Source of the DNA: an uncultured Candidatus Saccharibacteria bacterium
Lineage (GTDB): Bacteria; Patescibacteriota; Minisyncoccia; Phycocordibacterales; UBA918
Length of the DNA stretch: 64,000 bases
Direction of reading: 5' to 3'
Assembly (NCBI GenBank): GCA_964402035.1
Contig: CAYOAM010000001.1
Coordinates: 243,558 to 307,557 of the forward strand
Shown here: piece by piece, positions 1 through 64,000 of the stretch
Layout: the number at the start of each line of letters is the position of its first letter
Numbering within the stretch: the stretch's first letter is position 1
Translations under genes and position numbers: made by a program
Notes under the pieces: generated by a model
Databases searched by the model: none
Told to the model about the DNA's origin: nothing
The model's input: the letters and a program-made list of their open reading frames with translations, nothing else

Positions 1-992
1 TTGACACTATTTTGAATCAACGTTTTGAGCCGGCTGCTACGCGTCCCATTTGTATCTATGTAGCTATTGGTCAAAAAGAGTCAAAGACTGCCCGTATAGT
101 AGGTGAACTTAAAGAGGCGGGGGCACTCGACTACACTATTGTCGTATCCACATCAGCAGCTGATCCTGCGGCGCTCCAATTTTTGGCACCATTTGCTGGC
201 GCTGCTATTGGTGAGTATTTTATGGAGAAAGGGAAGGATGCACTGATTGTATATGATGATCTTTCAAAGCATGCAGTAGCGTATCGTCAGATGTCACTAC
301 TCCTTCGTCGTCCACCAGGACGTGAAGCATATCCAGGAGATATCTTTTATTTGCATTCACGACTTTTGGAGCGCGCTGCAAAACTCAACGAAAAGTTGGG
401 TGGAGGGTCGCTCACTGCTCTTCCAATTATTGAGACTCAGGAAGGTGATGTGTCTGCATATATCCCAACAAACGTGATCTCTATTACCGACGGACAGATA
501 TTCCTTGAAACCGATCTCTTTAACAAAGGTATCCGACCAGCACTCAATGTCGGTATCTCGGTTTCTCGTGTGGGCTCCTCAGCTCAGACAAAAGCGATGA
601 AGAAGGTCGCCGGGAAGATCCGACTTGAACTCGCACAGTTCCGTGAACTTGAAGCGTTTATGCAGTTTTCTCAAGATCTTGACGAGGAAACGAAAAATCG
701 TATTGAGAGTGGGCGCAAGTATACGGAACTCCTCAAACAGCAGCAACATCAAACGATGCCATTTTACAAGCAGGTTATTTCACTCTATGGGGCAAACAAT
801 ACACTTCTCGAAGGTGCGCGCGTTGAGCGCGTCCGGGAAATCGAGGATTCTTTCTTGACGTTTATTGAACGAGATCGAGGAGCTATTATGAAGAGTATAG
901 AGGATACTCGCGCAATTGCCGACGACATTGATGCCGAACTTAAAAAAGCAATAACAGATTTTAAGACCTCTTACGCTCAGTTGTACGCATAA
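1..992 (+). CDS. atpA: F0F1 ATP synthase alpha subunit, C-terminal part (5' end outside window)
   Basis: Translation contains [10 protein letters not shown] and the conserved C-terminal helical domain of the alpha subunit. The frame is open to the window edge. It is followed by atpG-atpD-atpC. Confidence 0.9.
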
Positions 993-995
993 TAT

Positions 996-1904
996 ATGTC
1001 CCTCAAGCATATTAAAAGCAAAATCCGTGCGACTGACCGCACTCGCAAGGTTACCAAAGCTATGGAGGCAGTCTCTGCGGTCAAGATGCGCAAAAGCCAG
1101 GAGCGTGCGCTTTTAAATCGTGCATATGCAGAGGCTGCATTGCGTATACTTTCACATGTGGGCAGTGTCGCTGAAATACAAAAAAGTGCGTACTTGAAAA
1201 AAGAGGGGAGTCGAGACTGCATTGTAGTTGTAACCTCCGACAAGGGACTTGCAGGAAGCCTAAATAGTAGCGTGCTAAAGATGGTTGAACTTCATACCAA
1301 AGGAAAGAATCCTCACGAAGTCACGGCACTGTGTCTTGGTAGAAAGGGATATGAATTTTGTGTACGAAAAGGATTTGATATCGCATTTGAAGCTATCAAT
1401 CTTCGTGATGAAGTATCGATAGAAGATCTCGGTGATGTAGTTGCGAAGGCACTTGCCATCTATCAGTCTGCTGACGTCGGTTCACTGCATGTCATATTTC
1501 AAAACTTTGTAACAACGTTCAGCCAAGAGCCAGCGGTACGTCAGTTGCTACCGCTACAGCAAGAAGTCATTTCGGACATGATAAAAAGTATTATTCCAAA
1601 GCGAGGTCTCTATAGCGATACCAATGTACGCGCCGGTAGTAGTTCATATACGCTTGAGCCACACAGCGAAGCAGTTTTTGACGTGTTGGTGCCTGAGCTT
1701 GTTCATATCTTGCTCTATCATGCGCTGCTTGAGACCAAGGCATCGGAACATTCGGCACGTATGGTTGCGATGAAAAATGCATCCGACAATGCGAAGGAAG
1801 TTTCAAAAGTTCTCACGCTTAAGTTTAATAAGGCACGACAGGCGGTGATCACACGAGAGGTGGCAGAAATAACCGGTGGTATGGAAGCGATGGCTCAAAA
1901 ATAA
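996..1904 (+). CDS. atpG: F0F1 ATP synthase gamma subunit
   Basis: N-terminus MSLKHIKSKIRATDRTRKVTKAMEAVSAVKMRK is the typical gamma N-terminal helix. C-terminal ARQAVITREVAEITGG motif. Lies between atpA and atpD. Confidence 0.85.
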   Translation: MSLKHIKSKIRATDRTRKVTKAMEAVSAVKMRKSQERALLNRAYAEAALRILSHVGSVAEIQKSAYLKKEGSRDCIVVVTSDKGLAGSLNSSVLKMVELHTKGKNPHEVTALCLGRKGYEFCVRKGFDIAFEAINLRDEVSIEDLGDVVAKALAIYQSADVGSLHVIFQNFVTTFSQEPAVRQLLPLQQEVISDMIKSIIPKRGLYSDTNVRAGSSSYTLEPHSEAVFDVLVPELVHILLYHALLETKASEHSARMVAMKNASDNAKEVSKVLTLKFNKARQAVITREVAEITGGMEAMAQK

Positions 1905-1905
1905 T

Positions 1906-2142
1906 ATGGAGCATATATTTACCATATTTCCCATTGAATACATGATAGCGCTTGCTGCGTTGTTGTTTGTGCTACTTTTGATTGAGCTGTATGACCGCTC
2001 AAAGACCGTGGAGCTTTCAGAACTCCGCACCAGAGCGGAGAGTTTCAAATTGCGCCCCAATCCAGAGACCAGTTGGATGTTACTTTTTCTTTTGGTAGTA
2101 TTGTTTGTTCTTATTCCCACTATTCTCTATCTGATGTTGTAG
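1906..2142 (+). CDS. small 2-TM hypothetical membrane protein inserted between atpG and atpD (alternative start 1876)
   Basis: ORF track 1876..2142. An internal ATG at 1906 avoids overlap with atpG. Two hydrophobic helices (IALAALLFVLLLIEL; WMLLFLLVVLFVLIPTILYL). Confidence 0.35.
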   Translation: MEHIFTIFPIEYMIALAALLFVLLLIELYDRSKTVELSELRTRAESFKLRPNPETSWMLLFLLVVLFVLIPTILYLML

Positions 2143-3787
<1,645 letters not shown>

Positions 3788-3844
3788 GTACTGTCGTGTT
3801 GTGTTTCCGTAGTACACAGTCTGTACGTTTGATTGTTAGTGTGG

Positions 3845-3853
3845 TGGTATACT
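3845..3853 (+). promoter_or_regulatory. extended -10 element TGGTATACT upstream of the DUF378 gene
   Basis: TGn-TATACT motif about 50 nt upstream of the ATG at 3904. The same 9-mer recurs at 4198-4206. Confidence 0.4.
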
Positions 3854-3903
3854 GTACCTAGGTAGTTGTCTGGTCTATTTATTTATAGTTATATAAAATT
3901 TCT

Positions 3904-4146
3904 ATGCACAACAAAACGGTACACATGATCACGTTTTTATTACTGGTAGTGGGAGGTCTCAATTGGCTCTTGGTGGGAGTATTTGGTTACAATCTTGTTG
4001 AAATGTTGCTCGGTGGTATATCAGAAATGGCTGTTCGTGCGGTGTATGTGCTTGTCGGTCTTTCTGCCATTTATGAACTCGCTATACATAAAGGCAGTTG
4101 TACTATGTGTGGAGCTGGATCAAACAGCACTCCGAGTGGCATGTAG
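3904..4146 (+). CDS. DUF378-family small membrane protein
   Basis: GGLNWLLVGVFGYNLVE matches the GLNWGLVG signature of DUF378/YuzA-like proteins. Two TM helices. Confidence 0.5.
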   Translation: MHNKTVHMITFLLLVVGGLNWLLVGVFGYNLVEMLLGGISEMAVRAVYVLVGLSAIYELAIHKGSCTMCGAGSNSTPSGM

Positions 4147-4160
4147 TCAGTATGCTGATA

Positions 4161-4192
4161 AAAAACAATCACCTGACGGTGGTTGTTTTTTT
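4161..4192 (+). terminator. rho-independent terminator after the DUF378 gene
   Basis: aacaatcacc-tgac-ggtggttgtt hairpin (one G-U wobble) followed by a T-run. Confidence 0.6.
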
Positions 4193-4197
4193 GTGCG

Positions 4198-4206
4198 TGG
4201 TATACT
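4198..4206 (+). promoter_or_regulatory. extended -10 element TGGTATACT upstream of the DUF1993 gene
   Basis: Identical TGGTATACT 9-mer, 28 nt upstream of the ATG at 4235. Confidence 0.4.
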
Positions 4207-4234
4207 GGTCCTTCATCAATAACTTCTTCTTTAT

Positions 4235-4759
4235 ATGAAAACACCATATTTTGAAATGACCGTTCCCGTCTTCATCAAAGCACTCACGAATATTGACCAC
4301 CTACTCACGCAGTCGGAGAAATTTGCAGCGGAGAAGGGTATCTCAGAAAGTGAATTTCTCTCTTCTCGGTTAGCTCCCGATATGTTTCCACTGTTGAAAC
4401 AAGTACAGGTGGTTACTGACAATGCAAAAGGGGCGGCAGCACGACTCGCAGGTGTGGAGATACCAACGATGACGGATGAAGAAGTCTCGTTTGCAGACCT
4501 TCATGCGCGTATTGTAGCGACGATTGCATTTCTCAAGACATTGAAATCTGAACAGTTTGAAGACGCTGCAACACGCAAGATTCATATTAAGTATTTTCCG
4601 GGTAAACATTTTCTTGGGCACGGGTATCTTGCCGAGTACGCACTACCAAATTTCTATTTCCACTTTGTCACGATATACGCGATCTTGCGTATGAAAGGAC
4701 TCACTATTGGAAAAGCCGACTATATGGGTGGTTTACCGTTACAGGAAGGCTCTCTATAG
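4235..4759 (+). CDS. DUF1993-family protein
   Basis: N-terminus MTVPVFIKALTNIDHLL is characteristic of DUF1993. About 170 aa. Confidence 0.5.
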   Translation: MKTPYFEMTVPVFIKALTNIDHLLTQSEKFAAEKGISESEFLSSRLAPDMFPLLKQVQVVTDNAKGAAARLAGVEIPTMTDEEVSFADLHARIVATIAFLKTLKSEQFEDAATRKIHIKYFPGKHFLGHGYLAEYALPNFYFHFVTIYAILRMKGLTIGKADYMGGLPLQEGSL

Positions 4760-4799
4760 CGCAGAGCAAACTCACACTATGAACCCCGTAAAGACCAGT

Positions 4800-5807
4800 T
4801 TATAGCGTGTAGTGTCCGTCCTGGTATATAGGCATCTCGTTTACTGTCACCGAGGTCACCGCAGGAAATAAATCTATATGGAACTTTGTTTTGTGTGACG
4901 CGATACCAGTTTTTTTGTACACATTGTGTTTTTCACCAAGTGATACATGCATGCCGTACATCCGCTCAAAAGCAGTGATATCTTGTAGCGGTCGTTCTTT
5001 GGTAATGGCACGATTAAGTCCAAATCCTATTTCTCGGATCAGTGGTCGTTCGCTTGCCGAAACAAGCTTAACGATTTCTATAAATGAATCGGGCGTGTTT
5101 TCGCTCCATCCGACAACGAGACCTTTTTCGATATCAATGCGAAATGGTTCGTGAAAAGAAATTTTAAACTCAGAATCAGCATATGCAAAAAGCATCAATG
5201 ATCCATTCATTGAGGTAAACTCTTTTGCTTCGGTAAATACTTCTCCTATCGGAAACGTACCACCAATGTTAGGTACGTTTCTGTAGTCGCCCACATTGAG
5301 TTTTGTAAGCTCAAGCCTTCCGTCAATGTTCAATTGAGTATTTTCACCGGTGATGGTAAGCATTGTTGCGTTGTCTAATAGTGATGCAAGTTTTGGTCCC
5401 ATCGTGCGATACCAGTATGAATCATACGCAAGAGCATCAATATACACGTCCCATACATCCTCATTGTTTCGTGCAAGATGTACATGCTCGATCACTTTTA
5501 ATTGTTTTACAAAGAGTCGTAGGCGAATGCGAAAGGCATTAAGCTTAAAATTCCCTGATTGAATCAGTATAACTAAATCGTGTGGTGCGAGCGTTGAAAA
5601 CAATGCCAAGATAGCATCCTGAGTAGTTCGGTTAAAATCTACATAGTGTGCATGAGGGAGGATTGACCGATACGCCTCGGTTAAGAGACATGAAAGTCCA
5701 GAATCAGTGTCGTACACAATGACTGCTTTTTGTTTCTCGGTGTATCCTATAGATAGCGAGAGTATGTCACGCAGATGCGCGCTGGCCATTGCTATCTGTG
5801 TGTCCAT
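4800..5807 (-). CDS. M29 (aminopeptidase T/AmpS)-like aminopeptidase, short form
   Basis: C-terminal half NIGGTFPIGEVFTE...HVSLGEKH...FHIDLF resembles the GGEVFTAP...HIALG...HWDL motifs of the M29 family. This is a low-confidence family call. Confidence 0.4.
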   Translation of the reverse strand: MDTQIAMASAHLRDILSLSIGYTEKQKAVIVYDTDSGLSCLLTEAYRSILPHAHYVDFNRTTQDAILALFSTLAPHDLVILIQSGNFKLNAFRIRLRLFVKQLKVIEHVHLARNNEDVWDVYIDALAYDSYWYRTMGPKLASLLDNATMLTITGENTQLNIDGRLELTKLNVGDYRNVPNIGGTFPIGEVFTEAKEFTSMNGSLMLFAYADSEFKISFHEPFRIDIEKGLVVGWSENTPDSFIEIVKLVSASERPLIREIGFGLNRAITKERPLQDITAFERMYGMHVSLGEKHNVYKKTGIASHKTKFHIDLFPAVTSVTVNEMPIYQDGHYTL

Positions 5808-5871
5808 GGTATGAGACTATCGAGAAATAGCTAAAACAGCAACTATCTGTACAAAGAAGTGCATTTGAACA

Positions 5872-7719
5872 GTGACTCCCACTGCGGTACACTGCACAGC
5901 TACTATGTCACATTCCGTAACAAAATATCTAGAAGACCTCAATCATACGTACCATACCCTTCATAAGACCTATGAAGAGCTATTTTGGATCTCATACATG
6001 GGGGATCATTCTGTAGATAGTCGTATGCAAAAGGCTCTGGTTGCACGCGATGCATTTCGTGCTGATCAGCAAAATTTGCTGAGAGTTCGCTCATGTATGG
6101 AAACAGCCACAGATTCCGAAAAAGAACGTCTTCATGTATGGGAAGCTTTTTTTAAACACTATCAAGCGCCAAAAGCAGCACTTAAAACGCAACAAAAGAT
6201 TCACGAGATGGAATCTAAGCTTCTCAAGAAGCGCTCAGAAAGAAAAGAAGGGTATGTGGATCCATACACGAAAAAATTTGTCGTAGCTTCCGCCCTCAAA
6301 ATGCGTGCGATGATGGATACGCATGATGATGAAAAAGTTCGTAAGGCGTGTTTTGAAGCACGAGAAAATCTTGCCGTGGGACTTCTCGATGAATATATTG
6401 AAGTCGTAGCTCTGCGTAATCAATATGCACGTGAGATGGGCTACAGTGACTTTTACGATTTTAAACTGCGGCGTGAAGATGGCATGACAAAAGAAGAACT
6501 ATTTTCACTATTTGATACTATTTATACAAAAACAAAACCGGCTCTTGAAAAAATAAGAATTCTAGAAAAGAAGATGCCAGGTCTGCGCAAGCCGTGGAAT
6601 TTTGGCTACATGCTTTCGGGAGATTTTACAAAAGAAGAAGATCCCTATTTTCAGTTTGAAGATGCTTTATTGCGTTGGGGGAAATCATTTACTGCTCTAG
6701 GTATTGATTTTAGGGGAAGTACGCTCACACTTGATCTCTTGGATCGAAAAGGGAAGTGGAGCAATGGCTTTTGTCATTGGCCAGATCTCATTACCTATAA
6801 GAAGGATACACGACTATCAGGCAGTTCAAATTTCACGTGCAATCTGGTCAATGGACAAGTTGGATCAGGTGTCCTAGGGTACAACACACTGTTTCATGAG
6901 GGAGGGCATGCTGCACATCTTTTGAATTCGGATGAGGGTGAAGTGGTCATGAATCAAGAATATGCGCCGCTTTCTATGTCGTGGGCTGAAACACAGAGTA
7001 TGTTTCTCGACACACTCTTTGATGGCATTGAGTGGCGAACGCGATATGCACAAGATGCGAAAGGCAAATCGTATCCGTTTTCACTCTACGAGCGGAAGCT
7101 ACAAAAAACACATGTTGTTCAAGCGCTAGAACTATCCCCGATCATTTTTGTAGCTAACTACGAGCGAGAGATATATGAAACTAAAACCTTGACTCGAGAC
7201 AAGGTTTTAAGCATTGCTCGCAAAAACTATAGAAAATACTATGATCTGAAAGGGGATTCATTACGAGCACTTATGGTTCCGCACATCTACTCATGGGAGA
7301 GTTCTGCGTCCTATCACGGGTATGGCCTAGCGACTCTTGCGCTCTATCAGTGGCGTGAATATTTTTACAAAAAGTACGGTCATATCGTGGATAATCCTAA
7401 GGTTGGACATGAGATGAAGGAAGTTTGGAAGTATGGCGCCAAGTACACGTTTCCTGAATTTGTGCGCATTGCGACAGGGAAAAAATTGAGTGCGCATGCA
7501 TATCTGCGCGAAGTTACTGCATCACTTCCGAAGACTGTATCGCGAGCACGTGAGAGAGTAGAGAATGTTTCAAAGTTACCGATTTCAAAAGTAGTTACTT
7601 TGGATGCAACTATTCGTATGGTGCATGGAAAGAAAGAGATCGCGAATAGCAAGAAAGGTTTTGAAACGATGGCAAAGATGTATGCTGTGTGGTTGCAAAA
7701 AGAGAAAGAATCTTTATGA
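5872..7719 (+). CDS. M3-family oligoendopeptidase (PepF-like)
   Basis: HEGGHAAH zinc-binding HExxH motif in a roughly 600-aa protein with M3/PepF-like architecture. The true start may be an internal Met. Confidence 0.75.
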
Positions 7720-8456
7720 AAATCATGTCACTCAATGTCTGGAGTGGGAGAAACTCGGCGGCTCTCTATCCATTTCTTGAAAAATATAAGGATGAAGTTG
7801 ATGTCTTCTGTTTTCAAGAAGTTTTTCGAGAGGCTCATGAGAAAGAAAAAGACTGGCTCGATAATACGGTACTCGACTTACATGAACAAATGCAGAATAT
7901 ACTTACTGGCTATCAGTTTTTCTATCACCCACATTTTGATACGTATTGGGGTCTGTCAATGTTTGTGCGCAAAGAAATTTTTGTGCATGCCCACGGTGAT
8001 ATATTCGTACACAAAGCGATAGGATATAACCCTGAGAGAGAAGCTGCAGGGCATACTGCAAAAAACGTTGAGTATGTTGAGATCGCGCATGGAGAGAAAA
8101 GGATCACCATCTGCAATTTCCATGGACTGTGGAATGGTCAAGGAAAGACTGATACGGAAGATAGGATTACTCAATCAAAAAATATAGTCAATTTCCTTAA
8201 AACGCTTGATTCAGAGGTTATATTTTGTGGAGATCTCAATCTGCGGCCAGAAACGGAAAGCATGAAAATACTTGAAGCAAGTGGTCTACAAAATCTCATC
8301 ATTGAATACGGCGTAACTTCCACGCGCACATCGTTGTATAAGAAACCCGAAAAGTACGCCGACTACATCCTTGTTTCAAAGGGAATCCATGTGAAAGATT
8401 TTGCAGTATTGCCAGATGAAGTGTCTGATCATGCTGCACTGCTGCTTGAGATATAG
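7716..8456 (+). CDS. endonuclease/exonuclease/phosphatase (EEP) family protein
   Basis: [12 protein letters not shown]-terminus and C-terminal [10 protein letters not shown] are typical of the EEP fold. An ATGA overlap couples it to the upstream gene. Confidence 0.7.
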
Positions 8457-8458
8457 AA

Positions 8459-8492
8459 AATCCCCGCGAGCGCTTGCGCACCTGCGGGGATT
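8459..8492. terminator. bidirectional intrinsic terminator hairpin between convergent genes
   Basis: aatccccgc...gcggggatt 9-bp GC-rich stem with a palindromic loop. It is T-rich on the minus strand and sits between the + EEP gene and the - ORF 8497..8787. Confidence 0.6.
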
Positions 8493-8496
8493 CAGT

Positions 8497-8787
8497 TCAT
8501 GATCGGAACGCCTCAATTAGCATAAGGGTTCCTGGCACCGGATGCGTGTTGTACTGGTCTGAAAATGCCAGAAGTTCGCACGCTCTCAGTGCTGAAGTAT
8601 GTCTGTTTCCGAGAACACTCACTCTGTCCCAGTTGCACAACCGTACAACCGTGTCAGGATGCTCTCGCATGAGACGGGTCACCTTGTCGTGCAAAAAATG
8701 GATGTGCCCGTCATTCAGGTCAACTTCCTCGGTGTACATTTGAGGCTCCGTCGTGGGAACCCCTCCAATTACTATTATACCATGCAT
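8497..8787 (-). CDS. hypothetical protein (possible gene remnant)
   Basis: 96-aa ORF in a locally GC-richer segment. No N-terminal extension is possible because of an in-frame stop upstream. No recognisable domain. Confidence 0.25.
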   Translation of the reverse strand: MHGIIVIGGVPTTEPQMYTEEVDLNDGHIHFLHDKVTRLMREHPDTVVRLCNWDRVSVLGNRHTSALRACELLAFSDQYNTHPVPGTLMLIEAFRS

Positions 8788-8886
8788 ATTATATATTGTA
8801 TATAGTCTCCGGTATGGCTAAAAACAAGGCCCATTTGTCCAGTGTTTTCTGTTGGAGGAAAGTAACGTACTTGATACAATGCGAGC

Positions 8887-9123
8887 ATGCTCAAAAATTT
8901 CTTCCTGAAGAAGATGCTTCAGATGCAGACCAAAAACCTACCCAAAGATCAGCAGGAACAAGTCATGATGATGCTTGAAAAAGACCCTGATCTTTTTATG
9001 AAAATAGCAACCGAAGTACAAGAAGAAATGAAAAAAGGGAAGGATCAAATGAGTGCTGCGATGGTTGTGATGCCAAAGTATCAAGCTCGATTAAAAGAGC
9101 TCATGGGTGAGCCAAAAAAATAA
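8887..9123 (+). CDS. small hypothetical protein, Met/Gln/Lys-rich
   Basis: 78-aa ORF 2 nt upstream of the flavodoxin-like gene, probably co-transcribed with it. Confidence 0.4.
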   Translation: MLKNFFLKKMLQMQTKNLPKDQQEQVMMMLEKDPDLFMKIATEVQEEMKKGKDQMSAAMVVMPKYQARLKELMGEPKK

Positions 9124-9125
9124 TA

Positions 9126-9701
9126 ATGAAAAAAATACTTGTTCTTTTAGGAAACCCCGACTCTGAATCGTTTTCAAGTAAGGTCGCAACTGCCTATGAA
9201 GATGCTGCACGTACGGCTGGTCATGAAGTGCAGCGTTTTAATGTCAACGATCTAAAGTTTGATCCTATTTTACATAAGGGATACAAAGCCATACAACCAC
9301 TTGAACCAGATTTGGTAAAAATTCAGGAAGTGTGGAATTGGGCGGATCACGTCGTGATTGTGTATCCAAACTGGTGGTGCACTATGCCTGCAGTACTCAA
9401 GGGTATGTTTGATCGCATGTTTCTCCCGGGATTTGCATTTAATTTTGACAAGCAGACAAAAAAGCTTATCCAGCGCTTGAAAGGGAAGACAGCGCGCGTC
9501 ATCGTCCTTGCAGGAACACACAGTCCTTTTATGACATGGCTCAAGTTTGGAGATTTTACGAATGAAATCCAGTTCGGCATCCTTGGTTTTGCAGGTATGA
9601 AGGCAAAGGTATCTGCCTTTGGTCCCTGCGATCGTGTCAGTGAAGCAGTGCGACAAAAATGGATAGCAAAAGTCGCTGGATTTGGAACGAAGGGTATATA
9701 A
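9126..9701 (+). CDS. flavodoxin-like fold NAD(P)H-dependent oxidoreductase (Flavodoxin_2/MdaB-like)
   Basis: MKKILVLLGNPDSESFSSKVA N-terminus and overall similarity to NAD(P)H dehydrogenase (quinone)/GSP14 family. Confidence 0.7.
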   Translation: MKKILVLLGNPDSESFSSKVATAYEDAARTAGHEVQRFNVNDLKFDPILHKGYKAIQPLEPDLVKIQEVWNWADHVVIVYPNWWCTMPAVLKGMFDRMFLPGFAFNFDKQTKKLIQRLKGKTARVIVLAGTHSPFMTWLKFGDFTNEIQFGILGFAGMKAKVSAFGPCDRVSEAVRQKWIAKVAGFGTKGI

Positions 9702-9727
9702 AAAATACGCAGCTCATCAAGATGATG

Positions 9728-9967
9728 TCACTGCGTACGGGCGTGTTTTGGATGAAACGACGCCTTGAGGCCACCGACGCCGTGCGATGAGAGATATCTG
9801 CGCCAACCGTCAATCTCTTCGGCTGAAATATTGTAAATGTCTTTCAGTTGGTCAGTGGTCACACGACCCGCGTCTAGAACACTCAATACCCTCTCTTTGA
9901 TCTTAGGTCTCCAGCGCCTAGTATTACGCGGAGGTAGACAGAACTTGGCTATCTCGTCATCGGTCAT
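9728..9967 (-). CDS. DUF1153 domain protein (IS3 OrfA-like HTH)
   Basis: MTDDEIAKFCLPPRNTRRW...LSAEEIDGWRRYLSSHGVGGLKA matches the DUF1153 consensus. Start chosen at the internal MTDDE Met; the track ORF starts at 10042. Confidence 0.55.
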   Translation of the reverse strand: MTDDEIAKFCLPPRNTRRWRPKIKERVLSVLDAGRVTTDQLKDIYNISAEEIDGWRRYLSSHGVGGLKASFHPKHARTQ

Positions 9968-10044
9968 GCTGTCTCCTTGCAAAAAACCAACAAGCACTAT
10001 ACGATACGGTATCAATTTTGTCCATATAATTTTACATATCATTC

Positions 10045-11145
10045 ATGGCGCGTATCAGTGTTGGCATCGTCGGACTTCCAAATGTTGGCAAATCAACGCT
10101 TTTTAATGCACTCACGCGTAGCAGTGTACCCGCAGCCAACTACCCGTTTTGTACGATAGACCCCTCCGTGGGTGTTGTTGCAGTACCTGACCCACGCCTT
10201 GCAAGTCTTTCTAAAATTTCTGGATCGGAAAAAATCATCCCTGCTATTGTTGAGTTTGTTGATATTGCTGGACTCGTGAAGGGTGCATCGACTGGGGAAG
10301 GGTTGGGGAATCAATTCCTCGCCAATATCCGCGAGACCGACATGATTGCTGAAGTTGTTCGCATCTTTGAAGATCAGGACATCATCCATGTCGCAGGAGA
10401 AGTACGACCACTTTCCGATATTGAAGTCATAAACATAGAACTTATTCTTGCTGATACAGAAACTGTAGGAAAGCGATTAGGAACACTAGTGCACGATGCG
10501 AAGCGCAATGATCTTCAGGCCCTCAAGGAATTGCCGGTGATGGAAAAAGTCATGGCGCATCTTGAAGCAGGAAAACTTATCAGTACTCTTGGTCTCAATG
10601 AGGATGAACAGAAAATAATATACGGACTTCATCTTTTGACTGCAAAATCGATACTCTATATTTTGAACAAAAAGAATGGAGCTTTTAACCTCGATGAACA
10701 AAATGATCCACGTTGGGAAGAGCTAAAAGATTTTCTTGATAGCACTGGTGCGCAGTATGTCATGGTAGATGCAGGCATTGAACACGAGCTTAAGGATCTT
10801 GAAGAAAATGAGAAACTTGAGTTTAGGCGAGAGTACGCCACACTTGATTCGGGTATCGATACCTTGATCCGCGCCTGCTATGAAAAATTAGGACTGATTT
10901 CCTATTTTACGACAGGAGAAAAAGAGACTCGAGCATGGACAACGCCAAAAAATTCAACAGCACCAATTGCAGGGACCGCCATACACACTGATTTTAAAGA
11001 TAAATTTATTCGCGCGCAGGTTGTCGCTTATGAAGATCTCGTTCGTGTAGGTAGTATCGCAGCAGCACGTGAACAAGGAAAACTGCGCACCGAAGGCAAG
11101 GAGTATATCGTGAAAGACGGGGACGTGATTGAGTTTATGATTTAG
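10045..11145 (+). CDS. ychF: ribosome-binding ATPase YchF
   Basis: GIVGLPNVGKSTLFNALT P-loop, a TGS domain at the C-terminus, and full-length similarity to YchF/Ola1. Confidence 0.95.
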   Translation: MARISVGIVGLPNVGKSTLFNALTRSSVPAANYPFCTIDPSVGVVAVPDPRLASLSKISGSEKIIPAIVEFVDIAGLVKGASTGEGLGNQFLANIRETDMIAEVVRIFEDQDIIHVAGEVRPLSDIEVINIELILADTETVGKRLGTLVHDAKRNDLQALKELPVMEKVMAHLEAGKLISTLGLNEDEQKIIYGLHLLTAKSILYILNKKNGAFNLDEQNDPRWEELKDFLDSTGAQYVMVDAGIEHELKDLEENEKLEFRREYATLDSGIDTLIRACYEKLGLISYFTTGEKETRAWTTPKNSTAPIAGTAIHTDFKDKFIRAQVVAYEDLVRVGSIAAAREQGKLRTEGKEYIVKDGDVIEFMI

Positions 11146-11411
11146 TCGTTTTCTCTATGGTGAGCTCTACCAACAAGTTCACCCCATTCTGCTTCAACAT
11201 TGAGACCTACTTCGCAGTCACAACCGGCTCCATTGCGCCCGAGCCACGTAAGAGTTTTGTCGACTTCTAGATTATTACTTTTCAAAAAATCAATTGTTTT
11301 TTCAAATGTATGATTACAATTTCGGACAGTATCAATAAAGTCAAAAAGTAATTTCAATGACTCTTTAGAAATAGGTGGTAAATCTTTATGTTGACTAAAC
11401 GCGTCAGTCAT
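11142..11411 (-). CDS. hypothetical protein
   Basis: 89-aa ORF convergent with ychF with a 4-nt overlap. No recognisable domain. Confidence 0.3.
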   Translation of the reverse strand: MTDAFSQHKDLPPISKESLKLLFDFIDTVRNCNHTFEKTIDFLKSNNLEVDKTLTWLGRNGAGCDCEVGLNVEAEWGELVGRAHHREND

Positions 11412-11457
11412 ATTGTGAATACTATATCATATAATGACAATGATACACTGAAACAAT

Positions 11458-12069
11458 ATGCGATATTTCTTGCCTGTTTTATTGTGTGTTGTCCTGTTTC
11501 TACTCGCCTATATTTTCTGGCCAACTTCACACACAGTAAAAAACTACCCTTCGAGTGGGACTTCTGTCGTCGCTTTTGGAGATAGTCTCGTTTCTGGTGT
11601 AGGGTCGACCCTGGGTGGCGGCTTTGTTTCTATATTGGAAAAAGAAATCGGTGTGCCGATTATTAACCTTGGAAAGAGTGGTGATACCACGGAAGATGGC
11701 TTAGCTCGAATGGAAAGTATTAAAGACACCCATCCAAAAGTGGTGATGCTCCTGCTTGGAGGCAATGATTATTTGCGCAAGATCCCTCAGGCGACGACAC
11801 GCACAAACTTGGCAAAAATCATAGAGGAGATACAAGGGCAGGGCGCGATAGTGGTGCTCTTGGGTGTAAGAGGAGGAGTGCTCCAAGATAATTTCTCCGA
11901 TATGTATGAAGAGCTTGCAGATACCTACGAAACGGCCTATGTTTCAAACGTCCTCGAGGGATTGTTTGCGCGAGATGCTTTTATGAGCGGCGCCATACAC
12001 CCAAATGACGCAGGTTATGAAAAGATCGCAGAACGTATCGCTCCTGTACTCGCTGAGCTCTTAAAATAG
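11458..12069 (+). CDS. SGNH/GDSL hydrolase family protein
   Basis: Block I VVAFGDSLVSG, block III GGNDY and block V GAIHPND. N-terminal signal/TM segment. Confidence 0.75.
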   Translation: MRYFLPVLLCVVLFLLAYIFWPTSHTVKNYPSSGTSVVAFGDSLVSGVGSTLGGGFVSILEKEIGVPIINLGKSGDTTEDGLARMESIKDTHPKVVMLLLGGNDYLRKIPQATTRTNLAKIIEEIQGQGAIVVLLGVRGGVLQDNFSDMYEELADTYETAYVSNVLEGLFARDAFMSGAIHPNDAGYEKIAERIAPVLAELLK

Positions 12070-12132
12070 CGACATGGTTGTGGGGTATTGTACACTTTAC
12101 CCAAAGGTACTTTTGTCGCATAATCTATTGAT

Positions 12133-13086
12133 ATGAATGAAAAAAATACCCCACGTGATTTCTTCTTGCATGCAGGAGCCTTTCTAACATTATATCTAGG
12201 GGCAATAGCTCTGATCACTCTACTCTTTAGTGTGATCAATTACGTATTTCCTGATCCACTTCAGGGCGTCTACTACAGCGACCCATACTCTGGTCCGATT
12301 CGATTTGCCATAGCATCACTGTTTGTATTGGTGCCGTTGACCGTATACCTATTTTTTGTCGTGCAAAAGGAGTCACGTCTAAGTCCTGAGCGAAGAACCA
12401 TGACCATCAGAAAATGGCTCACCTATATCACGATCTTTGTTGCAGCAGGGACCGTTGTTGGTGATCTTATCGCTCTTTTGTATAGTTTCTTAGGTGGAAC
12501 ATTGCCAACAGCATTTTTTCTCAAGATACTCGTCATACTAGCCATAATGGGAGCGGGGTTTGGGTATTTCCTCATGGATATCAAGGGATATTGGGTCACT
12601 CGAGCAGCACAGTCTCGCATGGTTGGTCTAGGGATTCTGGTTGTTGTTTTCAGTTCTATTGTTGGGGGCATGGTGCTTATGGGAAGCCCAATGACGCAGC
12701 GAGATCTAAACCTCGATAATCAGCAGATTAATGACTTGATGACAACAGAATCTACGATCAATAATTATTGGCAAGCAACCAAGGGAAGATTGCCTGACTC
12801 ACTTGCGCAGCTAGAGAACGATAACACTGGTTATCGTGTGATCCAGAGCCCAGAAGGACGTGAACCATACGAGTACAAAAAGACAAGTACGACAACGTAT
12901 GAATTGTGCGCAACATTTGCACTGGCGCTTGATGAAAAGACGTATCCAACCAACGGATATGCATACCCTCAGCGCCAAAAATGGATGCATGCTCCAGGAC
13001 GAGTATGTTTCCAGATGAAAGTAGACCCCGCATTACTTACTATAGGAAGTGAAGTTCCATTGGGAGTACCTATCAAGGGATTTTAG
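12133..13086 (+). CDS. hypothetical integral membrane protein
   Basis: Multiple TM helices in the N-terminal two thirds and a hydrophilic C-terminal domain. No recognised family. Confidence 0.45.
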   Translation: MNEKNTPRDFFLHAGAFLTLYLGAIALITLLFSVINYVFPDPLQGVYYSDPYSGPIRFAIASLFVLVPLTVYLFFVVQKESRLSPERRTMTIRKWLTYITIFVAAGTVVGDLIALLYSFLGGTLPTAFFLKILVILAIMGAGFGYFLMDIKGYWVTRAAQSRMVGLGILVVVFSSIVGGMVLMGSPMTQRDLNLDNQQINDLMTTESTINNYWQATKGRLPDSLAQLENDNTGYRVIQSPEGREPYEYKKTSTTTYELCATFALALDEKTYPTNGYAYPQRQKWMHAPGRVCFQMKVDPALLTIGSEVPLGVPIKGF

Positions 13087-13106
13087 GACCGATAGTGCGC
13101 GTTTGG

Positions 13107-13235
13107 ATAGAACATGCTTAAAAACCTACAGATACGAGACGGCAAGGAGCGAGAACCCGAGGCGTATTTGATATACGGTGAGTGGTTCGAGCGACGCAGA
13201 CAACGAAGTAGGTGTGGTTTTTAAACATGTTCTAC
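13107..13235 (+). repeat. long-range inverted repeat (18 of 20 bp) enclosing 89 nt and abutting the leuS start codon
   Basis: Left arm atagaacatgcttaaaaacc (13107-13126). Right arm ggtttttaaacatgttctac (13216-13235) ends 1 nt before the leuS ATG. Confidence 0.6.
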
Positions 13236-13236
13236 T

Positions 13237-15624
13237 ATGCACAAGAAATTTGATCATAATGCCATAGAGAAAAAATGGCAGGACACATGGGAAAAGAGCG
13301 GAATTTTCGATGTCGGAGCCCGCGATCATGCCAAAGAGAAGAAATATATACTGGTTGAGTTTCCGTACCCGTCGGGCAATCTTCATATTGGCCATTGGTT
13401 TGCTTTTGCAGTCGTTGATATCTACGTTCGTGCCTTGCGTATGCAGGGGAAGCAGGTGTTCTTTCCTATTGGTTTTGATTCGTTTGGATTACCTGCAGAA
13501 AATGCAGCGATAAAACGTGGTCTGAATCCAAAAGATTGGACGTACGACAATATTGCATACATGACGCAACAGCTCAAAAGTATGGGTAATGCTTTTGCAT
13601 GGAATGCATCACTACGAACATCAGATCCCGAGTACTACGGTTTTACGCAACATCTTTTTACAGAGTTTTTTAAGCATGATCTCGTGTATCGAGGTACCGC
13701 AATTGTGAACTGGGACCCTGTTGATAAGACTGTAGTGGCAAACGAGCAAGTCCTACCTGACGGCACGGGTGAACGCTCGGGAGCAAAAATTGAAAAGCGG
13801 GAAATGCCGCAATGGATGATGCGGATCACAAAGTATGCTGATCGTCTTATTGATGATCTTGATACGTTGCCATGGCCAAATCACATTAAGGAGTCTCAAA
13901 AAAACTGGATAGGGAGAAGCGAGGGAGCAACACTCGACTTTGCGCTTACGACAGGAGAGGTCGTACCTGTTTTTACTACTCGCCCTGAGACTATTTTTGG
14001 TGCGACCTATATTGTGCTTGCTCCGGAGCATCCATTGGTTGCTAAAAATAAGGATATAATAAAAAACTGGAACGAGGTTTCTGCCTATTGTGAGACGGCG
14101 CGACACAAAGATGACATAGAACGCATTGCAGAAAAAAAGGAAAAGACTGGTGTAGCACTTGAAGGGATCAAAGCCTTCAATCCAGCAACAAAATTAGAAA
14201 TCCCTGTCTATGTTGCAGAATATGTACTTTCTCAATACGGCACGGGCGCTATTATGGCAGTACCCGCACATGACACGCGTGATTATGCTTTTGCGCAGAC
14301 ATTTTCTCTCCCGGTAGTCCCCGTGATCAAGACAAGTGAACCGTTGCCGTATGCAGGAAATGGACCTCTCATACATTCAGGCGCATTTGATGGTTTAAAT
14401 AACGAAGAAGCCAAGCAAGCAATTGTTGAGCATTTGCATGGCAAACTCACCAAGACGTATCGATTGCGCGATTGGTCGGTGGGACGTCAGCGATATTGGG
14501 GCGTACCTATCCCTATCGTGTACGATCCTCAAGGTACAGCGCACCCAATCCCCAAAGAGCACTTGCCGTGGCTTTTACCTGTAGACGTAGATTTTACTCC
14601 TACAGGTGTTGCTCCACTTGCAAAATCTGCAGAGCTTAAAGAAAGAACAGAAAAGATTTTTGGAAAGGGTTGGACGCCAGAAGTTGAGACTATGGATACT
14701 TTTGTGGACTCTTCCTGGCATTTTTTACGGTACACGGATGTACAGAATACAAATGCATTTGCATCTCTGGAAGCTCAAAAAGATTGGATGCCGGTTGATA
14801 TCTATTTTGGTGGAGCGGAACATACCACCATGCATCTTTTGTACTCTCGATTTTGGCAAAAAGCACTATTTGATCTTGGTTTAGCAACTGAGCCTGAGCC
14901 GTACACTATGCGAATAAACCGGGGTCTGGTATTGGGGCCCGATGGCAACAAAATGAGTAAGTCCAAGGGCAATGTTATTGATCCTGATATAGAAGTCACT
15001 CGTTTAGGGGCTGATACGGTAAAGATGTACTTGGCCTTTATGGGACCATATGCAGAGACATCGAACTATCCGTGGGATATGGGTGGTATTGCCGGTCTAC
15101 GTCGCTTTTTGGAGCGAGCACATGGGCTTGTGGATCACGTCCGTGACCTTGAAGCTCCTCACATTACGGTGTTGCTGAATCAAACCATTGAAAAGATGAC
15201 GAATGATATTGCTTTGTACAAATTTAACACTGCCATAAGTGCGCTCATGGTCTTTATAAACAGCGCCGAAAAAGATGGGTTATCTCGAGCTTCGTATCAG
15301 ATTTTTGTGCGCCTCTTGGCTCCATTTGCGCCGCATTTGACTGAGGAATTGTGGTCGCTGTTGGGTGAGTCTACATCGATCCATGAGGCAGCGTGGCCGA
15401 TAGCAGATCAGACCGTCCTACAAAGCAGACAGGTGACCATGGCGGTACAAATTGATGGGAAAACACGAGGAACCGTGACAGTCCCAATGGGCAGCGATGA
15501 GGCTACGGTGATGGCTGCGGTGCGTAATGACGCGGCACTTGAGCGTTATCTTGAGTCATTGGAGCAGCCAAAAGTGATTTTCGTGGTGAATAAAATCATC
15601 AATGTGCTCAATAACCGTGGATAA
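13237..15624 (+). CDS. leuS: leucine--tRNA ligase
   Basis: HIGH motif (NLHIGHWFAF), KMSKS (KMSKSKGN) and full-length LeuRS similarity. Confidence 0.95.
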   Translation: MHKKFDHNAIEKKWQDTWEKSGIFDVGARDHAKEKKYILVEFPYPSGNLHIGHWFAFAVVDIYVRALRMQGKQVFFPIGFDSFGLPAENAAIKRGLNPKDWTYDNIAYMTQQLKSMGNAFAWNASLRTSDPEYYGFTQHLFTEFFKHDLVYRGTAIVNWDPVDKTVVANEQVLPDGTGERSGAKIEKREMPQWMMRITKYADRLIDDLDTLPWPNHIKESQKNWIGRSEGATLDFALTTGEVVPVFTTRPETIFGATYIVLAPEHPLVAKNKDIIKNWNEVSAYCETARHKDDIERIAEKKEKTGVALEGIKAFNPATKLEIPVYVAEYVLSQYGTGAIMAVPAHDTRDYAFAQTFSLPVVPVIKTSEPLPYAGNGPLIHSGAFDGLNNEEAKQAIVEHLHGKLTKTYRLRDWSVGRQRYWGVPIPIVYDPQGTAHPIPKEHLPWLLPVDVDFTPTGVAPLAKSAELKERTEKIFGKGWTPEVETMDTFVDSSWHFLRYTDVQNTNAFASLEAQKDWMPVDIYFGGAEHTTMHLLYSRFWQKALFDLGLATEPEPYTMRINRGLVLGPDGNKMSKSKGNVIDPDIEVTRLGADTVKMYLAFMGPYAETSNYPWDMGGIAGLRRFLERAHGLVDHVRDLEAPHITVLLNQTIEKMTNDIALYKFNTAISALMVFINSAEKDGLSRASYQIFVRLLAPFAPHLTEELWSLLGESTSIHEAAWPIADQTVLQSRQVTMAVQIDGKTRGTVTVPMGSDEATVMAAVRNDAALERYLESLEQPKVIFVVNKIINVLNNRG

Positions 15625-15685
15625 CCAGAGCTTGACGTATTTTGAATATTGTGATAAAAAGGATTATAAGTCGTAAAAAACACAT

Positions 15686-16717
15686 ATGTCTAGTATTAAC
15701 TTTAAACCTAAACAGGTCACAAAAAAGCTGCTTTCAGCACTGTCAAGCCGTGCTCAGGACGTGCTTACCAAGCGCTATGGTTTAACTGCGGATACTGAGT
15801 CACATACACTCGAAGCTATTGGTCAGATCTACGGCATCACCCGTGAGCGTGTTCGCCAGATCGAAAACCACGCTATTCAGGCTATACAGAAGTCACCAAC
15901 CTATAAGGAGTTTGATGAAACTTTTGAAGAGCTCCGTGCATCCATCGAAGGGTTGGGCACCGTGATCGCCGAGCACGCACTACTTGAGGAACTTGGAAAA
16001 GATGTTGCGGCAAAAAATCATCTTTTTTTCCTGTTGGTGTTGGGAACTCCATTTAACCGCAAAAAGGAGGACGATGCATTTCATCACCGATGGCATATTG
16101 CTTCAGATACAGCAGACAAGGTAGAGAAGGCGTTGACTGAAGTGCATGCGACTCTTTCAGAAGACGATCTCTTTTCTGATGAAGAAATTTTAAATTTGTT
16201 TACTAAAAACCTCGACGAATCAGTAGCACGCAATACTGACGAAGCTACGTTGCGCCGATGGCTTTCTATCTCAAAACGTATTGGACGAAATCCATTGGGA
16301 GAATGGGGTGTTTCTTCAAGTCCCAATGTTCGTGCCAAGGGTATCCGCGATTTTGCGTATCTTACCGTCAAGCGTCACGGTTCACCGATGCACTTTAGAG
16401 AAGTAGCGCGGGCTATCGAAGAATTGTTCAACCGAAAAGCACACATCGCTACCTGTCACAATGAACTCATAAAGGACAAGCGTTTTGTGCTCGTGGGACG
16501 TGGTCTCTATGCACTTACTGAGTGGGGATACTCTGCAGGTGTTGTAAAGGATGTGTTGCGTGAAATTTTGCGCAAAGAAGGAGCGCTTACTCGAAATGAA
16601 ATTATCGACAAGGTCCGAAAGGAACGCTACGTAAAAGACAATACTATTATCGTAAATCTTCAAGATCCTGCACTATTCCGACGATTGCCTGATGGACGCT
16701 ATACCCTTGCTGAATAA
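15686..16717 (+). CDS. sigma-70 region 4 domain-containing protein (not a full sigma factor)
   Basis: N-terminal LSSRAQDVLTKRYGL...EAIGQIYGITRERVRQIENHAIQAIQK is a classic sigma-70 region 4 HTH. The remaining roughly 250 aa are unrelated to sigma regions 1-3. Confidence 0.6.
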   Translation: MSSINFKPKQVTKKLLSALSSRAQDVLTKRYGLTADTESHTLEAIGQIYGITRERVRQIENHAIQAIQKSPTYKEFDETFEELRASIEGLGTVIAEHALLEELGKDVAAKNHLFFLLVLGTPFNRKKEDDAFHHRWHIASDTADKVEKALTEVHATLSEDDLFSDEEILNLFTKNLDESVARNTDEATLRRWLSISKRIGRNPLGEWGVSSSPNVRAKGIRDFAYLTVKRHGSPMHFREVARAIEELFNRKAHIATCHNELIKDKRFVLVGRGLYALTEWGYSAGVVKDVLREILRKEGALTRNEIIDKVRKERYVKDNTIIVNLQDPALFRRLPDGRYTLAE

Positions 16718-16720
16718 ATA

Positions 16721-16748
16721 AAAGCCTCCCCTTGGGAGGCTTTTATTG
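16721..16748 (+). terminator. rho-independent terminator
   Basis: gcctccc-ctt-gggaggc hairpin followed by ttttatt. Confidence 0.7.
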
Positions 16749-16761
16749 TTAGAATACTCTC

Positions 16762-18123
16762 ATGTCAGCTCCTGCCAAAAAGAAAGGAAAGAGTACGCTC
16801 GATATACTTGAAGGATTTGGTGTGAATGGAGGTATTGTCCTTTCAATTCTAGGGCTCTGTTTGATTGGTTTTATAGTACTCTATATCGGAATACCGACCA
16901 CACAGTGGATTTCTTTTGTTTTTTTATCAAGCCCTTTATGGCTGCCGTGGGTTTTGTTCCATGAGTTTTTTAAGAAATGGATGGAGTATGTTGGGATGAG
17001 TTTTGCTTTGGCCCAAGGGCGGACAACGCTCGAAATACAATTTCCCCAGGAAGTTTTTAAATCACCGCTAGCGATGGAGTTGGTACTCAATCAGATGTAC
17101 CAGACAGCAAGTCCAGACAATCATATAGAGACATACTGGGATGGTAAACATCCGCCGACATATGGACTGGAGATTGTATCCGATGGCGGCCGCATCCACT
17201 TTTATATCAATACACCAAAGAAAAAGTTTAAAAACCTAATTGAGACACAACTGTATGCTCAGTATCCCGGCATTGTGGTAAAAGAGTTACCCATCGACTA
17301 TACAGCAGCACTGCCGTGGGATCCGAGTCGTTTTGGTTATTTTGCGTTGCATTTTCGTTTAAAAAACCCTGATCCATTTCCAATAAAAACCTACATCGAT
17401 TTCGGTTTAGATAAGGATCAAAAGGAGGAGTATAAGATCGACCCCATGTCGACTATTCTCGAACTTCTTGGTTCTATTGGTCCAAAAGAAAAAATTTGGA
17501 TACAGATTTTGATATCCGCGCACCGAAAGGTAAATTTTAAGACTGGCAGCTTGCAAGAACATGACGACTGGCAAGGAGCTATTACTGCAGAAATAGACAA
17601 AATAATGAAAAAGCGTGCAGGAAAAAAGAAGAAACCGAGTGGCGAAGAAGAGGAAGAACTTTCTGGTACCCTTACACCGCGTGAGCGCGATATTGTCGCA
17701 TCACTGGAACGTAGCGCGGCAAAAAACGCCTTCAATACGAAGATACGTGCGCTCTATGCTGCTGAACTAGAAGGTCTTCAGATTAGCGAACGTATTGGCC
17801 CCATTATCACCATGTGGCGTTCATTTGATGATGTCACGCGAAATGGTATCGGTGTAGCTTGGCGTAGTGACTTTGATTGGAACTGGTGGCAAGACCCTAG
17901 TGGAAAAAAACGCGCAGCGCATAAAGAGCGTGAACTTGAGGAGTATAAATTGCGCATTTATGAAGGACAAGCCGCCAAGGGTATTGATGGCGGGTTTATA
18001 TTAACGACCGAGGAACTTGCGTCAATCTTTCACCCAGCGGGAGCTGTTCTACTCACTCCTACATTGGAACGAGTACCATCTGCCCGAGCAGAAGCTCCAT
18101 CGAATTTACCTCGTGGGATTTAG
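16762..18123 (+). CDS. hypothetical membrane protein (2 N-terminal TM, large soluble domain)
   Basis: 453-aa ORF with no recognisable domain. A TAGAAT hexamer lies 6 nt upstream of the ATG. Confidence 0.5.
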   Translation: MSAPAKKKGKSTLDILEGFGVNGGIVLSILGLCLIGFIVLYIGIPTTQWISFVFLSSPLWLPWVLFHEFFKKWMEYVGMSFALAQGRTTLEIQFPQEVFKSPLAMELVLNQMYQTASPDNHIETYWDGKHPPTYGLEIVSDGGRIHFYINTPKKKFKNLIETQLYAQYPGIVVKELPIDYTAALPWDPSRFGYFALHFRLKNPDPFPIKTYIDFGLDKDQKEEYKIDPMSTILELLGSIGPKEKIWIQILISAHRKVNFKTGSLQEHDDWQGAITAEIDKIMKKRAGKKKKPSGEEEEELSGTLTPRERDIVASLERSAAKNAFNTKIRALYAAELEGLQISERIGPIITMWRSFDDVTRNGIGVAWRSDFDWNWWQDPSGKKRAAHKERELEEYKLRIYEGQAAKGIDGGFILTTEELASIFHPAGAVLLTPTLERVPSARAEAPSNLPRGI

Positions 18124-18124
18124 T

Positions 18125-19120
18125 ATGAGTGAAATGGAGTCAGCCGAGGTTATTGTTGAGCGCTCATATTTGCGGTCTGGGGTATGGCTGCTTATCATGC
18201 TTGCTGTCATTGCTGTTATCGCCATTGTTTTGGTAGCATTTTTGAATACACCACCAAGTACGTTTACACACAATGCGCGCGTTACGATCGAGCCCGGATC
18301 ATCTCTTGGTGACATTGCAAAAACGCTAAAAGCAAATGGTCTTGTACGTGTGCCGCTACTATTTGAACTTGCGGTCTCAATGCAGGGTGAAGCGGAAAAT
18401 ATGCACGCTGGAATCTATCAGTTTGCTTCCCCTCTTAGTAGCGTCGCTCTTGCCGACGCTATGATACAAAAGACCGCTGCTGTTCCGCCGATACGTGTGA
18501 CGATTCCAGAAGGATCAACCCTCGCAGATTTTGATGAGATACTATCGTCAGCTATCCCACGAATAGAGAAGGGTGCAATCGTTGCTGCAGCTTCAAACAC
18601 GGAGGGTATTTTATTTCCTGATACCTATTTAATACCCGAAGACTACGATGCAACTGATGTTGTCACACTACTCTCAGACACGTTCAAAGAGAAGCTAAAA
18701 CCATTTGCAGCAGATATTATCGAGAGTGGATTTACTGAACAAGAAATTGTCACGTTGGCTTCGCTTGTAGAACGCGAAGCAAACGATAGTACATCAATGC
18801 GTATGGTCTCCGGAATCTTGTTCAATAGATTAGAAATCAATATGCCATTACAAGTTGACGCTGCATTTATGTATCTGCTACAAAAAAGCAGCGCGGAATT
18901 GACTCCAGAAGACCTCGCATATGATTCTCCGTACAATACCTATCTGTATGCCGGTTTGCCGCCGGGACCAATAGCAAGTCCCAGCATCGCCGCGATAGAA
19001 GCAGTTCTAAAGCCAATCGCATCAGAGAATCTGTATTACTTGACGGGGAATGATGGTATGTTTTACTACGCCGAAACATTTGAACAACATAAACTCAACA
19101 AAGAGCGCTATTTGCGCTAG
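18125..19120 (+). CDS. mltG: endolytic murein transglycosylase MltG (YceG family)
   Basis: N-terminal TM, then LVEREA and YNTYLYAGLPPGPIASP motifs of YceG/MltG. Start placed at the ATG immediately after the upstream stop. Confidence 0.85.
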   Translation: MSEMESAEVIVERSYLRSGVWLLIMLAVIAVIAIVLVAFLNTPPSTFTHNARVTIEPGSSLGDIAKTLKANGLVRVPLLFELAVSMQGEAENMHAGIYQFASPLSSVALADAMIQKTAAVPPIRVTIPEGSTLADFDEILSSAIPRIEKGAIVAAASNTEGILFPDTYLIPEDYDATDVVTLLSDTFKEKLKPFAADIIESGFTEQEIVTLASLVEREANDSTSMRMVSGILFNRLEINMPLQVDAAFMYLLQKSSAELTPEDLAYDSPYNTYLYAGLPPGPIASPSIAAIEAVLKPIASENLYYLTGNDGMFYYAETFEQHKLNKERYLR

Positions 19121-19126
19121 TAACCT

Positions 19127-20200
19127 ATGAAAAAACAGACTGTCTTCGTTGGCATGTCCGGTGGCGTCGATTCATCGGTTGCCGCCCTCCTACTTAAGGA
19201 GCAGGGCTACGCGGTAGTTGGTGTATTTATCAAAGTGTGGCAGCCAGATTTTTTATCATGTCACTGGGAAGCCGAGCGTCTGGATGCTATGCGTGTAGCG
19301 GCACATTTGGATATCCCTTTTTTGACATGTGACGCGGAGGATACGTATAAAAAAGATGTAGCTGATTATTTTATTGAATCCTACAAGACTGGCATAACAC
19401 CGAATCCGGATGTTATGTGTAACACCCATATAAAGTTTGGAAGGTTTTTTGAGTTTGCAAAAGAGCATAACGCAACACATATCGCTACCGGACATTATGC
19501 GCGAACAAAGTCCGATACTATTCCAGCGCAGCTCTTGCGAGGAGCGGATGTAGTAAAGGATCAAAGTTATTTTTTGTGGAATATTAGTGAAGATGCTTTG
19601 CGGCATACACTCTTTCCGATAGGACATCTCCAAAAATCTGAAGTACGGGCCATAGCGACGCGTGCGAACCTGCCGACGGCAACAAAAGATGAGAGTCAAG
19701 GAATTTGTTTTTTGGGTCACGTTGATATGCGTGAATTTCTTTCTCACTATATCGATCTCAAAGATGGAGTAGTTGTTGACGAACAGGGCGCTAGTATCGG
19801 TAGTCATCATGGCGCAGTACTCTATACCATAGGGCAGCGTCACGGTTTTCACATCGATCCAAAGCATGCAAGTACTGCTCCGTATTTTGTCATCAATAAA
19901 GACAAAGCACAGAATACGATTATGGTGAGCACTCATAAACCACAGCGACGTGATCTAGAGCTCACGCTTACCAATCTTCGCTATTATGCAGATTCAACAT
20001 CCTTACCCAAGACGCTCGATGTACAGATACGGTATCGGCAAAAACCGCTCCAGGCTAGGGTCACAGGGACGACGGCTTCAACACTGTCACTGACTTTTAC
20101 GGAACCTGCAGATATTCCGGACCAGGGGCAATCCTGCGTTCTCTATAGCAACGATCGCGTGCTCGCGGGTGGTATTATTAGTGCTTCAGTATTACATTAA
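19127..20200 (+). CDS. mnmA: tRNA-specific 2-thiouridylase MnmA
   Basis: PP-loop FVGMSGGVDSSVAA, CNTHIKF motif and full-length MnmA similarity. Confidence 0.9.
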   Translation: MKKQTVFVGMSGGVDSSVAALLLKEQGYAVVGVFIKVWQPDFLSCHWEAERLDAMRVAAHLDIPFLTCDAEDTYKKDVADYFIESYKTGITPNPDVMCNTHIKFGRFFEFAKEHNATHIATGHYARTKSDTIPAQLLRGADVVKDQSYFLWNISEDALRHTLFPIGHLQKSEVRAIATRANLPTATKDESQGICFLGHVDMREFLSHYIDLKDGVVVDEQGASIGSHHGAVLYTIGQRHGFHIDPKHASTAPYFVINKDKAQNTIMVSTHKPQRRDLELTLTNLRYYADSTSLPKTLDVQIRYRQKPLQARVTGTTASTLSLTFTEPADIPDQGQSCVLYSNDRVLAGGIISASVLH

Positions 20201-20208
20201 AACATATC

Positions 20209-21048
20209 ATGCTTGAACATATTAATATTCGTAAAGCCGATGGGACGACCGAAGCATTCCAAATGTCTAAATTGCGTACGTCACTAAAGCGCGCGGGAGC
20301 ATCGGAGACTGAGATGACACAGATAACGAGGACCATAGAGTCAGAGCTGGTGGAAGGTATGACGACGGAACAAATCTATCGCCATGCCTTTGATCTTTTG
20401 CGACAAGGTGAAAAAACTACAGCCGCACGCTACTCACTGCGACGCGCCATGATAGGTCTTGGACCAACCGGTTTTCCTTTTGAAGATTATTTGGCAGCGC
20501 TTTTTACTGCCCAGGGGTATAAGACACGTACACGAGCGATCGTAAAGGGAAAGTGCGTATCGCATGAAGTCGATGTGGTGGCATATAAAGACAGCGACTG
20601 CTTTGTTGCGGAGGCAAAATTTCATATGCAACCGGGTATAAAATCTGATCTGCAAGTCATACTGTACTCGCACGCTCGCTTTCTTGATATCGTAGGCGTC
20701 AAGGTACACAAAAATGATATTGCGACCATCACGAAGCCTTGGGTGATCACGAATACCAAGTTCACTTCAACAGCAATTCAATATGCAAAATGTGCAGGTG
20801 TGCATTTGCTTTCATGGGATTATCCAAAAAAGGACAACTTGCAGCAGATGATTGAAACGACAAAACTATATCCTATAACAGTTCTTCAGAGTCTTTCATT
20901 GCGAGACAAAAAAACACTACTTTCACAAGGGACTGTGCTGTGCAGTGACGTTATTGACAATCAACAGCTTTTGTCATCTGCTGGTGTACCGCGCAATAAA
21001 ATGAGCGCTATTTTGGACGAAAGTGTACGACTATGCACAATTAATTAA
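20209..21048 (+). CDS. ATP-cone domain fused to an Mrr-type restriction-endonuclease-like (PD-(D/E)xK) domain, with a C-terminal HhH-like tail
   Basis: N-terminus INIRKADGTTEAFQMSKLRTSLKRAG matches the ATP-cone. FEDYLAALFTAQGY...HEVDVVAYKD...AEAKF...VITNTKFTSTAIQYA matches the Mrr_cat consensus (D, E-x-K and Q motifs). Confidence 0.6.
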   Translation: MLEHINIRKADGTTEAFQMSKLRTSLKRAGASETEMTQITRTIESELVEGMTTEQIYRHAFDLLRQGEKTTAARYSLRRAMIGLGPTGFPFEDYLAALFTAQGYKTRTRAIVKGKCVSHEVDVVAYKDSDCFVAEAKFHMQPGIKSDLQVILYSHARFLDIVGVKVHKNDIATITKPWVITNTKFTSTAIQYAKCAGVHLLSWDYPKKDNLQQMIETTKLYPITVLQSLSLRDKKTLLSQGTVLCSDVIDNQQLLSSAGVPRNKMSAILDESVRLCTIN

Positions 21049-21053
21049 TTGCA

Positions 21054-21062
21054 TGCTATAAT
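21054..21062 (+). promoter_or_regulatory. extended -10 (TGcTATAAT) internal promoter for the downstream gene
   Basis: Overlaps the end of the ATP-cone gene. Followed by a 44-nt leader containing a 2x10-bp tandem repeat cattaaccga (21071-21090). Confidence 0.4.
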
Positions 21063-21105
21063 CGACCGCGCATTAACCGACATTAACCGATTAGCGTTTT
21101 CCTTT

Positions 21106-21687
21106 ATGGAAGAACAAGAAAAAAAACAAAAAACAATAGTAGCATTCATCGCAGGTCTATTGATTGGAGGATTGCTCGTGTGGGTGTTTGGAGTATCGCC
21201 AAAGGATGTAAAGAAAGAAGTAGCAGTTGGTAAGACTGACGTTACCGATGTTTCTGATACCGTGAAAGATGCAGAGGTTGCTAGTGAGACAAAGACAAAC
21301 GGAAAGGGAGGTGAAGTTGTAGAAAAGAAACCGGCGGTGACAGAGACCGTTGCAAAAGGTGCGGGTTCAATCTCAGTTGCTGACCAGGATGCTGGAGCGG
21401 TCGTCACGTTGGGTGCGTTTACTATGCCAGTTGATAATGCATGGATTGTAGTCCATGAACTAAATGCGGGAGGCACGTTAGGAAATGCCCTTGGTGCATC
21501 TCGTTACTCAAAGACAGAAGGACTTATTCCTAAAACTGTTGAACTACTACGCTCAACAGAAGCGGGAAAGACCTACCATGTCGTACTATACAGCGAGAAT
21601 GGTGACCGAGTATTTGATCTAAAGGAAGATGCTTTGATTACCACCGAAGGTGGTGATCGAATTGAGGACGCCTTCAAGACAAACTAG
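21106..21687 (+). CDS. hypothetical secreted/membrane-anchored protein
   Basis: Signal-anchor IVAFIAGLLIGGLLVWVFG, a low-complexity Lys/Glu/Thr linker, and a roughly 100-aa C-terminal domain. The track start (TTG at 21049) is replaced by the internal ATG. Confidence 0.45.
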   Translation: MEEQEKKQKTIVAFIAGLLIGGLLVWVFGVSPKDVKKEVAVGKTDVTDVSDTVKDAEVASETKTNGKGGEVVEKKPAVTETVAKGAGSISVADQDAGAVVTLGAFTMPVDNAWIVVHELNAGGTLGNALGASRYSKTEGLIPKTVELLRSTEAGKTYHVVLYSENGDRVFDLKEDALITTEGGDRIEDAFKTN

Positions 21688-21706
21688 GTTCAAAAGTATA
21701 CGCACT

Positions 21707-21735
21707 AAAAAACACCTCTACTGAGGTGTTTTTTA
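21707..21735 (+). terminator. rho-independent terminator
   Basis: aacacctc-tact-gaggtgtt hairpin, preceded by an A-run and followed by tttttt. Confidence 0.75.
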
Positions 21736-21758
21736 GTATATGCTACACTGTCCCGTAT

Positions 21759-22598
21759 ATGGGTTTTGGGTACAGCGTCAGAAAGCCAGAATACTGTTTC
21801 AATCCAAAGCTGCACAGCAAAGGCAGCAAGAAGCCTTTTAGCATTAGTCGATCAAAAATTGACCTATTTGTTGAGTGCGCACAGTGCTTTTTTCTTGATC
21901 AGCGTTTTGGTATAAAGCGTCCAGATAGTTTTCCACTCACACTCAACAATGCGGTGGATGAGCTCATGAAGCGTGAGTTTGATCTATTGCGTACATCACA
22001 AAGCCCTCATCCGCTTATGAAAAAGTATGGTATTGATGCAGTGCCATTTGCACATCCTGACTTAGAAACATGGCGGGACGCATTGAAAGCTGGGGTGGGG
22101 TATTTGGAACCTACGACAAACCTTTTTATACGCGGTGGGATTGATGACGTTTGGATCAATAGCAACAAGGAGCTCCATATTGTTGACTATAAAGCGACGA
22201 GCAAAAAAGAGAAGGTTTCGCTCGATGCTGCTTGGCAAGATGCATACAAACGGCAAGTTGAGGTGTACCAATGGCTTTTTCGAAAAAACAATTTTGCTGT
22301 TTCTCCGATCGCTTATTTTGTGTATGCAAATGGAGACGCAAGCGCACGCACGTTCGATGGTAAGCTTGATTTTGAAACAACCATAATTTCCTACAAAGGC
22401 GACGACCAATGGATTGAATCTACGATTGTTGATCTACACCGTTGTCTCATGGATGAAGCTATTCCGAAGGCAAGTGTCGATTGCTCGTATTGTGCGTATC
22501 GGCAAGTTGCAGGGAAAATACTGTATATCGACATGTTAAAGAAACGCGGCAGTGTATCACCACGTCCAGTCGTTAAGATCAAGAAAGCACGATCATGA
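21759..22598 (+). CDS. PD-(D/E)xK nuclease, Cas4/RecB-like, with a Cys cluster
   Basis: GIDDVWINSNKELHIVDYKA carries the D...D-x-K catalytic motifs. N-terminal CAQC and C-terminal C-x13-C-x2-C cysteines suggest an Fe-S cluster. Start moved to the ATG downstream of the terminator; the track's GTG start lies inside the hairpin. Confidence 0.5.
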   Translation: MGFGYSVRKPEYCFNPKLHSKGSKKPFSISRSKIDLFVECAQCFFLDQRFGIKRPDSFPLTLNNAVDELMKREFDLLRTSQSPHPLMKKYGIDAVPFAHPDLETWRDALKAGVGYLEPTTNLFIRGGIDDVWINSNKELHIVDYKATSKKEKVSLDAAWQDAYKRQVEVYQWLFRKNNFAVSPIAYFVYANGDASARTFDGKLDFETTIISYKGDDQWIESTIVDLHRCLMDEAIPKASVDCSYCAYRQVAGKILYIDMLKKRGSVSPRPVVKIKKARS

Positions 22599-23176
22599 TG
22601 TATTCATTTCGCATAGAGCAGGCGATACGAGCAGCGGCAGTGCTCCATGGCAGTTCGTCACGTCGTGGTCGCGCTCCCTATCCGCACATCACGCACGCAT
22701 TTGCTGTCTCATGCATTGTTGCAGACTACACAACTGAAGAAGATGTTATTATTGCTGCCTTACTGCACGACACCCTTGACGCCACCAACTATACAGAAAA
22801 TGAGTTAGCAATGGATTTTGGCGATAGCGTTCGGTCTATGGTATCCAGTATTTCTATACAAAAAAGTCTCACATCCGCGGCCGAAGCTGAGGAGCAAAAA
22901 AATATCTTTCTCGATCAGTTAGAGAACGCATCTCAACAATCACTTATTATTGTGGCGGCAGATACACTACACAACATGCGCTCTATTATCGAGGAGTACG
23001 CAGAGGACGCGCAGGGGTATCTTTTAGATTTTGGTGGCTCCGCGCGCGAGCGTTTGGTATATTACCAAAAGTTGAGTAACATACTGAATCGAAGTCTTGA
23101 AAATCCAATTGTCCATGAATTCAATCATGTGCTGCATGAGTTTCGGACATTCTTAGACTATGAGAAAAAAAGGTAA
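22595..23176 (+). CDS. HD-domain protein, small alarmone hydrolase-like ((p)ppGpp hydrolase domain)
   Basis: RGRAPYPHITHAFAVSCIVA...IIAALLHDTLDAT matches the RelA/SpoT-type HD hydrolase motifs. About 190 aa, with no synthetase domain. Confidence 0.6.
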   Translation: MMYSFRIEQAIRAAAVLHGSSSRRGRAPYPHITHAFAVSCIVADYTTEEDVIIAALLHDTLDATNYTENELAMDFGDSVRSMVSSISIQKSLTSAAEAEEQKNIFLDQLENASQQSLIIVAADTLHNMRSIIEEYAEDAQGYLLDFGGSARERLVYYQKLSNILNRSLENPIVHEFNHVLHEFRTFLDYEKKR

Positions 23177-24476
23177 CCTACTTTATACAAGAAAGCATGC
23201 CGGTTTTACGCACGTAAAAACAATCGGGGCTATTGCTGAATATGTGTTTAAGAAAAATGGCTTGCGAGTCCTTTTTAAGGCGATGCCGGGTACCGGCTCT
23301 GTTACTGTTAATATTGTCTACCGTGTTGGTTCGCGTCATGAAGCACGCGGAGTAACGGGCATTGCGCACATGCTCGAGCATATGATGTTCAAGGAGACGA
23401 TAGATAAAACAGGGAAACGTATGAAGCCCCGATATATAGCGCTCCAAAATAAAGGTGCTCTCTTGAACGCCACAACGTCTGATGATCGGACGAACTATTA
23501 CTTTACGTTACCGAGCGAATACTTACCGCAGATGCTTGAAGCTGAAGCCGAGCGTATGCGTGGATTACAACTTACCGCAAAAGAATTTGTGCCTGAACAG
23601 CAGAACGTGCTGAGTGAGTATGAAATGTATAGTGAGAATCCCACACATCTATTACATCGTGCGGTGATTGAGCAAGCGTTTGTCTCACATGGATATGGCC
23701 ATGACACCATTGGGCATAAGTCTGATATAGAGGCGCTTACGTGCGCCTCGTTGGCTGAATTTTATAACATGTACTATTGGCCAAACAATGCACATCTCGT
23801 GGTCGTTGGTGATGTCGCACTTAAAGAAACACTGGGAGCAATTGCTCGCGCATTTGCACACATCCCATCCTCGCCACATACGGTACCAGTAAGCACGACC
23901 ATAGAGCCACCTTGCAGTAGTGTACGGACTGTTACCTTAAAGCAACCAAGTGCTCTTTCACTCACCGCTGTCTCGTATCGTGCGCCAGCAGCAACTGATC
24001 CTATGTGGTCCAGGGCTCGACTCACGCTCGCATACCTAGCTGAGGGGAAACTTTCGCTGTTACATAAACGACTTATTGAAACACATAAGGCATCTACTAT
24101 AATGCCGTACCTCTCTCTGTCCTATGATCCACATCTTTTTACACTTATGACGACCGTATCAAAAAAAAGTACTCCGACTGAGGTACAGCAGATCATACAG
24201 AAATCGGTGGCGGAGCTTGGGGAAAAGATGATATCGGTCAAAGACTTGGCACGCATAAAAAACAAGATACTTTCGGACATACTTTTTGAACGAGACGGTA
24301 CACATGATATTGCGCAAGAGCTCATTGAGTACATCGCTGCGGGAGATTGGACGCTCTATTACACGCTATTAGATTCTATTAAAAAAGTCACTGCACATGA
24401 TGTCATGGCGTACGCAAAACAATATTTGCAAAACGATTGCTGTGTTGTGGGTACTTTTATCGGAACTGATATATGA
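23160..24476 (+). CDS. M16-family zinc peptidase, active subunit
   Basis: HMLEHMMFK inverted zinc-binding HxxEH motif and an NGLRVL N-terminal motif. Confidence 0.8.
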   Translation: MRKKGNLLYTRKHAGFTHVKTIGAIAEYVFKKNGLRVLFKAMPGTGSVTVNIVYRVGSRHEARGVTGIAHMLEHMMFKETIDKTGKRMKPRYIALQNKGALLNATTSDDRTNYYFTLPSEYLPQMLEAEAERMRGLQLTAKEFVPEQQNVLSEYEMYSENPTHLLHRAVIEQAFVSHGYGHDTIGHKSDIEALTCASLAEFYNMYYWPNNAHLVVVGDVALKETLGAIARAFAHIPSSPHTVPVSTTIEPPCSSVRTVTLKQPSALSLTAVSYRAPAATDPMWSRARLTLAYLAEGKLSLLHKRLIETHKASTIMPYLSLSYDPHLFTLMTTVSKKSTPTEVQQIIQKSVAELGEKMISVKDLARIKNKILSDILFERDGTHDIAQELIEYIAAGDWTLYYTLLDSIKKVTAHDVMAYAKQYLQNDCCVVGTFIGTDI

Positions 24477-25738
24477 ATAAAGACCTTGTTACTTATGAAG
24501 AGCGTACCGGAATGCGTATCATTGCCGTAGTTCCAAAAGATACTTCAGTTGTGCGGCTTCGGATTAGTGCATCACTTGGAATTGTGCATGCCGAGAATGC
24601 CGTATTGACAGCGTTCCTTGCAGACATGTTGTTGCGTGGTACTACAAAAAGTTCAAAAGACCACATAGAAGAACAACTTGAAACGCTCGGAGTTGCACTT
24701 GAGATTTCTGCGCAAGATCACCATATACACATTGAGTTCACTACACGCGCCTTAAACCTTACAGCTGCGCTTTTGGTACTTTCCGAAGTTATGGTGTACC
24801 CTGCGTTTTCTGCCACAGAAATTACAAAACTAAAAAAAGAATGTCACGAAGCATTGCGAGAAGAAAAAAATAATTCTCGATTTCTTGCAGCGGCCTTATT
24901 TAGCAGAACGCTCTATGATCGAAACGAATATGCCTATGTCCCTACAGCACACGAACGGGCAAAACTTTTGGATAGTATCGATGGAGCATTCTTACGTAAA
25001 GCTCACAAGGCGCTCCGTAGCGTATCATGGAATATTGGTGTCGCCGCTTCATCGTCTGACCGAAAGCGGGTGCTTGAATCGCTCGCTGCCATGCAGCTTA
25101 AACTGCAGGAGGAGATCCCACTAGCTACACCAATACCACAAACGCGTAAAATGCAGACTCTGTACGAATATGTTCCAAGTAAACAAAATATAGAATATTT
25201 TATTGGAAACAGAATACCAATGACAACAAAGGACGAAGCCTATGTCCCGCTTGCTTTCGGTATTGATGTGCTTGGAAAACGAGGTGGATTTGCTGGTAGA
25301 CTCATGAGTACGGTAAGGGAAAAAGAAGGTTTAACGTATTCTATTTATGCGTGGCTCAAAAATAGTACCTCGACGACGTGCGGCCATTTCAGTATTTGGA
25401 CTTTCTTTACACCAAAAGATAGTGTGCAAGGCCTCGCTTCAACACTACGAGAATTACGATCTATCGTACAGAAAGGTATAACTCCTGACGAACTCACGCG
25501 CTTTAAAGAGCTGACCGCAAATCAATTTAAACTAGCTCATGAATCGACGAGTGGTATGTTGGCACTCTATCACACAGCTCTTGAAGCCGGATCTACGCCT
25601 CAGGATATTGAAAATCGCATGCAAAGGGTAGGGCAGCTGACGCAGGCTGAGGTACGGGAAGCACTTATGCAATATTGTAATCCTGATACCTTGGTGATTT
25701 GCGGAGCTGGATCTACTAAAGAGTTGCTTGAGAAATGA
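24473..25738 (+). CDS. M16-family peptidase, non-catalytic partner subunit
   Basis: M16-like length and predicted fold but no HxxEH motif. Overlaps the preceding gene by 4 nt. Confidence 0.65.
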   Translation: MNKDLVTYEERTGMRIIAVVPKDTSVVRLRISASLGIVHAENAVLTAFLADMLLRGTTKSSKDHIEEQLETLGVALEISAQDHHIHIEFTTRALNLTAALLVLSEVMVYPAFSATEITKLKKECHEALREEKNNSRFLAAALFSRTLYDRNEYAYVPTAHERAKLLDSIDGAFLRKAHKALRSVSWNIGVAASSSDRKRVLESLAAMQLKLQEEIPLATPIPQTRKMQTLYEYVPSKQNIEYFIGNRIPMTTKDEAYVPLAFGIDVLGKRGGFAGRLMSTVREKEGLTYSIYAWLKNSTSTTCGHFSIWTFFTPKDSVQGLASTLRELRSIVQKGITPDELTRFKELTANQFKLAHESTSGMLALYHTALEAGSTPQDIENRMQRVGQLTQAEVREALMQYCNPDTLVICGAGSTKELLEK

Positions 25739-25763
25739 TACATTCATGCGATACTAGAGTCAT

Positions 25764-25994
25764 ATGATGTCACTTTACATAGCGATAACACTCGGTACCA
25801 TTGGAAAACTTATTCTTGGCATTGCGGTATTACGCGTACATGCACACATCCTGAAAGAACATAAAATTGATGCTATAGTACTCTCCGCCATGCGAAGAGA
25901 GCGCTATATCACAGCAGGTGGTGTGGTATTGATACTCATTGGCTATGTTCTTGAAATGCTCTTTTACGCCGGAACGACGATACTGTTTACCTAA
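25764..25994 (+). CDS. small 2-TM hypothetical membrane protein
   Basis: 76-aa ORF with two hydrophobic helices, immediately upstream of alaS. Confidence 0.35.
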   Translation: MMSLYIAITLGTIGKLILGIAVLRVHAHILKEHKIDAIVLSAMRRERYITAGGVVLILIGYVLEMLFYAGTTILFT

Positions 25995-26003
25995 CCCTTA
26001 CCT

Positions 26004-27872
26004 ATGAATACACATCAGATTCGCCAAAAATATTTGGAATTTTTTTCAACACGAGGACACGCTATTATCCCGCCTGTACCACTCGTGCCAGACAATGATC
26101 CCACCACACTATTTGTCTCTTCAGGGATGCAGCCACTCTTGCCATATTTCCTTGGACAACCACATCCCAAGGGCACGCGCGTCGTGAACGTACAACCTTC
26201 ATTCCGAGCAGAAGATATTGAGGAAATTGGCGACAATCGACACACTACTGCATTTGAAATGCTCGGCAATTGGTCGTTCGGAGACTATTTTAAAAAAGAG
26301 CAATTACCGTGGTTTTTTGAATTTTTGACAGATGTGCTGCATCTCGATCCAGCACGACTTTACGTGACGGTCTTTATGGGCGATGCAACATTGGGAATAG
26401 CAAAAGATGACGAATCGATCCTCTTGTGGAAAGAGCTATTTGCATCAAAAGGTATCGCTGCAAAAGATGTCGTGATCGGATCTGAAGCGCAGGGGTATGT
26501 TGACGGGATGCAAGGAGCGCGCATTTTTGCATATGATGCAAAAAAGAACTGGTGGAGTAGAGCCGGTGTCCCTTCGCAGATGCCATCCGGTGAACCAGGA
26601 GGTCCGGATTCCGAAGTTTTTTACGATTTTGGCACTGCTCACGACCCCAAATGGGGTAAAGAGTGCCATCCCAACTGTGACTGTGGACGTTTTATGGAGA
26701 TTGGCAATTCAGTCTTTATGCAATACGTGAAGAATGCTGATGGTTCTTTTTCAAAACTACCAAAAGCAAATGTGGATTTTGGTGGAGGACTCGAACGTAT
26801 CGCTGCTGCGGCGATGGGAGTAGATGATGTGTTTAGGATTGATTCGCTCTATGGTTCTATACAAGCACTTGAAGCGACTTCTGGTGCCTCATATACCGAT
26901 CCTGTATTGCAGGCATCTTTTCGTATTGTTGCTGATCATATGAAGGGTGCGATCTTCATGATTGCAGATGGTGTGCTGCCAGGAAATACTGAACAAGGGT
27001 ACGTATTACGACGGCTTTTACGTCGTTCGATTCGGCATATGGATATGATTGGCGCAGTTAGTTCTGTTGTCACTATTATTACTAAAAATATCGTTGACGC
27101 CTACAAGGACGCATATCCTCGACTAGCTGATGCGCACACCATTATTCTTTCCACGATCTTGGAAGAAGAGGAACGGTTCAGAAAGACACTGGCAGCAGGC
27201 CTCAAAGAATTTTCAAAACTTTCTGCATATGCCATTTCGGGCGCCGATGCCTTTATGCTCTTTTCTACGTATGGATTTCCAATAGAACTTACCCTTGAGC
27301 TCGCTCGCGAACGAGGGGTTGTTGTTGATACTGATGAGTACAAGGTAGAGATGCTGAAGCATCAAGAGCTCTCTCGTGTTGGCGCTGAGCAAAAATTTAA
27401 AGGTGGACTCGCTGATCATGGAGAGAAGACGGTGCACTATCATACCGCAACCCATTTACTGCTTGCAGGGCTACGTAAGGAACTGGGCGATCATGTGCAC
27501 CAAGCAGGTTCGAATATTACGGGTGAACGACTCCGTTTTGACTTTACCCACTCTACAAAAGTCGAGTCAGATGTCTTGAGGCGTGTTGAGTCATTTGTAA
27601 ATAATGCGATCAACACCGGGGCAGTGGTGAATACTGAGGTTATCTCAAAGGAAGATGCTCGAAAGGATCCCTCAATCGAAGGATCGTTTTGGGAAAAATA
27701 TCCTGACCAGGTCAACGTTTACACTGTCACCGGCACGGATGGGACTATATTTTCTCGGGAACTCTGTGGAGGACCACATGTGGAGAATACTCGCGGGATG
27801 GGTACCTTTACCATTGTTAAGGAAGAAGCGGTAGCTGCTGGGATCCGACGAATAAAGGCGACCCTGTCTTAG
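26004..27872 (+). CDS. alaS: alanine--tRNA ligase, short form lacking the C-terminal C-Ala domain
   Basis: Class II catalytic core (FFSTRGH, SSGMQP, WSFGDYFK) plus editing-domain motifs HTATHLL and CGGPHV. Ends at 622 aa. Confidence 0.9.
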   Translation: MNTHQIRQKYLEFFSTRGHAIIPPVPLVPDNDPTTLFVSSGMQPLLPYFLGQPHPKGTRVVNVQPSFRAEDIEEIGDNRHTTAFEMLGNWSFGDYFKKEQLPWFFEFLTDVLHLDPARLYVTVFMGDATLGIAKDDESILLWKELFASKGIAAKDVVIGSEAQGYVDGMQGARIFAYDAKKNWWSRAGVPSQMPSGEPGGPDSEVFYDFGTAHDPKWGKECHPNCDCGRFMEIGNSVFMQYVKNADGSFSKLPKANVDFGGGLERIAAAAMGVDDVFRIDSLYGSIQALEATSGASYTDPVLQASFRIVADHMKGAIFMIADGVLPGNTEQGYVLRRLLRRSIRHMDMIGAVSSVVTIITKNIVDAYKDAYPRLADAHTIILSTILEEEERFRKTLAAGLKEFSKLSAYAISGADAFMLFSTYGFPIELTLELARERGVVVDTDEYKVEMLKHQELSRVGAEQKFKGGLADHGEKTVHYHTATHLLLAGLRKELGDHVHQAGSNITGERLRFDFTHSTKVESDVLRRVESFVNNAINTGAVVNTEVISKEDARKDPSIEGSFWEKYPDQVNVYTVTGTDGTIFSRELCGGPHVENTRGMGTFTIVKEEAVAAGIRRIKATLS

Positions 27873-28032
27873 AGCCTGTTCACGATCTTCCCCCTGTCCA
27901 GATAATCCATATTTTTAGCTGCAAAAATTCGCCTCGTTTTCAACATAATTTATTATGTTTCAAACTCCGACTCTTTTTTCGCTTAAAAATAAGCGACTTC
28001 TGGTCTGTAGCACGAGATCGTGAACAGGCTCT
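27871..28032 (+). repeat. perfect 17-bp long-range inverted repeat enclosing 128 nt downstream of alaS
   Basis: agagcctgttcacgatc (27871-27887) and gatcgtgaacaggctct (28016-28032). An internal small hairpin tcgctta-aaaaa-taagcga at about 27979-27997. Confidence 0.6.
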
Positions 28033-28099
28033 TAGGATATCCCCACACATTAGAAAATCTAGTGCTAGTTAAACCACTATGACTCTATAATAGAGAGTA

Positions 28100-29290
28100 A
28101 TGTGGGCGAAAAAAAATAATGAGCCCGGATACGGTGCAATTATAGATGTGCATTCAGGTAGCGTGGGGATTGCCATTGTCTATTCTGATCCCGCTTTGCC
28201 AGAGCCAGAGATCATCTACGCTTTTCGAGAGTACATAAAAATTAGTCCCCACCCTGATAGTGCTGGTCTTATTAGGTCGTTACGACATGCGCTTTTTAGC
28301 GCAACACTACAATTCTCTCAAGAAGGCATACAGGCATTAAAGACGTACGATCCAGACGCGCAGCTACGAAAACTGTTGGTGGTATGCGGCGCTCCTTGGG
28401 CGCACACTATGACACGCTACATACACGTTGAAGATACGGTACCATTTGTAGTGACTGAAGATAAAATGAAGTCTTTGGTCGAAGAAGCTGAACGAAAGGA
28501 TACTGAAGAACTACTTGCGCTCGACATATTACGAGAGTTGGATGTGACTCTGGTTGAGCGTGCAATCGTCAATGTTTCAGTGAATGGATATTTAGTAGAT
28601 CGGCCGTACGGCAAAAAAGTCACTGAACTGAGCCTTGCTCACATATCAGGCCTCATACCACGCGCTATTGTAGAAGCGGTCGATGATATTGAAAATAAGG
28701 TTCTCACACACACCAAAAGAACAACACATACATTTGCGCTGGTGCTATTTTGTGTGCTCCGTGACATGTATCCGCATACAAAAAACGCTATCTTTGTCGA
28801 CATATCGGGAGAAGCGACAGAGCTCAGCATCATGCAGGACGAAGTATTACTCGATACGTACATGTTTCCATGGGGAAGCCATACGCTTATCCGCGAAGTA
28901 GCAAATCATCTAAAAACATTTCCTGATGAAGCGCTCGGTCATATCAAAAACTTCAGTGACAATAGTCCAGAGAGTGTTCGTCTAGCGGTTGCAAAGGCTT
29001 CCGAGATGTACCTTTCGGAACTGAAATCCGCTTACGCGATACTTTCTAAAAAATACGTCATCCCAAAGCATTTTTTCTTGACTGCGAGTCGCAAATTGGA
29101 TACTTTTTTTGACAATCTAGTACGAGAGGCTTCAAGTCATTACTATGGAGAATATGGGTCCTTTGTGTCGCTTCATAAGTCATTTGAGGAACATGAAATG
29201 CCCACAAAAAAGGAGATCCCTGATATATTTTTTGTTACAGAATCTCGTTTTTTCCACAAACTTCACGGATGTGGAGATCTGATGCGATAA
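28100..29290 (+). CDS. actin-like (ASKHA) ATPase of the FtsA/PilM clade
   Basis: Phosphate-1 IIDVHSGSVGIAIV and phosphate-2 IFVDISGEATELSI motifs. Domain order is consistent with FtsA/PilM. TATAAT lies 8 nt upstream of the ATG. Confidence 0.5.
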   Translation: MWAKKNNEPGYGAIIDVHSGSVGIAIVYSDPALPEPEIIYAFREYIKISPHPDSAGLIRSLRHALFSATLQFSQEGIQALKTYDPDAQLRKLLVVCGAPWAHTMTRYIHVEDTVPFVVTEDKMKSLVEEAERKDTEELLALDILRELDVTLVERAIVNVSVNGYLVDRPYGKKVTELSLAHISGLIPRAIVEAVDDIENKVLTHTKRTTHTFALVLFCVLRDMYPHTKNAIFVDISGEATELSIMQDEVLLDTYMFPWGSHTLIREVANHLKTFPDEALGHIKNFSDNSPESVRLAVAKASEMYLSELKSAYAILSKKYVIPKHFFLTASRKLDTFFDNLVREASSHYYGEYGSFVSLHKSFEEHEMPTKKEIPDIFFVTESRFFHKLHGCGDLMR

Positions 29291-29314
29291 AAAGGGTGTA
29301 TACTTGTTTTATAT

Positions 29315-30712
29315 ATGGCTCAAAAATGGAATTTACAGGATATCGTTCCTCCTGAACGTCAAAAAAAAGCCCCACAAAAGGATACCAGTGTACCTATTCG
29401 GACGACGGCTGTGCGTCAGGCACCACAACGAATGAATGAAGCTGTGCGTCCGGTGCAGCAACTGCCACAAGAGCGCGTAACAACGACATCGGTAGGTGAA
29501 CACTATACTGAAACAGATGCTGTTGTATCGCGCCTCGACATAACTGATGGCAAATTGGCACGTATACGTCGTTATATTTTAAGTGCAGTACTCCTCGCTA
29601 TTATTGTTGGAGGTGGATTTATAACAACAATACTTTTGAGCGGTGCAGAAATCACTATCACACCAAAGATTCATACGACCACCGTACAGGCGGTATTTGA
29701 TGCAAAACTTAAACCTGGCACCACTGACCTTGGATATGAATTACTAACACTAGAAGAAGAGTCAGAACGTCAGGTGGCGGCAAAAGGACAAGAAGAGGTG
29801 TCTGAAAGGGCATTAGGGTCCATCACCGTATATAACGCATTTAGCACAACTCCACAGCGTCTCATAAAAAATACGCGGTTTGAAACAAAGAGTGGTCAGA
29901 TCTATCGTATTTCTGATTCTATTGTTGTGCCTGGTTATAAGAAAGACGCGAACGGAACCGCTATTGCTGGTTCTGTAGTGGCACAAGTTTTTGCAGATGG
30001 AGCCGGTGAAAACTACAACATCAAGGAAGACATGCGACTCACGGTGCCTGGCCTCAAAGGTACCGACCAGTATGAACTAATCTATGCAGATGCCAAGAAG
30101 GATAGCGTCCAAGGTGGTTTCGAAGGAAAGAGGTTTATTATAGATGAAGATGAGCTCTCTACAACGAGACAAAAGCTGCAAACTGAACTCCGGGATAAAC
30201 TATTGGCGCGAATAGCTACCGAACGACCAAACGGCTTTATAGCATACAACCCCGCTATTACATTTACATTTGAATCACTACCCGTTGTTGATGCTGGTGG
30301 AAAAGCAGCCACAGTAAAGGAGCGTGTTCGTCTCCATGTACCGTTGTTCAACGAAGCAAGCTTCGCCTCGTTCATTGCAAAGAGTGCGGTACCGAGCTAT
30401 GGGGGAGAATCGGTGCGTATTAAGGACCCTAGCACGCTTACCTTTAGCTACGAGCAAGGTTCACTTGAAGACATATCGACAAAAGAAAACATTACCTTTA
30501 AACTCTCAGGTCCAGTAACAGTCATCTGGAACTACGATGAAGATGCTCTAAAGAAGGACATAGCTGGAATTAGTGAAGATTCACTGCCAAAAGTCCTAGC
30601 TGGTTATGCCGGCATAGATAAGGCACAAGCCGTAATCCGACCCCTTTGGAAGAGCACTTTTCCCTTGGAAGTATCAGAAATCGAGGTACATGAGGTCATT
30701 TTAGGGCAGTAG
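29315..30712 (+). CDS. bitopic membrane protein, large extracytoplasmic domain, hypothetical
   Basis: About 85-aa Pro/Gln-rich cytoplasmic N-terminus, one TM (ILSAVLLAIIVGGGFITTILL), and a roughly 350-aa beta-rich C-terminal domain. Confidence 0.45.
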   Translation: MAQKWNLQDIVPPERQKKAPQKDTSVPIRTTAVRQAPQRMNEAVRPVQQLPQERVTTTSVGEHYTETDAVVSRLDITDGKLARIRRYILSAVLLAIIVGGGFITTILLSGAEITITPKIHTTTVQAVFDAKLKPGTTDLGYELLTLEEESERQVAAKGQEEVSERALGSITVYNAFSTTPQRLIKNTRFETKSGQIYRISDSIVVPGYKKDANGTAIAGSVVAQVFADGAGENYNIKEDMRLTVPGLKGTDQYELIYADAKKDSVQGGFEGKRFIIDEDELSTTRQKLQTELRDKLLARIATERPNGFIAYNPAITFTFESLPVVDAGGKAATVKERVRLHVPLFNEASFASFIAKSAVPSYGGESVRIKDPSTLTFSYEQGSLEDISTKENITFKLSGPVTVIWNYDEDALKKDIAGISEDSLPKVLAGYAGIDKAQAVIRPLWKSTFPLEVSEIEVHEVILGQ

Positions 30713-30760
30713 TATGGCACTATTTGACGTCAATTAATAAGTCTGTTAAACTCTTATCGT

Positions 30761-30982
30761 TTGATGGACAATCAGACACAAGAAGACAATCTTACCTACG
30801 GCACCGTTGAGGAGGCCTTGCCTGATGCCCTTTTTCGCGTTCAACTGGACGACGGCAAAAAGACACTCGCATATCTAGCCGGAAAAATGCGTAAGTTTCG
30901 TATTCGTGTACTGGTTGGGGACAAGGTAGGCATGGTTATTGATCCGTACGGAGGAAAGAGTCGCATCACCAAACGAATATAA
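30761..30982 (+). CDS. infA: translation initiation factor IF-1
   Basis: S1-like OB fold. GTVEEALPDALFRVQLDDGKKTLAYLAGKMRKFRIRVLVGDKV closely matches IF-1. Confidence 0.9.
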   Translation: MMDNQTQEDNLTYGTVEEALPDALFRVQLDDGKKTLAYLAGKMRKFRIRVLVGDKVGMVIDPYGGKSRITKRI

Positions 30983-30988
30983 ATATTT

Positions 30989-31105
30989 ATGAAAGTACGA
31001 TCATCCGTAAAAAAGTTTAGTCCCGACGACAAAATTGTGCGTCGTCGCGGTCGTATTTATGTGATCAACAAGCTCAAGCCTCGACATAAGCAGCGACAAG
31101 GTTAG
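30989..31105 (+). CDS. rpmJ: 50S ribosomal protein L36, zinc-less (C-minus) form
   Basis: Hand-translated ORF below the 60-aa track cutoff: [38 protein letters not shown]. It sits in the canonical infA-rpmJ-rpsM position. The three Zn-ribbon Cys are replaced by S, D and N. Confidence 0.8.
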
Positions 31106-31138
31106 TTATACTCAGGTCTTATATCTCACACTTATTTT

Positions 31139-31516
31139 ATGCGTATCTCTGGAATTACTATCCCTGAATCAAAAAGACTAGAATTTGGTCTGACTGCTGT
31201 ATATGGCATTGGTCGATCTCTTGCGGTTTCTATATTGAAAGAACTCAAGGTTTCTAAAGAAGCGCGTCCTGCCGAAATCACTACGGATCAGGAGAAAGCA
31301 ATTCGTGAGAAAGTTGAGTCGCTCACGATCGAAGGAGAGCTACGACGCGAAATATCAAGTAATATAAAGAGACTTAAAGACATCAAATCATATCGTGGTT
31401 CGAGGCATGCACGACGATTGCCAGCTCGCGGACAACGGACAAAGACGAACGCTCGCACGCTGAAGGGTGTCAGAAAGACGATGGGCTCTGGACGAAGAAA
31501 AGCAGAAAAGACTTAA
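31139..31516 (+). CDS. rpsM: 30S ribosomal protein S13
   Basis: MRISGITIPESKRLEFGLTAVYGIGRS N-terminus and basic C-terminal tail. Confidence 0.95.
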   Translation: MRISGITIPESKRLEFGLTAVYGIGRSLAVSILKELKVSKEARPAEITTDQEKAIREKVESLTIEGELRREISSNIKRLKDIKSYRGSRHARRLPARGQRTKTNARTLKGVRKTMGSGRRKAEKT

Positions 31517-31540
31517 TCATCTCGCTTTATACATATACCT

Positions 31541-31972
31541 ATGGGTAAGAAACGAATCATAAAGAAGAGCGGGGGCGGAGATGCGACAAATTCATCTACT
31601 GCTCTTTCACGTATCCCAAAAAAGAAAGTGGAGTCTGGAATATTATCTATTACTGCGACCTTCAACAACACCCTGGTGACGTTGAGCGATAGCCGTGGCA
31701 ATGCCCTCATCAGCGCCTCAAGTGGAGCGCTTGGTTTTAATGGCTCAAGAAAAAGTACACCGTTTGCTGCTGCAAAGGTAGGTGAGGCGATAGGAGACAA
31801 AGCACTGCAGATGGGCATGAAAGAAGCACATGTTGTTATTAAAGGTGTTGGAGCTGGACGAGAGTCAGCACTGCGTGGCTTTGCAGGAAAAGGTGTAAAC
31901 GTGACAAAAGTAAGCGACCGAACACCGATTCCGCACAACGGCCCACGAGCGCCTAAGCCACGTCGCATTTAG
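31541..31972 (+). CDS. rpsK: 30S ribosomal protein S11
   Basis: ILSITATFNNTLVTLSDSRGNALISASSG and C-terminal PIPHNGPRAPKPRR are S11 signatures. Confidence 0.95.
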   Translation: MGKKRIIKKSGGGDATNSSTALSRIPKKKVESGILSITATFNNTLVTLSDSRGNALISASSGALGFNGSRKSTPFAAAKVGEAIGDKALQMGMKEAHVVIKGVGAGRESALRGFAGKGVNVTKVSDRTPIPHNGPRAPKPRRI

Positions 31973-32003
31973 TTTTTAGACTTTATACTTTCATTTATTA
32001 CAT

Positions 32004-32612
32004 ATGATTATCGGACCAAAATATAAGATTTGTAAACGTCTCGGAGGCGCTGTGTTTGAAAAATGTCAAACACAGAAGTTTACTCTTTCGGAGGCTCGTA
32101 TTGAGAAAAAGAAGTCAAAGCGTGGAGGTCAGGCAAGTGACTTTAAGCGTCAGCTCATCGAGAAGCAGAAGATGCGTTTTAGTTATGGTATTTCGGAAAA
32201 GCAATTGGCACGCTATGTTGCACTTTCACTGGAGCACAATGCAGATCCTGTGCAGGCCTTGTTAGGAAATCTTGAGTCACGACTTGATAACGTAGTCTAT
32301 CGTCTCGGACTTGCAAAGACTCGACGTCTTGCGCGACAGTTGGTCTCGCACGGACACATTTTGGTAAATGGCAAAAAGAGCACTGTGCCGTCGCACAAAA
32401 TTCGTGAGAAGGATGTGGTCTCTGTTCGAGAAGGAAGCAAGACCAGTGTTCTTTTTGACAATCTCGTAGAGCGTGTAGATCAGAGCAGTATTCCGGTATG
32501 GCTGCGTATGGATCTTAAGGATGCACGAGGAGAGGTTATTTCAGCACCACAGCAGACAGGAACGGAGACTTTGTTTGACGCAGAACAAGTATTCGAGTTC
32601 TACAGCAGATAA
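32004..32612 (+). CDS. rpsD: 30S ribosomal protein S4
   Basis: MIIGPKYKICKRLG N-terminus and S4 domain LESRLDNVVYRLGLAKTRRLARQLVSHGHILVNGK. Confidence 0.95.
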   Translation: MIIGPKYKICKRLGGAVFEKCQTQKFTLSEARIEKKKSKRGGQASDFKRQLIEKQKMRFSYGISEKQLARYVALSLEHNADPVQALLGNLESRLDNVVYRLGLAKTRRLARQLVSHGHILVNGKKSTVPSHKIREKDVVSVREGSKTSVLFDNLVERVDQSSIPVWLRMDLKDARGEVISAPQQTGTETLFDAEQVFEFYSR

Positions 32613-32644
32613 TATTTATTAGAGCAACACATTAAGTAATATAT

Positions 32645-33610
32645 ATGCTTGAAACAAACGTCGCACTACCCTCAAAACCCCGTATCATCTCTGAAGATGC
32701 TTTTTCAGGTGTATATGAAATTGATGGCCTGTACCCTGGATACGGCCACACCCTCGGAAATTCGCTGCGCCGCATTATACTTTCGTCTCTTCCAGGTGCC
32801 GCGATCACACAGGTGAAGATCGAAGGCGTATCACATGAATTCTCAACACTTGAAGGTGTGAAGGAGGACGTGATTGCACTCCTCCTCAACCTCAAGCGCG
32901 TACGTCTTTCTATGCACGGAGGAGAACCGCTGCGTATTACACTCAAAAAGAACAGCATTGGTCCTGTAACAGCAAAGGACATTACCGCGCCAAGTCAGAT
33001 TGAAATACTTAATCCTGATCAACATATTGCAGAACTCACCGCAAAAGGAACAACACTCGAGATCGAAATGACGGTGGAGCGAGGTCTCGGATATGTGCCG
33101 CGTGATATCCATCAGAAAGATAAGGTAGACATCGGCGTTATAGCACTTGATGCTGTGTTCACTCCGGTTCGTCGTGTCAACTACGAAGTAGAAAACATGC
33201 GTGTTGGTGACCGAACTGACTACAATCGACTTCGTGTCTTCCTTGAGACTGATGGTACTATCACCCCTCGTGAGGCACTTGAAAATTCAATCGAGATTAT
33301 GGTGCACCAGCTCAAGGCAATCATCGGTTTTCAAGATACGACTCCTGCTGAATCTTCTGTAGAAATGCCTGAGGAACGAGAAGATCAAGAAGACAAGAAT
33401 GTTGACAATGATGTGCTTAAAACTCGTATTGAAACACTGGATCTTTCTATGCGAACACTCAATGCGCTTGAAGAAGCAAACATCAGAACGATCGGTGGGC
33501 TTGTTCGAAAGCGAAAAGATGATATTCTTGCGCTTGACGGAATGGGACCAAAGGGTCTTGATGAAATAGTCGTCATACTGAAACAGCTCAATGTTTCATT
33601 TAAAGAATAG
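32645..33610 (+). CDS. rpoA: DNA-directed RNA polymerase alpha subunit
   Basis: N-terminal dimerisation domain (GYGHTLGNSLRRILLSS) and C-terminal alpha-CTD with HhH (LDLSMRTLNALEEANIRTIGGL). Confidence 0.95.
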   Translation: MLETNVALPSKPRIISEDAFSGVYEIDGLYPGYGHTLGNSLRRIILSSLPGAAITQVKIEGVSHEFSTLEGVKEDVIALLLNLKRVRLSMHGGEPLRITLKKNSIGPVTAKDITAPSQIEILNPDQHIAELTAKGTTLEIEMTVERGLGYVPRDIHQKDKVDIGVIALDAVFTPVRRVNYEVENMRVGDRTDYNRLRVFLETDGTITPREALENSIEIMVHQLKAIIGFQDTTPAESSVEMPEEREDQEDKNVDNDVLKTRIETLDLSMRTLNALEEANIRTIGGLVRKRKDDILALDGMGPKGLDEIVVILKQLNVSFKE

Positions 33611-33612
33611 TC

Positions 33613-33966
33613 ATGCGTCACCACAGCAAAAACCGAGTACTAAGTCGAGATAAAGGTCAGCGGACTGCGCTGCTTCGTGGTCTTGCACAATCACTCATCA
33701 TGCATGAGAAGATTATTACGACTGAAGCAAAGGCAAAAGAATTGCGTCCGTATGCTGAAAAGCTCATTACCTGCGCAAAGGAGAATACGCTCGCTGCACG
33801 TCGTCGCGCATTGGCAACACTTGGTCAACCTGATGCATCGGTAGCAGATAAGCTTTTCGCAACCCTTGGCGTGAAGTACAAAGACCGAAACGGTGGGTAT
33901 ACGCGTATCATCAAGATGGGCAGAACAAAGGCAGGCAGAACTGAGGCGGTTATTGAATTTGTATAA
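33613..33966 (+). CDS. rplQ: 50S ribosomal protein L17
   Basis: MRHHSKNRVLSRDKGQRTALLRGLAQSLIMHEKIITT is typical of L17. Confidence 0.95.
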   Translation: MRHHSKNRVLSRDKGQRTALLRGLAQSLIMHEKIITTEAKAKELRPYAEKLITCAKENTLAARRRALATLGQPDASVADKLFATLGVKYKDRNGGYTRIIKMGRTKAGRTEAVIEFV

Positions 33967-33970
33967 ATAT

Positions 33971-34324
33971 ATGGAACAAAAAGAATTCACCATTGATGCA
34001 AAAGGAAAGCGACTTGGTCGTCTTGCTACGCAAGTGGCATCTTTGCTCATTGGAAAGGACCGCACAGACCTCGTAAAATATAAAGTGCCCGAAGTACGTG
34101 TTACGGTTATCAATGCAAGCCATCTTGATGTATCCGAAAAGAAATCTAAACAGGAGATCTACCAGACATACTCAGGTCACCCGGGAGGACGAAAGGTTGA
34201 GACCTTAGGGCACCTTGGAAAGCGACGCGGTTATGCTGAGGTCATTCGACGTACCGTGCGTGGCATGTTACCAAAAAATCGACTCCAGAGAGATAGATTA
34301 GCAAAACTGATTATCAGCGAATAA
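33971..34324 (+). CDS. rplM: 50S ribosomal protein L13
   Basis: MEQKEFTIDAKGKRLGRLATQVASLLIGK matches the L13 N-terminus. Start taken at the ATG after the rplQ stop; the track extends upstream into rplQ. Confidence 0.9.
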   Translation: MEQKEFTIDAKGKRLGRLATQVASLLIGKDRTDLVKYKVPEVRVTVINASHLDVSEKKSKQEIYQTYSGHPGGRKVETLGHLGKRRGYAEVIRRTVRGMLPKNRLQRDRLAKLIISE

Positions 34325-34332
34325 TACGACAT

Positions 34333-34734
34333 ATGGTAGCAAAAGCAGATGCATACATTGAGGCAGTAGGAAGACGAAAGACCGCTACAGCGCGTGTTCG
34401 TATTACGCCTGCAAAGGAATCAGAAATCATCGTAAACGACAAAAAACTAGAAACTTATTTCAGTGCAACCCTGGTACATGTCGTACAATCCGTGTTTGCT
34501 ATCAATGAAGGAACAAAGCCGTATAGTGTGACCGCACGAGTCTCTGGTGGTGGACTATCATCACAAGCTGAATCTATTCGTCTCGGCATTGCTCGCGCAC
34601 TTGTGAAGGAGTCACTAGACCGCCGTAAGCTTTTAAAGAAAGCAGGTTTTCTAAAGCGTGATCCTCGCAGTAAGGAGCGCAAGAAATTTGGTCTCCGCAA
34701 AGCCCGCCGTCGCCCACAGTGGTCGAAGCGTTAA
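34333..34734 (+). CDS. rpsI: 30S ribosomal protein S9
   Basis: AVGRRKTATARVRI and C-terminal KKFGLRKARRRPQWSKR. Confidence 0.95.
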   Translation: MVAKADAYIEAVGRRKTATARVRITPAKESEIIVNDKKLETYFSATLVHVVQSVFAINEGTKPYSVTARVSGGGLSSQAESIRLGIARALVKESLDRRKLLKKAGFLKRDPRSKERKKFGLRKARRRPQWSKR

Positions 34735-34736
34735 AA

Positions 34737-34762
34737 GAAAAGCCGCCAGTGCGGCTTTTCTT
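34737..34762 (+). terminator. rho-independent terminator ending the r-protein/rpoA operon
   Basis: aagccgc-cagt-gcggctt hairpin flanked by an A-run and tttc. Confidence 0.75.
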
Positions 34763-34941
34763 AGCTTTGACGGTCGGAGATATGTTTTTGCTTTTTCCTA
34801 GCAAAAACGATCGAGACGGGCTCGCGAGCGCACAGCGACTCGTGAGGTAAACGATAGGATCGTTTGCTCCGGTCCCCCGTAGAGGGGAACGGCCGATGTT
34901 GACTGAAAGGAAACAGGTCGTAGGAGGACGAAGAGGTAGTG
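34763..34941 (+). ncRNA. candidate structured small RNA of unknown class (strand uncertain)
   Basis: ORF-free on both strands and bracketed by two intrinsic terminators. At least five local hairpins: gtttttgct/agcaaaaac at 34784-34808, palindrome gctcgcgagc at 34820-34829, aaacgat-agg-atcgttt at 34849-34865, tcccc-cgtaga-gggga at 34873-34888, and tcgt-AGGAGG-acga at 34918-34931. TTGACG at 34767-34772. Confidence 0.3.
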
Positions 34942-34966
34942 AAAAAACCGCATCTGCGGTTTTTTC
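34942..34966. terminator. rho-independent terminator (bidirectional shape)
   Basis: aaaaaa-ccgc-atct-gcgg-tttttt. Confidence 0.75.
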
Positions 34967-35000
34967 ATACGTGCATATAGTATATTCTGAAAATTATGAT

Positions 35001-35029
35001 TTGACTTCTATATAAAAGCACGTTATAAT
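35001..35029 (+). promoter_or_regulatory. sigma-70-like promoter of grpE-dnaK-dnaJ (TTGACT-N17-TATAAT), leaderless geometry
   Basis: -35 TTGACT (35001-35006), 17-nt spacer, -10 TATAAT (35024-35029). Only 9 nt separate it from the grpE ATG at 35039. No CIRCE-like inverted repeat seen. Confidence 0.55.
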
Positions 35030-35038
35030 GCCGCCGCT

Positions 35039-35617
35039 ATGTTGAAGTTATTTGATGAACACGATGCCGAGTATATCCCCGAGGACATTGGGGATGATGC
35101 TACTATTGATGACGCGGAGGAAACAGATCCGTTGGCCAAAATTCAAAAACTTAAAAGTGATCTAAGGGTTTGCAACAAGGAACGAAAAGATTATCTCGAT
35201 GGATGGCAGCGGACAAAAGCAGACTATTTAAACAACAAAAAACGATTTGAAGAAGAGCGAGCGCAAATAGGTAGCAGAAGTGAGGTCAAGGTAATAGAGA
35301 AGCTGTTACCGCTCTGTGATAGCTTTGAAATGGCTCTGAAGCAATTGGGGACTGATGAAGACACGCAGAATCAGTGGAAGTCGGGACTACTACAGGTCAA
35401 CACACAACTTACTACGCTTTTAACTTCACTCAATATAACAGCTGTGGGTGAACCGGGCGAGACCTTTGACCCACAAGTCCATGAAGCCCTTTCAAATCAA
35501 ACGGTAACCGACGAAGCCAAACATGACACCGTGGTCGCAGTTCTGCAGAAGGGGTATCGACGGGAGGGGATACTGATACGCCCGGCAAAAGTAATTATTG
35601 GAATCTACGGATCATAA
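35039..35617 (+). CDS. grpE: nucleotide exchange factor GrpE
   Basis: GWQRTKADYLNNKKRFEEE coiled-coil motif and a C-terminal beta domain. First gene of grpE-dnaK-dnaJ. Confidence 0.85.
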   Translation: MLKLFDEHDAEYIPEDIGDDATIDDAEETDPLAKIQKLKSDLRVCNKERKDYLDGWQRTKADYLNNKKRFEEERAQIGSRSEVKVIEKLLPLCDSFEMALKQLGTDEDTQNQWKSGLLQVNTQLTTLLTSLNITAVGEPGETFDPQVHEALSNQTVTDEAKHDTVVAVLQKGYRREGILIRPAKVIIGIYGS

Positions 35618-35644
35618 ATCATTAATTATTTAAGAAATATATCT

Positions 35645-37507
35645 ATGGCTAAAATTTTAGGAATCGATTTGGGAACTACAAACTCAGCAGTTGCGATTAT
35701 TGAGGCTGGTGAACCGCAGATTATTGAGAATGCTGAGGGCAATCGCACAACACCTTCTATCGTTGCGATTTCAAAGACGCAAGAGCGCTTGGTGGGTCAA
35801 ATCGCAAAGCGGCAGGCTGTGACGAATCCAAAAAACACGATCTACGGTATCAAGCGTTTTATGGGTCACAATTTCAGTGACGAAGCCGTACAGCGTGATC
35901 GCGGAATGGTTTCTTATGAAGTGAAAGCAGGCGTCGACGGCGGAGTCATTGTACATCTCGGTGAAAAAGACTATCGTCCCGAAGAAGTGTCTGCAATGAT
36001 ACTCTCGAAACTCAAAGCCGATGCTGAAGCAAAACTGGGCGAAAAGATTACCGAAGCGGTTATCACCGTACCGGCATACTTTAACGATGCGCAACGGAAA
36101 GCAACACAAGATGCGGGGAAAATTGCAGGTCTTGAAGTGCGCCGCATCATCAATGAACCTACAGCTGCAGCTCTTGCATACGGATTTAATAAGAAGAAAG
36201 AAGAAAAAATTGTCGTGTTCGACTTTGGTGGAGGAACATTTGACGTCTCAGTGCTTGAGGTTGGCGATGATGTTGTCGAAGTAAAAGCGACCGATGGAGA
36301 TTCCCATATGGGCGGGAGAGATATCGATCAAAAGATCGTCCAATGGTTGATTGCTGAGTTCAAGAAATCGGAAGGTATTGATATTAGCAAGGACCCACTT
36401 GCACTACAACGACTTGATGAAGCAGCAGAAAAGGCTAAACACGAACTCTCGACCTCTACACAGAGTGAAATCAACATTCCTTTTGTCACCTCAGATGCCA
36501 ATGGTCCAAAACACTTACTACTCAGCTTGAGTCGATCACAGCTCGAAGAGCTCTCACGCGAATACATCGAACAATCAATCGTGATCACCAAACGTGCGCT
36601 TGAAGCGTCACCATTTGGCATTGCAGAAATCGATGAGGTGATTCTTGTTGGTGGACAGACACGTATGCCTGCTATCCAGAATGCTGTAAAGGCACTCTTT
36701 GGCAAAGAACCAAATCGTTCTATAAACCCTGACGAAGTAGTGGCAATTGGAGCTGCGATTCAAGCAGGAATTTTCCAGGGTGATATCAACGATATTACTC
36801 TCGTTGATGTTATTCCACTTTCACTTGGTATTGAAACACTTGGTGGTGTTGCTACAAAAGTAATCGAAAAAAATACCCACATTCCTACAAAGAAGGAGCA
36901 AGTATTCTCAACCGCTGCTGACAATCAGACGTCAGTTGAAATTCACGTCACGCAAGGTGAGCGCCCAATGGCAGCGGATAACAAGTCGTTGGGACGTTTT
37001 ATCCTGGATGGAATTCCTCCAGCACCACGCGGTCTCCCACAAGTACAAGTTACGTTTGATGTTGACTCAAATGGTGTGTTGAGTGTGGTTGCAAAAGATA
37101 AAACCTCAGGAAAAGAACAAACCATCCGTATTGAAGCAAACTCTGGGCTGACCCCCGATGATATTGAGCGCATGAAGCAAGATGCTGATGCTCACAAAGA
37201 CGAAGACGAAAAACGAAAGAAGCTCATTGATGCCAAAAACATAGCTGAACAGATGGCGTACACAGCAGAAAAATCCCTCAATGAGCACAAAGACAAAATC
37301 TCAGAAGAAATAAAGACCGGCGTTCAAGAAAAGATTACTGCATTGCGCACAGCGCTCACGGGGGAAAATGAAGAAGCTATCACCGCTGCATCCTCAGCAC
37401 TATCAACTGAAATGCAAAAAATCGGAGAAGCAGTCGCAAAGGGAAATACCACAGGAGCACCAAAGACGGAGGATACGCCACGTGACGCAGACACTACTAC
37501 CTCATAA
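35645..37507 (+). CDS. dnaK: molecular chaperone DnaK (Hsp70)
   Basis: [23 protein letters not shown] and [11 protein letters not shown] Hsp70 signatures, full length. Confidence 0.97.
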
Positions 37508-37551
37508 TCGTCCGGTTTTTGCTCAAAAGCAATATATGGCATAATGCATCT

Positions 37552-38625
37552 ATGAAGGATTACTACGAAGTACTAGGGGTGCAAAAGAGCTCTTCAGCCG
37601 ACGATATTAAGCGTGCCTTTCGTAAACTTGCAAGCAAATACCATCCTGACAAGAAAACAGGGGATGAAGCGCGTTTCAAAGAGATCAGCGAGGCATACGC
37701 GGTACTCTCGGATCAAAAGAAACGCTCTGAATACGATACGTATGGACGTTCGTTTAGTGGAGGAGCACCAAATGGTGGAGCGCAAGGATTTGGCGGTTTT
37801 GATTTCAGTGGCTTCCAAAAAAATGGCCAGGGATTTGAATTTGATCTCAATGATATTTTTGAAGGGTTTGGAGATATTTTTGGTGGTGGCCAGAAAACAA
37901 GTGGAAACCGTGGGCGAGATATTTCAATTGATATTGAAATATCATTTAAGGATGCGGTGTTTGGTGTAACACGCAATGTACTCTTAACAAAAAATGCACT
38001 CTGTGATGTCTGCAAGGGCAGTGGCGCAGCCCCAGGTAGTAGCACCCACAACTGCGCAACCTGCAACGGTAACGGCAAGGTACGAGAAACGCGTCAGTCT
38101 ATACTTGGATCATTTACCACCGTCCGTGAATGTGCAACCTGTCATGGAAAAGGAAAAGTTCCAAAGGAAACCTGTACCAACTGCAAAGGACGCGGCATTC
38201 ACAAAAAGGAGGAGGAGATTGTAATCTCCATACCAGCGGGTATTGAACATGGTGAAATGATACGCCTCACAGGAAGAGGGGAAGCAGCACAAGGTGGCGC
38301 GTCCGGTGACTTGTATGTCAAAATTCATGTTACCCCACACAAAACGATTTCGCGTGATGGGTCAAATCTCTATAGTGAACTGACGGTCAAATTGACTGAC
38401 GCACTTTTGGGTGCAACATACAACGTAGAAACACTTGATGGTCCCGTCGGAATAAAAATTCCTGAAGGAATAAAAAATAGGGAAGTGCTTCGCATACGCG
38501 GAAAAGGAGTTGGTAAAGGATCTGAACGCGGAGATTTTCTGGTACGAATTTTGATTGATATTCCACAAAAACTTTCACGTAATGCACGGAAGTTGATTGA
38601 AGAATTGCGTCACGAGGGCATATAA
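37552..38625 (+). CDS. dnaJ: molecular chaperone DnaJ
   Basis: J-domain [10 protein letters not shown]...HPD, G/F-rich region and four CxxCxGxG zinc-finger repeats. Start at the internal Met; the track starts at 37519. Confidence 0.9.
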
Positions 38626-38633
38626 TAGAAGCA

Positions 38634-39122
38634 ATGGACTACGGGGCGATCTTAAGCTACGTACAAAGTACGCTTATTCCGATAATAATTTTCGTTGCCC
38701 TTTTTTTCTACACGATGGTGCGGGGAAGACGAGCAGTCACAAGCCTTATCCTAGGTCTCTATTTGGCACTGCTTGTTTCTTTAAAGTTCCCATATTACGC
38801 GGCTATATATGCGGCCCTGGGAAATATACTGTCTGAAGCAACACTTTCAATAATAATCTTTGCAATATTTACCGCTATGTTTTCACTTCTTATGGATCGA
38901 CTTCTATTTTATAGAATTGACGAAACTGCCTTTGAAGGGTTTGGAAAAAAGGTACTACTTGCCCTCATGGCAACCATACTCATTATGGCGTATAGCTATC
39001 ATGTACTTCCGATCACCAACCTAGTAAATCCGGGCGCTCCTGCACACATGCTGTTTGCCCCAACTGAGTACTTCTTCTGGTGGCTCATTGTACCGCTCGT
39101 TGGCTTGTTTTTTTTGTATTAG
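38634..39122 (+). CDS. hypothetical integral membrane protein
   Basis: 162 aa, about 4 TM helices, no recognised family. Confidence 0.4.
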   Translation: MDYGAILSYVQSTLIPIIIFVALFFYTMVRGRRAVTSLILGLYLALLVSLKFPYYAAIYAALGNILSEATLSIIIFAIFTAMFSLLMDRLLFYRIDETAFEGFGKKVLLALMATILIMAYSYHVLPITNLVNPGAPAHMLFAPTEYFFWWLIVPLVGLFFLY

Positions 39123-39128
39123 AAATAT

Positions 39129-40058
39129 ATGCCGCTCTGGATTCCTATTGCGCTATTGTCTACCTGTATTTATGTATGTGGAAATTTGTTTGATAAGTAT
39201 CTGCTCGATAGATTCAGAAACGAAGATGAAGGCATATCCGATGCCAATGCACTGTTCATGTTTTCATCCTTTTTTGCAATTCCTACCACCATTCTTGCTT
39301 TATACATGGGCGCATCAATGGGATTGCAGTTATATCAAATACTGATTGGATTATTGGCAGGTGTATTCAACGGACTCTATTTACTGTTATATCTACATTC
39401 AATCGCACGCGCAGAGTTATCACGAGTTACTCCCGTCTTCCAGTCAGTACCAATATTCTTGGCAATATTTGGGTACATTATCCTCAATGAAGTGCTTACA
39501 CTACCTCAGATGATAGCAGGGCTTTTTATTGTTGCAGGATCCATAACGCTCTCATACCACAAATCTGAGGGCAGATTTCATGCAGTCCCAACGCTACTTA
39601 TTTTTGGTGCCTCAATTGCTGTTTCCTTGCAGTTTGTGCTATTTAAGTATGCTGCTATTGATACGTCTTTCTGGACCAGCGTCTTGTGGAGTAGTGTAGG
39701 ATTAATCCTTTTCGGAGCAACTATTTTTATACTTAATCGAAACTCACGAAAACACTTTCTGCATATTTTTAGGGCAAGACAGTACAAAATGATATTTCTG
39801 AACTTTTGCAACGAAATAGTGGACACCACCGCACTCCTTACGCTTATGTTTGCTCAGACTCTAGGACCAATAGCCCTTGTCCAGACTGTGGACGCCTTCC
39901 ATCCGATCATATTAATGCTCGGCACATCACTACTCACAATACTTGGTTTCAAATCTATTCAAGAAGACGTTTCAAAATACACTCTAGCGCAAAAGATTGT
40001 AGGGCTGCTTTTGATTGGCATCGGTAGTGTGTATATTTATTACCCTTTGTTTAATTAA
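39129..40058 (+). CDS. EamA/DMT-superfamily transporter
   Basis: About 10 TM helices in two tandem 5-TM halves, typical of the drug/metabolite transporter superfamily. Confidence 0.6.
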   Translation: MPLWIPIALLSTCIYVCGNLFDKYLLDRFRNEDEGISDANALFMFSSFFAIPTTILALYMGASMGLQLYQILIGLLAGVFNGLYLLLYLHSIARAELSRVTPVFQSVPIFLAIFGYIILNEVLTLPQMIAGLFIVAGSITLSYHKSEGRFHAVPTLLIFGASIAVSLQFVLFKYAAIDTSFWTSVLWSSVGLILFGATIFILNRNSRKHFLHIFRARQYKMIFLNFCNEIVDTTALLTLMFAQTLGPIALVQTVDAFHPIILMLGTSLLTILGFKSIQEDVSKYTLAQKIVGLLLIGIGSVYIYYPLFN

Positions 40059-40062
40059 GTTT

Positions 40063-40902
40063 ATGACAAACAAGGTAAGCACTAATAGAATACTGACCGT
40101 AGATAGATTGATGCAAGACAAAAAATCTTTTGACGAGTACGTTTATACCCCCTGGAGGGATGCGATTTCAATTCTCAATGATAGACAGCAGGATACAGTG
40201 TTAGACACTAGCATTAAACATTTGTTGCCCGAAGGACCTCCTCACATTATGATAACCAAGAAATGTATGGTTCTTGGTAGGCATGTTGCAACGCCCAATT
40301 ATGAAATGCATCGTTTTGCAATGTGTGCTGATGTCCTAAAGGAGTTGAACCCAATCATTTTTGAGTATCTTGGCGATAAATTTACCGACACAAATAGTTT
40401 TAAAGCATCCCTAGGTAAGCTGCGATTATATCGAGCTGCGTTCAATAGTAAAGAACCACATTTTGAGTACAGACACGTTGCAGAAATGCAGTGTCACAAG
40501 TGTAAAAGTATAGAGGACATGAAGACAATGTGGGGAGAATCCTTGGTTGGCTTTCATCATAAACTTTTTACTGACACTTTTAACAGTGAAAAATTTTATT
40601 TGTTTGACGCTACCCAGTGGCTGCATAGACATGGAAACAGTGCCGAACAGTATTATCTTGCATATATGAGCCTTTTTTTAAAGCATGGAATTCTTTTTGA
40701 AAATTTTTCTTTAACACATAAAGAGAAAGAATTCACCACAAGAGTGGTGCTGGCTACAATAAGCAAGATGATCGAGCTTACAGGATATAAGCCACTTATT
40801 GTTGCACTAGAACCCACAGATCTTGAAGATGACAGATTTTGGTACTCATACCCATTCTCCAGAAAAACAGCTATTGATAACTTAATTCAAACAAAAGCTT
40901 AA
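40063..40902 (+). CDS. hypothetical protein (in an AT-rich segment)
   Basis: About 280-aa soluble ORF with no recognisable domain. Start taken at the ATG after the upstream stop. Confidence 0.4.
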   Translation: MTNKVSTNRILTVDRLMQDKKSFDEYVYTPWRDAISILNDRQQDTVLDTSIKHLLPEGPPHIMITKKCMVLGRHVATPNYEMHRFAMCADVLKELNPIIFEYLGDKFTDTNSFKASLGKLRLYRAAFNSKEPHFEYRHVAEMQCHKCKSIEDMKTMWGESLVGFHHKLFTDTFNSEKFYLFDATQWLHRHGNSAEQYYLAYMSLFLKHGILFENFSLTHKEKEFTTRVVLATISKMIELTGYKPLIVALEPTDLEDDRFWYSYPFSRKTAIDNLIQTKA

Positions 40903-40922
40903 ATTTGTTATTATTGGGTTAT

Positions 40923-41273
40923 ATGCGTACAACATCCATCGTATATGTAATCGTAGGGATAGTATTCTTGGCTATCATATTCGTTCGCTTTAAGGAATAT
41001 ACAATCGAGAGAGACTTTAATGTGTTTTCATATGTACCATGTGATAGTGTTTTTGAGAATTGTTTTAGAACAGTGTGCGCAGATGATAGTCCCGACTGTG
41101 AAATTATAGATTATAAAAAAATTATTATTAGCGCAAAGATAGCCCCTCAATGTGTTTATGAGCATGACTGCAGTAGTTTTAGCTGCGACGCTTTAGAGAA
41201 TTGTAATGTAGTGTATTGTGATGACGCAACGCTTGAGGAGGGTGAGTCATGCACATCGCCTTTAAATAATTAG
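40923..41273 (+). CDS. membrane-anchored cysteine-rich small protein
   Basis: N-terminal TM (IVYVIVGIVFLAIIFV) followed by about 85 aa containing 12 Cys. Confidence 0.35.
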   Translation: MRTTSIVYVIVGIVFLAIIFVRFKEYTIERDFNVFSYVPCDSVFENCFRTVCADDSPDCEIIDYKKIIISAKIAPQCVYEHDCSSFSCDALENCNVVYCDDATLEEGESCTSPLNN

Positions 41274-41274
41274 T

Positions 41275-42957
41275 ATGTTAGACCTGGCACCATACATTCA
41301 AATACAACACTGCTATAACCTCTTGTCTGAAGTTTCTTTAGAGTTGTTGCTGCTTGCGCATATTCCTACTGGAATGGTAGCAATCCTATTCAGTTTTTTT
41401 GTCGTATATAAGAATCGTACACAGGCAAGTTACGCACTTTTATTTGTATCTTTATTTTTTTTACTATGGAGCTTTCTTAATTTAAACACTTGGTTTGCGT
41501 TTCTTGGCGCAACCAACACAATGTTCACATGGTCACTGATTGATTTAATAAGCTTATTTTTTTTCATATTTACATATCGCTTTCTTTATACATTCATCAA
41601 CAATCACGGCATGCCTTTGTGGCAAATTTTGGTTGGATTTGGACTTATTCTGCCAACAGCGATAACAACCTTAACCGGAATAAATATCACCGACTTTGAT
41701 GCAAATACATGTGAAGCAATAGAGTCAAGTTGGATTGTATTGTACCCATATTTTGTGCAAGGAGTTACATTAATTGCAATAATTGTACTGGGTGTAAGTT
41801 CGTTTAAGAAAGAAACTGATAGGTCAAAAAAAGAACAGGTTATTTTGGCTGCGACAGGAGTATTTCTTTTTTTATTTTTCTTTTTTTCTGCTACGTTCAT
41901 AGTCACATTGCTAATAAATTACACTTCTGTTGCATCACCATATAACTATGCTATCTACGGACTTTTTGGAATGCCAGTCCTTTTGATGTTCTTGGGATAT
42001 CTTATTGTTAAATATAAAGCTTTCAATATTAAACTGATCGGGGCTGAGGCCCTTATTACGACCCTGGTTCTACTGGACGCATCTCAGGTATTCTTTTCCT
42101 CTTCTCGCACAGAATTTGTTGCCAACCTTATCACCATTCTCCTTATCATCCTGTTTGGATCGTTCCTCATACGTAGTGTAAAGAAGGAGATTGCCGCCAA
42201 GGAGCGGAATGAGCAGTTGGCGAAAGACTTGGCACATGCAAATGCGCGCTTGCGAGAGCTTGATAGACAAAAATCAGAATTTGTCTCAATTGCATCACAT
42301 CAATTGCGAAGTCCACTTGCAGCTATTCGTGGCTACGCGTCTATGATGCTCGAAGGTTCATACGGTAAACTACCAGAAAAGGTGCGGGGTATCGTAGAGC
42401 GCATTCAAGAATCGAGTGCATTTATGGCGCTCTCGATCGAAGATTTTTTGGATGTGTCACGTATTGAGCAGGGCCGCATGAAGTATGAATTCAGTGAAGT
42501 AAACTTGCATTCAGTAGCCGAGAAAGTAGTAGATGAATTGCGATCATCAGCACTCAAACGTGGACTTGTTCTTATGTTTAAATCCGATTGCAAAGGTAAC
42601 TGCATGGTAAAAGCGGATCACGGCAAAATTAGACAAATTATATACAATCTTATTGACAATGCTATCAAGTACACAAAAAAGGGAAGTATCAATGTCCTTG
42701 CTCACGATGATGTAGAGCAGCATACGTTTTTTATTACTATACAAGATACTGGCATTGGCATGTCGGAAGAGACTCGTAAGGCTATTTTCGAAAAGTTTGT
42801 CCGTGCAAAGAATGCGAACAGCGTAAACGTGCAAGGGACGGGACTTGGCTTGTATGTAGCAAAACAGATGATTGAGGCAATGGGAGGCAAAATAACTCCT
42901 CGATCCGAAGGCGAAGGAAAGGGGTCTTCATTCACGATTGAGTTGCCGCTTATCTAG
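41275..42957 (+). CDS. sensor histidine kinase with multi-TM N-terminal sensor domain (orphan, no adjacent response regulator)
   Basis: About 7 TM helices, then a coiled coil. H-box HQLRSPLAAIRGYASMM. HATPase_c N-box NLIDNAIKYT and G-box GTGLGLYVAKQ. Confidence 0.8.
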   Translation: MLDLAPYIQIQHCYNLLSEVSLELLLLAHIPTGMVAILFSFFVVYKNRTQASYALLFVSLFFLLWSFLNLNTWFAFLGATNTMFTWSLIDLISLFFFIFTYRFLYTFINNHGMPLWQILVGFGLILPTAITTLTGINITDFDANTCEAIESSWIVLYPYFVQGVTLIAIIVLGVSSFKKETDRSKKEQVILAATGVFLFLFFFFSATFIVTLLINYTSVASPYNYAIYGLFGMPVLLMFLGYLIVKYKAFNIKLIGAEALITTLVLLDASQVFFSSSRTEFVANLITILLIILFGSFLIRSVKKEIAAKERNEQLAKDLAHANARLRELDRQKSEFVSIASHQLRSPLAAIRGYASMMLEGSYGKLPEKVRGIVERIQESSAFMALSIEDFLDVSRIEQGRMKYEFSEVNLHSVAEKVVDELRSSALKRGLVLMFKSDCKGNCMVKADHGKIRQIIYNLIDNAIKYTKKGSINVLAHDDVEQHTFFITIQDTGIGMSEETRKAIFEKFVRAKNANSVNVQGTGLGLYVAKQMIEAMGGKITPRSEGEGKGSSFTIELPLI

Positions 42958-43002
42958 GCTTTATGTTCAGGTAGCGTGATCTCTGCTACTATGTAGCACT
43001 TA

Positions 43003-44439
43003 GTGTGTATGAAAATATCAACGACCAAACAACCCATCGCCGAGCTACCGGCTACGTATACCCGTATAACTTTTAATGAGAAAAGTGTGCCCACGTTGCT
43101 GCTCGAGCAAGGGATCCAAAGTCTTACCGTCGAGCGAAAAAAAGAAATAAACGTGGATGCTCGTGCATTTAGAAGTATGATTCGAGCAGCCATACGTGGA
43201 GCTAAATCGTTTAAAATTGAACGAATTGCACTATCTATTGATGATCTACTACTTGCACCTCTCATAGAGTCATACTCTCGTGCGCAAGTACTTGAAATGG
43301 CAGTCGAGAATGCCATCATTGCCGAATATGAATTTGACCGATACAAGAAGAATAAACCAGCCCGTATTGTCGAATTGCGACTCTGTGGCGTCATGCAAGG
43401 TGAAGAACGGGCAATAAAAAAGGCAGAAATTATTGGCGCATATGTAAATCATGCTCGAGATCTTTCGAATACACCCGGAGGAGACATGACGCCCGCCGTG
43501 CTCGCAAGCGCTGCAAAAGCACTCGTTAAAGGAACAAGTGTTTCGTGCACAATTTTAAATAAAAAGGCCATTGAAAAGGAAAAGATGGGTGCCATTTTGG
43601 GCGTATCGCGCGGATCTGTTGAGGAGCCACGTTTTATAGTCCTTGAGTACTGGGGAGCAGGGAAACCAAAGAAAGGAAAGTTGGGGAGCTCTCGTGGTAA
43701 ATCCAGCGATAAAGACAATCCCGTTGTATTTATCGGCAAGGGCATCACTTTTGACACCGGGGGACTCAATCTAAAACCTTCATCAGCAGTTCTTGATATG
43801 CATATGGATATGTCAGGGGGAGCAGCGGTCATCGCTGCTGTTACGGCGGCGGCGGCTTTAGGATTAAAAAAGAACATCATCGGCCTTATTCCTGCTGCAG
43901 AAAATATGGTGTCTGGAGAAAGCTATCGACCAGGAGATGTTTTGGTCACTATGTCGGGAACTACCGTCGACGTCCTCAACACCGATGCCGAAGGTCGATT
44001 GGTGCTAGCTGATGCGCTGACGTATGCACAACGCTATCAGCCACGTCTGGTCATTGATGTAGCAACACTCACGGGGGCGTCTCTTGTAGCACTTGGTACC
44101 CACGCTTCTGCTATTATGACGAAAGACAAAGATCTCCAAAACACACTACAAGAACTTGGTGAAAAAAGTGGTGACTACGTATGGCCACTACCGTTATGGA
44201 ATGAATACAAGCAGTACACAAAAGGAGTTTTTGGTGACATCGCAAATATACCTGCTCAAGGAGCACAGTATGGCGGTTGTATTAATGGCGGTATGTTTCT
44301 TGCGCACTTCGCAAAGGATTACCTTTGGGCGCATATCGATATGGCCCCACGAATGACTGCAGCACCGGGAGATCACCTCGCAAAAGGATCGACAGGAGAA
44401 CCTACGAGGCTATTACTCAGCATTGCTGCTCACTATTAA
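43003..44439 (+). CDS. pepA: leucyl aminopeptidase (M17)
   Basis: NTDAEGRLVLADALTYA M17 signature and DMHMDMSGGAAV metal-binding region. Confidence 0.9.
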   Translation: MCMKISTTKQPIAELPATYTRITFNEKSVPTLLLEQGIQSLTVERKKEINVDARAFRSMIRAAIRGAKSFKIERIALSIDDLLLAPLIESYSRAQVLEMAVENAIIAEYEFDRYKKNKPARIVELRLCGVMQGEERAIKKAEIIGAYVNHARDLSNTPGGDMTPAVLASAAKALVKGTSVSCTILNKKAIEKEKMGAILGVSRGSVEEPRFIVLEYWGAGKPKKGKLGSSRGKSSDKDNPVVFIGKGITFDTGGLNLKPSSAVLDMHMDMSGGAAVIAAVTAAAALGLKKNIIGLIPAAENMVSGESYRPGDVLVTMSGTTVDVLNTDAEGRLVLADALTYAQRYQPRLVIDVATLTGASLVALGTHASAIMTKDKDLQNTLQELGEKSGDYVWPLPLWNEYKQYTKGVFGDIANIPAQGAQYGGCINGGMFLAHFAKDYLWAHIDMAPRMTAAPGDHLAKGSTGEPTRLLLSIAAHY

Positions 44440-44465
44440 GGCAATCTGATATCATAGGAGTATCA

Positions 44466-45191
44466 ATGCCGCACACATTCAGCGTTAAAACCGAAGTATT
44501 TGAAGGCCCACTTGAGTTATTACTCGATCTTATAGAATCGAGAAAGCTTTTGATAAACGAAATCTCTCTTGCAGAGGTCACTGACGCGTACATAGCGCAC
44601 GTTCGACAGCTCCAAGAAGATCACACTACAGCCACAGCACAGTTTGTGTTAGTGGCGGCAACACTGCTCCTCATCAAGTCAAAATCACTACTTCCGATGC
44701 TTGAGCTCACTGAGGAAGAATCGTATAGCGTACATAGTCTCGAAGAGCGACTAAAACTGTATCAGCTCTATAGAAATGCAAGCAAACTTGTCAGTGAAAG
44801 CTTCAACAGATCACCCCTATTTGAAAAAATATACATACCCGACGAGACACCTGTTTTTAGTACAGATCAATACACAAAGCCAGCTGCGCTTCTTCAAGCC
44901 CTTCGGGACGTAATAGTACGTTTTCCTAAAAAAGTGTTTAAACCGCAAGTTTCGGTCAAAAAAGTCATGTCGCTTGAAGAAATGATCAAAAGCGTAGAAG
45001 ATAGAATAACTCGACAGTTTAAACTTTCATTCAGCGACCTGACACGGGCCCAAGAACGACCGCATATCATTATCAGTTTCCTCGCGGTACTCGAACTCGT
45101 AAAACAAGGCACGATATTGGTGCGCCAAGAAACACACTTAGATGACATTGCCATCGAACGCGGTGAAGTCGAAACGCCTCGATACGTCTAG
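44466..45191 (+). CDS. scpA: segregation and condensation protein A
   Basis: FEGPLELLLDLIESRKLLINEISLAEVTD is the ScpA N-terminus. AGGAG Shine-Dalgarno 6 nt upstream. Start at the internal Met, not the track start at 44325. Confidence 0.8.
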   Translation: MPHTFSVKTEVFEGPLELLLDLIESRKLLINEISLAEVTDAYIAHVRQLQEDHTTATAQFVLVAATLLLIKSKSLLPMLELTEEESYSVHSLEERLKLYQLYRNASKLVSESFNRSPLFEKIYIPDETPVFSTDQYTKPAALLQALRDVIVRFPKKVFKPQVSVKKVMSLEEMIKSVEDRITRQFKLSFSDLTRAQERPHIIISFLAVLELVKQGTILVRQETHLDDIAIERGEVETPRYV

Positions 45192-45269
45192 AATACCCAC
45201 ATACCTGTTCTACACAGCAATATACAGATAGTACTGCCTAAATAAGCCATATATTGCTATACTGTCCGT

Positions 45270-45830
45270 ATGAACCTCGAAGTCTTAATAGAGGGTGTTT
45301 TGTTTTATGTTTCAGAGCCTATTTCTATTGCTCGACTAGCAAAACTTCTTGAAGTAGAGGTGGGGGAGATAGATCAGGCGATAGTAATGCTCGAAGCTAG
45401 TCTTTCGGGGAGGGGTATAACACTCGTGCGAGAAAGCGACACCCTAGCGCTCATGACAGCGCCAGCTTTAAGTACCGTTATTGAGAAAATACGAAAAGAA
45501 GAACTACGACGTGATATCGGAAAGGCAGGCGCTGAGACGCTTGCTATTGTGGCATACAATACGAGTATTACACGAGCAGAGATTGATTTTATTCGCGGAG
45601 TAAATTCAACCTTTGTGTTGCGAAATTTACAGATGCGAGGACTCATTGAAAGAATTCAGAACCCACAAGATCAACGTTCCTATGCATACCGCCCGACCGT
45701 CGCACTGTACGCACACCTGGGCATTAGTAGAAAGGAAGACTTGCCTGAATTTGCCGAAATAACCGAAGCAATACAATCTTACACAGCCGAGCATACAAAA
45801 GACGATCTGAATCTTACGCAAACATCATGA
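45270..45830 (+). CDS. scpB: segregation and condensation protein B
   Basis: LEVLIEGVLFYVSEPISIARLAKLL and tandem winged-helix motifs typical of ScpB. Confidence 0.85.
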   Translation: MNLEVLIEGVLFYVSEPISIARLAKLLEVEVGEIDQAIVMLEASLSGRGITLVRESDTLALMTAPALSTVIEKIRKEELRRDIGKAGAETLAIVAYNTSITRAEIDFIRGVNSTFVLRNLQMRGLIERIQNPQDQRSYAYRPTVALYAHLGISRKEDLPEFAEITEAIQSYTAEHTKDDLNLTQTS

Positions 45831-46894
45831 ATGACGAATCTGTAGAAGTAGAACAAATTATTGAGACCACCACCGATGAAAAAGGAAGTGACGTTGCTTC
45901 TGATTTTCAGCCGGATGGAGTAAATCTAGATACAGCCTCACCGTTACCCACTATTGCACAGCTTGTGGTGGCGGTCGGGATACTATCGTTGGTACTTGCT
46001 ACTCCATATGCGGCTTCACTGTTCAAATTCAAAACCAAGACAGCACCGGTCACCGAGATGATTGTTGAAGAACCTGCGATTTCTGAAGCAATAAAAGAGG
46101 ATACAAACTATTTTGATAAGATGGCTGTTGGTGCTGAAGCAGTATATGTGTGGGATGTAAGCACCCAAAAGGCGCTGTATACAAAGAATTCACAGGCACA
46201 ACTACCGCTGGCATCACTCACAAAATTAATGACAGGTATTGTGGCGTATGAGACATACGGCGCAACAGCTATAGTACCCATAACACTTGCTGCCATCACC
46301 CAAGAAGGTGAAAATGGTTTCGCTGATGGTGATGCATGGGACGCAAAATCTCTTTTGGATTTTACACTTATGACTTCTTCAAACGATGGGGCATACGCGC
46401 TCGCTGCCGCAGCAGGGAAAGCGCTCAATCGTGCTACTAATGATCCAGAAAAGGTTTTCATTGACCGCATGAACGCAAAAGCAAAAGAGCTTGGTCTGAC
46501 GCAAACCTACTTTACAAATCCAACAGGACTCGATACATCGGAGGCAGAAAGTGGCAGCTACGGCTCCGCACGTGATGTAGCATTCCTCATGGAATATATC
46601 GTTCAGCATGCACCCGAAATATTGGAGACTACCGACGAGAAATCTTCTCGATTTACGGACAAAAAGGGTTCACTATTTACGGGCACCAACACAAATCAAG
46701 AGGTCGATAACTTTACCAATCTGCTGGGTTCAAAGACAGGGTATACCGTACTTGCAGGTGGAAACTTGGTCGTTTCTTTTGATGCTGGTCTCAATCATCC
46801 GATCGTGATTGTTGTTCTTGGGTCAAGTAGAGACGGCAGATTTAGCGATGTCGCAGAGCTCACAAAACGAACCCTACTAACAGTGGCTCAATAA
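45827..46894 (+). CDS. D-alanyl-D-alanine carboxypeptidase (S11, PBP5/6-like)
   Basis: SxxK (ASLTKLMT), SxN (TSSNDGA) and KTG (GSKTGYT) motifs. N-terminal anchor. Confidence 0.8.
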   Translation: MNDESVEVEQIIETTTDEKGSDVASDFQPDGVNLDTASPLPTIAQLVVAVGILSLVLATPYAASLFKFKTKTAPVTEMIVEEPAISEAIKEDTNYFDKMAVGAEAVYVWDVSTQKALYTKNSQAQLPLASLTKLMTGIVAYETYGATAIVPITLAAITQEGENGFADGDAWDAKSLLDFTLMTSSNDGAYALAAAAGKALNRATNDPEKVFIDRMNAKAKELGLTQTYFTNPTGLDTSEAESGSYGSARDVAFLMEYIVQHAPEILETTDEKSSRFTDKKGSLFTGTNTNQEVDNFTNLLGSKTGYTVLAGGNLVVSFDAGLNHPIVIVVLGSSRDGRFSDVAELTKRTLLTVAQ

Positions 46895-46898
46895 CACT

Positions 46899-47957
46899 AT
46901 GGTCATCGATATCGTCAAAATTTTCATTCCGACAACCGCTGCTTTTTTAGTTGGCATCGCAATAACACCGATTGTCACGCACTATCTTTATCATTATAAA
47001 GTTTGGAAAAAATCTCCTGGAAAAATTGCTCTCGATGGAAATGAAGCAATTGAATTCAACAAGATTCACAAGGAGAATGAAGGGAAAACTCCACGCATGG
47101 GTGGCATTGTTATTTGGGGCAGTGTCACGATTACCATCGTCGGTATGTGGGTACTCAGTATGTTTTTTCCCGACTCGATTATGCCGCAGCTCAATCTACT
47201 TACGAGATCACAAACATGGATACCGTTCGCAACACTGATCATTGGATCACTCGTAGGGTTGCTCAATGACCTATACGACATTACACACACGCAAAAAGGT
47301 CTGCGATTGCGTACCCGTCTATTTATTGTGACCATCGTAGCTGGAGCGGTTGCATATTGGTTCTATACTCGCCTTGGTGTCACATCCATTAGTATCCCAT
47401 TTGATGGCACACTCGATTTGGGAATATTTATAATACCGGCGTTCATACTCATATCGCTTGGACTATACGCAAGCGGTGTTATTGACGGCATTGATGGACT
47501 CTCAGGTGGTATATTTGCAACAATATTTACCGCCTATGCAGGCCTTGCTTTTTATCAGCAACAGATTGATCTTGCGGCTTTTTCAGGCACAGTTGCCGGA
47601 GGTATCCTTGCTTTTTTATGGTTCAACGTTCCGCCAGCGCGGTTCTGGATGACCGAAACAGGGACGATGGGCCTCACCATGACGTTGGCCGTTGTTGCAT
47701 TTACTTCAGACACATTGGGAGACGGCTACGGTCTATCGGTGTTACCGATCATCGGTCTACCATTGGTTCTGACTGTACTTTCCAATATTTTGCAAGTAAG
47801 CTACAAAAAAATCTTTCATAAGAAGTTATTTTTAGTTGCTCCGCTACATCACCATTTTGAGGCACTGGGATGGCCTGGCTACAAAGTAACTATGCGGTAC
47901 TGGATTTTTGGTATTGTCTCTGCGCTCGTCGGTCTCATTATTGCTATTAGTTCTTAA
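46899..47957 (+). CDS. mraY: phospho-N-acetylmuramoyl-pentapeptide transferase
   Basis: TPRMGGIVIW and GVIDGIDGLSGG motifs of MraY/GT4 polyprenyl-phosphate transferases. Multi-TM. Confidence 0.8.
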   Translation: MVIDIVKIFIPTTAAFLVGIAITPIVTHYLYHYKVWKKSPGKIALDGNEAIEFNKIHKENEGKTPRMGGIVIWGSVTITIVGMWVLSMFFPDSIMPQLNLLTRSQTWIPFATLIIGSLVGLLNDLYDITHTQKGLRLRTRLFIVTIVAGAVAYWFYTRLGVTSISIPFDGTLDLGIFIIPAFILISLGLYASGVIDGIDGLSGGIFATIFTAYAGLAFYQQQIDLAAFSGTVAGGILAFLWFNVPPARFWMTETGTMGLTMTLAVVAFTSDTLGDGYGLSVLPIIGLPLVLTVLSNILQVSYKKIFHKKLFLVAPLHHHFEALGWPGYKVTMRYWIFGIVSALVGLIIAISS

Positions 47958-47960
47958 TCC

Positions 47961-49082
47961 ATGCCAAAAACGATTGATAGGACCTTGCTCGCAATCGTAC
48001 TTGTTTTACTAATTGGTGGTTTTTTAATCTTTTCATCGGCTTCACTTGGACTTTTGGCCCGAGAAGGAGCGCGTTTTTCGTCTGTAGCAGTCAGTCAGCT
48101 TCTTTTTGGCATTGTCGGTGGCATTGTTGCACTCGCAGTGACCAGCACTGTGCACTATCGTATTTGGAGACAGTACGCGTTTTATTTTTTTATACTATCA
48201 ATTTTTTTTACACTATTAGTCTTTGTGCCCGGCATCAATTTTGTACACGGAGGAGCACATCGATGGATTGAAATCGGCTCATTTACCATGCAACCTGCAG
48301 AGATACTCAAGATCTCCTTTGTTATCTATATGGCTACATGGCTCTCTGGAATGCAAAAATTTATTAGCACATTCACGCGGGGGACATTACCATTTATTGG
48401 TTTTGTCGCTGTTGTCGGTGCAATCATGCTCGCGCAGCCCGATACAGATACATTTGCAATAATGGTGGTAGCTGCCGGCGCTATGTTTCTAACTGCGGGG
48501 GGACGTTGGAGAGACATACTTATTATTTTAATCTCAGGAGTGCTGGTATTAGGACTCCTGGCGTACAGTCGACCCTACGTGATGAATCGACTGACTACAT
48601 TTATGAACCCTGCAGCTGATCCTTTGGGTAAAGGATACCAGATTCAACAGTCACTCATTGCGGTCGGGTCCGGTGGTATTACTGGAAGAGGATTCGGTCA
48701 AAGTATCCAAAAATTTGAATATCTGCCCGAGCCAATCGGTGATTCAATATTTGCTGTATACGCTGAAGAATTTGGATTTATTGGTAGCACGCTATTAGTT
48801 TTGCTGTTTACATTCTTTGCATTTCGCGGATATAAAATAGCGTCAAACGCACCCGACCTATTTGGCACACTTTTGATTGTTGGATTCATTACACTTATTG
48901 CAACGCAGGCTTTCTTGAATATTGCAGCAATGCTTGCCATCGTACCGCTTTCAGGATTACCGCTCCCGTTTATAAGTCATGGAGGCACCGCACTCCTCGC
49001 AACACTTGCCGCAGTGGGGATCATCCTCAATGTCTCCAGGTACACGCATCCTAAAAAAGGTCCGAGTAGCATGGTAAAATAA
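47961..49082 (+). CDS. ftsW: SEDS-family peptidoglycan glycosyltransferase FtsW/RodA
   Basis: 10-TM SEDS topology with conserved loop motifs. Located between mraY and murG. Confidence 0.85.
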   Translation: MPKTIDRTLLAIVLVLLIGGFLIFSSASLGLLAREGARFSSVAVSQLLFGIVGGIVALAVTSTVHYRIWRQYAFYFFILSIFFTLLVFVPGINFVHGGAHRWIEIGSFTMQPAEILKISFVIYMATWLSGMQKFISTFTRGTLPFIGFVAVVGAIMLAQPDTDTFAIMVVAAGAMFLTAGGRWRDILIILISGVLVLGLLAYSRPYVMNRLTTFMNPAADPLGKGYQIQQSLIAVGSGGITGRGFGQSIQKFEYLPEPIGDSIFAVYAEEFGFIGSTLLVLLFTFFAFRGYKIASNAPDLFGTLLIVGFITLIATQAFLNIAAMLAIVPLSGLPLPFISHGGTALLATLAAVGIILNVSRYTHPKKGPSSMVK

Positions 49083-49086
49083 AAAT

Positions 49087-50196
49087 ATGCGCATAGTGTT
49101 TGTTGGAGGAGGTACCGGAGGTCATTTTTATCCTTTGATCGCTGTTGCGGAAGCACTTATTGCACGTGCCAAAGCCAACAACCACCTTGCTCCCGATTTG
49201 TTTTATATGGGACCTGACCCATACGACGCAGGCTCTCTGTTTACCTCTGGCATCACCTTTGTCTATTGCCCGGCAGGCAAAAGACGTCGCTATAGTTCAA
49301 TACAAAATTTCTTTGATGTCGGGAAAACGATCGCGGGAGTATGTGTTGCTTTGTGGCAACTTTTTGTACTGTATCCCGATGTCATCATGAGCAAGGGTGG
49401 ATACACCAGCGTACCCGTAGTCATTGCGGGCTGGTTGTTACGGATTCCCATAGTAATACACGAGTCAGATGCGGTGCCTGGCCGAGCAAATCTACTCGCT
49501 GCGCGATTTGCAAAATATATAGCAATTACCTATGACGATGCTGCACATTTTTTCCAAGAAGACAAAGTGGCATTAACAGGAATTCCCGTGAGAAAAGAGC
49601 TTCTCTCGACAGTAGACAGTAGTGCATTGCACACAAAGCCAGTGATTCTGGTACTCGGAGGTTCTCAAGGGGCTGAACGGATCAACGATCTAATTGTTTC
49701 AGCACTCGGAGACCTACTTCCGATATATGATATTGTCCATCAAGTTGGTACTACTAATATTTCAGTGGTAACGCAAACAGCAAAAGCACTGCTTCATAAT
49801 GAGGAGCTTCTAGCTGGGTATCACGTACAAGGATTTTTTGAAGCGTCCCAACTTCATATGTATGAATCTGCTGCCGTACTCATTATTTCACGTGCTGGCA
49901 GTGGATCAATTTATGAAATAGCGCTGCATGGAAAACCATCAATATTAATCCCGATACCAGAAGATATTAGTCATGATCAACGCAAAAATGCGTATGCGTA
50001 TGCCCGGACTGGAGCGGCAGAAGTCATTGAGGAGCGCAACCTGACACCACATTTGCTCGTTTCCGAAATTACCCGTATCATGAGCGCTCCACAAATATAT
50101 ACCACGATGTCTGAAGCCGCACTCAAATTTGGAACCCGTGACGCAGCAGAGCGCATAGCCGAAGCATTGACCTCAATCGCACTATCACACGAGTAA
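49087..50196 (+). CDS. murG: UDP-GlcNAc:lipid I N-acetylglucosaminyltransferase
   Basis: MRIVFVGGGTGGHFYPLIAVAEAL N-terminal G-loop and GT28 C-terminal domain. Confidence 0.85.
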   Translation: MRIVFVGGGTGGHFYPLIAVAEALIARAKANNHLAPDLFYMGPDPYDAGSLFTSGITFVYCPAGKRRRYSSIQNFFDVGKTIAGVCVALWQLFVLYPDVIMSKGGYTSVPVVIAGWLLRIPIVIHESDAVPGRANLLAARFAKYIAITYDDAAHFFQEDKVALTGIPVRKELLSTVDSSALHTKPVILVLGGSQGAERINDLIVSALGDLLPIYDIVHQVGTTNISVVTQTAKALLHNEELLAGYHVQGFFEASQLHMYESAAVLIISRAGSGSIYEIALHGKPSILIPIPEDISHDQRKNAYAYARTGAAEVIEERNLTPHLLVSEITRIMSAPQIYTTMSEAALKFGTRDAAERIAEALTSIALSHE

Positions 50197-50200
50197 TTTT

Positions 50201-51547
50201 ATGGAAAAAGTCATTACACGGATCGCACCAAGTCCCACAGGACACCTGCACATTGGTACCGCTCGAACGGCGCTCTACAATTACCTCTTTGCTAAGAAAC
50301 ACGGCGGCACTTTTATCGTGCGTTCAGAAGATACAGACAGAGCACGTAGCACAGCAGCATTTGAGAAGGAGATTCTTGATGGTTTAGCATGGCTTCAGAT
50401 CAATGCAGATGCTTTCTATAGACAGTCAGAGCGTGGACACATCTACCGATCATTTCTTGAAAAACTGATAGCAAATGACACGGCATATCTTTCAAAAGAA
50501 GAAAGCAAAAATACACCCGGTACCTTTGTTGAGGTTGTACGTCTCCGAAATAAAAACAAAATGCTAACATTTAGGGACGAAGTACGGGGTGATATAACAT
50601 TCGACACAACAGAATTGGGAGATTTTGTTATAGCGCGCTCACTTGATGACGCACTGTATCATTTTGCAGTCGTTGTTGATGATTTCGAGATGGGTGTCAC
50701 ACACGTGATACGAGGTGAGGATCACATATCAAACACCCCGCGACATATACTCATACAAGAGGCAATAGGCGCGCCACGACCGATCTATGCACACTTACCT
50801 CTCATACTGGCTCCAGATCGTTCAAAGCTGTCAAAACGACATGGTGCTGTAGCACTTTATGAATATCAAGCTCAAGGATTTTTACCGGAAGCTATCAACA
50901 ACTATCTGGCGCTTCTAGGTTGGAATCCGGGTACCGAACAAGAAATCTTCACGAGGAACGAATTAATTGAGGCATTCGACCTTAATAAAATTCAGAAAAG
51001 CGGAGCAATCTTTAATGTCGAAAAACTGCGCTGGTTTAATCATGAGTTTTTACAAAAGAAAGATGATTTATTCTTTATAAGTGCCCTAACAGACGGTATT
51101 CGACATGCAACACATAACCCAACTTATGACATAGCAGCGTACATGATCCCAAACGTTGCGCGCCTCGCTCGCGAGCGATGTGCGGTACTTTCTGATATCG
51201 CAACAGATATTGCGGCAGGGGAGTACGCATTTATGTACCAAACTCCAGACCCGACCGCTACATCTCTCAAATGGAAAAAAGACGCATCTCCACAAGATGC
51301 ACTGCCGCGACTCCAAGAAATTCAGCACCTACTTGAGGAAGCGCCTGAGTCCAATGACGCTACGGTGATTAAGACACTTCTCTTTCCATACGCTGAAAAA
51401 GTGGGGAAGGGGGAAGTTTTGTGGCCTTTGCGTATGGCACTATCCGGTCGTGAAAAATCGCCTGATCCTTTTAGTCTTATCGCAATACTTGGTAAAGCCG
51501 AGTCCATAGCGCGTATAAAAAAGGCGTGTGATATTATTAGTGGATGA
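50201..51547 (+). CDS. gltX: glutamate--tRNA ligase
   Basis: HIGH (PSPTGHLHIGTARTA) and KMSKS (KLSKRHG) motifs. Confidence 0.95.
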   Translation: MEKVITRIAPSPTGHLHIGTARTALYNYLFAKKHGGTFIVRSEDTDRARSTAAFEKEILDGLAWLQINADAFYRQSERGHIYRSFLEKLIANDTAYLSKEESKNTPGTFVEVVRLRNKNKMLTFRDEVRGDITFDTTELGDFVIARSLDDALYHFAVVVDDFEMGVTHVIRGEDHISNTPRHILIQEAIGAPRPIYAHLPLILAPDRSKLSKRHGAVALYEYQAQGFLPEAINNYLALLGWNPGTEQEIFTRNELIEAFDLNKIQKSGAIFNVEKLRWFNHEFLQKKDDLFFISALTDGIRHATHNPTYDIAAYMIPNVARLARERCAVLSDIATDIAAGEYAFMYQTPDPTATSLKWKKDASPQDALPRLQEIQHLLEEAPESNDATVIKTLLFPYAEKVGKGEVLWPLRMALSGREKSPDPFSLIAILGKAESIARIKKACDIISG

Positions 51548-52857
51548 CGCGAGTGCCACTATATGCGTTCTCTATAGGTCTGCTGCTGGCAGTTTTTTTG
51601 GCTGTGAGCGTAGGCCCATTTGTGCAAGCGCAATCAAGTCAAGTAACAGAACTCCAAAGCGAAATTTCAAAACGGAACGATCGACTCAAGGAAATTGAAG
51701 CCGAGATAGCGCAGTTTCAAAAAGATCTCCAAAAAGTAGGGGCAGAAAAAAGTACTTTACAGAAAGCAATTCAACAACTTGAACTTGAAAGAAAGAAAAT
51801 CAGTGCTGACATTAGCTATACGCAAAATAAAATTGGCTCGACGGACCTCGAGATCAGTAAACTTAACCTAGAAATTGGGACGATGGAGACCGACATTGGT
51901 ACCAACCGAGAGGCGATCGGGGAAATACTGCGTCGAGTCAATGAAACTGATCAGGACACGTTGCTTGTGGCACTGCTACGTAATGAAAATCTTGCTCAAT
52001 TTTGGAACACAATCGAGCAATTGGAAAATATCCGAAGCGCAATGGCAAAGCGGGTGAAAGAGTTGGCGTCAGTCAAAAATCTACTTGAAGTAAAGCGCAA
52101 TGATCACAAAGAAAAACGCGATGATTTAGTGGATCTTAAGAATCAGTACAGCGACCAACAAAAAATCCTTTCCAACAATAAAGTCGAAAAAGACCAGCTC
52201 CTTAAGCAAACAAAAAACAAAGAAGCAACATACCAAAGTCTACTCAAAGAAAAACAAGCTGCACGTGAGACGATAGTAAAGGAGCTCCGTGACTTTGAAT
52301 CAAAGCTTCAGTTTATCCTTGATCCGTCGACTATTCCGCCACCAGGTACCGTCGTTTTCAATTGGCCGGTCGCAAATGTGTATATTACACAGTACTTTGG
52401 AGGTACAGAATTTGCCAAAAGAAATGCATCGGTCTATGGTGGTCGCGCATACCATCCTGGAGTCGACTTTGGAGTCCCACGCGGCACCAAAATCCTTGCT
52501 CCACTGGCTGGCCGTGTACGTGCTACCGGTAACACTGACGCTGTACCTGGCTGCTATTCATGGGGCAAATGGACTCTTATTGACCACACCAACGGCCTCT
52601 CGACGCTCTACGCACATCAAGACCTCATAAGCGTCACTCCAGGCCAAGCTGTCGGTACAGGCGATGTGATCGGATATTCTGGCAATACGGGTTATTCGAC
52701 TGGGCCGCATTTGCATTTTACTGTATACGCACAAAAAGGAGTATCTGTGCGCCAATTCAACGAAATCAAGACTGTCACGAGCTGTGGTCCAGCCTCCACA
52801 CCTGTTGCAGCAACTGAAGCTTATATTGATCCCATGTTGTATTTACCAAAAGTATAA
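51544..52857 (+). CDS. M23 peptidase with N-terminal coiled coil (EnvC-like)
   Basis: Signal/TM, long coiled coil, C-terminal LytM domain HPGVDFGVP...HLHFTVY. Confidence 0.85.
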   Translation: MTRVPLYAFSIGLLLAVFLAVSVGPFVQAQSSQVTELQSEISKRNDRLKEIEAEIAQFQKDLQKVGAEKSTLQKAIQQLELERKKISADISYTQNKIGSTDLEISKLNLEIGTMETDIGTNREAIGEILRRVNETDQDTLLVALLRNENLAQFWNTIEQLENIRSAMAKRVKELASVKNLLEVKRNDHKEKRDDLVDLKNQYSDQQKILSNNKVEKDQLLKQTKNKEATYQSLLKEKQAARETIVKELRDFESKLQFILDPSTIPPPGTVVFNWPVANVYITQYFGGTEFAKRNASVYGGRAYHPGVDFGVPRGTKILAPLAGRVRATGNTDAVPGCYSWGKWTLIDHTNGLSTLYAHQDLISVTPGQAVGTGDVIGYSGNTGYSTGPHLHFTVYAQKGVSVRQFNEIKTVTSCGPASTPVAATEAYIDPMLYLPKV

Positions 52858-52864
52858 TCGCGTT

Positions 52865-53311
52865 ATGACTCAACGGCACCTGTCTGCAACTACCGTGCAT
52901 GTACTTTTACAAAATGATGACTCGTTGTTGCTATTGCGTCGACACAATACCGGGTGGGGAGATGGTATGTATGGTGTTCCTGCGGGCCATGTTGAAAAAG
53001 GAGAAAGCGTCCTCGAAGCGGCCGTACGAGAAGCAAAAGAAGAGTGCGGCGTAACCATTGACCCGCAGAACTTACATTTCGCTCATGTCATACACCAGCA
53101 ACAACGCGCACGAGACCTGATCGATAGAGTACATTTCTTTTTTACCTGCAAAATATTTGAGGGTATTCCAACAAATACCGAACCTGATGCATGCGATGAA
53201 GTCACGTGGCGCAAAAACGAAACGCTGCCAACAAATATGCTACCGTACATTACACGAACACTTGTACATATCAAAAACGGGATCGCGTACTCAGAATTTA
53301 TAGATTCTTAA
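52865..53311 (+). CDS. NUDIX hydrolase
   Basis: Nudix box GHVEKGESVLEAAVREAKEECGV. TATAAT 6 nt upstream of the ATG, overlapping the previous stop codon. Start at the internal Met; the track starts at 52784. Confidence 0.8.
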   Translation: MTQRHLSATTVHVLLQNDDSLLLLRRHNTGWGDGMYGVPAGHVEKGESVLEAAVREAKEECGVTIDPQNLHFAHVIHQQQRARDLIDRVHFFFTCKIFEGIPTNTEPDACDEVTWRKNETLPTNMLPYITRTLVHIKNGIAYSEFIDS

Positions 53312-53894
53312 CACTCAATATTGTGCGACCCTTATTCGTACTAAGTTTTTTATCGAAGTAACCAGCACTTATTAGCTACAACCAAACAGATACTTGTATT
53401 AGCAGCTGACCGTTATCGTAAAAATAAATATTCACGATGAATATTTGTATAAAGATAGATACTCGGTTGGACTCAAGAATGATTTCCAAAACTAGACGTT
53501 TAATAAAACACAAACAAGCACAGATACGCATATAGACGTACCTATACTAGGGCCTAAATCTGGCGCAAGCTGATTCTTTGAGCTGGCTTGAGCAAAACAG
53601 AACAATATGCACACAGAATAAAAAAGCAAATAAATAAAAAAATAATCGAAATTCAAAGGAACTTAAGATAAAAAATGTACAAACATTTATTCAAATAAAG
53701 CACAGCAAAAGTTAACAAGAGTATCAGTAGAATGTAGAAGGTCAGCGGTAGCCAATGTGGAGGCTAAAGATCTGCGGGGGGCTTACACCTATACTATGCG
53801 TCGTAAAAGATATATTGTGCGACGCTTATGCCCATAGAGGAGCAGCTCCCCATCAAGGTAACAATCAATTAAGGCCTTCTGATCTACTGGTACT
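53312..53894. other. 583-bp ORF-free, A/T-rich tract flanked by direct repeats
   Basis: No ORF of 60 aa or more on either strand. Direct repeat atattgtgcgac at 53318-53329 and 53813-53824 (17 of 18 matches over atattgtgcgacNcttat). 9-3-9 perfect palindrome aaatattca-cga-tgaatattt at 53426-53446. Long A-runs between 53600 and 53700. Confidence 0.5.
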
Positions 53895-54449
53895 TTAGAT
53901 CTTATTTTGCAAAAATTCCCGGAGTTTTTTTGCAGCGGCGCCACGCATGCTAATTTTATTCTTCTCTTCTTGAGTCATTTCAGCAAAAGTCTTCCTGTAG
54001 CCTTCTGGCACAAAAATGAGATCCCAACCAAAGCCTTCTTTGACACGTGGAGCTACTACCCTACCCACCACCTCGCCTTCAAAGAAATGTACTGCGTCTT
54101 TTGATTCAGCATATCCAATAATAGTTTTTGCTGTTGCTTTTGTATCACCAAGTTTTGCTGCAATATCTGCTAGTCCAGTATCTCCAAGTGACGAGAGAAA
54201 CCATTTTATAAGTGGTCCTGGCAATCCACCAAGTGCGTCGAGGTATAGAGACATATCTTCTACCATACAAGGACCAGTAGTATGTTTAAAAGCTTCATGG
54301 AGCTTTGCCTCAATAATCTTGCGAGCATCAAGTTCCTGAATCTCCGTCAAATCAACCGTCAGCTGAACGAGACTAACGCTACTACTCGCCACAATAGCGT
54401 CTATTTCTTGAAACTTTCTGCTACTACCGGTTATGAATGTAATGTTCAT
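53895..54449 (-). CDS. rdgB: non-canonical purine NTP pyrophosphatase (RdgB/Ham1 family)
   Basis: ITFITGSSRKFQE, FGWDLIFVPEG and SMRGAAAKKL Ham1 motifs. Confidence 0.85.
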   Translation of the reverse strand: MNITFITGSSRKFQEIDAIVASSSVSLVQLTVDLTEIQELDARKIIEAKLHEAFKHTTGPCMVEDMSLYLDALGGLPGPLIKWFLSSLGDTGLADIAAKLGDTKATAKTIIGYAESKDAVHFFEGEVVGRVVAPRVKEGFGWDLIFVPEGYRKTFAEMTQEEKNKISMRGAAAKKLREFLQNKI

Positions 54450-54485
54450 GATAGAAATTATACATCTAATGTATCTTTGCTTATT

Positions 54486-54824
54486 TCAAACCATTTTTCC
54501 ACCGTTAGGAACATTGTGAGTTGGCCGCAGCAACACTATAGCGCCAGTACTATCCGGTAGTCCTAGTATCAAAACCTCCGAGAGAAACGGCCCGACTTGT
54601 TTTGGCGCAAAATTAACGACCGCAACGACCTGCGTTCCCACCAACTCTTCTTTACTGTAATTTGCGGTGATCTGAGCTGAAGATCGCTTTACTCCTATAT
54701 CCGTACCAAAATCCATTGTAAGTTGATAGGAGGGCTTTCTTGCTTCAGGAAAATCCTCAACAGAAACAATAGTACCAACCCTCACATCAACATTCAGAAA
54801 ATCAGTATATGAAATCATACACAA
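54486..54824 (-). CDS. tRNA-binding domain protein (CsaA/EMAP-like OB fold)
   Basis: LNVDVRVGTIVSVEDFPEARKPSYQLTMDFG...QVVAVVNFAP matches the CsaA/MetRS-C-type tRNA-binding domain. Confidence 0.7.
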   Translation of the reverse strand: MCMISYTDFLNVDVRVGTIVSVEDFPEARKPSYQLTMDFGTDIGVKRSSAQITANYSKEELVGTQVVAVVNFAPKQVGPFLSEVLILGLPDSTGAIVLLRPTHNVPNGGKMV

Positions 54825-54825
54825 G

Positions 54826-55053
54826 CTACTGCATTAAAGTAAATCTAGACATGCGTTGTCCATCAACTTCGATCTCTTTTACAAATTCTGCATACGGGCG
54901 TACCCAAACCGTACCTGACTTGTAGTCACCAGAGTCTTGCTGTGATTCATAGACAACTACTGGCTCTTGCGTCTCTTCCAATAATCCCAGCGCTATAACC
55001 TTATAGAGGCCGCCCTTATAGTGCTGATACATGCCTAAACGTACATCAAACAT
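54826..55053 (-). CDS. DUF1653 domain protein
   Basis: YQHYKGGLYKV...VVVYESQQ...WVRPYAEF matches the DUF1653 consensus. Confidence 0.6.
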   Translation of the reverse strand: MFDVRLGMYQHYKGGLYKVIALGLLEETQEPVVVYESQQDSGDYKSGTVWVRPYAEFVKEIEVDGQRMSRFTLMQ

Positions 55054-55057
55054 ACTA

Positions 55058-55636
55058 TTAATATTTACGGACTACTCCACGCACAACAGCGGCAATGCGC
55101 AAGCTATGCTTGGGATAAATCGGTTTAAAATTTTTATTTGCGGGTTCAAGCCATGTACGATCTCCCAATTTTTTCAGAAACTTAAGGGTCCATTCACCAT
55201 CAACTTCAGCAACAACGATGTCTCCATCACGCGCAGTACTTGCGCGTTCGGCCACCACCAAATCACCTTCTTCAATATGCACTTCTATCATCGAATCACC
55301 TTTTACTTCAAGCAAAAAAGTGCGGCCACGATCAGCTATGAGGTAGCCATCCAAGCTCATAGTATCCAGTGCTTCTGCATCAACCATTGTCGGTGAACCA
55401 GCTTGTACCAACCCCAGCAGAGGAAGCTCAGAAAGGCGGTCGGTGGGTATAAGTCTTCCCTGCCCATCCTTGCTCACAACCCCATCATCAACCAACTTGG
55501 CGACCAACTTGTACACAGCATTTTTTGATTTAAAACCAACCAGTTTTAAAATCTCTTGATACGAGGGCATGCGTCGCTCTCGTTCGTAGAATCCAATTAT
55601 TTTTTTCTTATAGTCTTGATACATGTTTATCTCCAT
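55058..55636 (-). CDS. lexA: LexA-like transcriptional repressor (S24 peptidase), paralog 1
   Basis: N-terminal winged HTH (FKSKNAVYKLVAKLVDDGVV), Ala-Gly cleavage site (VQAGSP), Ser nucleophile GDSMIE and Lys in TLKFLKK. Confidence 0.85.
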   Translation of the reverse strand: MEINMYQDYKKKIIGFYERERRMPSYQEILKLVGFKSKNAVYKLVAKLVDDGVVSKDGQGRLIPTDRLSELPLLGLVQAGSPTMVDAEALDTMSLDGYLIADRGRTFLLEVKGDSMIEVHIEEGDLVVAERASTARDGDIVVAEVDGEWTLKFLKKLGDRTWLEPANKNFKPIYPKHSLRIAAVVRGVVRKY

Positions 55637-55827
55637 GAGGGGATGAAAACTCGGAAGAGGCGAGAAATGGAACGACGAGTGTCTTCCCTACGAAGCTGAG
55701 CAAGCAAGCTTTTGTGGCGGCGGGCTTCTCTTCGGTAATCAGCATCTTGCATGATCTTGCGATCGATGATGCCATTGAGCTTTTGTATTTCGATATTGAG
55801 AGCCTTAAGATATTCTTGCTTGTTCAT
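55627..55827 (-). CDS. small hypothetical protein co-transcribed with lexA1 downstream of a LexA box
   Basis: 66-aa ORF. Its TAA stop overlaps the lexA1 start region (TAAACATG coupling). Lies between the LexA-box promoter and lexA1. Predicted helical and basic. Confidence 0.4.
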   Translation of the reverse strand: MNKQEYLKALNIEIQKLNGIIDRKIMQDADYRREARRHKSLLAQLRREDTRRSISRLFRVFIPSWR

Positions 55828-55857
55828 GATAATTGTACCTTATACTTGTATAGATAT

Positions 55858-55886
55858 AGTATAGGTGAACGGACGTTCACCGTCAA
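55858..55886 (-). promoter_or_regulatory. SOS promoter with LexA box in the spacer: TTGACG-[GTGAACGTCCGTTCACC]-TATACT (minus-strand sense)
   Basis: Plus-strand ggtgaacggacgttcacc at 55864-55881 is a GAAC-N4-GTTC Cheo-type box. Minus-strand -35 TTGACG (55881-55886) and -10 TATACT (55858-55863) with a 17-nt spacer. Confidence 0.7.
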
Positions 55887-55915
55887 GAATTTGTACACTT
55901 TTTCTTGTGGATAAC

Positions 55916-57223
55916 CTAGTCAACTTCACCCAACATAGGGATTGCCAGGCGTTTACGAGCAGTCTCACCTTTAAAAAGAAGGGTCGCGCGACGACTGACT
56001 TCCCCACGCTCCCCTACATGCGCTCCAAGCTTCATTGCTTTAAAACTGGAACCGAGAAAAATAGCATGCTTTCCATATTTTTCTGAAAGCGCATCCACAC
56101 TTTCAAAGATACGGGTAAGTGTCTCTGAACGCTGCACGGTGCCAAAAAGATCGAGCTGTTCTGTTGATACCTCTGTAAGCCCCACAAAGGTGACTCCGGT
56201 TGCGCGATATGTTGTACCGGTCTTAAAGATGCTGCTAAATCGTTCTCCTAATGCTTGCAGAATATCGTGTGGGTTGTTGGTAGGATGCGACAACTCAATC
56301 TCTATTGAGTGAAATCTGAAATCTTGTGTTTTCAAAAATACCAATGCACGCGCAGAGACCAGATGCCATCGGCGCATTTTGATACATGCATTTTCAATAT
56401 TTTTTGATAGCTGAGAAAAGACAAATGACACATTGGGAGACGGCGGTGTAAATGTCTTTGTCTTACTAATAGACTGAAAGCTTTTTCTTCCTTCGATATC
56501 AAGTGGAAATACTTTGATACCATTGAGCTCCTGCCAAATCTCTAGATATGGCTTCGAAAGCATACTGCGCACCCACCCTTCATCACGCTCCGCAAACTGT
56601 AGCGCAGTTGTGATGCCATACTTGGTGAGCAACGCCGCTGTTTGGGGCCCTATCCCCCACACTGATCCAATCGGTAATTTTGCCAAATATACTCCTGCAT
56701 CGCGTAGTGGTATCACCGTGAGGCCGGATGGTTTTTTCCATTTTGATCCAAGTTTGGCAAGCACCTTGGTTGCAGAGAGTCCAATAGAAAATGTCATACC
56801 AAGTTCTGTATCGAGATCATGTTTAATCCGCTCTGCAATCGTCGCATAGGAACAATGATGCACTCGTCGCATGCCACCAAGATCAGCAAAACACTCATCA
56901 ATACTGTACTCTTCTACCGCAGGCGTATACCGACGAACGATATCGTACATGCGCTGAGAAAAGAGACAGTACGTCTCATAATCAGACGGAAGTACAATTG
57001 CTTTTGGACATAATTTTTTGGCTTCAGAAATACGCATACCTGTTTTGACCCCGCACGCTTTTGCTTCATAGGTGGATGCAGATACAATACCCCGCTCTTT
57101 TCCAGTAATGACTGGCTTACCACGAAGTGCTGGATTTTTGGCAACTTCACACGATGCAAAAAAAGAATCTCCGTCGATATGGAGAATGGCGTGTGGAAAT
57201 GAGCTCAATGATCCCCAACTCAT
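55916..57223 (-). CDS. dinB: Y-family DNA polymerase (DinB/Pol IV-like)
   Basis: ILHIDGDSFFASCEV catalytic motif. Palm/finger/little-finger length and SIDECFAD motif. Confidence 0.9.
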   Translation of the reverse strand: MSWGSLSSFPHAILHIDGDSFFASCEVAKNPALRGKPVITGKERGIVSASTYEAKACGVKTGMRISEAKKLCPKAIVLPSDYETYCLFSQRMYDIVRRYTPAVEEYSIDECFADLGGMRRVHHCSYATIAERIKHDLDTELGMTFSIGLSATKVLAKLGSKWKKPSGLTVIPLRDAGVYLAKLPIGSVWGIGPQTAALLTKYGITTALQFAERDEGWVRSMLSKPYLEIWQELNGIKVFPLDIEGRKSFQSISKTKTFTPPSPNVSFVFSQLSKNIENACIKMRRWHLVSARALVFLKTQDFRFHSIEIELSHPTNNPHDILQALGERFSSIFKTGTTYRATGVTFVGLTEVSTEQLDLFGTVQRSETLTRIFESVDALSEKYGKHAIFLGSSFKAMKLGAHVGERGEVSRRATLLFKGETARKRLAIPMLGEVD

Positions 57224-57225
57224 AG

Positions 57226-57801
57226 CTAATACTTGCGCACCACGGCAGTGACGACCGCTTCAATTTTCAAATCTTCTTTTGGATACATGCGTGGATATTT
57301 TTTGTTTGCCGGCTCGAGGAAATATTTTCCTGCGTCCTTTCTTAGATACTTGAGTGTGTATTGCCCATCGACTGCCGCAACCACAATCTGCCCCACTTTG
57401 TAGGTCGCTTTTCGTTCGACAATAACCATGTCTCCCGGATGAATACCCGCATCGATCATGGAATCGCCTTTTACCTTAAGTATGTAACTAGCTTCTTTAT
57501 TTGGGGTGAGATACTCATCAAAATCCATAACATCAAGCAGTTCTTCCTCTGCCGGAGACGGAAAGCCCGCCTCAACAAGACCCAAAAGCCGGGTGCCCCG
57601 CAGCGCCCTTCCAGGCGAGAGATGGCCCTTAGTATCCTTTTCCAAGACCCCGCTCTCTACAAGCCGTTCTATGAGCTTATAGACGGCGTTTTTAGACCGA
57701 AATCCCGTCATATCCATGATCTCCTGGTACCCTGGCATACGTCGAGTACGCTCATAAAAAGAGATGATTTTGTCGCGGTAGGTGTGTTGGCGTGTTTTCA
57801 T
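57226..57801 (-). CDS. lexA: LexA-like transcriptional repressor (S24 peptidase), paralog 2
   Basis: HTH (FRSKNAVYKLIERLVESGVL), Ala-Gly site (VEAGFP), GDSMID Ser and Lys in TLKYLRK. Only 2 nt upstream of dinB. Confidence 0.85.
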   Translation of the reverse strand: MKTRQHTYRDKIISFYERTRRMPGYQEIMDMTGFRSKNAVYKLIERLVESGVLEKDTKGHLSPGRALRGTRLLGLVEAGFPSPAEEELLDVMDFDEYLTPNKEASYILKVKGDSMIDAGIHPGDMVIVERKATYKVGQIVVAAVDGQYTLKYLRKDAGKYFLEPANKKYPRMYPKEDLKIEAVVTAVVRKY

Positions 57802-57809
57802 ACAGGTGA

Positions 57810-57838
57810 AGTATAGGTGAACTATAGTTCACCGTCAA
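57810..57838 (-). promoter_or_regulatory. SOS promoter with perfect palindromic LexA box in the spacer: TTGACG-[GTGAACTATAGTTCACC]-TATACT, leaderless geometry
   Basis: Plus-strand ggtgaactatagttcacc at 57816-57833 is a perfect 18-bp palindrome. Minus-strand -35 at 57833-57838 and -10 at 57810-57815. Only 8 nt lie between the -10 and the lexA2 ATG. Confidence 0.75.
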
Positions 57839-57915
57839 TAAAAACACTGGTACAACTAAAACGAGAAAATGGCGGCATCCAAAATGGATACCACCCTTTT
57901 CTAAAACTACAACTC

Positions 57916-58530
57916 CTACCCCTGCTTATTCATCCCCTTCCAAAAGAAAGCAGTTCCTGATGCAAGAAATGCGAGTCCCAAGAGCCACGTAAGTCCACCA
58001 AACACTGAACCAAATCCCCCACCCATCATACCGCTATGTCCACGTCCTCCCATCATACCCCAATTGTCGTCACTACCCTTTCGCGCGTCTCCACTAAAAC
58101 CACCTCCCATATGATCTCCCATCATTGGTGAAAAATATTCTGCACCTTTTGGAAGAGCAGCTCCCGTATCACATCCACTTAAGCGTTTCCCCATCGCAAT
58201 ATGCATCTGTTCTTCCCCTTCTTCCCCAAGCCTGTCTGCCATCATGGTATTCATTGCCTCATGATTGGCACCCATCATGTTACCCATAAAGAAATCAGCC
58301 AGTACATCAAAATCCTCATCTTTCAAATCTTTGCAGGTCACCTGTTTGCTCTGCAATTTGTCCCACACTGCCTTCCCCTCTGCTTCTTCTTCAGAAATAG
58401 TCTTTGATCCCGTGTTTGCCGTTGTCGTACCCATAACCTTGTTATTCATACCACCCATCATCTGCGCATGTGCAGGAATACCAATGGCAAATGCCATGAA
58501 TAACGGGACCACCATGAATATTTTTTTCAT
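57916..58530 (-). CDS. secreted Met/Gly/His-rich protein with C-terminal TM anchor (possible metal-binding)
   Basis: Signal peptide MKKIFMVVPLFMAFAIGIPAHA. Repeated MMGG/MxxM/HxxM motifs. C-terminal hydrophobic helix. Confidence 0.5.
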   Translation of the reverse strand: MKKIFMVVPLFMAFAIGIPAHAQMMGGMNNKVMGTTTANTGSKTISEEEAEGKAVWDKLQSKQVTCKDLKDEDFDVLADFFMGNMMGANHEAMNTMMADRLGEEGEEQMHIAMGKRLSGCDTGAALPKGAEYFSPMMGDHMGGGFSGDARKGSDDNWGMMGGRGHSGMMGGGFGSVFGGLTWLLGLAFLASGTAFFWKGMNKQG

Positions 58531-58662
58531 AAGATATTCAAATCAAATAATAAAGGACTACTTCGATGCTTCCTCTATTGTCCAGTATACGCCGATTGAC
58601 CGATTTTCATACGTACACGAAAACAACATCCTTTCGCACCAATTACTACGTATAACAGCAAG

Positions 58663-60750
58663 TTAAATTTCAGCCAATATCTGAATCGTACCTTGGGCGC
58701 CGTCAATACGAACTCGTTCGCCTACACGCAGTGTCTTTTGCGGTGCCACTACCACCGGGATACGATACTCACGAGCAACAATTGCAAGGTGCGATAAGAT
58801 TCCACCTTGCTTTGAAATAATTCCTGCAATCCGATCAAAGTACATGGTGAGCTTTGGATCCAACGTATCGACCAATAAAATCGACCCTTCTGGCATCACA
58901 TCTCCCGCAGCTACTAGCACCCCTTCCGCGACCCCCGAAGAAACACCTTGGTTCGTATCAAGCGTGGATGTTGAGACACTGGCAATAGTCTGCGGAAACT
59001 CATAGGTGCTCTGTACTTCATATTCAGATTTTCTTTGCTCAAGAGATTCTTTGTCAAAACGACCCGTACGCGCCTCATCAAGTGTCAAATAATACATGAA
59101 GTGTTCGTATTCTAACCCGACCAGGGTACGCAAAGCGTTTCGTAGACCGGATAGACACATAACCGTAATCCAGCGCCCTTCTTCTCGCAGTATTTCATAT
59201 TGTCGTGCAGAATGTATGGCATCTTTAATATCTGCGGATTCTTTTGTCGATCGTTGCTGCCACCACCGCTGAATTGCTTCATCGTCAAAAGAAGCAGCCT
59301 CCATACGTGCGCGAAAAACACTCTCATCTCCAATATTTAGAGAATTGCCGACCATCTGGCCTTCTATTTCTGAAAGAAGGCTACTACTAGCATGCGTCTC
59401 AACGGAGGAGATCACCGATGTACCAAGAAGCTCATGTGCTTTATAGGGAGTATTTTTTAGCACACTGTCGAGTTTTTTAAATACTTTTTCAGCAATGATA
59501 TTTACAGCAAAAATATCTGTGTACGCGGCAACAAGCATCAAGAGCCAGTCTGAAAAAGTGTGGTCTTGAGATGCCATTTGTCTTATTTTTTGCACATGCG
59601 CACGAAATAGATCGTGTGTCAGAGCCCAGTCATGTGTCGGTATCTGTTGGAGATAATAGACATTCCGAAGCGTGGTCCATAATCCTCGCAGAGTTACAAT
59701 ACGTGGTGAAAGCGATGCAGTGCCAAAATAGGAATGTGTGGGGAAAAAATTCTGCAGTTCTGCTTGCTTATCGATGTATAGGGTGTTTTTAAACACCTGT
59801 ATCATGGATTCCGGTTCGTATTGTATGTGGAAACGTTTGTACGCTACAGCGATCGCTCCGTCTTTTTGATAGAGATAGAGTAGTATGTCGCGTGCAAGTG
59901 GGTATGGTTTTGTAAAAGAATCAGCCAAGGTAGTCTGATCATAATAAAAGTCATCAGCAGCGATTGTTACATCCAAGAAGCGCAATGCTCGATAGCGTGA
60001 TTCTGAAATAGTCGTAATGGGTCTTGTCTGCAATACATACACAACCCCCTTGATTATCGCCCACTCAACATCCTGTGGAGCGTCATATTCTTGCTCAAGC
60101 TTTTTTGTGAGCGCAACAAGGTCGCCAAAACCAGCAAATGGAATAGGCGACGGTATTTTTTTACAAGAGAAAACCAAACGCTCTGAAGCTCCTCCACCAA
60201 CGACATCCGCACCGTTACCCTCTTTCCATTCAACAACCATTTCATAGCCACCCAGCGGATTGCGACTAAAAATAACACCTGCAATATCTGGTTCAACGTA
60301 CGCTTGAATAATAAGAGAAAAAGGATGTGCTACTGTCGCGTAGCCTTTTGCCTGTGCTTCTGCGATCACCGCATGTATCGCCGCTCCAATATCGTGAGGC
60401 GACACGTCAAGTTTCGTCATAAATGCCCCCGCATGTGAATGCGTACCACCATCTTCTCCTTGAGCACTCGAACGAACAGCATACCGTTGTGCTACAACAT
60501 CTCGTGATATCGCGGATACCAGAGGCATTAACAGCTCCTGCGGATCGCCGGCGTACACAAGGTCCTGAACCGTCTCAATACTTATCGCAACAAACGCAGG
60601 CACACGGTATCCGTGCTCATGACACTGTGCAAGCCGCACTGTTTTTTGGCCGAATAATTGAGCGCGTGCAAGAACCTCCGTTGGAGCAAATACAAGCGGC
60701 TCTTCTGCATTTCTTCTATTCTCCATAGGTATGCAGGTAACCCAATCCAA
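58663..60750 (-). CDS. PEP-utilising enzyme with RPH-like architecture (N-terminal PPDK_N/ATP-grasp, C-terminal swivelling His domain)
   Basis: C-terminal GIISKQGGILSHLAIVAREYRIPVVV is the PEP-utilisers mobile His domain. N-terminal region is pyruvate-phosphate-dikinase-like. Confidence 0.65.
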   Translation of the reverse strand: MDWVTCIPMENRRNAEEPLVFAPTEVLARAQLFGQKTVRLAQCHEHGYRVPAFVAISIETVQDLVYAGDPQELLMPLVSAISRDVVAQRYAVRSSAQGEDGGTHSHAGAFMTKLDVSPHDIGAAIHAVIAEAQAKGYATVAHPFSLIIQAYVEPDIAGVIFSRNPLGGYEMVVEWKEGNGADVVGGGASERLVFSCKKIPSPIPFAGFGDLVALTKKLEQEYDAPQDVEWAIIKGVVYVLQTRPITTISESRYRALRFLDVTIAADDFYYDQTTLADSFTKPYPLARDILLYLYQKDGAIAVAYKRFHIQYEPESMIQVFKNTLYIDKQAELQNFFPTHSYFGTASLSPRIVTLRGLWTTLRNVYYLQQIPTHDWALTHDLFRAHVQKIRQMASQDHTFSDWLLMLVAAYTDIFAVNIIAEKVFKKLDSVLKNTPYKAHELLGTSVISSVETHASSSLLSEIEGQMVGNSLNIGDESVFRARMEAASFDDEAIQRWWQQRSTKESADIKDAIHSARQYEILREEGRWITVMCLSGLRNALRTLVGLEYEHFMYYLTLDEARTGRFDKESLEQRKSEYEVQSTYEFPQTIASVSTSTLDTNQGVSSGVAEGVLVAAGDVMPEGSILLVDTLDPKLTMYFDRIAGIISKQGGILSHLAIVAREYRIPVVVAPQKTLRVGERVRIDGAQGTIQILAEI

Positions 60751-61906
60751 CCAAAGGTACGGTCCCGTGAGTGTTTTGTATGGTGCCCTCTACCCAGCCT
60801 TCTGTTTTTTTTGTGGAAATAGGATGGGTAAGTTTGACCAGAATTCGGGCATTGTCAAAACTAGGAATTAATGCAGAGAATCCGATAACACCTCCCTCGT
60901 TTTCTTCCGTGACTGATCCGTCAAACGCTTTACGCGCAAAGCCATTTGTATCTTTTGTAAGTGCCCACATATGCGAAGCGTATGCCGTCGATGTACCCTG
61001 TACGTCTGATTGATCAATCAAATAAAAATTTGACTGCGCGTCCCAGAGTATCATTTGTATACTCTTCGATTTCAAAGTATCACTCCCGGCAAAAAATATA
61101 CTTGTGCGATAATCGGTCGAATAGGTCCGCTCATGCATCACAAATACTGCAAGGTCTTTGCCGTCCAAAGATATAGTCCCCTTCCCCGCACTCACATAAT
61201 TGGTAAAATCTGGTTCATTTTTTGTGATGAAATCACTCACCAATTGCTCGGTCACCAAGGTATATGTTTTCCCCATAAACGGAAATTGAAGAGTGTAGGC
61301 TTCACGCGATGAATGATCAGCGGCCACATGTCGCTCAAATCTTGAAAACAGCAGGTCAGAAAGTATCGCGCTCTGAGTCACGTCCCGCGTCTTGTATAGT
61401 AAGTCACTACGTTTTCCCACTAGCACGTTTCCACTATAATAGTGCTGAAATTGCGAATCCTTTTTCTCTTTTCGCGAGAGAGTAAGATCAATTAGTAACG
61501 GCTCACCATCTGCAGTTTTTCCAACAATCACAAATTGATCTGAAAAAAACCGATACTCGTGAGCAATAGCTTCCGTGCTCGAGCTCGTGGTTGTTGGTGG
61601 ATAGACAATTGGTGCAACGGGCGTTAGGTTTAAAAAGGAGTAAAAAAGCGCACACGAGATTCCAAAAAAGAAAGCAAGAAGTGAAACAAGAATATGACGA
61701 CCGCGTTGTATTTTTTCGAGTAGATCTTTGATGTACGGAACTATAGATAAGAGTCCTCCAAAAAATATAACCCCAATCCCTGCAAAAAGTGCATAGAGTT
61801 GCGAACCAACGTTAAAAATTATGTCAGGGGGCAATACTGCGTAGGCGTTGTGCGGCACCGCACATATGAGCAATAGTAATGTAAAAAGTTCGACAATTCC
61901 CCTCAT
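60716..61906 (-). CDS. hypothetical membrane protein
   Basis: Signal-like N-terminus, two further TM helices, then a roughly 300-aa extracytoplasmic domain with no recognised family. Overlaps the downstream PEP-enzyme gene. Confidence 0.45.
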   Translation of the reverse strand: MRGIVELFTLLLLICAVPHNAYAVLPPDIIFNVGSQLYALFAGIGVIFFGGLLSIVPYIKDLLEKIQRGRHILVSLLAFFFGISCALFYSFLNLTPVAPIVYPPTTTSSSTEAIAHEYRFFSDQFVIVGKTADGEPLLIDLTLSRKEKKDSQFQHYYSGNVLVGKRSDLLYKTRDVTQSAILSDLLFSRFERHVAADHSSREAYTLQFPFMGKTYTLVTEQLVSDFITKNEPDFTNYVSAGKGTISLDGKDLAVFVMHERTYSTDYRTSIFFAGSDTLKSKSIQMILWDAQSNFYLIDQSDVQGTSTAYASHMWALTKDTNGFARKAFDGSVTEENEGGVIGFSALIPSFDNARILVKLTHPISTKKTEGWVEGTIQNTHGTVPLVGLGYLHTYGE

Positions 61907-61954
61907 AAAAAAAGTATAGCATGGGGAGATTTGTGGTATTGATTGCCATGTACA

Positions 61955-62695
61955 TCAGGTAGAGAGTATTTGTTTAATTCTCTCAAACCATAAAGCGTAG
62001 CCTGCCGATGATGGATGGAACCCATCGATTGCCAAATACACCTTTGGCTCACGCACAAAAGGATCTATCTTCGGATCTATATAAAGATCAACATATCTCC
62101 CCCCTGCCTTCGAAACAATATCTGCAAATGCTGCATGGTAGCGGAGCGTCTGTTTTGTATAGTACGGCTTAATAAACCAAGGGAATGCGCTTGCGGCTCC
62201 AACATTTCCCGCCATCAAGACGACAAGATGATCATGTGGAGGAAGTGCGACAAGTGCGTCCTTAAGCATCGTACTCACCTCCTCAATATCATGAAAATGA
62301 GTGACGTCATTGGCTCCTACCTGCAGCACTATGTATGCATAGTGTGGTAGTTTTGTTTTTCCAATTTGACCTTGTACATCTGGAACCTGCGCTCCTGATA
62401 CTGCTTGATTTTCAACGTAGGTAGCTCCCACTTCCTTTGCAACGAGTCCAGGTACGGATTCCTCGGGACGAGTAGCTCCCACACCAACACCAGTACTATC
62501 ACCCAAAACTAGCATCGTCTTTTTAAAATTATCACTTTGCATTTGGAATGGCTCAGTGCTCGCCATAAGTGCTTCGGAAATCTGTACCTTACGCAGAGAG
62601 ATCCACACAAATAGCAGTACGGCTATGACAGCAATCGCCAATAAGATTAGAAATATTTTCATGGGGGTGTAACGATCGTTGTTATTCTGCGCCAT
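61955..62695 (-). CDS. SGNH/GDSL hydrolase family protein (membrane-anchored)
   Basis: LVLGDSTGVG (block I), GANDV (block III), DGFHPS (block V). Alternative start at an internal Met near 62662. Confidence 0.7.
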   Translation of the reverse strand: MAQNNNDRYTPMKIFLILLAIAVIAVLLFVWISLRKVQISEALMASTEPFQMQSDNFKKTMLVLGDSTGVGVGATRPEESVPGLVAKEVGATYVENQAVSGAQVPDVQGQIGKTKLPHYAYIVLQVGANDVTHFHDIEEVSTMLKDALVALPPHDHLVVLMAGNVGAASAFPWFIKPYYTKQTLRYHAAFADIVSKAGGRYVDLYIDPKIDPFVREPKVYLAIDGFHPSSAGYALWFERIKQILST

Positions 62696-62918
62696 CTTCG
62701 AGATCTACATATTGACTAAATTCCTCAAGTGCTTCTGCAACAATAGCAGCGTCAGCGTCAGATACCAAACTTTTTTTGAGTCCCAACAATACATCATAAA
62801 TTTCCCGAGGAGCATACCCACGCTCCTTGAGTTTTTCCGCTTCGCCCAAAACTTGGTTCTCATCACCACGACTTTTGGCAATAGCCTTCTCAAACATTTT
62901 TGAAAATGGGTGTGACAT
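62682..62918 (-). CDS. small acidic hypothetical protein
   Basis: 78-aa ORF whose 3' end overlaps the downstream SGNH hydrolase gene by 14 nt. Helical and Glu/Asp-rich. Confidence 0.35.
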   Translation of the reverse strand: MSHPFSKMFEKAIAKSRGDENQVLGEAEKLKERGYAPREIYDVLLGLKKSLVSDADAAIVAEALEEFSQYVDLEDGAE

Positions 62919-63169
62919 ACATCATAATCCTACCAACCAAACTCTGAATACGGAATACCTTTGAGATATAGATAATTTTTATGCTAGATAAGCCATTTAC
63001 TATAATAAATTCGATAAGGATGAAGCATGGGGATTTAGTAAACGTCTCATGGTTTTATATTTGACAAATCATATATTATCTGTTTTATTATACGTAGTTT
63101 AGTACGCAAAGATGATTGGACATACGACGTCCACATCTTTTTTGACAGTGACACAAAAGGGAGTTTTCG

Positions 63170-63826
63170 ATGAGCAGTCTGATTTTGTTCGGGATCATCG
63201 TCCTTAATGTCCTCATTTCCATCGCCAACTGCTACACAGTTGGCGTCGCATGGAAAGACACTATGACCCTCGGCAGCAAGTTCAATAGGCTGGTCCTATG
63301 GTCTGCCATTATCCAATCAGGCGTCGGCTTCTCGATGCCCATCTTGATTGGGCTTACATGGGGCTCGACACAACTACTCACAATGAGCGATGACCCAACT
63401 CTCACCACTGTCCAAGCACGACAGTTCATGGAGTGGGTTTTCAATCTCTGGTACATCGCCGTGATATTCCCAGTACTTGGAACTGGGTTCATCATTTGGG
63501 CCTATTCGCTTCGTGAAGCATATAGGCAGCGCGATTTTGCCAGCATTGCAACTTCTGGATGGAATACATTCGCCCAGATCCACAACTCCATCTCTGCAAT
63601 CGAGAATGTCGGCGGCGCATTTGGAAGTGTGAGCGACCTCTTTCGCTCAGCATTAGACGACGTCGACGACTGGAAGGGTGCGGTAGCGATTGGCGCAATC
63701 CTCGTTGCCCTCATCTCGCTCGTCGGAGGATTCATGATAGCATTCTACCTTGTGCGACACTTTGCAAAGACAAGTGAATCTCGAATTGAGGCTTATGGCA
63801 ATGAGCACCTGGCTCGCCGGCACTAA
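63170..63826 (+). CDS. hypothetical integral membrane protein in a GC-richer segment
   Basis: About 5 TM helices. Canonical AAGGGAG Shine-Dalgarno 8 nt upstream. Locally higher GC, shown by many overlapping ORFs in all frames. Confidence 0.45.
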   Translation: MSSLILFGIIVLNVLISIANCYTVGVAWKDTMTLGSKFNRLVLWSAIIQSGVGFSMPILIGLTWGSTQLLTMSDDPTLTTVQARQFMEWVFNLWYIAVIFPVLGTGFIIWAYSLREAYRQRDFASIATSGWNTFAQIHNSISAIENVGGAFGSVSDLFRSALDDVDDWKGAVAIGAILVALISLVGGFMIAFYLVRHFAKTSESRIEAYGNEHLARRH

Positions 63827-63835
63827 GCACTGCAA

Positions 63836-63872
63836 CCCCCGGGGGCAATTATTGCTCGCGGGGGTATTTTAT
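63836..63872 (+). terminator. rho-independent terminator
   Basis: cccccg ... cggggg stem enclosing a gcaa/ttgc mini-hairpin, followed by tattttattt. Confidence 0.55.
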
Positions 63873-64000
63873 TTAAAATGATTTTCAGCTATCTCTATAC
63901 TATACGGAGTAAGGTACCCGCTTCTTTTGGTGATTGCCCATGCTTTTTTCTATACAGGCTATACTAGAGTGACGAACATCGATCACTCGTATGTTAAAAG

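Follow-up and report, generated by a model that had tools for sequence, protein, structure and literature searches.

An ATP-cone fused to an AF1548/Mrr-type nuclease: an ancient family and its possible place in nucleic-acid turnover

The locus and its setting in Patescibacteria

The gene described here, 20209-21048, lies directly behind mnmA in a 64-kb window, by which we mean the whole stretch of DNA analysed, and encodes an ATP-cone, a restriction-enzyme-like nuclease and a helical tail in one chain (Table 1). Its open reading frame has exactly the boundaries given in the original prediction, every peptide quoted there is present in its translation, and an identical protein (P0001) has been called on public contigs.

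Table 1. Coordinates of the 20209-21048 gene, its domains and its surroundings in the window
Feature	Position	Strand	Details
mnmA (tRNA 2-thiouridylase)	19127..20200	+	Pfam; 8 nt upstream of 20209-21048
CDS, complete	20209..21048	+	ATG to TAA; 279 aa; ATP-cone, AF1548/Mrr-type nuclease, (HhH)2 tail
ATP-cone, residues 5-79	20221..20445	+	PF03477, Foldseek, hhalign; motif K9-A10-D11-G12..E15.F17...K21-L22
Near-invariant AARYSLRRAxxxLGPTGFPFE, residues 72-92	20422..20484	+	Last cone helix, hinge, start of first nuclease helix including E92
Mrr_cat / AF1548-type PD-(D/E)xK catalytic domain, residues 88-202	20470..20814	+	PF04471, 1Y88, Foldseek
Catalytic core E120-x-D122 ... E135-A-K137	20566..20619	+	Equivalent to AF1548 D38/E51/K53; invariant, 270/270
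TNTKFT motif, residues 181-186	20749..20766	+	N182 268/270, T183 258/270
C-terminal helical (HhH)2-like domain, residues 205-276	20821..21036	+	Rad51-N-terminal / RNAP alpha-CTD type
Promoter-like TGCACA-17-TATAAT	21034-21062		Overlaps 3' end of 20209-21048 gene
DUF7282 membrane-anchored protein	21106..21687	+	Conserved +1 neighbour of 20209-21048
Hairpin, 16 bp, flanked by A- and T-runs	21703..21738	.	Terminator-like on both strands

mnmA immediately precedes the family gene in 65 of the 77 Patescibacteria loci listed, and here the two are probably co-transcribed. They belong to a conserved block of Sigma70_r4/HARE-HTH, DUF8128, YceG, MnmA, the 20209-21048 gene, DUF7282, PDDEXK_1 and HD_4. 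Apart from a single strong hairpin and a single promoter-like site, consensus scans for promoters and terminators stayed at shuffle background; the hairpin probably marks the end of the transcription unit. The 20209-21048 gene is inherited vertically and evolves like a housekeeping gene. Median identity is 49.6% for the family against 53.0% for MnmA, and the divergence of the family covaries with that of MnmA (r = 0.56, p = 1.5e-6). The synteny in Patescibacteria may owe more to compact, slowly rearranging genomes than to function.

Three domains and the family that shares them

The fusion of an ATP-cone directly to an Mrr-type PD-(D/E)xK core, which was the central claim of the original prediction, is confirmed as real. 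Both of the Pfam profiles it named for the check score above their cutoffs, PF03477 on residues 5-79 (E 2e-9, 38.3 bits; cutoff 25.8) and PF04471 on residues 88-202 (E 2.9e-6, 27.8 bits; cutoff 21); a search of NCBIfam with the protein gave no match. The AlphaFold model (pLDDT 84) finds 1Y88, further PD-(D/E)xK nucleases and the cones of NrdR, NrdA and NrdB in Foldseek. As the architecture is common to more than 7000 homologues, the fusion is far beyond chance.

The modelled cone displays the beta-hairpin cap and four-helix bundle of the ATP-cone fold (strands at residues 6-8 and 14-16, helices at 19-28, 33-46, 53-66 and 77-81). Foldseek aligns it at probability 1.0 with NrdR (rmsd ~3.2 A over 85-88 columns), NrdB (5OLK) and NrdA, and hhalign against the N-terminus of E. 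coli NrdA returns a probability of 92%. Likeness in sequence to solved cones is weak: a cone profile run against PDB sequences reached real cones only at E ~0.03, and so the assignment rests on Pfam, Foldseek and hhalign. The designed helical-repeat proteins that swamped the same search are spurious. Membership of NrdR was rejected for the protein as a whole, as its cone begins at residue 5, there is no Zn-ribbon and a nuclease domain follows the cone.

A cone is present in 263 of 270 diverse homologues. Set against the nucleotide-binding motif V-x-K-R-D-G-x-x-E-x-F-x-x-x-K-I, the cone has K9, D11, G12, E15, F17, K21 and L22, all of them conserved (among 150 cluster representatives, K9 and G12 in 148 each and K21 in 145), and the alignment retains the NrdA nucleotide-ligand positions K9, E15, K21 and T53. 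The arginine found at position 10 of RNR and NrdR cones is alanine in 20209-21048 and alanine or serine in most bacterial members, whereas 65 of 114 archaeal members keep it; ligand identity and affinity may therefore differ in the bacterial cones. The near-invariant stretch that follows overlaps residues 69-84, the sole low-confidence segment of the model. Within it G85, G88, F91 and E92 are each identical in all 270 homologues, and residue 78 is basic in 268.

The nuclease part of the model has a restriction-endonuclease-like alpha/beta core, for which the leading Foldseek match is 1Y88 (E 3e-15), followed by Can2, Cdn1, MspJI and the R2 endonuclease. The original prediction had staked its nuclease on conservation of the D/E-x-K residues, and that conservation is complete: E92, E120, D122, E135 and K137 are identical in every one of the 270 aligned homologues, namely 150 cluster representatives (150/150) and 120 AF1548-clade proteins (120/120). 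The TNTKFT sequence presumably corresponds to the motif found behind the core strands of Mrr-type catalytic domains.

The tail had been described as HhH-like, and its Foldseek matches when modelled alone (pLDDT 83) support this. After 1Y88 (TMq 0.73), it resembles the Rad51/RadA N-terminal domain (TMq 0.63-0.66), the RNAP alpha-CTD and BAF (TM ~0.6, rmsd 2.0-2.5 A), with weak E-values that reflect the small size of the domain. The AF1548-like_C profile PF22357 reaches 20.3 bits on residues 221-271, just below its cutoff of 23.9, and is recorded in many homologues; PF14520 (HHH_5) is flagged in one.

Over 7000 sequences belong to the family, with 448 clusters at 50% identity, and a member occurs in at least 591 GTDB species genomes. 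Ancient and common to Archaea and Bacteria, it is prominent in Patescibacteria and present in DPANN archaea, and Archaea, Patescibacteria, Bacteroidota and Chlamydiota all have the three-domain architecture as the norm. The structure 1Y88, solved in 2004, shows the nuclease and HhH part of AF1548 from Archaeoglobus fulgidus. This closest solved structure matches residues 91-273 in phmmer (E 2.7e-33) and aligns structurally with 34% identity and a TM of 0.77 when normalised to the 20209-21048 protein. The similarity spans the nuclease and C-terminal domains, as expected of an AF1548-like protein, and the two proteins share the D/E-x-K residues and the (HhH)2 domain, with TNTKFS in AF1548 for TNTKFT. 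The crystallised chain, of 199 aa, begins FQGHM-VARLLEEHG, apparently what is left of a tag and then an internal residue, so that neither the cone nor the invariant segment GF(P/G)FE is part of it. Natural AF1548 (P0391, with 99% identity across the AF1548 core query) has 265 aa and a canonical VRKRDG cone that keeps Arg10 where 20209-21048 has Ala10; since AF1548 too carries a cone, it conforms to the family norm. With a truncated protein as its sole solved structure, the family has a regulatory half that has never been seen structurally.

The original prediction called this fusion uncharacterised. We found no experimental study of it in a literature of about 8 million papers, where the sole relevant item found was the 2007 GOS paper, which predicted AF1548 to be a restriction endonuclease and predicted its catalytic residues (PMC1821046), 1Y88 itself being a structural genomics entry. 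It is less novel than the word implied, as the databases label it already: RefSeq as 'ATP cone domain-containing protein' and JGI as 'restriction endonuclease/ATP cone domain-containing protein/AF1548-like protein'.

Genomic context outside Patescibacteria

Outside Patescibacteria we consider 90 listed loci, 75 of them with a downstream ORF. The family gene heads an operon in Bacteroidota and Chlamydiota, where its partners are beta-CASP ribonuclease-type, AMP-phosphorylase-like and PRPP-synthetase-like enzymes. Among the 90 loci listed, a beta-CASP/RMMBL nuclease stands at +1 to +3 in 43 and at +1 in 28, with a median gap of 3 nt in the latter. Same-strand neighbours in these 90 are Usp (29 loci), AMP-phosphorylase-like (17) and PRPP-synthetase-like proteins (15), 2-hydroxyacid dehydrogenase (14), P-type ATPase (13), AAA_28/dNK-like kinase (9) and PFK (9), and Usp and fermentation genes surround the operons. 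RNase TTHA0252 is the nearest match to the beta-CASP partner. The phosphorylase partner matches 4GA4-6 best, at E 1e-99 where true thymidine phosphorylases reach 1e-42; we take 4GA4-6 to be a Thermococcus AMP phosphorylase acting on ribonucleoside monophosphates. In Bradyrhizobium, microoxia induces a homologous trio of MBL, PRPP-synthetase-like and phosphorylase proteins (PMC6515984). The Burkholderia lxa low-oxygen locus shares the themes of Usp, acetate kinase and P-type ATPase; the family gene is missing from its source paper, so that membership was rejected and the locus serves as an analogy only. Archaeal contexts are different again, an ion channel or transporter gene ending where the family gene starts.

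None of the beta-CASP, phosphorylase and PRPP-synthetase-like partners adjoins the gene in the Patescibacteria lineage of 20209-21048. A search of the 64-kb window found no beta-CASP, phosphorylase, PRPP-synthetase-like or AAA_28 partner, and none of the genes of the AMP phosphorylase-RuBisCO pathway. The link to nucleotide catabolism is thus carried over from distant relatives.

Proposed function and comparison with known systems

We propose that 20209-21048 encodes an adenine-nucleotide-gated endonuclease that serves nucleic-acid turnover and nucleotide or energy homeostasis rather than phage defence, a proposal that we hold with belief and doubt in about equal measure. The product would be a cytoplasmic three-domain endonuclease in which the N-terminal cone would bind an adenine nucleotide of the ATP/dATP class, the AF1548/Mrr-type core is predicted to cut nucleic acid by means of E92, E120, D122, E135 and K137, and the C-terminal (HhH)2 domain is predicted to grip nucleic acid without regard to sequence. 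In RNR and NrdR, adenine-nucleotide binding steers the output domain through a change in quaternary structure. By analogy, nucleotide on the cone would probably change domain packing or oligomeric state through the hinge AARYSLRRA..LGPTGFPFE, and this change may switch the nuclease in one direction or the other, on or off. Its most likely role would be regulated turnover that is coupled to the nucleotide pool or to the energy state and feeds mononucleotides to salvage or catabolism. The Mrr-type core and (HhH)2 tail speak for DNA as the substrate, the partner enzymes for RNA. Against the proposal counts the hazard that a non-specific cytoplasmic DNase poses to its own cell.

The partner enzymes could also point to a variant of this explanation, in which an endoribonuclease starts the decay of bulk RNA, such as rRNA, under energy stress and hands the fragments to the beta-CASP exoribonuclease. 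We think this quite unlikely. The beta-CASP partner, which resembles CPSF-type RNases besides TTHA0252, has the RNA-specificity domain RMMBL, 4GA4-6 is the best match of the AMP-phosphorylase-like partner and the conserved neighbour in Patescibacteria, MnmA, is a tRNA enzyme, but to our knowledge every Mrr_cat enzyme characterised to date cuts DNA, and duplex DNA is the usual ligand of (HhH)2 domains. The resemblance of the tail to the DNA-binding N-terminal domain of Rad51/RadA would suit a structure-specific repair or recombination nuclease (resolvase, flap or fork), tuned by dNTP or ATP and coupling DNA processing to replication capacity. Strong conservation and vertical inheritance befit a core enzyme of DNA metabolism, and genes of DNA metabolism (PDDEXK_1, an Ogt-like protein and UDG) recur nearby in Patescibacteria. 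Some relatives carry the label 'Holliday junction resolvase-like endonuclease', and the Hjc profile PF01870 extends to some archaeal members. We nevertheless regard a repair nuclease as unlikely, as the tight operon partners in Bacteroidota and Chlamydiota are an RNase-type beta-CASP protein and nucleotide-catabolic enzymes, with no repair proteins among them, and Geoglobus has a separate Hjc ~2 kb from its family copy. Membership of Hjc was itself rejected: PF01870 gives no match for 20209-21048 and flags only two archaeal homologues. The gene may serve dNTP-linked genome surveillance, the second suggestion of the original prediction. It is very improbable that the protein is a non-catalytic, nucleotide-responsive DNA-binding regulator in which a degenerate nuclease fold merely holds DNA; a cone similar in structure to that of NrdR, joined to a DNA-binding module, would follow NrdR logic, but the invariance of all five catalytic residues would be unexpected if catalysis had been lost, and the Zn-ribbon of NrdR is lacking.

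Phage defence, for which the fusion had been put forward as an obvious candidate effector, we now consider improbable. The nuclease would sense a nucleotide pool disturbed by infection and destroy phage or host DNA, or act as a type IV (Mrr-like) enzyme with an ATP-cone as regulator. Sensing of the nucleotide pool is well established among defence mechanisms, Mrr_cat is typical of restriction enzymes and defence effectors (the C-terminus of ZorD, for example), and the nearest folds after AF1548 include MspJI and the CRISPR-ancillary nucleases Can2 and Cdn1. Two plasmid copies also lie in suggestive company, that of Criblamydia in a region with an AbiE-type toxin-antitoxin pair and an integrase, and that of Pontibacter in one with an IS5 transposase. 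However, these are the only two full-length matches in 72,556 plasmids, and neither 50,697 phage records nor 2.9 million viral contigs held a relative. PADLOC gave no full-length match, only the generic Mrr-like C-terminal segment of ZorD (23 bits) and a weak PDC-S02. The neighbourhoods, whose survey was proposed along with the original prediction, speak against it in scans of up to 80 loci each: the 46 recurrent neighbour families include no defence genes, only generic PADLOC domain matches to an ABC ATPase, a PCMT-like methyltransferase and a Cas4-like PDDEXK_1. The matches named mad2, mad3, AriA and HEC trace to the ABC-transporter ATPase and the PCMT-like methyltransferase and were set aside as generic. 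The protein has no Mrr_N modification-reader domain (no such Pfam match at E up to 1) and no methyltransferase partner. Neighbours concerned with housekeeping in Patescibacteria and with energy stress or nucleotide catabolism elsewhere, MnmA-like evolution, and synteny and conservation that fit a vertically inherited housekeeping gene all argue the other way, and defence genes, which evolve fast, do not typically keep motifs nearly invariant between domains of life.

Within the proposed role in turnover, it is tempting to speculate that the family is a catabolic counterpart of RNR control, a possibility that we advance only tentatively. The cone would read the adenine (deoxy)nucleotide pool and gate an endonuclease that opens a route from nucleic acid to mononucleotides, a route that in Bacteroidota and Chlamydiota would continue through the co-operonic beta-CASP exonuclease and the AMP-phosphorylase-like and PRPP-synthetase-like enzymes. 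Patescibacteria and DPANN archaea, by published accounts, lack nucleotide synthesis and take their nucleotides from outside. In such auxotrophs the enzyme could act as a gatekeeper, making nucleotides and carbon from scavenged or surplus DNA or RNA only if the pool runs low. Being prominent in Patescibacteria and found also in DPANN, the family could help to explain how these organisms manage their nucleotide supply. If this reading is true, the degradation of nucleic acids would be under an ancient allosteric checkpoint that had so far gone unrecognised.

Known systems share parts of this design. According to two papers, CPR bacteria run an AMP-phosphorylase/RuBisCO pathway of nucleotide catabolism (PMC5113843, PMC6389311), to which the literature we found assigns no nuclease step; an AMP-phosphorylase-like enzyme is co-operonic with the family gene in Bacteroidota and Chlamydiota, and the family offers a testable first step both for this pathway and for the stress/hypoxia islands of marine Bacteroidota. 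E. coli Mrr, other Mrr_cat type IV enzymes and MspJI have an Mrr_cat-type PD-(D/E)xK domain in common with 20209-21048. Where E. coli Mrr and the type IV enzymes carry an N-terminal DNA-binding domain that reads modifications, 20209-21048 has an ATP-cone, and its family lies outside defence and mobile contexts and is far more conserved. Can2 and Cdn1 follow the same plan, a sensor of small nucleotides fused to a PD-(D/E)xK nuclease, but their sensor is CARF or similar, their ligand a cyclic oligoadenylate and their context defence, and the likeness is confined to the nuclease core (TM ~0.3). A parallel in control is with class I and III RNRs and NrdR, where ATP-cones are known experimentally as master switches. 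The sensor fold is the same and the nucleotide-binding motif partly so, Arg10 of those cones being alanine or serine in the bacterial clades of the family, whereas the output is a nuclease instead of a reductase or a Zn-ribbon repressor. A sensor of this kind wired to a nuclease would extend ATP-cone logic from the synthesis of nucleotides to the breakdown of nucleic acids.

Domain architecture and conserved residues

The ATP-cone nuclease studied here is a 279-aa protein, encoded from an ATG start to a TAA stop. The original prediction of an ATP-cone, an Mrr-type nuclease and an HhH-like tail is correct in all three parts, since Pfam domains (the third below cutoff), the match to PDB 1Y88 and the structural matches of the models bear it out; its ORF coordinates were exact, and every peptide it quoted is found in the translation. 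NCBIfam holds no model matching the protein. Its sole strong solved sequence relative is Archaeoglobus fulgidus AF1548 (1Y88; E 2.7e-33, residues 91-273), which is also the top structural match (E 3e-15, TM 0.77 on the target) of an AlphaFold model made with 33 homologues as input (mean pLDDT 84). The PD-(D/E)xK nucleases Can2, Cdn1, MspJI and R2 endonuclease come next, and the model also matches the ATP-cones of NrdB, NrdR and class Ia and III reductases. One cone helix segment gives spurious yet statistically strong repeat matches to designed helical repeat proteins (5CWB and 8CWY, for example, in the PDB), a trap for automated annotation. Modelled separately, the C-terminal 75 residues (pLDDT 83) match 1Y88 first, then the Rad51/RadA N-terminal domain (TM 0.63-0.66, rmsd 2.0-2.5 Å), and further the RNA polymerase alpha C-terminal domain, BAF and Y-family polymerases. 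So small a domain yields weak E-values, but the matches form a coherent set, all (HhH)2-type duplex-DNA binders; one homologue was flagged HHH_5.

More than 7000 relatives have equal length and architecture; at E <= 1e-30 the protein matches 448 clusters of a library grouped at 50% identity. We aligned 150 cluster representatives with 120 members of the AF1548 clade. Residues E92, E120, D122, E135 and K137, among them the D/E-x-K residues whose conservation was at stake in the original prediction, are identical in 270/270 homologues, as are G85, G88, F91 and R157. D122, E135 and K137 correspond to AF1548 D38, E51 and K53, which have been predicted to be catalytic (PMC1821046). An ATP-cone was found in 149/150 representatives and 114/120 AF1548-clade members, with K9 and G12 each kept in 148/150 representatives, K21 in 145/150 and T53 in 135/150. 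Against the E. coli NrdA N-terminus, the cone profile reached an hhalign probability of 92%; in this alignment K9, E15 and K21 pair with the same residues of NrdA, T53 with T55, Y57 with H59 and A10 with R10. Position 10 is Arg in 65 of the 114 cone-bearing archaeal members, and most bacterial members have Ala or Ser there. In the last cone helix, residue 78 is basic in 268/270. Residues 72-92 (AARYSLRRA..LGPTGFPFE), the bridge between the cone and the first nuclease helix, are nearly invariant and overlap the sole low-confidence segment of the model (residues 69-84); we infer that they form a hinge, its conformation set by ligand or partner subunit. Three longer relatives (P0130, P0147 and P0245; 324-403 aa) each match in two stretches with a break near query residues 162-165, which suggests an insertion there.

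Coordinates of features in the window and at loci carrying relatives (L-numbers)
Feature	Position	Remarks
Target ORF	window 20209..21048 (+)	
ATP-cone (PF03477)	residues 5-79	Pfam E 2e-9; 38.3 bits, cutoff 25.8
Mrr_cat (PF04471)	residues 88-202	Pfam E 2.9e-6; 27.8 bits, cutoff 21
AF1548-like_C (PF22357)	residues 221-271	Pfam 20.3 bits, slightly below cutoff 23.9
Cone helix segment KLRTSLKRAGASETEMTQITRTIESELV	residues 21-48; window 20269-20352	spurious repeat matches
Promoter-like TGCACA-17 nt-TATAAT, extended -10 TG	window 21034-21062	overlaps target's last codons, upstream of DUF7282 gene
16-bp perfect hairpin AAAAAACACCTC...GAGGTGTTTTTT	window 21703-21738	A/T-run flanks; terminator-like on both strands; between DUF7282 and PDDEXK_1 genes
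Strongly conserved block (Paceibacteria-type Patescibacteria)	window 15686-23176; L001-L080	Sigma70_r4+HARE-HTH, DUF8128, YceG/MltG, MnmA, target, DUF7282, PDDEXK_1, HD_4
Four-gene cassette (Bacteroidota, Chlamydiota)	L081:1972-6597; L082:9001-13608; L084:7001-11648	ATP-cone nuclease, beta-CASP/RMMBL, AMP-phosphorylase-like, PRPP-synthetase-like
Conserved ~84-aa ORF	e.g. L092:6874-7128	no Pfam match; 16 loci, always +1 of target
Conserved ~145-aa ORF	e.g. L156:8225-8662	no Pfam match; 11 loci, just downstream of target
Archaeoglobales loci	L168:3722-6807; L169:4958-6786; L170:5193-6798	target start abuts or overlaps end of membrane transport gene
P0391 (archaeal relative)	L170:6001-6798	265 aa

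The crystallised AF1548 construct

Archaeal relatives gathered with the AF1548 core come from Archaeoglobi, Geoglobus, Ferroglobus, Nanoarchaeota, Aenigmarchaeota, Korarchaeota and Bathyarchaeia; nearly all are 260-280 aa long and have an ATP-cone. One of them, P0391, shares 99% identity with the AF1548 core query and begins with a canonical ATP-cone (MLRVRKRDGRLEEF...), the invariant GFxFE segment also being present. The 199-aa chain of 1Y88 starts FQGHM-VARLLEEHG, apparently what is left of a tag and then sequence from inside the natural protein. The construct used for the crystals thus seems to be without the cone and without the invariant GF(P/G)FE segment, and the original start codon of AF1548 was probably mis-called. 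With a cone in nearly all archaeal relatives and a full-length P0391, the cone-nuclease-(HhH)2 arrangement is thus the ancestral norm of the family and not a local fusion.

Gene neighbourhoods across lineages

In the window, mnmA stands 8 nt upstream of the nuclease gene and a gene for a DUF7282 membrane-anchored protein is its downstream neighbour. Our Patescibacteria sample comprised 77 loci from GTDB species genomes, mostly Paceibacteria-type, drawn from the 80 best target matches. There mnmA is immediately upstream (-1) in 65/77 loci, with YceG/MltG at -2 (44/77) and a DUF8128 membrane protein and a Sigma70_r4/HARE-HTH protein at -3 and -4 (42/77 each); DUF7282 lies at +1 in 46/77, and a Cas4-like PDDEXK_1 protein at +1 to +3 in 61/77, often with a protein of the Pfam HD-domain family HD_4 next. 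CxxC pairs in the PDDEXK_1 protein suggest an Fe-S cluster. Among these loci, picked as best target matches, identity to the window copy has a median of 49.6% for the nuclease and 53.0% for MnmA, and the two covary (r = 0.56, p = 1.5e-6, 65 loci). Given this MnmA-like divergence and covariation, the nuclease gene behaves like a housekeeping gene passed on vertically. Within the block, conservation is highest for the Sigma70_r4/HARE-HTH protein (median identity 64.5%), above MnmA. Promoter-like sites in the region are, overall, as numerous as in the shuffle background.

Outside Patescibacteria, a Bacteroidota/Chlamydiota-based query yielded 90 loci from Bacteroidota, Chlamydiota, Kapaibacteriota and unassigned metagenome contigs, 75 of them with a downstream ORF. 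The recurrent neighbours listed here all share the strand of the nuclease: a beta-CASP/RMMBL metallo-beta-lactamase-fold nuclease (43 loci; +1 in 28, +2 in 14, +3 in 1), tandem Usp proteins (29), an AMP-phosphorylase-like 'thymidine phosphorylase family' protein (17), a PRPP-synthetase-like protein (15), a 2-hydroxyacid dehydrogenase (14), a P-type ATPase (13), and an AAA_28/dNK-like kinase and PFK (9 each). Where the beta-CASP gene is at +1 the median gap is 3 nt, and 24/28 gaps fall within -34 to +21 nt. On Pontibacter and Criblamydia plasmids RefSeq annotates a cassette of 'ATP cone domain-containing protein', 'MBL fold metallo-hydrolase', 'thymidine phosphorylase family protein' and 'ribose-phosphate pyrophosphokinase', adjoined in Criblamydia by phosphoketolase, glycogen phosphorylase and acetate kinase genes; this cassette is also present in a Bacteroidota contig. 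Gaps within the cassette are often 0-15 nt or overlapping. The phosphorylase partner is much closer to PDB 4GA4/4GA5/4GA6 (E 1e-99), which we take to be Thermococcus AMP phosphorylase, than to true thymidine phosphorylases (E 1e-42). RNase TTHA0252 and CPSF-type ribonucleases are the nearest matches of the beta-CASP partner. In Bradyrhizobium diazoefficiens, bll3115-3117 (MBL fold, PRPP-synthetase-like, phosphorylase) are induced under microoxia (PMC6515984); this trio is homologous to the cassette partners, with no evidence of a nuclease gene in the set.

The two small conserved ORFs come mostly from metagenome loci found with the Bacteroidota-based query. In Bacteroidota, genes for a K+ channel (Ion_trans_2), MgtC and a P-type ATPase also recur near the nuclease. 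The archaeal context is unlike the others: the abutting transport genes in the three Archaeoglobales loci encode an amino-acid permease-Usp fusion, CorA and an MscS-type channel. Taken with the Bacteroidota neighbours, they may tie the nuclease gene to ion homeostasis.

An unlikely phage-defence role, candidate substrates and a possible switch

The original prediction saw in this protein a candidate phage-defence effector. Neither tblastn against 50,697 phage records nor a scan across 2.9 million viral contigs found a relative, and tblastn against 72,556 plasmids gave just two full-length matches. PADLOC's sole match to the protein is the Mrr-like tail of ZorD. The proposed survey of neighbourhoods, covering representatives of all 46 families recurring in at least three loci (PADLOC E <= 1e-5), returned matches from five proteins: an ABC-transporter ATPase (mad3, AriA, HEC and similar), a PCMT-like methyltransferase (mad2), the PDDEXK_1 protein (Cas4), the Sigma70_r4 protein (MzaA) and MnmA (QueC). 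We rejected all five as defence systems, the similarity being to generic domains. A methyltransferase partner and a modification-reader domain are likewise absent, and we therefore consider a role in phage defence very unlikely.

As to substrate, DNA is suggested by the Mrr-type core together with the (HhH)2 tail, and RNA by the RNase-type and AMP-phosphorylase-like partners. No beta-CASP, phosphorylase, PRPP-synthetase-like or other partner gene lies within the 64-kb window, so for the window's lineage the pathway link is extrapolated from distant relatives. CPR bacteria are reported to use an AMP-phosphorylase/RuBisCO route (PMC5113843, PMC6389311).

The PD-(D/E)xK site is intact, the cone is intact and conserved, and the tail is predicted to bind duplex. 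As there is no signal peptide and the cone lies at the extreme N-terminus, the protein is predicted to be cytoplasmic. In RNRs and NrdR, adenine-nucleotide binding to the ATP-cone alters quaternary structure. By analogy, an adenine nucleotide bound to this cone would change quaternary structure, and a cleavage-competent oligomer would be assembled or disassembled; alternatively, the cone could dock over the active site via the invariant hinge. Feedback of the RNR kind (dATP off, ATP on) would fit a DNase working in dNMP salvage, and a switch that follows energy charge (ATP off) would fit the Usp and fermentation islands.

Databases name proteins of this architecture 'ATP cone domain-containing protein', 'restriction endonuclease', 'ATPase' or 'Holliday junction resolvase-like', and a crystal structure of its catalytic half dates from 2004. 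Our literature searches found no experimental or comparative study of the architecture and no characterised ATP-cone-controlled nuclease. The cone-nuclease fusion is real and ancient, and offers a concrete, testable tie to nucleotide homeostasis: the protein appears to be a PD-(D/E)xK nuclease with a regulatory input hitherto known solely from nucleotide synthesis.

Follow-up and report, generated by a model that had tools for sequence, protein, structure and literature searches.

Two predicted SOS operons in tandem, followed by a lineage-specific housekeeping tail, in a Patescibacteria genome

The minus strand of the 64,000-nucleotide stretch of DNA analysed here (the window) carries, in close succession, two lexA genes, a Y-family polymerase gene and the genes of a DUF1653 protein, a CsaA-like protein and a Ham1/RdgB-family pyrophosphatase. 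This raises the question of whether such a locus is an accessory damage-tolerance cassette, as an earlier note had proposed, or an arrangement of more ordinary parts. Judging from gene content and conservation, it appears to consist of two standard SOS operons of candidate-phyla-radiation bacteria placed back to back, with three housekeeping genes behind the second one. We consider it probable that this is the SOS core of Patescibacteria (Paceibacteria-type), where two normally separate, self-repressed operons stand in tandem and are followed by a lineage-specific tail. The layout would mostly represent a lineage-specific arrangement of known parts, and a dedicated or mobile cassette is not supported. 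The anatomy given in the earlier note was confirmed, since all the open reading frames were found at their coordinates and their families, except that of the 66-aa ORF, were matched in Pfam and NCBIfam, with Peptidase_S24 assigned to both lexA genes. Homologues of the proteins of this locus carry the names Parcubacteria, Pacebacteria or Kaiserbacteria.

The first unit runs from promoter P1 through lexA2 and polY. The gene lexA2 (57226..57801, minus strand) encodes a LexA-family repressor of 191 aa, whose N-domain is a winged HTH and whose S24 C-domain is UmuD-like; its A78-G79 cleavage site leads into FPSPA and its catalytic pair is S114/K151. Its neighbour polY (55916..57223, minus strand) encodes a Y-family translesion DNA polymerase of 435 aa with the IMS, IMS_C and IMS_HHH domains, DinB-like by sequence, in which a QLDLF clamp-binding-type motif (residues 356-360) is followed by a 75-aa C-terminal extension. 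Only 2 nt separate the stop of lexA2 from the start of polY (TAG-ct-ATG), a gap that suggests translational coupling, and the pairing of a lexA2-type gene with polY is conserved in differing neighbourhoods. Upstream, an intrinsic-terminator-like hairpin (57871..57895, minus strand; 11-bp stem with 6 G-C pairs and a T-rich tail) closes a 204-aa gene and is predicted to shield P1 from transcription coming from that side. A weak terminator-like hairpin within the 3' end of polY (55983-55995) could limit read-through from P1, and no terminator is predicted between the polY stop and P2, which starts 29 nt past it. Variants of this unit were observed among the related loci: L029 has this operator and promoter in front of a leaderless 102-aa protein corresponding to the C-domain of LexA2 alone, with the catalytic Ser replaced by Gly and its gene overlapping the polY start; in L080, a Ser-less UmuD-like protein sits between lexA and polY; and in at least one locus, L109, polY directly follows the box, with no S24 gene.

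Both units start from near-identical promoters, P1 (57810..57838) and P2 (55858..55886), both on the minus strand, which form a 41-nt direct repeat whose copies lie 1952 nt apart. Each of them consists of a TTGACG -35 element, a 17-nt spacer and a TATACT -10 element, and the spacer is occupied by the 16-bp palindrome GTGAAC-N4-GTTCAC, separated from the -10 element by a single C. In P1, the -35 element is found at 57838-57833, the candidate operator GTGAAC-TATA-GTTCAC at 57832-57817, and the -10 element at 57815-57810, whereas the equivalent positions in P2 are 55886-55881, 55880-55865 (GTGAAC-GTCC-GTTCAC) and 55863-55858. The number of GAAC-N4-GTTC matches in the 64-kb window is not significant, with two found against 0.93 expected and at least two present in 24 of 100 shuffles. 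What makes these operators convincing is their placement together with their conservation across genomes, since in 65 of 67 lexA1 loci, which were picked by protein similarity, GGTGAAC-N4-GTTCAC recurs unchanged between a -35 element TTGnnn and a -10 element TATAcT. The proposal of two LexA-type operators inside promoters is supported as a prediction. The P2-type promoter is conserved upstream of the small ORF and lexA in related loci, and the P1-type architecture is also present in the lexA-polY loci L009 and L011. Because the ATG of lexA2 lies only 8 nt downstream of the P1 -10 element, its mRNA is predicted to be leaderless; gaps of 6-10 nt between these two elements are found in 17 of 33 lexA-first operons.

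The second unit, driven by P2, comprises the 66-aa ORF, lexA1, and the genes of DUF1653, the CsaA-like protein and Ham1/RdgB. Its first gene (55627..55827, minus strand) encodes a basic protein with 17 K+R against 8 D+E, belonging to a conserved, unannotated family of 306 representative clusters, all of 43-107 aa. This protein has no family match in Pfam or NCBIfam, and the two helices that AlphaFold2 predicts for it (mean pLDDT 84) have no fold match. A small ORF of this family partners lexA in most of the loci compared, and the 66-aa ORF is a real conserved gene, from a family of small basic proteins linked to lexA. The 188-aa repressor LexA1 is encoded directly after it (55058..55624, minus strand), almost certainly from the ATG at 55624, a corrected start that agrees with nearly all homologues and with the public gene call. 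With this start the two genes do not overlap, and the GGAG Shine-Dalgarno of lexA1 falls within the last part of the small ORF.

LexA1 passes the LexA model TIGR00498 (123.9, cut-off 110.95) and, numbered from the corrected start, it keeps A75-G76, S111 and K148. The corresponding residues of both paralogues align with A84-G85, S119 and K156 of E. coli LexA, so that the description of the locus as carrying two cleavable LexA-family repressors beside a Y-family polymerase holds, cleavability being a prediction. Neither of the S24 proteins had been expected to group with UmuD or phage CI; this stands for LexA1, which clusters with LexA, whereas LexA2 is an intermediate between LexA and UmuD, although not CI-like. 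The two proteins share 53% identity and an identical recognition-helix segment (SKNAVYKL). In a neighbour-joining tree of 185 LexA sequences, computed without support values and from a biased sampling, the two sets having been picked by DNA pattern and by resemblance to LexA1, respectively, LexA2 falls in a 13-member clade of lexA-polY operons only. The sister of this clade has 165 members, mostly from small ORF-lexA operons, LexA1 among them. Since they belong to two deep clades, the paralogues are not the product of a recent duplication.

About 190 related loci were compared. A scan of species-representative genomes for the operator plus the -10 element recovered at least 120 loci (at least 121 pattern sites), followed by small ORF-lexA in at least 63, lexA-polY in at least 18, small ORF-lexA-polY in at least 7, and lexA alone in at least 13. 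Both the small ORF-lexA pair and the lexA-polY pair occur in dozens of species, and the two units represent the standard SOS building blocks of Patescibacteria. Among the matches listed, both LexA paralogues occur together only in L157 and in the sister contig L213. The earlier statement that this is not a described arrangement is only narrowly true: the components and the operator belong to the ordinary SOS kit of Patescibacteria, and duplicated lexA genes that regulate each other have been documented in other lineages.

According to this reading, unit 1 would be a leaderless lexA2-polY operon and unit 2 the main repressor operon, encoding the 66-aa basic protein and then LexA1. As the palindrome fills the spacer between the -35 and -10 elements, a LexA dimer bound there would obstruct RNA polymerase at P1 and P2. 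LexA1 and LexA2 should cross-regulate both units, since they share the recognition-helix segment and the same operator. Upon DNA damage, RecA-stimulated self-cleavage at the Ala-Gly site would then open both promoters.

What the second repressor contributes can be read in two ways. LexA2 could be a partly redundant repressor, subfunctionalised in cleavage rate or affinity, for example, which times the expression of the polymerase without being one of its subunits. This is a serious candidate, which we put at a little under even chances: the common operator and recognition helix, the DinB-like character of polY, and the duplicated cross-regulating lexA genes of other lineages speak for it. However, it leaves unexplained why the exact UmuD motif is enriched in the polY-linked copies, AGFPSPA being present in 16 of 23 lexA-polY operons versus 1 of 93 small ORF-lexA operons, and why C-domain-only or catalytically dead S24 variants occur beside polY.

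These features would be accounted for if LexA2 were a hybrid of LexA and UmuD, where the intact protein represses P1 and P2 and the 113-aa C-terminal fragment released by RecA-stimulated cleavage at A78-G79, starting with GFPSPA, acts as a UmuD'-like accessory subunit of the co-translated polymerase. This would refine unit 1 of the preferred explanation and not replace it, and we regard it as possible although doubtful. Among solved structures, LexA2 is matched best by UmuD, with UmuD' residues 1-111 aligned to LexA2 residues 79-188, and its NCBIfam scores for UmuD (109.1 bits, cut-off 110) and LexA (108.8, cut-off 110.95) are nearly equal. Its C-domain scores 74.7 bits to UmuD and 57.0 to the LexA C-domain, compared with 61.2 and 65.1 for LexA1; however, all Patescibacteria LexA C-domains lean slightly to UmuD, and the signal is partly clade-wide. 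The 2-nt gap to polY and the literature precedent of UmuDAb, where a UmuD-type protein serves as repressor, are also consistent with the hybrid, as are the proteins of L029 and L080, even though these are single examples that could be decaying genes. Against it, polY scores up to 241 bits as DinB-like, well over its UmuC score of 151 bits, Pol IV works without UmuD', and in at least one locus (L109) polY has no S24 gene before it.

The genes behind lexA1 bear on the proposal of the earlier note, an integrated and possibly mobile cassette in which LexA control extends to Ham1, the CsaA-like protein and DUF1653, coupling translesion synthesis to dITP/XTP clean-up. The 75-aa DUF1653 protein (54826..55053, minus strand) begins 4 nt past lexA1. 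The CsaA-like tRNA-binding-domain protein (54486..54824, minus strand; tRNA_bind; NF007495 171.1, cut-off 117; TIGR02222 153.4, cut-off 119.65) follows after 1 nt with a TTG start or 7 nt with the ATG at 54818, which is probably the real start and gives 110 aa. The last gene, 36 nt further on (53895..54449, minus strand), encodes a 184-aa Ham1/RdgB-family non-canonical purine NTP pyrophosphatase (PF01725, Ham1p_like, 148.3 bits) that stays under the NCBIfam equivalog cut-offs. These gaps are tiny, and a consensus scan predicted no promoter or terminator from lexA1 to Ham1, although weak promoters inside lexA1 or DUF1653 could escape it; co-transcription is therefore likely. As the tail lies directly behind lexA1, P2 would most likely drive its transcription, and read-through from P1 would probably contribute as well.

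Besides this tight spacing, the cassette proposal could draw on the lexA1-DUF1653 adjacency kept in four close-clade loci, three of which also keep CsaA or Ham1. In L135 and L136, DUF1653 lies next to the lexA promoter and upstream of it, which can be counted in the same direction, and relatives 81-90% identical differ from the window by an indel that comprises lexA2-polY and the 204-aa ORF. The comparative data, however, weaken the proposal to the point of being improbable. Of the 191 lexA loci, only 4 have the tail behind lexA1, each of them with a LexA1 that is at least 81% identical; the tail erodes stepwise with growing distance and is missing from the other 187, glutamate racemase or unrelated genes taking the slot in relatives; none of its three genes was found downstream of the operator and -10 element among the matches listed from species-representative genomes. 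Being limited to the immediate clade, it represents a local gene order and not a conserved SOS design, and compact Patescibacteria genomes routinely place unrelated genes in strings. Mobility fares no better, the indel notwithstanding: the survey of ORFs and families found no integrase or transposase in the region, viral contigs yielded no close relative of LexA2 and none of polY, the GC content (0.43-0.46) is that of the rest of the window, and the chromosomal position of the lexA1 locus is conserved, its neighbours being the M23-gltX-murG-ftsW block and a dif-like site, likewise conserved, at what is likely the replication terminus. A prophage or integrative-element remnant with a LexA-resembling CI-like repressor is effectively refuted, given that S24 repressors are common in phages but the viral matches here are weak, S24-only and at most 39% identical, LexA2 reaches E-values of about 1e-17 with LexA and UmuD but only about 1e-5 to 1e-6 with lambda CI, no phage genes lie close by, and the operator is that of the chromosomal lexA1.

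With the locus read as two tandem SOS operons and a local tail, three points carry more weight than the cassette claim: the 66-aa family tied to lexA, the UmuD-like C-domain of LexA2, and the predicted leaderless lexA2 transcript. The closest known system is the LexA regulon of Patescibacteria, reportedly described by Sanchez-Osuna, Barbe and Erill in 2017 as small, centred on lexA and translesion polymerases, and governed by a Gram-positive-like palindromic motif. Superphylum and repressor family are the same and both operon types recur across that group, whereas the window has them in tandem and adds the housekeeping tail. GAAC-N4-GTTC is the canonical Firmicutes LexA motif, and half-sites and spacing are identical to those of the Firmicutes/Actinobacteria SOS box ('Cheo box'). 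However, in the window type GAAC is invariantly preceded by G-G-T and GTTC followed by A-C, and the predicted operator sits within the 17-nt spacer of a promoter close to the consensus.

In E. coli umuDC (Pol V), too, an S24 gene directly precedes a Y-family polymerase gene and is coupled to it, with a LexA operator in control, and the LexA2 C-domain starts with GFPSPA past the cleavage site, like UmuD'. Contrary to UmuD, LexA2 has a full LexA-type DNA-binding domain and putatively represses its own promoter, and the polymerase is DinB-like, not UmuC-like. In Acinetobacter, the UmuD-type protein UmuDAb carries a DNA-binding region at its N-terminus and works as a self-cleaving repressor on the genes of error-prone polymerases; its corepressor DdrR and gp7 of phage GIL01, which works with LexA, are small repressor-binding proteins. 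By analogy of gene linkage alone, the 66-aa protein could have a comparable role, although it has no sequence relationship to either, the operator differs, and the window also has a genuine LexA (LexA1). Precedents for lexA duplication with cross-regulation exist in other lineages. In Geobacter sulfurreducens, each of the lexA genes is co-transcribed with a dinB. The two genes are reportedly autoregulated (Jara et al. in 2003), as is predicted here, and lexA directly precedes a Y-family polymerase gene in both organisms. In the window, however, only one paralogue is linked to the polymerase and the other to a small basic protein, and, while the Geobacter LexA motif is GGTT-N10-AACC, the two paralogues described here come from deep clades yet share one GAAC-N4-GTTC operator.

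All the genes that the earlier note had listed on the minus strand between 53895 and 57838 are present, according to the ORF read-out and to searches against Pfam and NCBIfam. Both lexA ORFs encode Peptidase_S24 proteins, the 435-aa polymerase (polY) carries the IMS, IMS_C and IMS_HHH domains, and the three genes located 3' of lexA1 encode a DUF1653 protein, a CsaA-type tRNA-binding protein scoring above the curated cut-offs (NF007495, 171.1 against 117; TIGR02222, 153.4 against 119.65), and a Ham1p_like protein. The last one belongs to the Ham1/RdgB family (PF01725, 148.3 bits against a cut-off of 22.5) and falls below the NCBIfam equivalog cut-offs (TIGR00042, 124 against 145.35), which places its family and not its exact orthology. 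In the first unit, lexA2 and polY are separated by 2 nt (TAG-ct-ATG). In the second one, which starts with a 66-aa ORF and is read from the same minus strand, lexA1 is followed by DUF1653 after 4 nt, DUF1653 by the CsaA gene after 1 nt (TTG start) or 7 nt (ATG start), and the CsaA gene by Ham1 after 36 nt. The lexA1 gene stands, with a revised start: the public gene call places it at the ATG at 55624, preceded by a GGAG Shine-Dalgarno sequence. Since this call agrees with homologues that are almost all 188 aa long, there is no overlap between lexA1 and the 66-aa ORF, and the exact look-up of the 192-aa LexA1 ORF was empty because the true start lies four codons further downstream. No tRNA or Rfam family was found in 52500-58800, and recA was not located within the 64-kb window.

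The two units share a near-consensus promoter, TTGACG-GTGAAC-N4-GTTCAC-C-TATACT, present as P1 upstream of lexA2 and as P2 upstream of the 66-aa ORF. In both, a perfect 16-bp palindrome between the -35 and -10 elements takes up nearly all of the 17-nt spacer, and both promoters are part of a 41-nt direct repeat whose copies lie 1952 nt apart. The GAAC-N4-GTTC core is found twice in the 64 kb against 0.93 sites expected, a count that is not significant by itself, so that the case for a LexA operator rests on placement and conservation rather than on the number of sites. Sites with two mismatches at 19950 and 38375 were dismissed, both lying within ORFs. The presence of the operator in the promoter of each lexA gene would be consistent, at the level of sequence, with autoregulation.

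This conservation was followed in three sets of loci: the gene neighborhoods of homologues of LexA1 and of LexA2, taken at graded levels of identity; species-representative genomes scanned for the operator plus -10 pattern (at least 120 loci, with 121 pattern sites); and 80 loci obtained by scanning metagenomes with the LexA1 protein, a set that is free of DNA-pattern bias. The box is present in 65 of the 67 protein-selected loci having enough upstream DNA, and in those 65 loci GGTGAAC-N4-GTTCAC is invariant and flanked by a TTGnnn -35 and a TATAcT -10. Among the 121 pattern sites listed, the box is followed by small ORF-lexA at 63, by lexA-polY at 18, by small ORF-lexA-polY at seven, and by lexA alone at 13; eight more have these genes in a different order or are contig-end fragments, and the remaining 12, mostly in MAGs without a Patescibacteria label, have no lexA. 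As these architectures recur throughout the collected loci, the window contains two standard Patescibacteria SOS operons side by side. A metagenomic contig of 453 kb matches the window at 100% identity, homologues carry the names Parcubacteria, Pacebacteria or Kaiserbacteria, and the operator scan matches listed come almost exclusively from Patescibacteria MAGs. Second GAAC-N4-GTTC boxes, which several metagenomic loci have at a distance of a few kb from lexA, were taken as chance occurrences because they are devoid of the GGT/AC flanks, the promoter context and a consistent downstream gene. A separate observation concerns six loci from two Saprospiraceae MAGs (L019, L027, L063, L066, L068 and L086), where the operator plus -10 pattern has neither lexA nor polY downstream and, in L086, appears twice within about 35 nt; these sites could be a repeated element or the site of an unrelated regulator.

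The -10 element of P1 lies only 8 nt from the lexA2 ATG (57802-57815), and the same short gap is found in the related loci L009 and L011 and in many of L013-L132. A distance of 6-10 nt characterizes 17 of the 33 lexA-first operons and also 14 of the 74 small-ORF-first loci, and mRNAs starting from such promoters are therefore predicted to be leaderless.

The two LexA proteins share 53% identity. Whereas LexA1 exceeds the cut-off of the TIGR00498 LexA equivalog (123.9 bits against 110.95), LexA2 stays just under it with 108.8 bits and also narrowly fails the UmuD model NF007621 (109.1 against 110). For the N-terminal winged-HTH DNA-binding domain, Pfam LexA_DNA_bind gave 18.5 bits for LexA2 (cut-off 23.7) and no match for LexA1 at E<=0.01; full-length alignments to the LexA proteins of Thermotoga maritima and Escherichia coli span the N-domain. 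Both proteins are predicted to be cleavable, as had been proposed, since the residues aligned with A84-G85, S119 and K156 of E. coli LexA are A78-G79, S114 and K151 in LexA2, and A75-G76, S111 and K148 in LexA1. The recognition-helix segment SKNAVYKL is identical in both which, together with the identical half-sites of P1 and P2, leads to the prediction that each LexA would regulate both units.

Regarding the origin of this pair, a recent tandem duplication of lexA was rejected on the basis of the 53% identity and of a neighbor-joining tree of 185 LexA sequences. In this tree, which carries no support values and derives from a biased sampling, LexA2 falls within a clade of 13 members, all from lexA-polY operons that lack the small ORF, and this clade is sister to a 165-member, mostly small ORF-lexA clade holding LexA1. 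Taken together, the two lines of evidence argue against a recent duplication within the genome. The possibility of LexA2 being a phage CI-like repressor was rejected after comparison of the alignments. For LexA2, identity to the nearest database relatives falls from 100% to about 76%; for LexA1, there are relatives with 99, 90 and 87% identity. The lexA2-polY pair is missing from this position in the relatives with 81-90% LexA1 identity, so the pair and a neighboring 204-aa ORF constitute an indel relative to them. This ORF (57916-58530, minus strand), likewise missing from the corresponding position in relatives, encodes a Gly/Met-rich protein with hydrophobic N- and C-termini and without a family match. 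Both paralogues are also found in a metagenomic contig (L157, 833-3090), in another orientation, with the lexA2-type gene divergent from the lexA1-type one.

In its C-domain LexA2 resembles UmuD, without being a canonical member of that family. Among solved structures its best match is UmuD, with UmuD' aligning from G79. The C-domain reaches 74.7 bits with UmuD and 57.0 bits with the LexA C-domain; for LexA1, the corresponding scores are 61.2 and 65.1 bits. The motif AGFPSPA is present in 16 of 23 lexA-polY operons against one of 93 small ORF-lexA operons. What sets LexA2 apart from canonical UmuD proteins is its predicted 77-residue wHTH N-domain and the DinB-like nature of the adjacent polymerase. 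The latter is a Y-family member by Pfam IMS (157.7 bits), IMS_C and IMS_HHH, with DNA polymerase IV as best solved-structure match; it stays below the NCBIfam equivalog and subfamily cut-offs, as the best DinB models give 215-241 bits against cut-offs of 256-399, and the UmuC model gives 151 against 431. Two related loci carry separate S24 domains beside polY. In L029 (2614-2952, minus strand), the same operator and promoter precede a leaderless 102-aa protein corresponding to the LexA2 C-domain alone, with the catalytic Ser replaced by Gly and its gene overlapping the polY start; in L080 (1508-1975), the order is small ORF, lexA, a 155-aa Ser-less UmuD-like protein, and polY. These observations suggest that the S24 partner may serve the polymerase besides repressing it.

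The UmuD-like C-domain, the enrichment of AGFPSPA in polY operons and these two variants suggest that LexA2 may double as a repressor and a UmuD'-like polymerase subunit. Intact LexA2 would repress transcription and, once cleaved through RecA, its C-terminal fragment would take on a UmuD'-like role with the co-translated Y-family polymerase. Against this dual role, the polymerase is DinB-like by score, the lean towards UmuD is partly clade-wide rather than specific to LexA2, and in another related locus, L109, polY is not accompanied by an S24 gene. If LexA2 does play both roles, it would represent a compact way of tying polymerase activation to the same cleavage that derepresses the gene, and an intermediate step in evolution between LexA and UmuD.

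The 66-aa ORF was confirmed as a gene and belongs to a conserved family, its members being located 5' of lexA in most of the loci examined. The consensus is M..(E/Q)YLKALN.EIQKLN.IID.KI.....Y..EARRHK.LLAQLR, with 19 invariant columns among 29 sequences, and a profile search yielded 306 representative clusters, all standalone proteins of 43-107 aa, nearly all annotated at source as 'hypothetical protein'. Diverged copies of this small ORF also appear to be present in several lexA-first loci where the gap measures about 250 nt. The protein is strongly basic and is predicted to form two helices; searches against Pfam and NCBIfam, even at E<=10, gave no credible match, and a Foldseek search of the two-helix model against the PDB returned nothing. 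By analogy with DdrR and gp7, and from gene linkage, it would most plausibly be a modulator of LexA or RecA. A division inhibitor is less likely, because the gene is under the control of a leaky, autoregulated lexA promoter. That the LexA2 type unites SOS switch and mutasome accessory in one gene and that, separately, the 66-aa protein is an undescribed SOS component is a twofold proposal that we put forward tentatively, judging it rather improbable. Should either the LexA/UmuD hybrid or the SOS role of the small protein hold, the locus would be more significant than what had been claimed for it.

That claim centered on the coupling of translesion synthesis to nucleotide sanitising through a single transcript from lexA1 to Ham1. 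Co-transcription is likely, no promoter or terminator being predicted between the two genes, and read-through from P1 is likely as well, given that the polY stop lies 29 nt from the -35 of P2 without a terminator between them. A conserved SOS design does not follow, as DUF1653, CsaA or Ham1 lies directly 3' of lexA1 in only four of the 191 lexA-containing loci collected. The sister contig (L213, LexA1 99% identical to that of the window) has the identical layout of DUF1653, CsaA and Ham1; L001 (90%) has DUF1653, a racemase, CsaA and Ham1; L214 (87%) has DUF1653 and CsaA before the contig end; and L215 (81%) has DUF1653 only. More distant relatives show a glutamate racemase, a polysaccharide-synthesis gene or nothing at this position, and in L135 and L136 DUF1653 is found upstream of the lexA promoter. 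Judged by gene order, this tail is the local arrangement of a compact genome, and the coupling an accident of gene order limited to a single narrow clade, for which reason the proposed cassette matters little.

The idea of an accessory, possibly mobile element also lacks its hallmarks. The ORF and Pfam survey detected no integrase, transposase or relaxase in the region, there are no flanking repeats around the module save for the duplicated promoter, and viral contigs scanned with LexA2 and polY gave distant S24 domains (<=39% identity) and no polY relative. The position of the lexA1 locus opposite an M23-gltX-murG-ftsW block is conserved, and the GC content of the module is typical of the window. 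Elsewhere, a local GC dip (0.36 against about 0.44-0.46 in the rest of the window) is located at 40001-42000.

Next to the module, a 28-bp imperfect palindrome (53798-53825; 11-6-11, minus strand GCGTCGCACAA-TATATC-TTTTACGACGC) is located in the 583-nt intergenic stretch separating the convergent Ham1 and NUDIX genes, exactly where gene orientation flips and the cumulative GC skew of the window peaks. It is kept with up to four mismatches in seven related loci (L001, L002, L004, L047, L110, L134 and L135), though their coding DNA is only 65-75% identical, and gave no match in Rfam and tRNA searches. One of its arms is repeated 494 nt away, just past the NUDIX stop (half-copy 53318-53335, repeat D6). 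We regard the palindrome as a candidate dif/Xer site, placed at the terminus of replication. The NUDIX hydrolase (52865-53311, plus strand), with weak MutT-like matches only, is convergent to Ham1, so that genes for two putative nucleotide-pool enzymes flank the dif-like site, pointing towards each other; L011, L194 and L203 likewise have a NUDIX gene close to lexA.

Altogether, the anatomy claimed for the SOS locus was confirmed; of its interpretation, the parts and their predicted regulation hold, and the coupled, possibly mobile cassette is set aside. For the largely uncultured bacteria of the CPR, the collected loci outline a reduced SOS response with one invariant operator set within the promoter spacer, LexA proteins of two deep lineages that are each tied to a different partner gene, frequent predicted leaderless transcripts, and a widespread unannotated small protein accompanying lexA. 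The Patescibacteria SOS network has reportedly been the subject of a comparative study by Sanchez-Osuna et al. in 2017. The operator has the same core as the Firmicutes-type LexA motif, GAAC-N4-GTTC, and the closest functional analogues of the lexA2-polY unit and of the small protein would be umuDC, and UmuDAb with DdrR. Duplicated, cross-regulating lexA genes are known from Geobacter, Leptospira, Xanthomonas, Pseudomonas putida and Opitutaceae. What appears to set this locus apart, within a kind of system that is already known, is the tandem arrangement and the clade-specific housekeeping tail.

Follow-up and report, generated by a model that had tools for sequence, protein, structure and literature searches.

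The window analysed here, a 64,000-nt stretch of a Candidatus Saccharibacteria genome within the Patescibacteria, carries two adjacent operons on the minus strand, each encoding a LexA-type protein. The first comprises lexA2 (57226..57801), whose product combines a predicted winged-HTH domain with an S24 peptidase and a UmuD-like C-terminal domain, and the gene of a Y-family (DinB/Pol IV-like) translesion polymerase (55916..57223), whose ATG lies 2 nt past the lexA2 stop codon. Its promoter was recognized by pattern search and promoter scan and consists of a -35 hexamer TTGACG (57833..57838, minus strand), of which the TTG is kept in relatives, and a -10 hexamer TATACT (57810..57815, minus strand), also found in relatives. 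Predicted LexA operator 2, GGTGAACTATAGTTCACC (57816..57833), is a perfect 18-bp palindrome that overlaps the -35 hexamer by 1 nt. Because a terminator-like hairpin detected by the terminator scan (57871..57895, minus strand) closes the upstream gene, the lexA2 promoter appears to open a new transcription unit. The lexA2 ATG is located only 8 nt downstream of the -10 hexamer (TCACCTGT) and lacks a Shine-Dalgarno sequence, so that the lexA2 mRNA probably has no leader or almost none. The gap between the -10 and the start codon measures 6-10 nt in some 20 lexA-polymerase loci, and an A/T 7-8 nt past the -10 is conserved in related loci. Since the start stands 8 nt from the -10, against a modal value of 6-7 nt, a leader of 1-2 nt is possible on this mRNA.

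In the promoter of the second operon, another -35 hexamer TTGACG (55881..55886, minus strand) lies 30 nt past the polymerase stop codon and is followed by predicted LexA operator 1, GGTGAACGGACGTTCACC on the plus strand (55864..55881), whose arms are perfect and whose centre is not palindromic, and by a -10 hexamer TATACT (55858..55863, minus strand). The ATG of a 66-aa ORF (sORF; 55627..55827, minus strand), kept in relatives, lies 30 nt further downstream. lexA1 (55058..55624, minus strand; 188 aa with the second ATG taken as the start) is preceded at 6 nt by GGAG, and the stop codon TAA of the sORF falls between this Shine-Dalgarno sequence and the lexA1 ATG. The first-pass annotation had termed this site the lexA1 copy; it is the promoter of the lexA1 operon, but it directly precedes the conserved 66-aa ORF, lexA1 being the second gene. 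No terminator was found between the polymerase gene and this promoter, and read-through may therefore also feed the second operon.

The two LexA proteins share 53% identity and have the same recognition helix, SKNAVYKL. LexA1 scores 124 bits against TIGR00498, the NCBIfam lexA equivalog (cut-off 110.95), and matches Peptidase_S24 (PF00717) with E = 2.5e-25. LexA2 matches the same peptidase family with E = 1.9e-27, stays slightly short of the TIGR00498 cut-off at 108.8 bits, scores 18.5 against Pfam LexA_DNA_bind PF01726, below the cut-off of 23.7, and aligns with E. coli LexA over its full length (residues 4-188). Its top match among solved structures is E. coli UmuD. Since its score against the NCBIfam UmuD model NF007621 (109.1) falls below the cut-off of 110 and since it appears to possess a full N-terminal winged-HTH domain, unlike the S24-only UmuD, LexA2 would be UmuD-like in its C-terminal domain only. 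The Ala-Gly cleavage site (A78-G79) and the Ser/Lys dyad (S114 and K151) are invariant across 13 homologues, both paralogues among them.

The claim that two LexA-type boxes fill the 17-nt spacers of TTGACG/TATACT promoters was confirmed by exact pattern match: the minus strand contains TTGACG-GTGAAC-N4-GTTCACC-TATACT twice (55858-55886 and 57810-57838), the modules reading TTGACGGTGAACGTCCGTTCACCTATACT (55886..55858) and TTGACGGTGAACTATAGTTCACCTATACT (57838..57810). In both, the -35 and -10 hexamers are separated by 17 nt, and the 18-bp box GGTGAAC-N4-GTTCACC (55864-55881 and 57816-57833) corresponds to this spacer plus the final base of the -35 hexamer. The box of the lexA2 promoter is palindromic throughout, with the centre TATA, and that of the sORF-lexA1 promoter has the non-palindromic centre GGAC on the plus strand (GTCC on the minus strand), again as first described. 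Allowing up to 3 mismatches, the 29-nt pattern has 2 matches in the window, each with 0 mismatches, and a mean of 0 in 100 dinucleotide shuffles. The GAAC-N4-GTTC core is exact at both sites and has no third copy in the 64 kb. In the promoter scan the modules are the top sigma-70-like sites of the region (10/12 hexamer matches, 17-nt spacer), near-consensus promoters of the TTGACG-17-TATACT grade numbering only 3 in 64 kb. With a position weight matrix built from 47 sites, all in other genomes, operator 2 scores 29.3 bits and operator 1 26.8 bits; the next best site of the window scores 4.0 bits, and the best of 50 shuffles 16.8 bits.

This arrangement extends well beyond the window. Of 63 related lexA loci of Patescibacteria, about 50 have a palindrome that fills the same promoter spacer, and 51 of the 60 GAAC-N4-GTTC sites present in 618 kb of related loci sit in lexA promoters. 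Across relatives the -10, TATAMT, has its register fixed at 1 nt past the box, and the TTG of the -35 occurs in two registers that give 17- or 18-nt spacers. The flanks GTGAAC...GTTCAC are invariant across 49 related sites, and the promoter layout is retained even in relatives with a different half-site. The half-sites found among related loci are GTGAAC, TAGAAC, CCGAAC, GTGTAC and TAGAGC. A canonical recognition helix is accompanied by the GTGAAC half-site in 48/48 loci, and an altered helix by an altered half-site in 10/12 (Fisher p = 9e-10, with loci counted without phylogenetic correction). This covariation and the recurrence of the box upstream of lexA support in silico the proposed identity of the boxes as LexA operators and, with it, the autoregulation of LexA through a box in its own promoter. 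The spacer-embedded layout is of old standing in this lineage, which has conserved it, and it would represent ordinary SOS self-regulation.

The LexA operator of B. subtilis is GAAC-N4-GTTC (PMC4234289). The system described here resembles that of the Gram-positive-type LexA (DinR) and its Cheo box in Bacillus, Clostridium and their relatives in having the same palindromic core within the lexA promoter and an adjoining LexA with winged HTH, S24 domain, Ala-Gly site and Ser/Lys dyad. The consensus flanks of the Bacillus LexA box are C-GAAC...GTTC-G, whereas those found here are GT-GAAC...GTTC-AC(C). Judged from sequence, GTGAAC-N4-GTTCAC is thus a lineage-specific variant of the GAAC-N4-GTTC core. 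Further differences from the Gram-positive system are the single box per promoter, which has a fixed position and fills the whole spacer, and the presence of two LexA paralogues with the same recognition helix. Operators located between the -35 and -10 hexamers are known from some E. coli SOS promoters and from synthetic promoters with lacO in the spacer. As in those cases, a promoter of the window should be open to either repressor or RNA polymerase but not to both at once; in contrast to them, the layout is fixed lineage-wide and persists while the operator changes with the recognition helix.

Very probably, then, the minus strand of the locus carries a pair of neighbouring SOS operons that repress themselves, one made up of lexA2 and the Y-family polymerase gene and the other of the sORF and lexA1. 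Each would be driven by a near-consensus sigma-70-type promoter in which a LexA box of the Gram-positive type takes up the 17-nt spacer, and a bound LexA dimer should block access of RNA polymerase to both hexamers. Because the paralogues have the same recognition helix, each LexA should bind both operators. Upon DNA damage, RecA-stimulated self-cleavage at the Ala-Gly bond, as suggested by the conserved residues, would free both promoters. Derepression would then result in a pulse of translesion polymerase and small protein, until newly made LexA has built up and represses the promoters again. Known Gram-positive-type LexA autoregulation through GAAC-N4-GTTC would account for this behaviour, and the understanding of the SOS response is unchanged.

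The near identity of the two modules had been ascribed to a recent duplication of the promoter-operator unit, and a related possibility is that the 29-nt unit was recently copied or homogenized within this genome, by duplication or by gene conversion between the promoters. All 25 defined positions are indeed identical between the modules, including positions that vary among relatives: both have TTGACG, where relatives have TTGACA, TTGACT or TTGCAG, and they share the 17-nt register where others have 18 nt, with ACC in place of ACT and TATACT in place of TATAAT. In addition, the closest lexA2-type loci (L001-L006) have the 18-nt register. However, the 17-nt register also precedes lexA-polymerase genes elsewhere (L017, L101), and a 1-nt deletion in TTGACGGGTGAAC, as in L005, would give the form seen in the window. 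The sequence directly outside the 29 nt fails to align between the modules, and the linked LexA proteins, at the identity given above, belong to different groups: of 28 polymerase-linked LexAs, 27 stand nearer to LexA2 than to LexA1, and LexA1 is the nearer paralogue for 23 of 24 sORF-linked LexAs and for one further LexA with a distant polymerase gene. By these affinities the lexA-polymerase and sORF-lexA operon types are separate, old orthologous groups. Moreover, the same 25 defined bases precede sORF-lexA1 in other genomes (L019, L033, L043, L061, L113, L134, L153, L204 and L205), so that module identity would reflect purifying selection. The duplication claim was abandoned on account of the LexA divergence, the unalignable flanks, the separate orthologous groups and the identical modules elsewhere, and recent copying in any form is improbable. 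Long-term selection on an old architecture would better explain the likeness of the modules. A tandem duplication in situ, starting from an ancestral operon with sORF, lexA and polymerase gene, was also considered, since a fused operon is known in L020 and L173, yet it was rejected. The closest sORF-lexA1 relatives (L202, L204 and L205) have no neighbouring lexA2-polymerase operon, and the adjacency of the operons in the window is therefore no evidence for such an event.

It is still less probable that some regulator other than LexA binds the palindromes, or that they function as RNA hairpins or terminators, with the proximity of lexA being incidental. In unrelated metagenome contigs GGTGAAC-N4-GTTCACC flanked by A and T runs forms terminator-like hairpins, and site 1 lies close enough behind the polymerase stop codon (30 nt) for read-through RNA to fold there. 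Against this, the box in lexA loci is always found between the -35 and the -10, upstream of the likely start, and neither copy is followed by a T-run. A known RNA element or terminator was ruled out, as the Rfam search gave no match and both copies are absent from the list of the terminator scan. A foreign regulator would also have to accommodate the covariation between the half-site and the recognition helix of the downstream lexA product. A chance origin of two similar palindromes in promoter-like sequence, favoured by nothing but the shortness of the motif, is practically excluded by the absence of matches in shuffled sequence, by matrix scores far above the best shuffle and by the retention of the module across dozens of genomes.

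The SOS regulon appears to be very small, with the translesion polymerase at its centre. No further box was detected in the 64 kb, nor within 6 kb of lexA in relatives, and the motif search of the 64-kb window revealed no recA, uvrA or other SOS gene. A metagenome scan with GGTGAAC-N4-GTTCACC yielded 120 matches, mostly chance sites or A/T-flanked terminator hairpins of other organisms. Matches in a promoter context all adjoin lexA, the sORF or the polymerase gene, with the exception of L103; an extension of the regulon through this locus was dropped, as the sequence downstream contains no ORF and has no Rfam match. Sanchez-Osuna, Barbe and Erill (Environ Microbiol, 2017; cited in PMC8565304 and PMC7739468) have reportedly described LexA-binding motifs of Patescibacteria and a small translesion-centred regulon; that work concerns the same lineage and the same regulator as here. 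Among the articles open to full-text search, none with a description of the Patescibacteria motif was found.

The lexA2-polymerase operon has features of its own. The lexA-polymerase linkage is present in 28 related loci, and an AG-FPSPAE-type signature of the LexA2 C-terminal domain is kept in 28/28 polymerase-linked LexAs. As in umuDC, the gene of a self-cleaving S24 protein immediately precedes that of a Y-family polymerase; unlike in umuDC, LexA2 appears to have a full LexA-type winged HTH, and the polymerase paired with it resembles DinB/Pol IV in its scores, not UmuC. The Acinetobacter protein UmuDAb is a UmuD homologue acting as a LexA-like repressor (PMC4807011, PMC11332147), so one protein can join a UmuD-like body with repressor activity. 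On the basis of the conserved signature, the structural match to UmuD and the 2-nt gap between lexA2 and the polymerase gene, LexA2 might be a two-in-one protein: the intact form would repress its own leaderless operon through the box in the spacer, and the UmuD-like C-terminal fragment, set free by RecA-stimulated cleavage, would serve as an accessory subunit of the co-translated polymerase. We regard this as a speculative and rather doubtful reading. If true, it would make the lexA2-polymerase operon a self-contained damage-sensing mutagenesis cassette, and LexA1 and the small protein a second arm, subject to cross-repression through an operator that is slightly weaker.

The modules offer a clean natural case of a promoter built around a repressor site: throughout a large uncultured lineage the operator keeps its position unchanged, and its sequence shifts together with the repressor's recognition helix. 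Patescibacteria cannot be cultivated by themselves, and for them the modules provide a promoter and operator that are ready to use and strongly predicted to be damage-inducible. Leads worth following are the UmuD-like LexA2, the probably leaderless transcripts and the small protein whose gene shares the predicted transcript of lexA1. The last of these has no family match in Pfam, NCBIfam or PHROG, and its AlphaFold model, which has no meaningful fold match in the PDB, predicts two long helices. The 66-aa ORF appears to represent an uncharacterised small-protein family conserved beside lexA1.

A promoter whose spacer is occupied by a LexA-type operator precedes each of the two lexA operons, the genes of which all lie on the minus strand. 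The module ahead of lexA2 and a Y-family polymerase gene (site 2, 57838..57810, minus strand) reads TTGACG-GTGAACTATAGTTCACC-TATACT, and that of the lexA1 operon (site 1, 55886..55858, minus strand) reads TTGACG-GTGAACGTCCGTTCACC-TATACT. Direct reading of the sequence bears out the first-pass annotation here: an 18-bp box (55864-55881 at site 1, 57816-57833 at site 2) fills the entire spacer and has one base in common with the -35 hexamer, the lexA2 copy being a perfect palindrome with centre TATA and the other carrying GGAC at its centre on the plus strand. A search with the 29-nt pattern, tolerating up to three mismatches, returned these two sites only, both exact, and 100 shuffles yielded zero matches; GAAC-N4-GTTC itself occurs just at these sites in the 64 kb. 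A promoter scan ranks both above every other sigma-70-like site of the region (10/12 hexamer matches, 17-nt spacer), and the whole window holds just three near-consensus promoters, these two included, a rarity that fits a design of strong promoter and tight repression. No known RNA family matched the region containing the sites. Operators embedded in promoter spacers are a known means of repression.

Site 2 is preceded by a terminator-like hairpin (57895..57871) and followed by lexA2 (57226-57801), whose product contains an S24 peptidase domain and matches LexA_DNA_bind weakly. After a 2-nt gap between stop codon and ATG comes the Y-family polymerase gene (55916-57223); its 435-aa product has IMS, IMS_HHH and IMS_C domains, and its top NCBIfam matches are Pol IV models, every one below cut-off. 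Because the lexA2 ATG lies 8 nt from the -10 (57802-57815 including the -10) and the intervening TCACCTGT holds no Shine-Dalgarno sequence, the lexA2 transcript probably has little or no leader. Site 1 begins 30 nt past the polymerase stop codon. It was described as the lexA1 site and is indeed the promoter of that operon, but it stands directly ahead of a 66-aa ORF (sORF, 55627-55827), the operon's first gene, rather than of lexA1. The latter (55058-55624, counted from the second ATG; 188 aa in an independent gene call too) has a GGAG 6 nt upstream, and since the sORF stop codon sits between this GGAG and the ATG, coupled translation of the two genes is suggested. By a crude count, SD-like motifs are found in only 2 of 63 window ORFs and leaderless-like promoter geometry in 4 of 63.

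LexA2 has thousands of homologues, the named ones belonging to Parcubacteria, Paceibacterota, Kaiserbacteria and other Patescibacteria, with best matches outside its own species at about 75% identity. A genome scan provided 63 Patescibacteria lexA loci. These loci split into two operon types, lexA followed by a Y-family polymerase gene and lexA preceded by a homologue of the 66-aa ORF; the LexA is nearer LexA2 in 27/28 loci of the former type and nearer LexA1 in 23/24 of the latter, plus one further locus with a distant polymerase gene. In 618 kb of related loci, 51 of the 60 occurrences of GAAC-N4-GTTC fall inside a lexA promoter, in the context TTGAC-n-GGTGAAC-N4-GTTCACY-TATAMT, as in the window. 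When 49 sites were anchored on the box, the -10 TATAMT kept a fixed register, 1 nt past the box, the -35 TTG stood in either of two registers, with spacers of 17 and 18 nt about equally frequent, and an A/T pair was kept 7-8 nt past the -10, where transcription would be expected to start. The leaderless geometry is a family trait: start codons stand 6-10 nt past the -10 in some 20 lexA-polymerase loci, and the mRNAs of these operons are probably leaderless; among the sORF-lexA loci four share such geometry and the others have AT-rich leaders of 28-60 nt. The same type of promoter-operator module (CTTGACGGTGAACATTTGTTCACCTATAAT) also occurs on a metagenome contig (L103, 9714-9747), near which no homologue of LexA, the sORF or the polymerase was found; the 2 kb downstream gave no Rfam match, and their first 1 kb or so is free of plus-strand ORFs longer than 60 aa.

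The core of the window boxes is that of the Bacillus subtilis LexA operator, GAAC-N4-GTTC (PMC4234289). That these boxes are LexA operators is supported by their conservation in lexA promoters and by the way the half-site tracks the recognition helix. In loci lacking GTGAAC, a spacer palindrome of arm-N4-arm persists with half-sites TAGAAC, CAGAAC, CCGAAC, GTGTAC, TAGTAC or TAGAGC, and these are precisely the loci whose LexA recognition helix differs (variant promoters: L008, L009, L011, L018, L023, L031, L044, L050, L052, L063). GTGAAC accompanies the canonical helix (.S[KR]N[AS][AV][YFHS][KR]) in 48/48 loci and another half-site accompanies another helix in 10/12, the helix being unreadable in one of the two exceptions (Fisher p = 9e-10 with phylogeny ignored; at least 5 different variants). 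Such natural variants might serve to map the base contacts of LexA. Because LexA1 and LexA2 share the helix SKNAVYKL, both boxes should be bound by either protein. The Ala-Gly site and the catalytic Ser and Lys are invariant in the alignment. The finding is real and of a known type, a Gram-positive-type box through which LexA regulates its own expression. For Patescibacteria, an analysis of the SOS network was reportedly published by Sanchez-Osuna et al. in 2017 (cited in PMC8565304 and PMC7739468).

The likeness of the two modules had been read as recent duplication of a promoter-operator unit, a reading that is not supported: the two regions do not align beyond the 29 nt, the paralogues are old, and the same bases recur in other genomes. 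LexA1 and LexA2 are 53% identical and have separate orthologues in the two operon types, and are therefore old paralogues. The same 25 defined bases stand ahead of sORF-lexA1 in L204, L205, L019, L033, L043, L061, L113, L134 and L153, and the 17-nt form precedes lexA-polymerase in L017 and L101. Because the nearest lexA2-type loci use the 18-nt register, a small residual chance is left to local homogenisation of the two modules. The tandem arrangement is peculiar to this genome, as the nearest sORF-lexA1 relatives have no adjoining lexA2-polymerase. In L020 and L173 a single fused sORF-lexA-polymerase operon lies behind one such promoter, an arrangement from which the window's two operons may descend.

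The C-terminal domain of LexA2 is UmuD-like, nearer UmuD than LexA: its top solved-structure match is Escherichia coli UmuD (67.1 bits, residues 74-188 alone), against 66.2 bits for full-length E. coli LexA, and its NCBIfam UmuD score is 109.1 (cut-off 110). LexA1 is more LexA-like (77 bits with Thermotoga maritima LexA, 53.8 with UmuD). An AG-FP[ST]..-type signature is present in 28/28 polymerase-linked LexAs (FPSPAE in 17) and varies among sORF-linked ones. UmuDAb of Acinetobacter shows that SOS repression can be exerted by a UmuD-like protein (PMC4807011, PMC11332147).

The 66-aa protein defines an uncharacterised family of small proteins. A search at E <= 1e-3 gave 308 cluster representatives; of the 150 that were listed, almost all have lengths of 43-107 aa. 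The family's conserved motif is E[IL]xxLNxxIDxKI...Y..EA.RHK. Its model consists of two long helices (pLDDT 84), without a fold match, and the protein has a basic/hydrophobic tail and no family match. It could be a candidate SOS effector, for instance a division inhibitor. The ORF is absent from at least one public gene call (L081).

Beyond the observed architecture, its conservation across the lineage, and the protein domains and catalytic residues, we infer a mechanism in which a LexA dimer on the spacer would exclude RNA polymerase, RecA-stimulated cleavage would lift repression, and the two paralogues would cross-regulate. Site 1 may be a slightly weaker operator, since its centre, GTCC, deviates from the N-A-T-N preferred among relatives and it scores 26.8 bits, compared with 29.3 for site 2, on a matrix built from 47 sites of other genomes.

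Some neighbouring features were also recorded. A 204-aa protein (57916-58530, minus strand) has an N-terminus resembling a signal peptide, carries repeats rich in Met and Gly (MMGGM, GMMGGG), and matches nothing in Pfam or NCBIfam. A DUF1653 gene (54826-55053, minus strand) is the downstream neighbour of the sORF-lexA1 operon and also lies beside it in three relatives, on the downstream side in L202 but on the upstream side in L205 and L206. At about 53300-53900 gene orientation changes from plus to minus (convergent genes) and the sign of the GC skew flips; this is probably a terminus of replication, with the lexA cluster 2-4 kb away.
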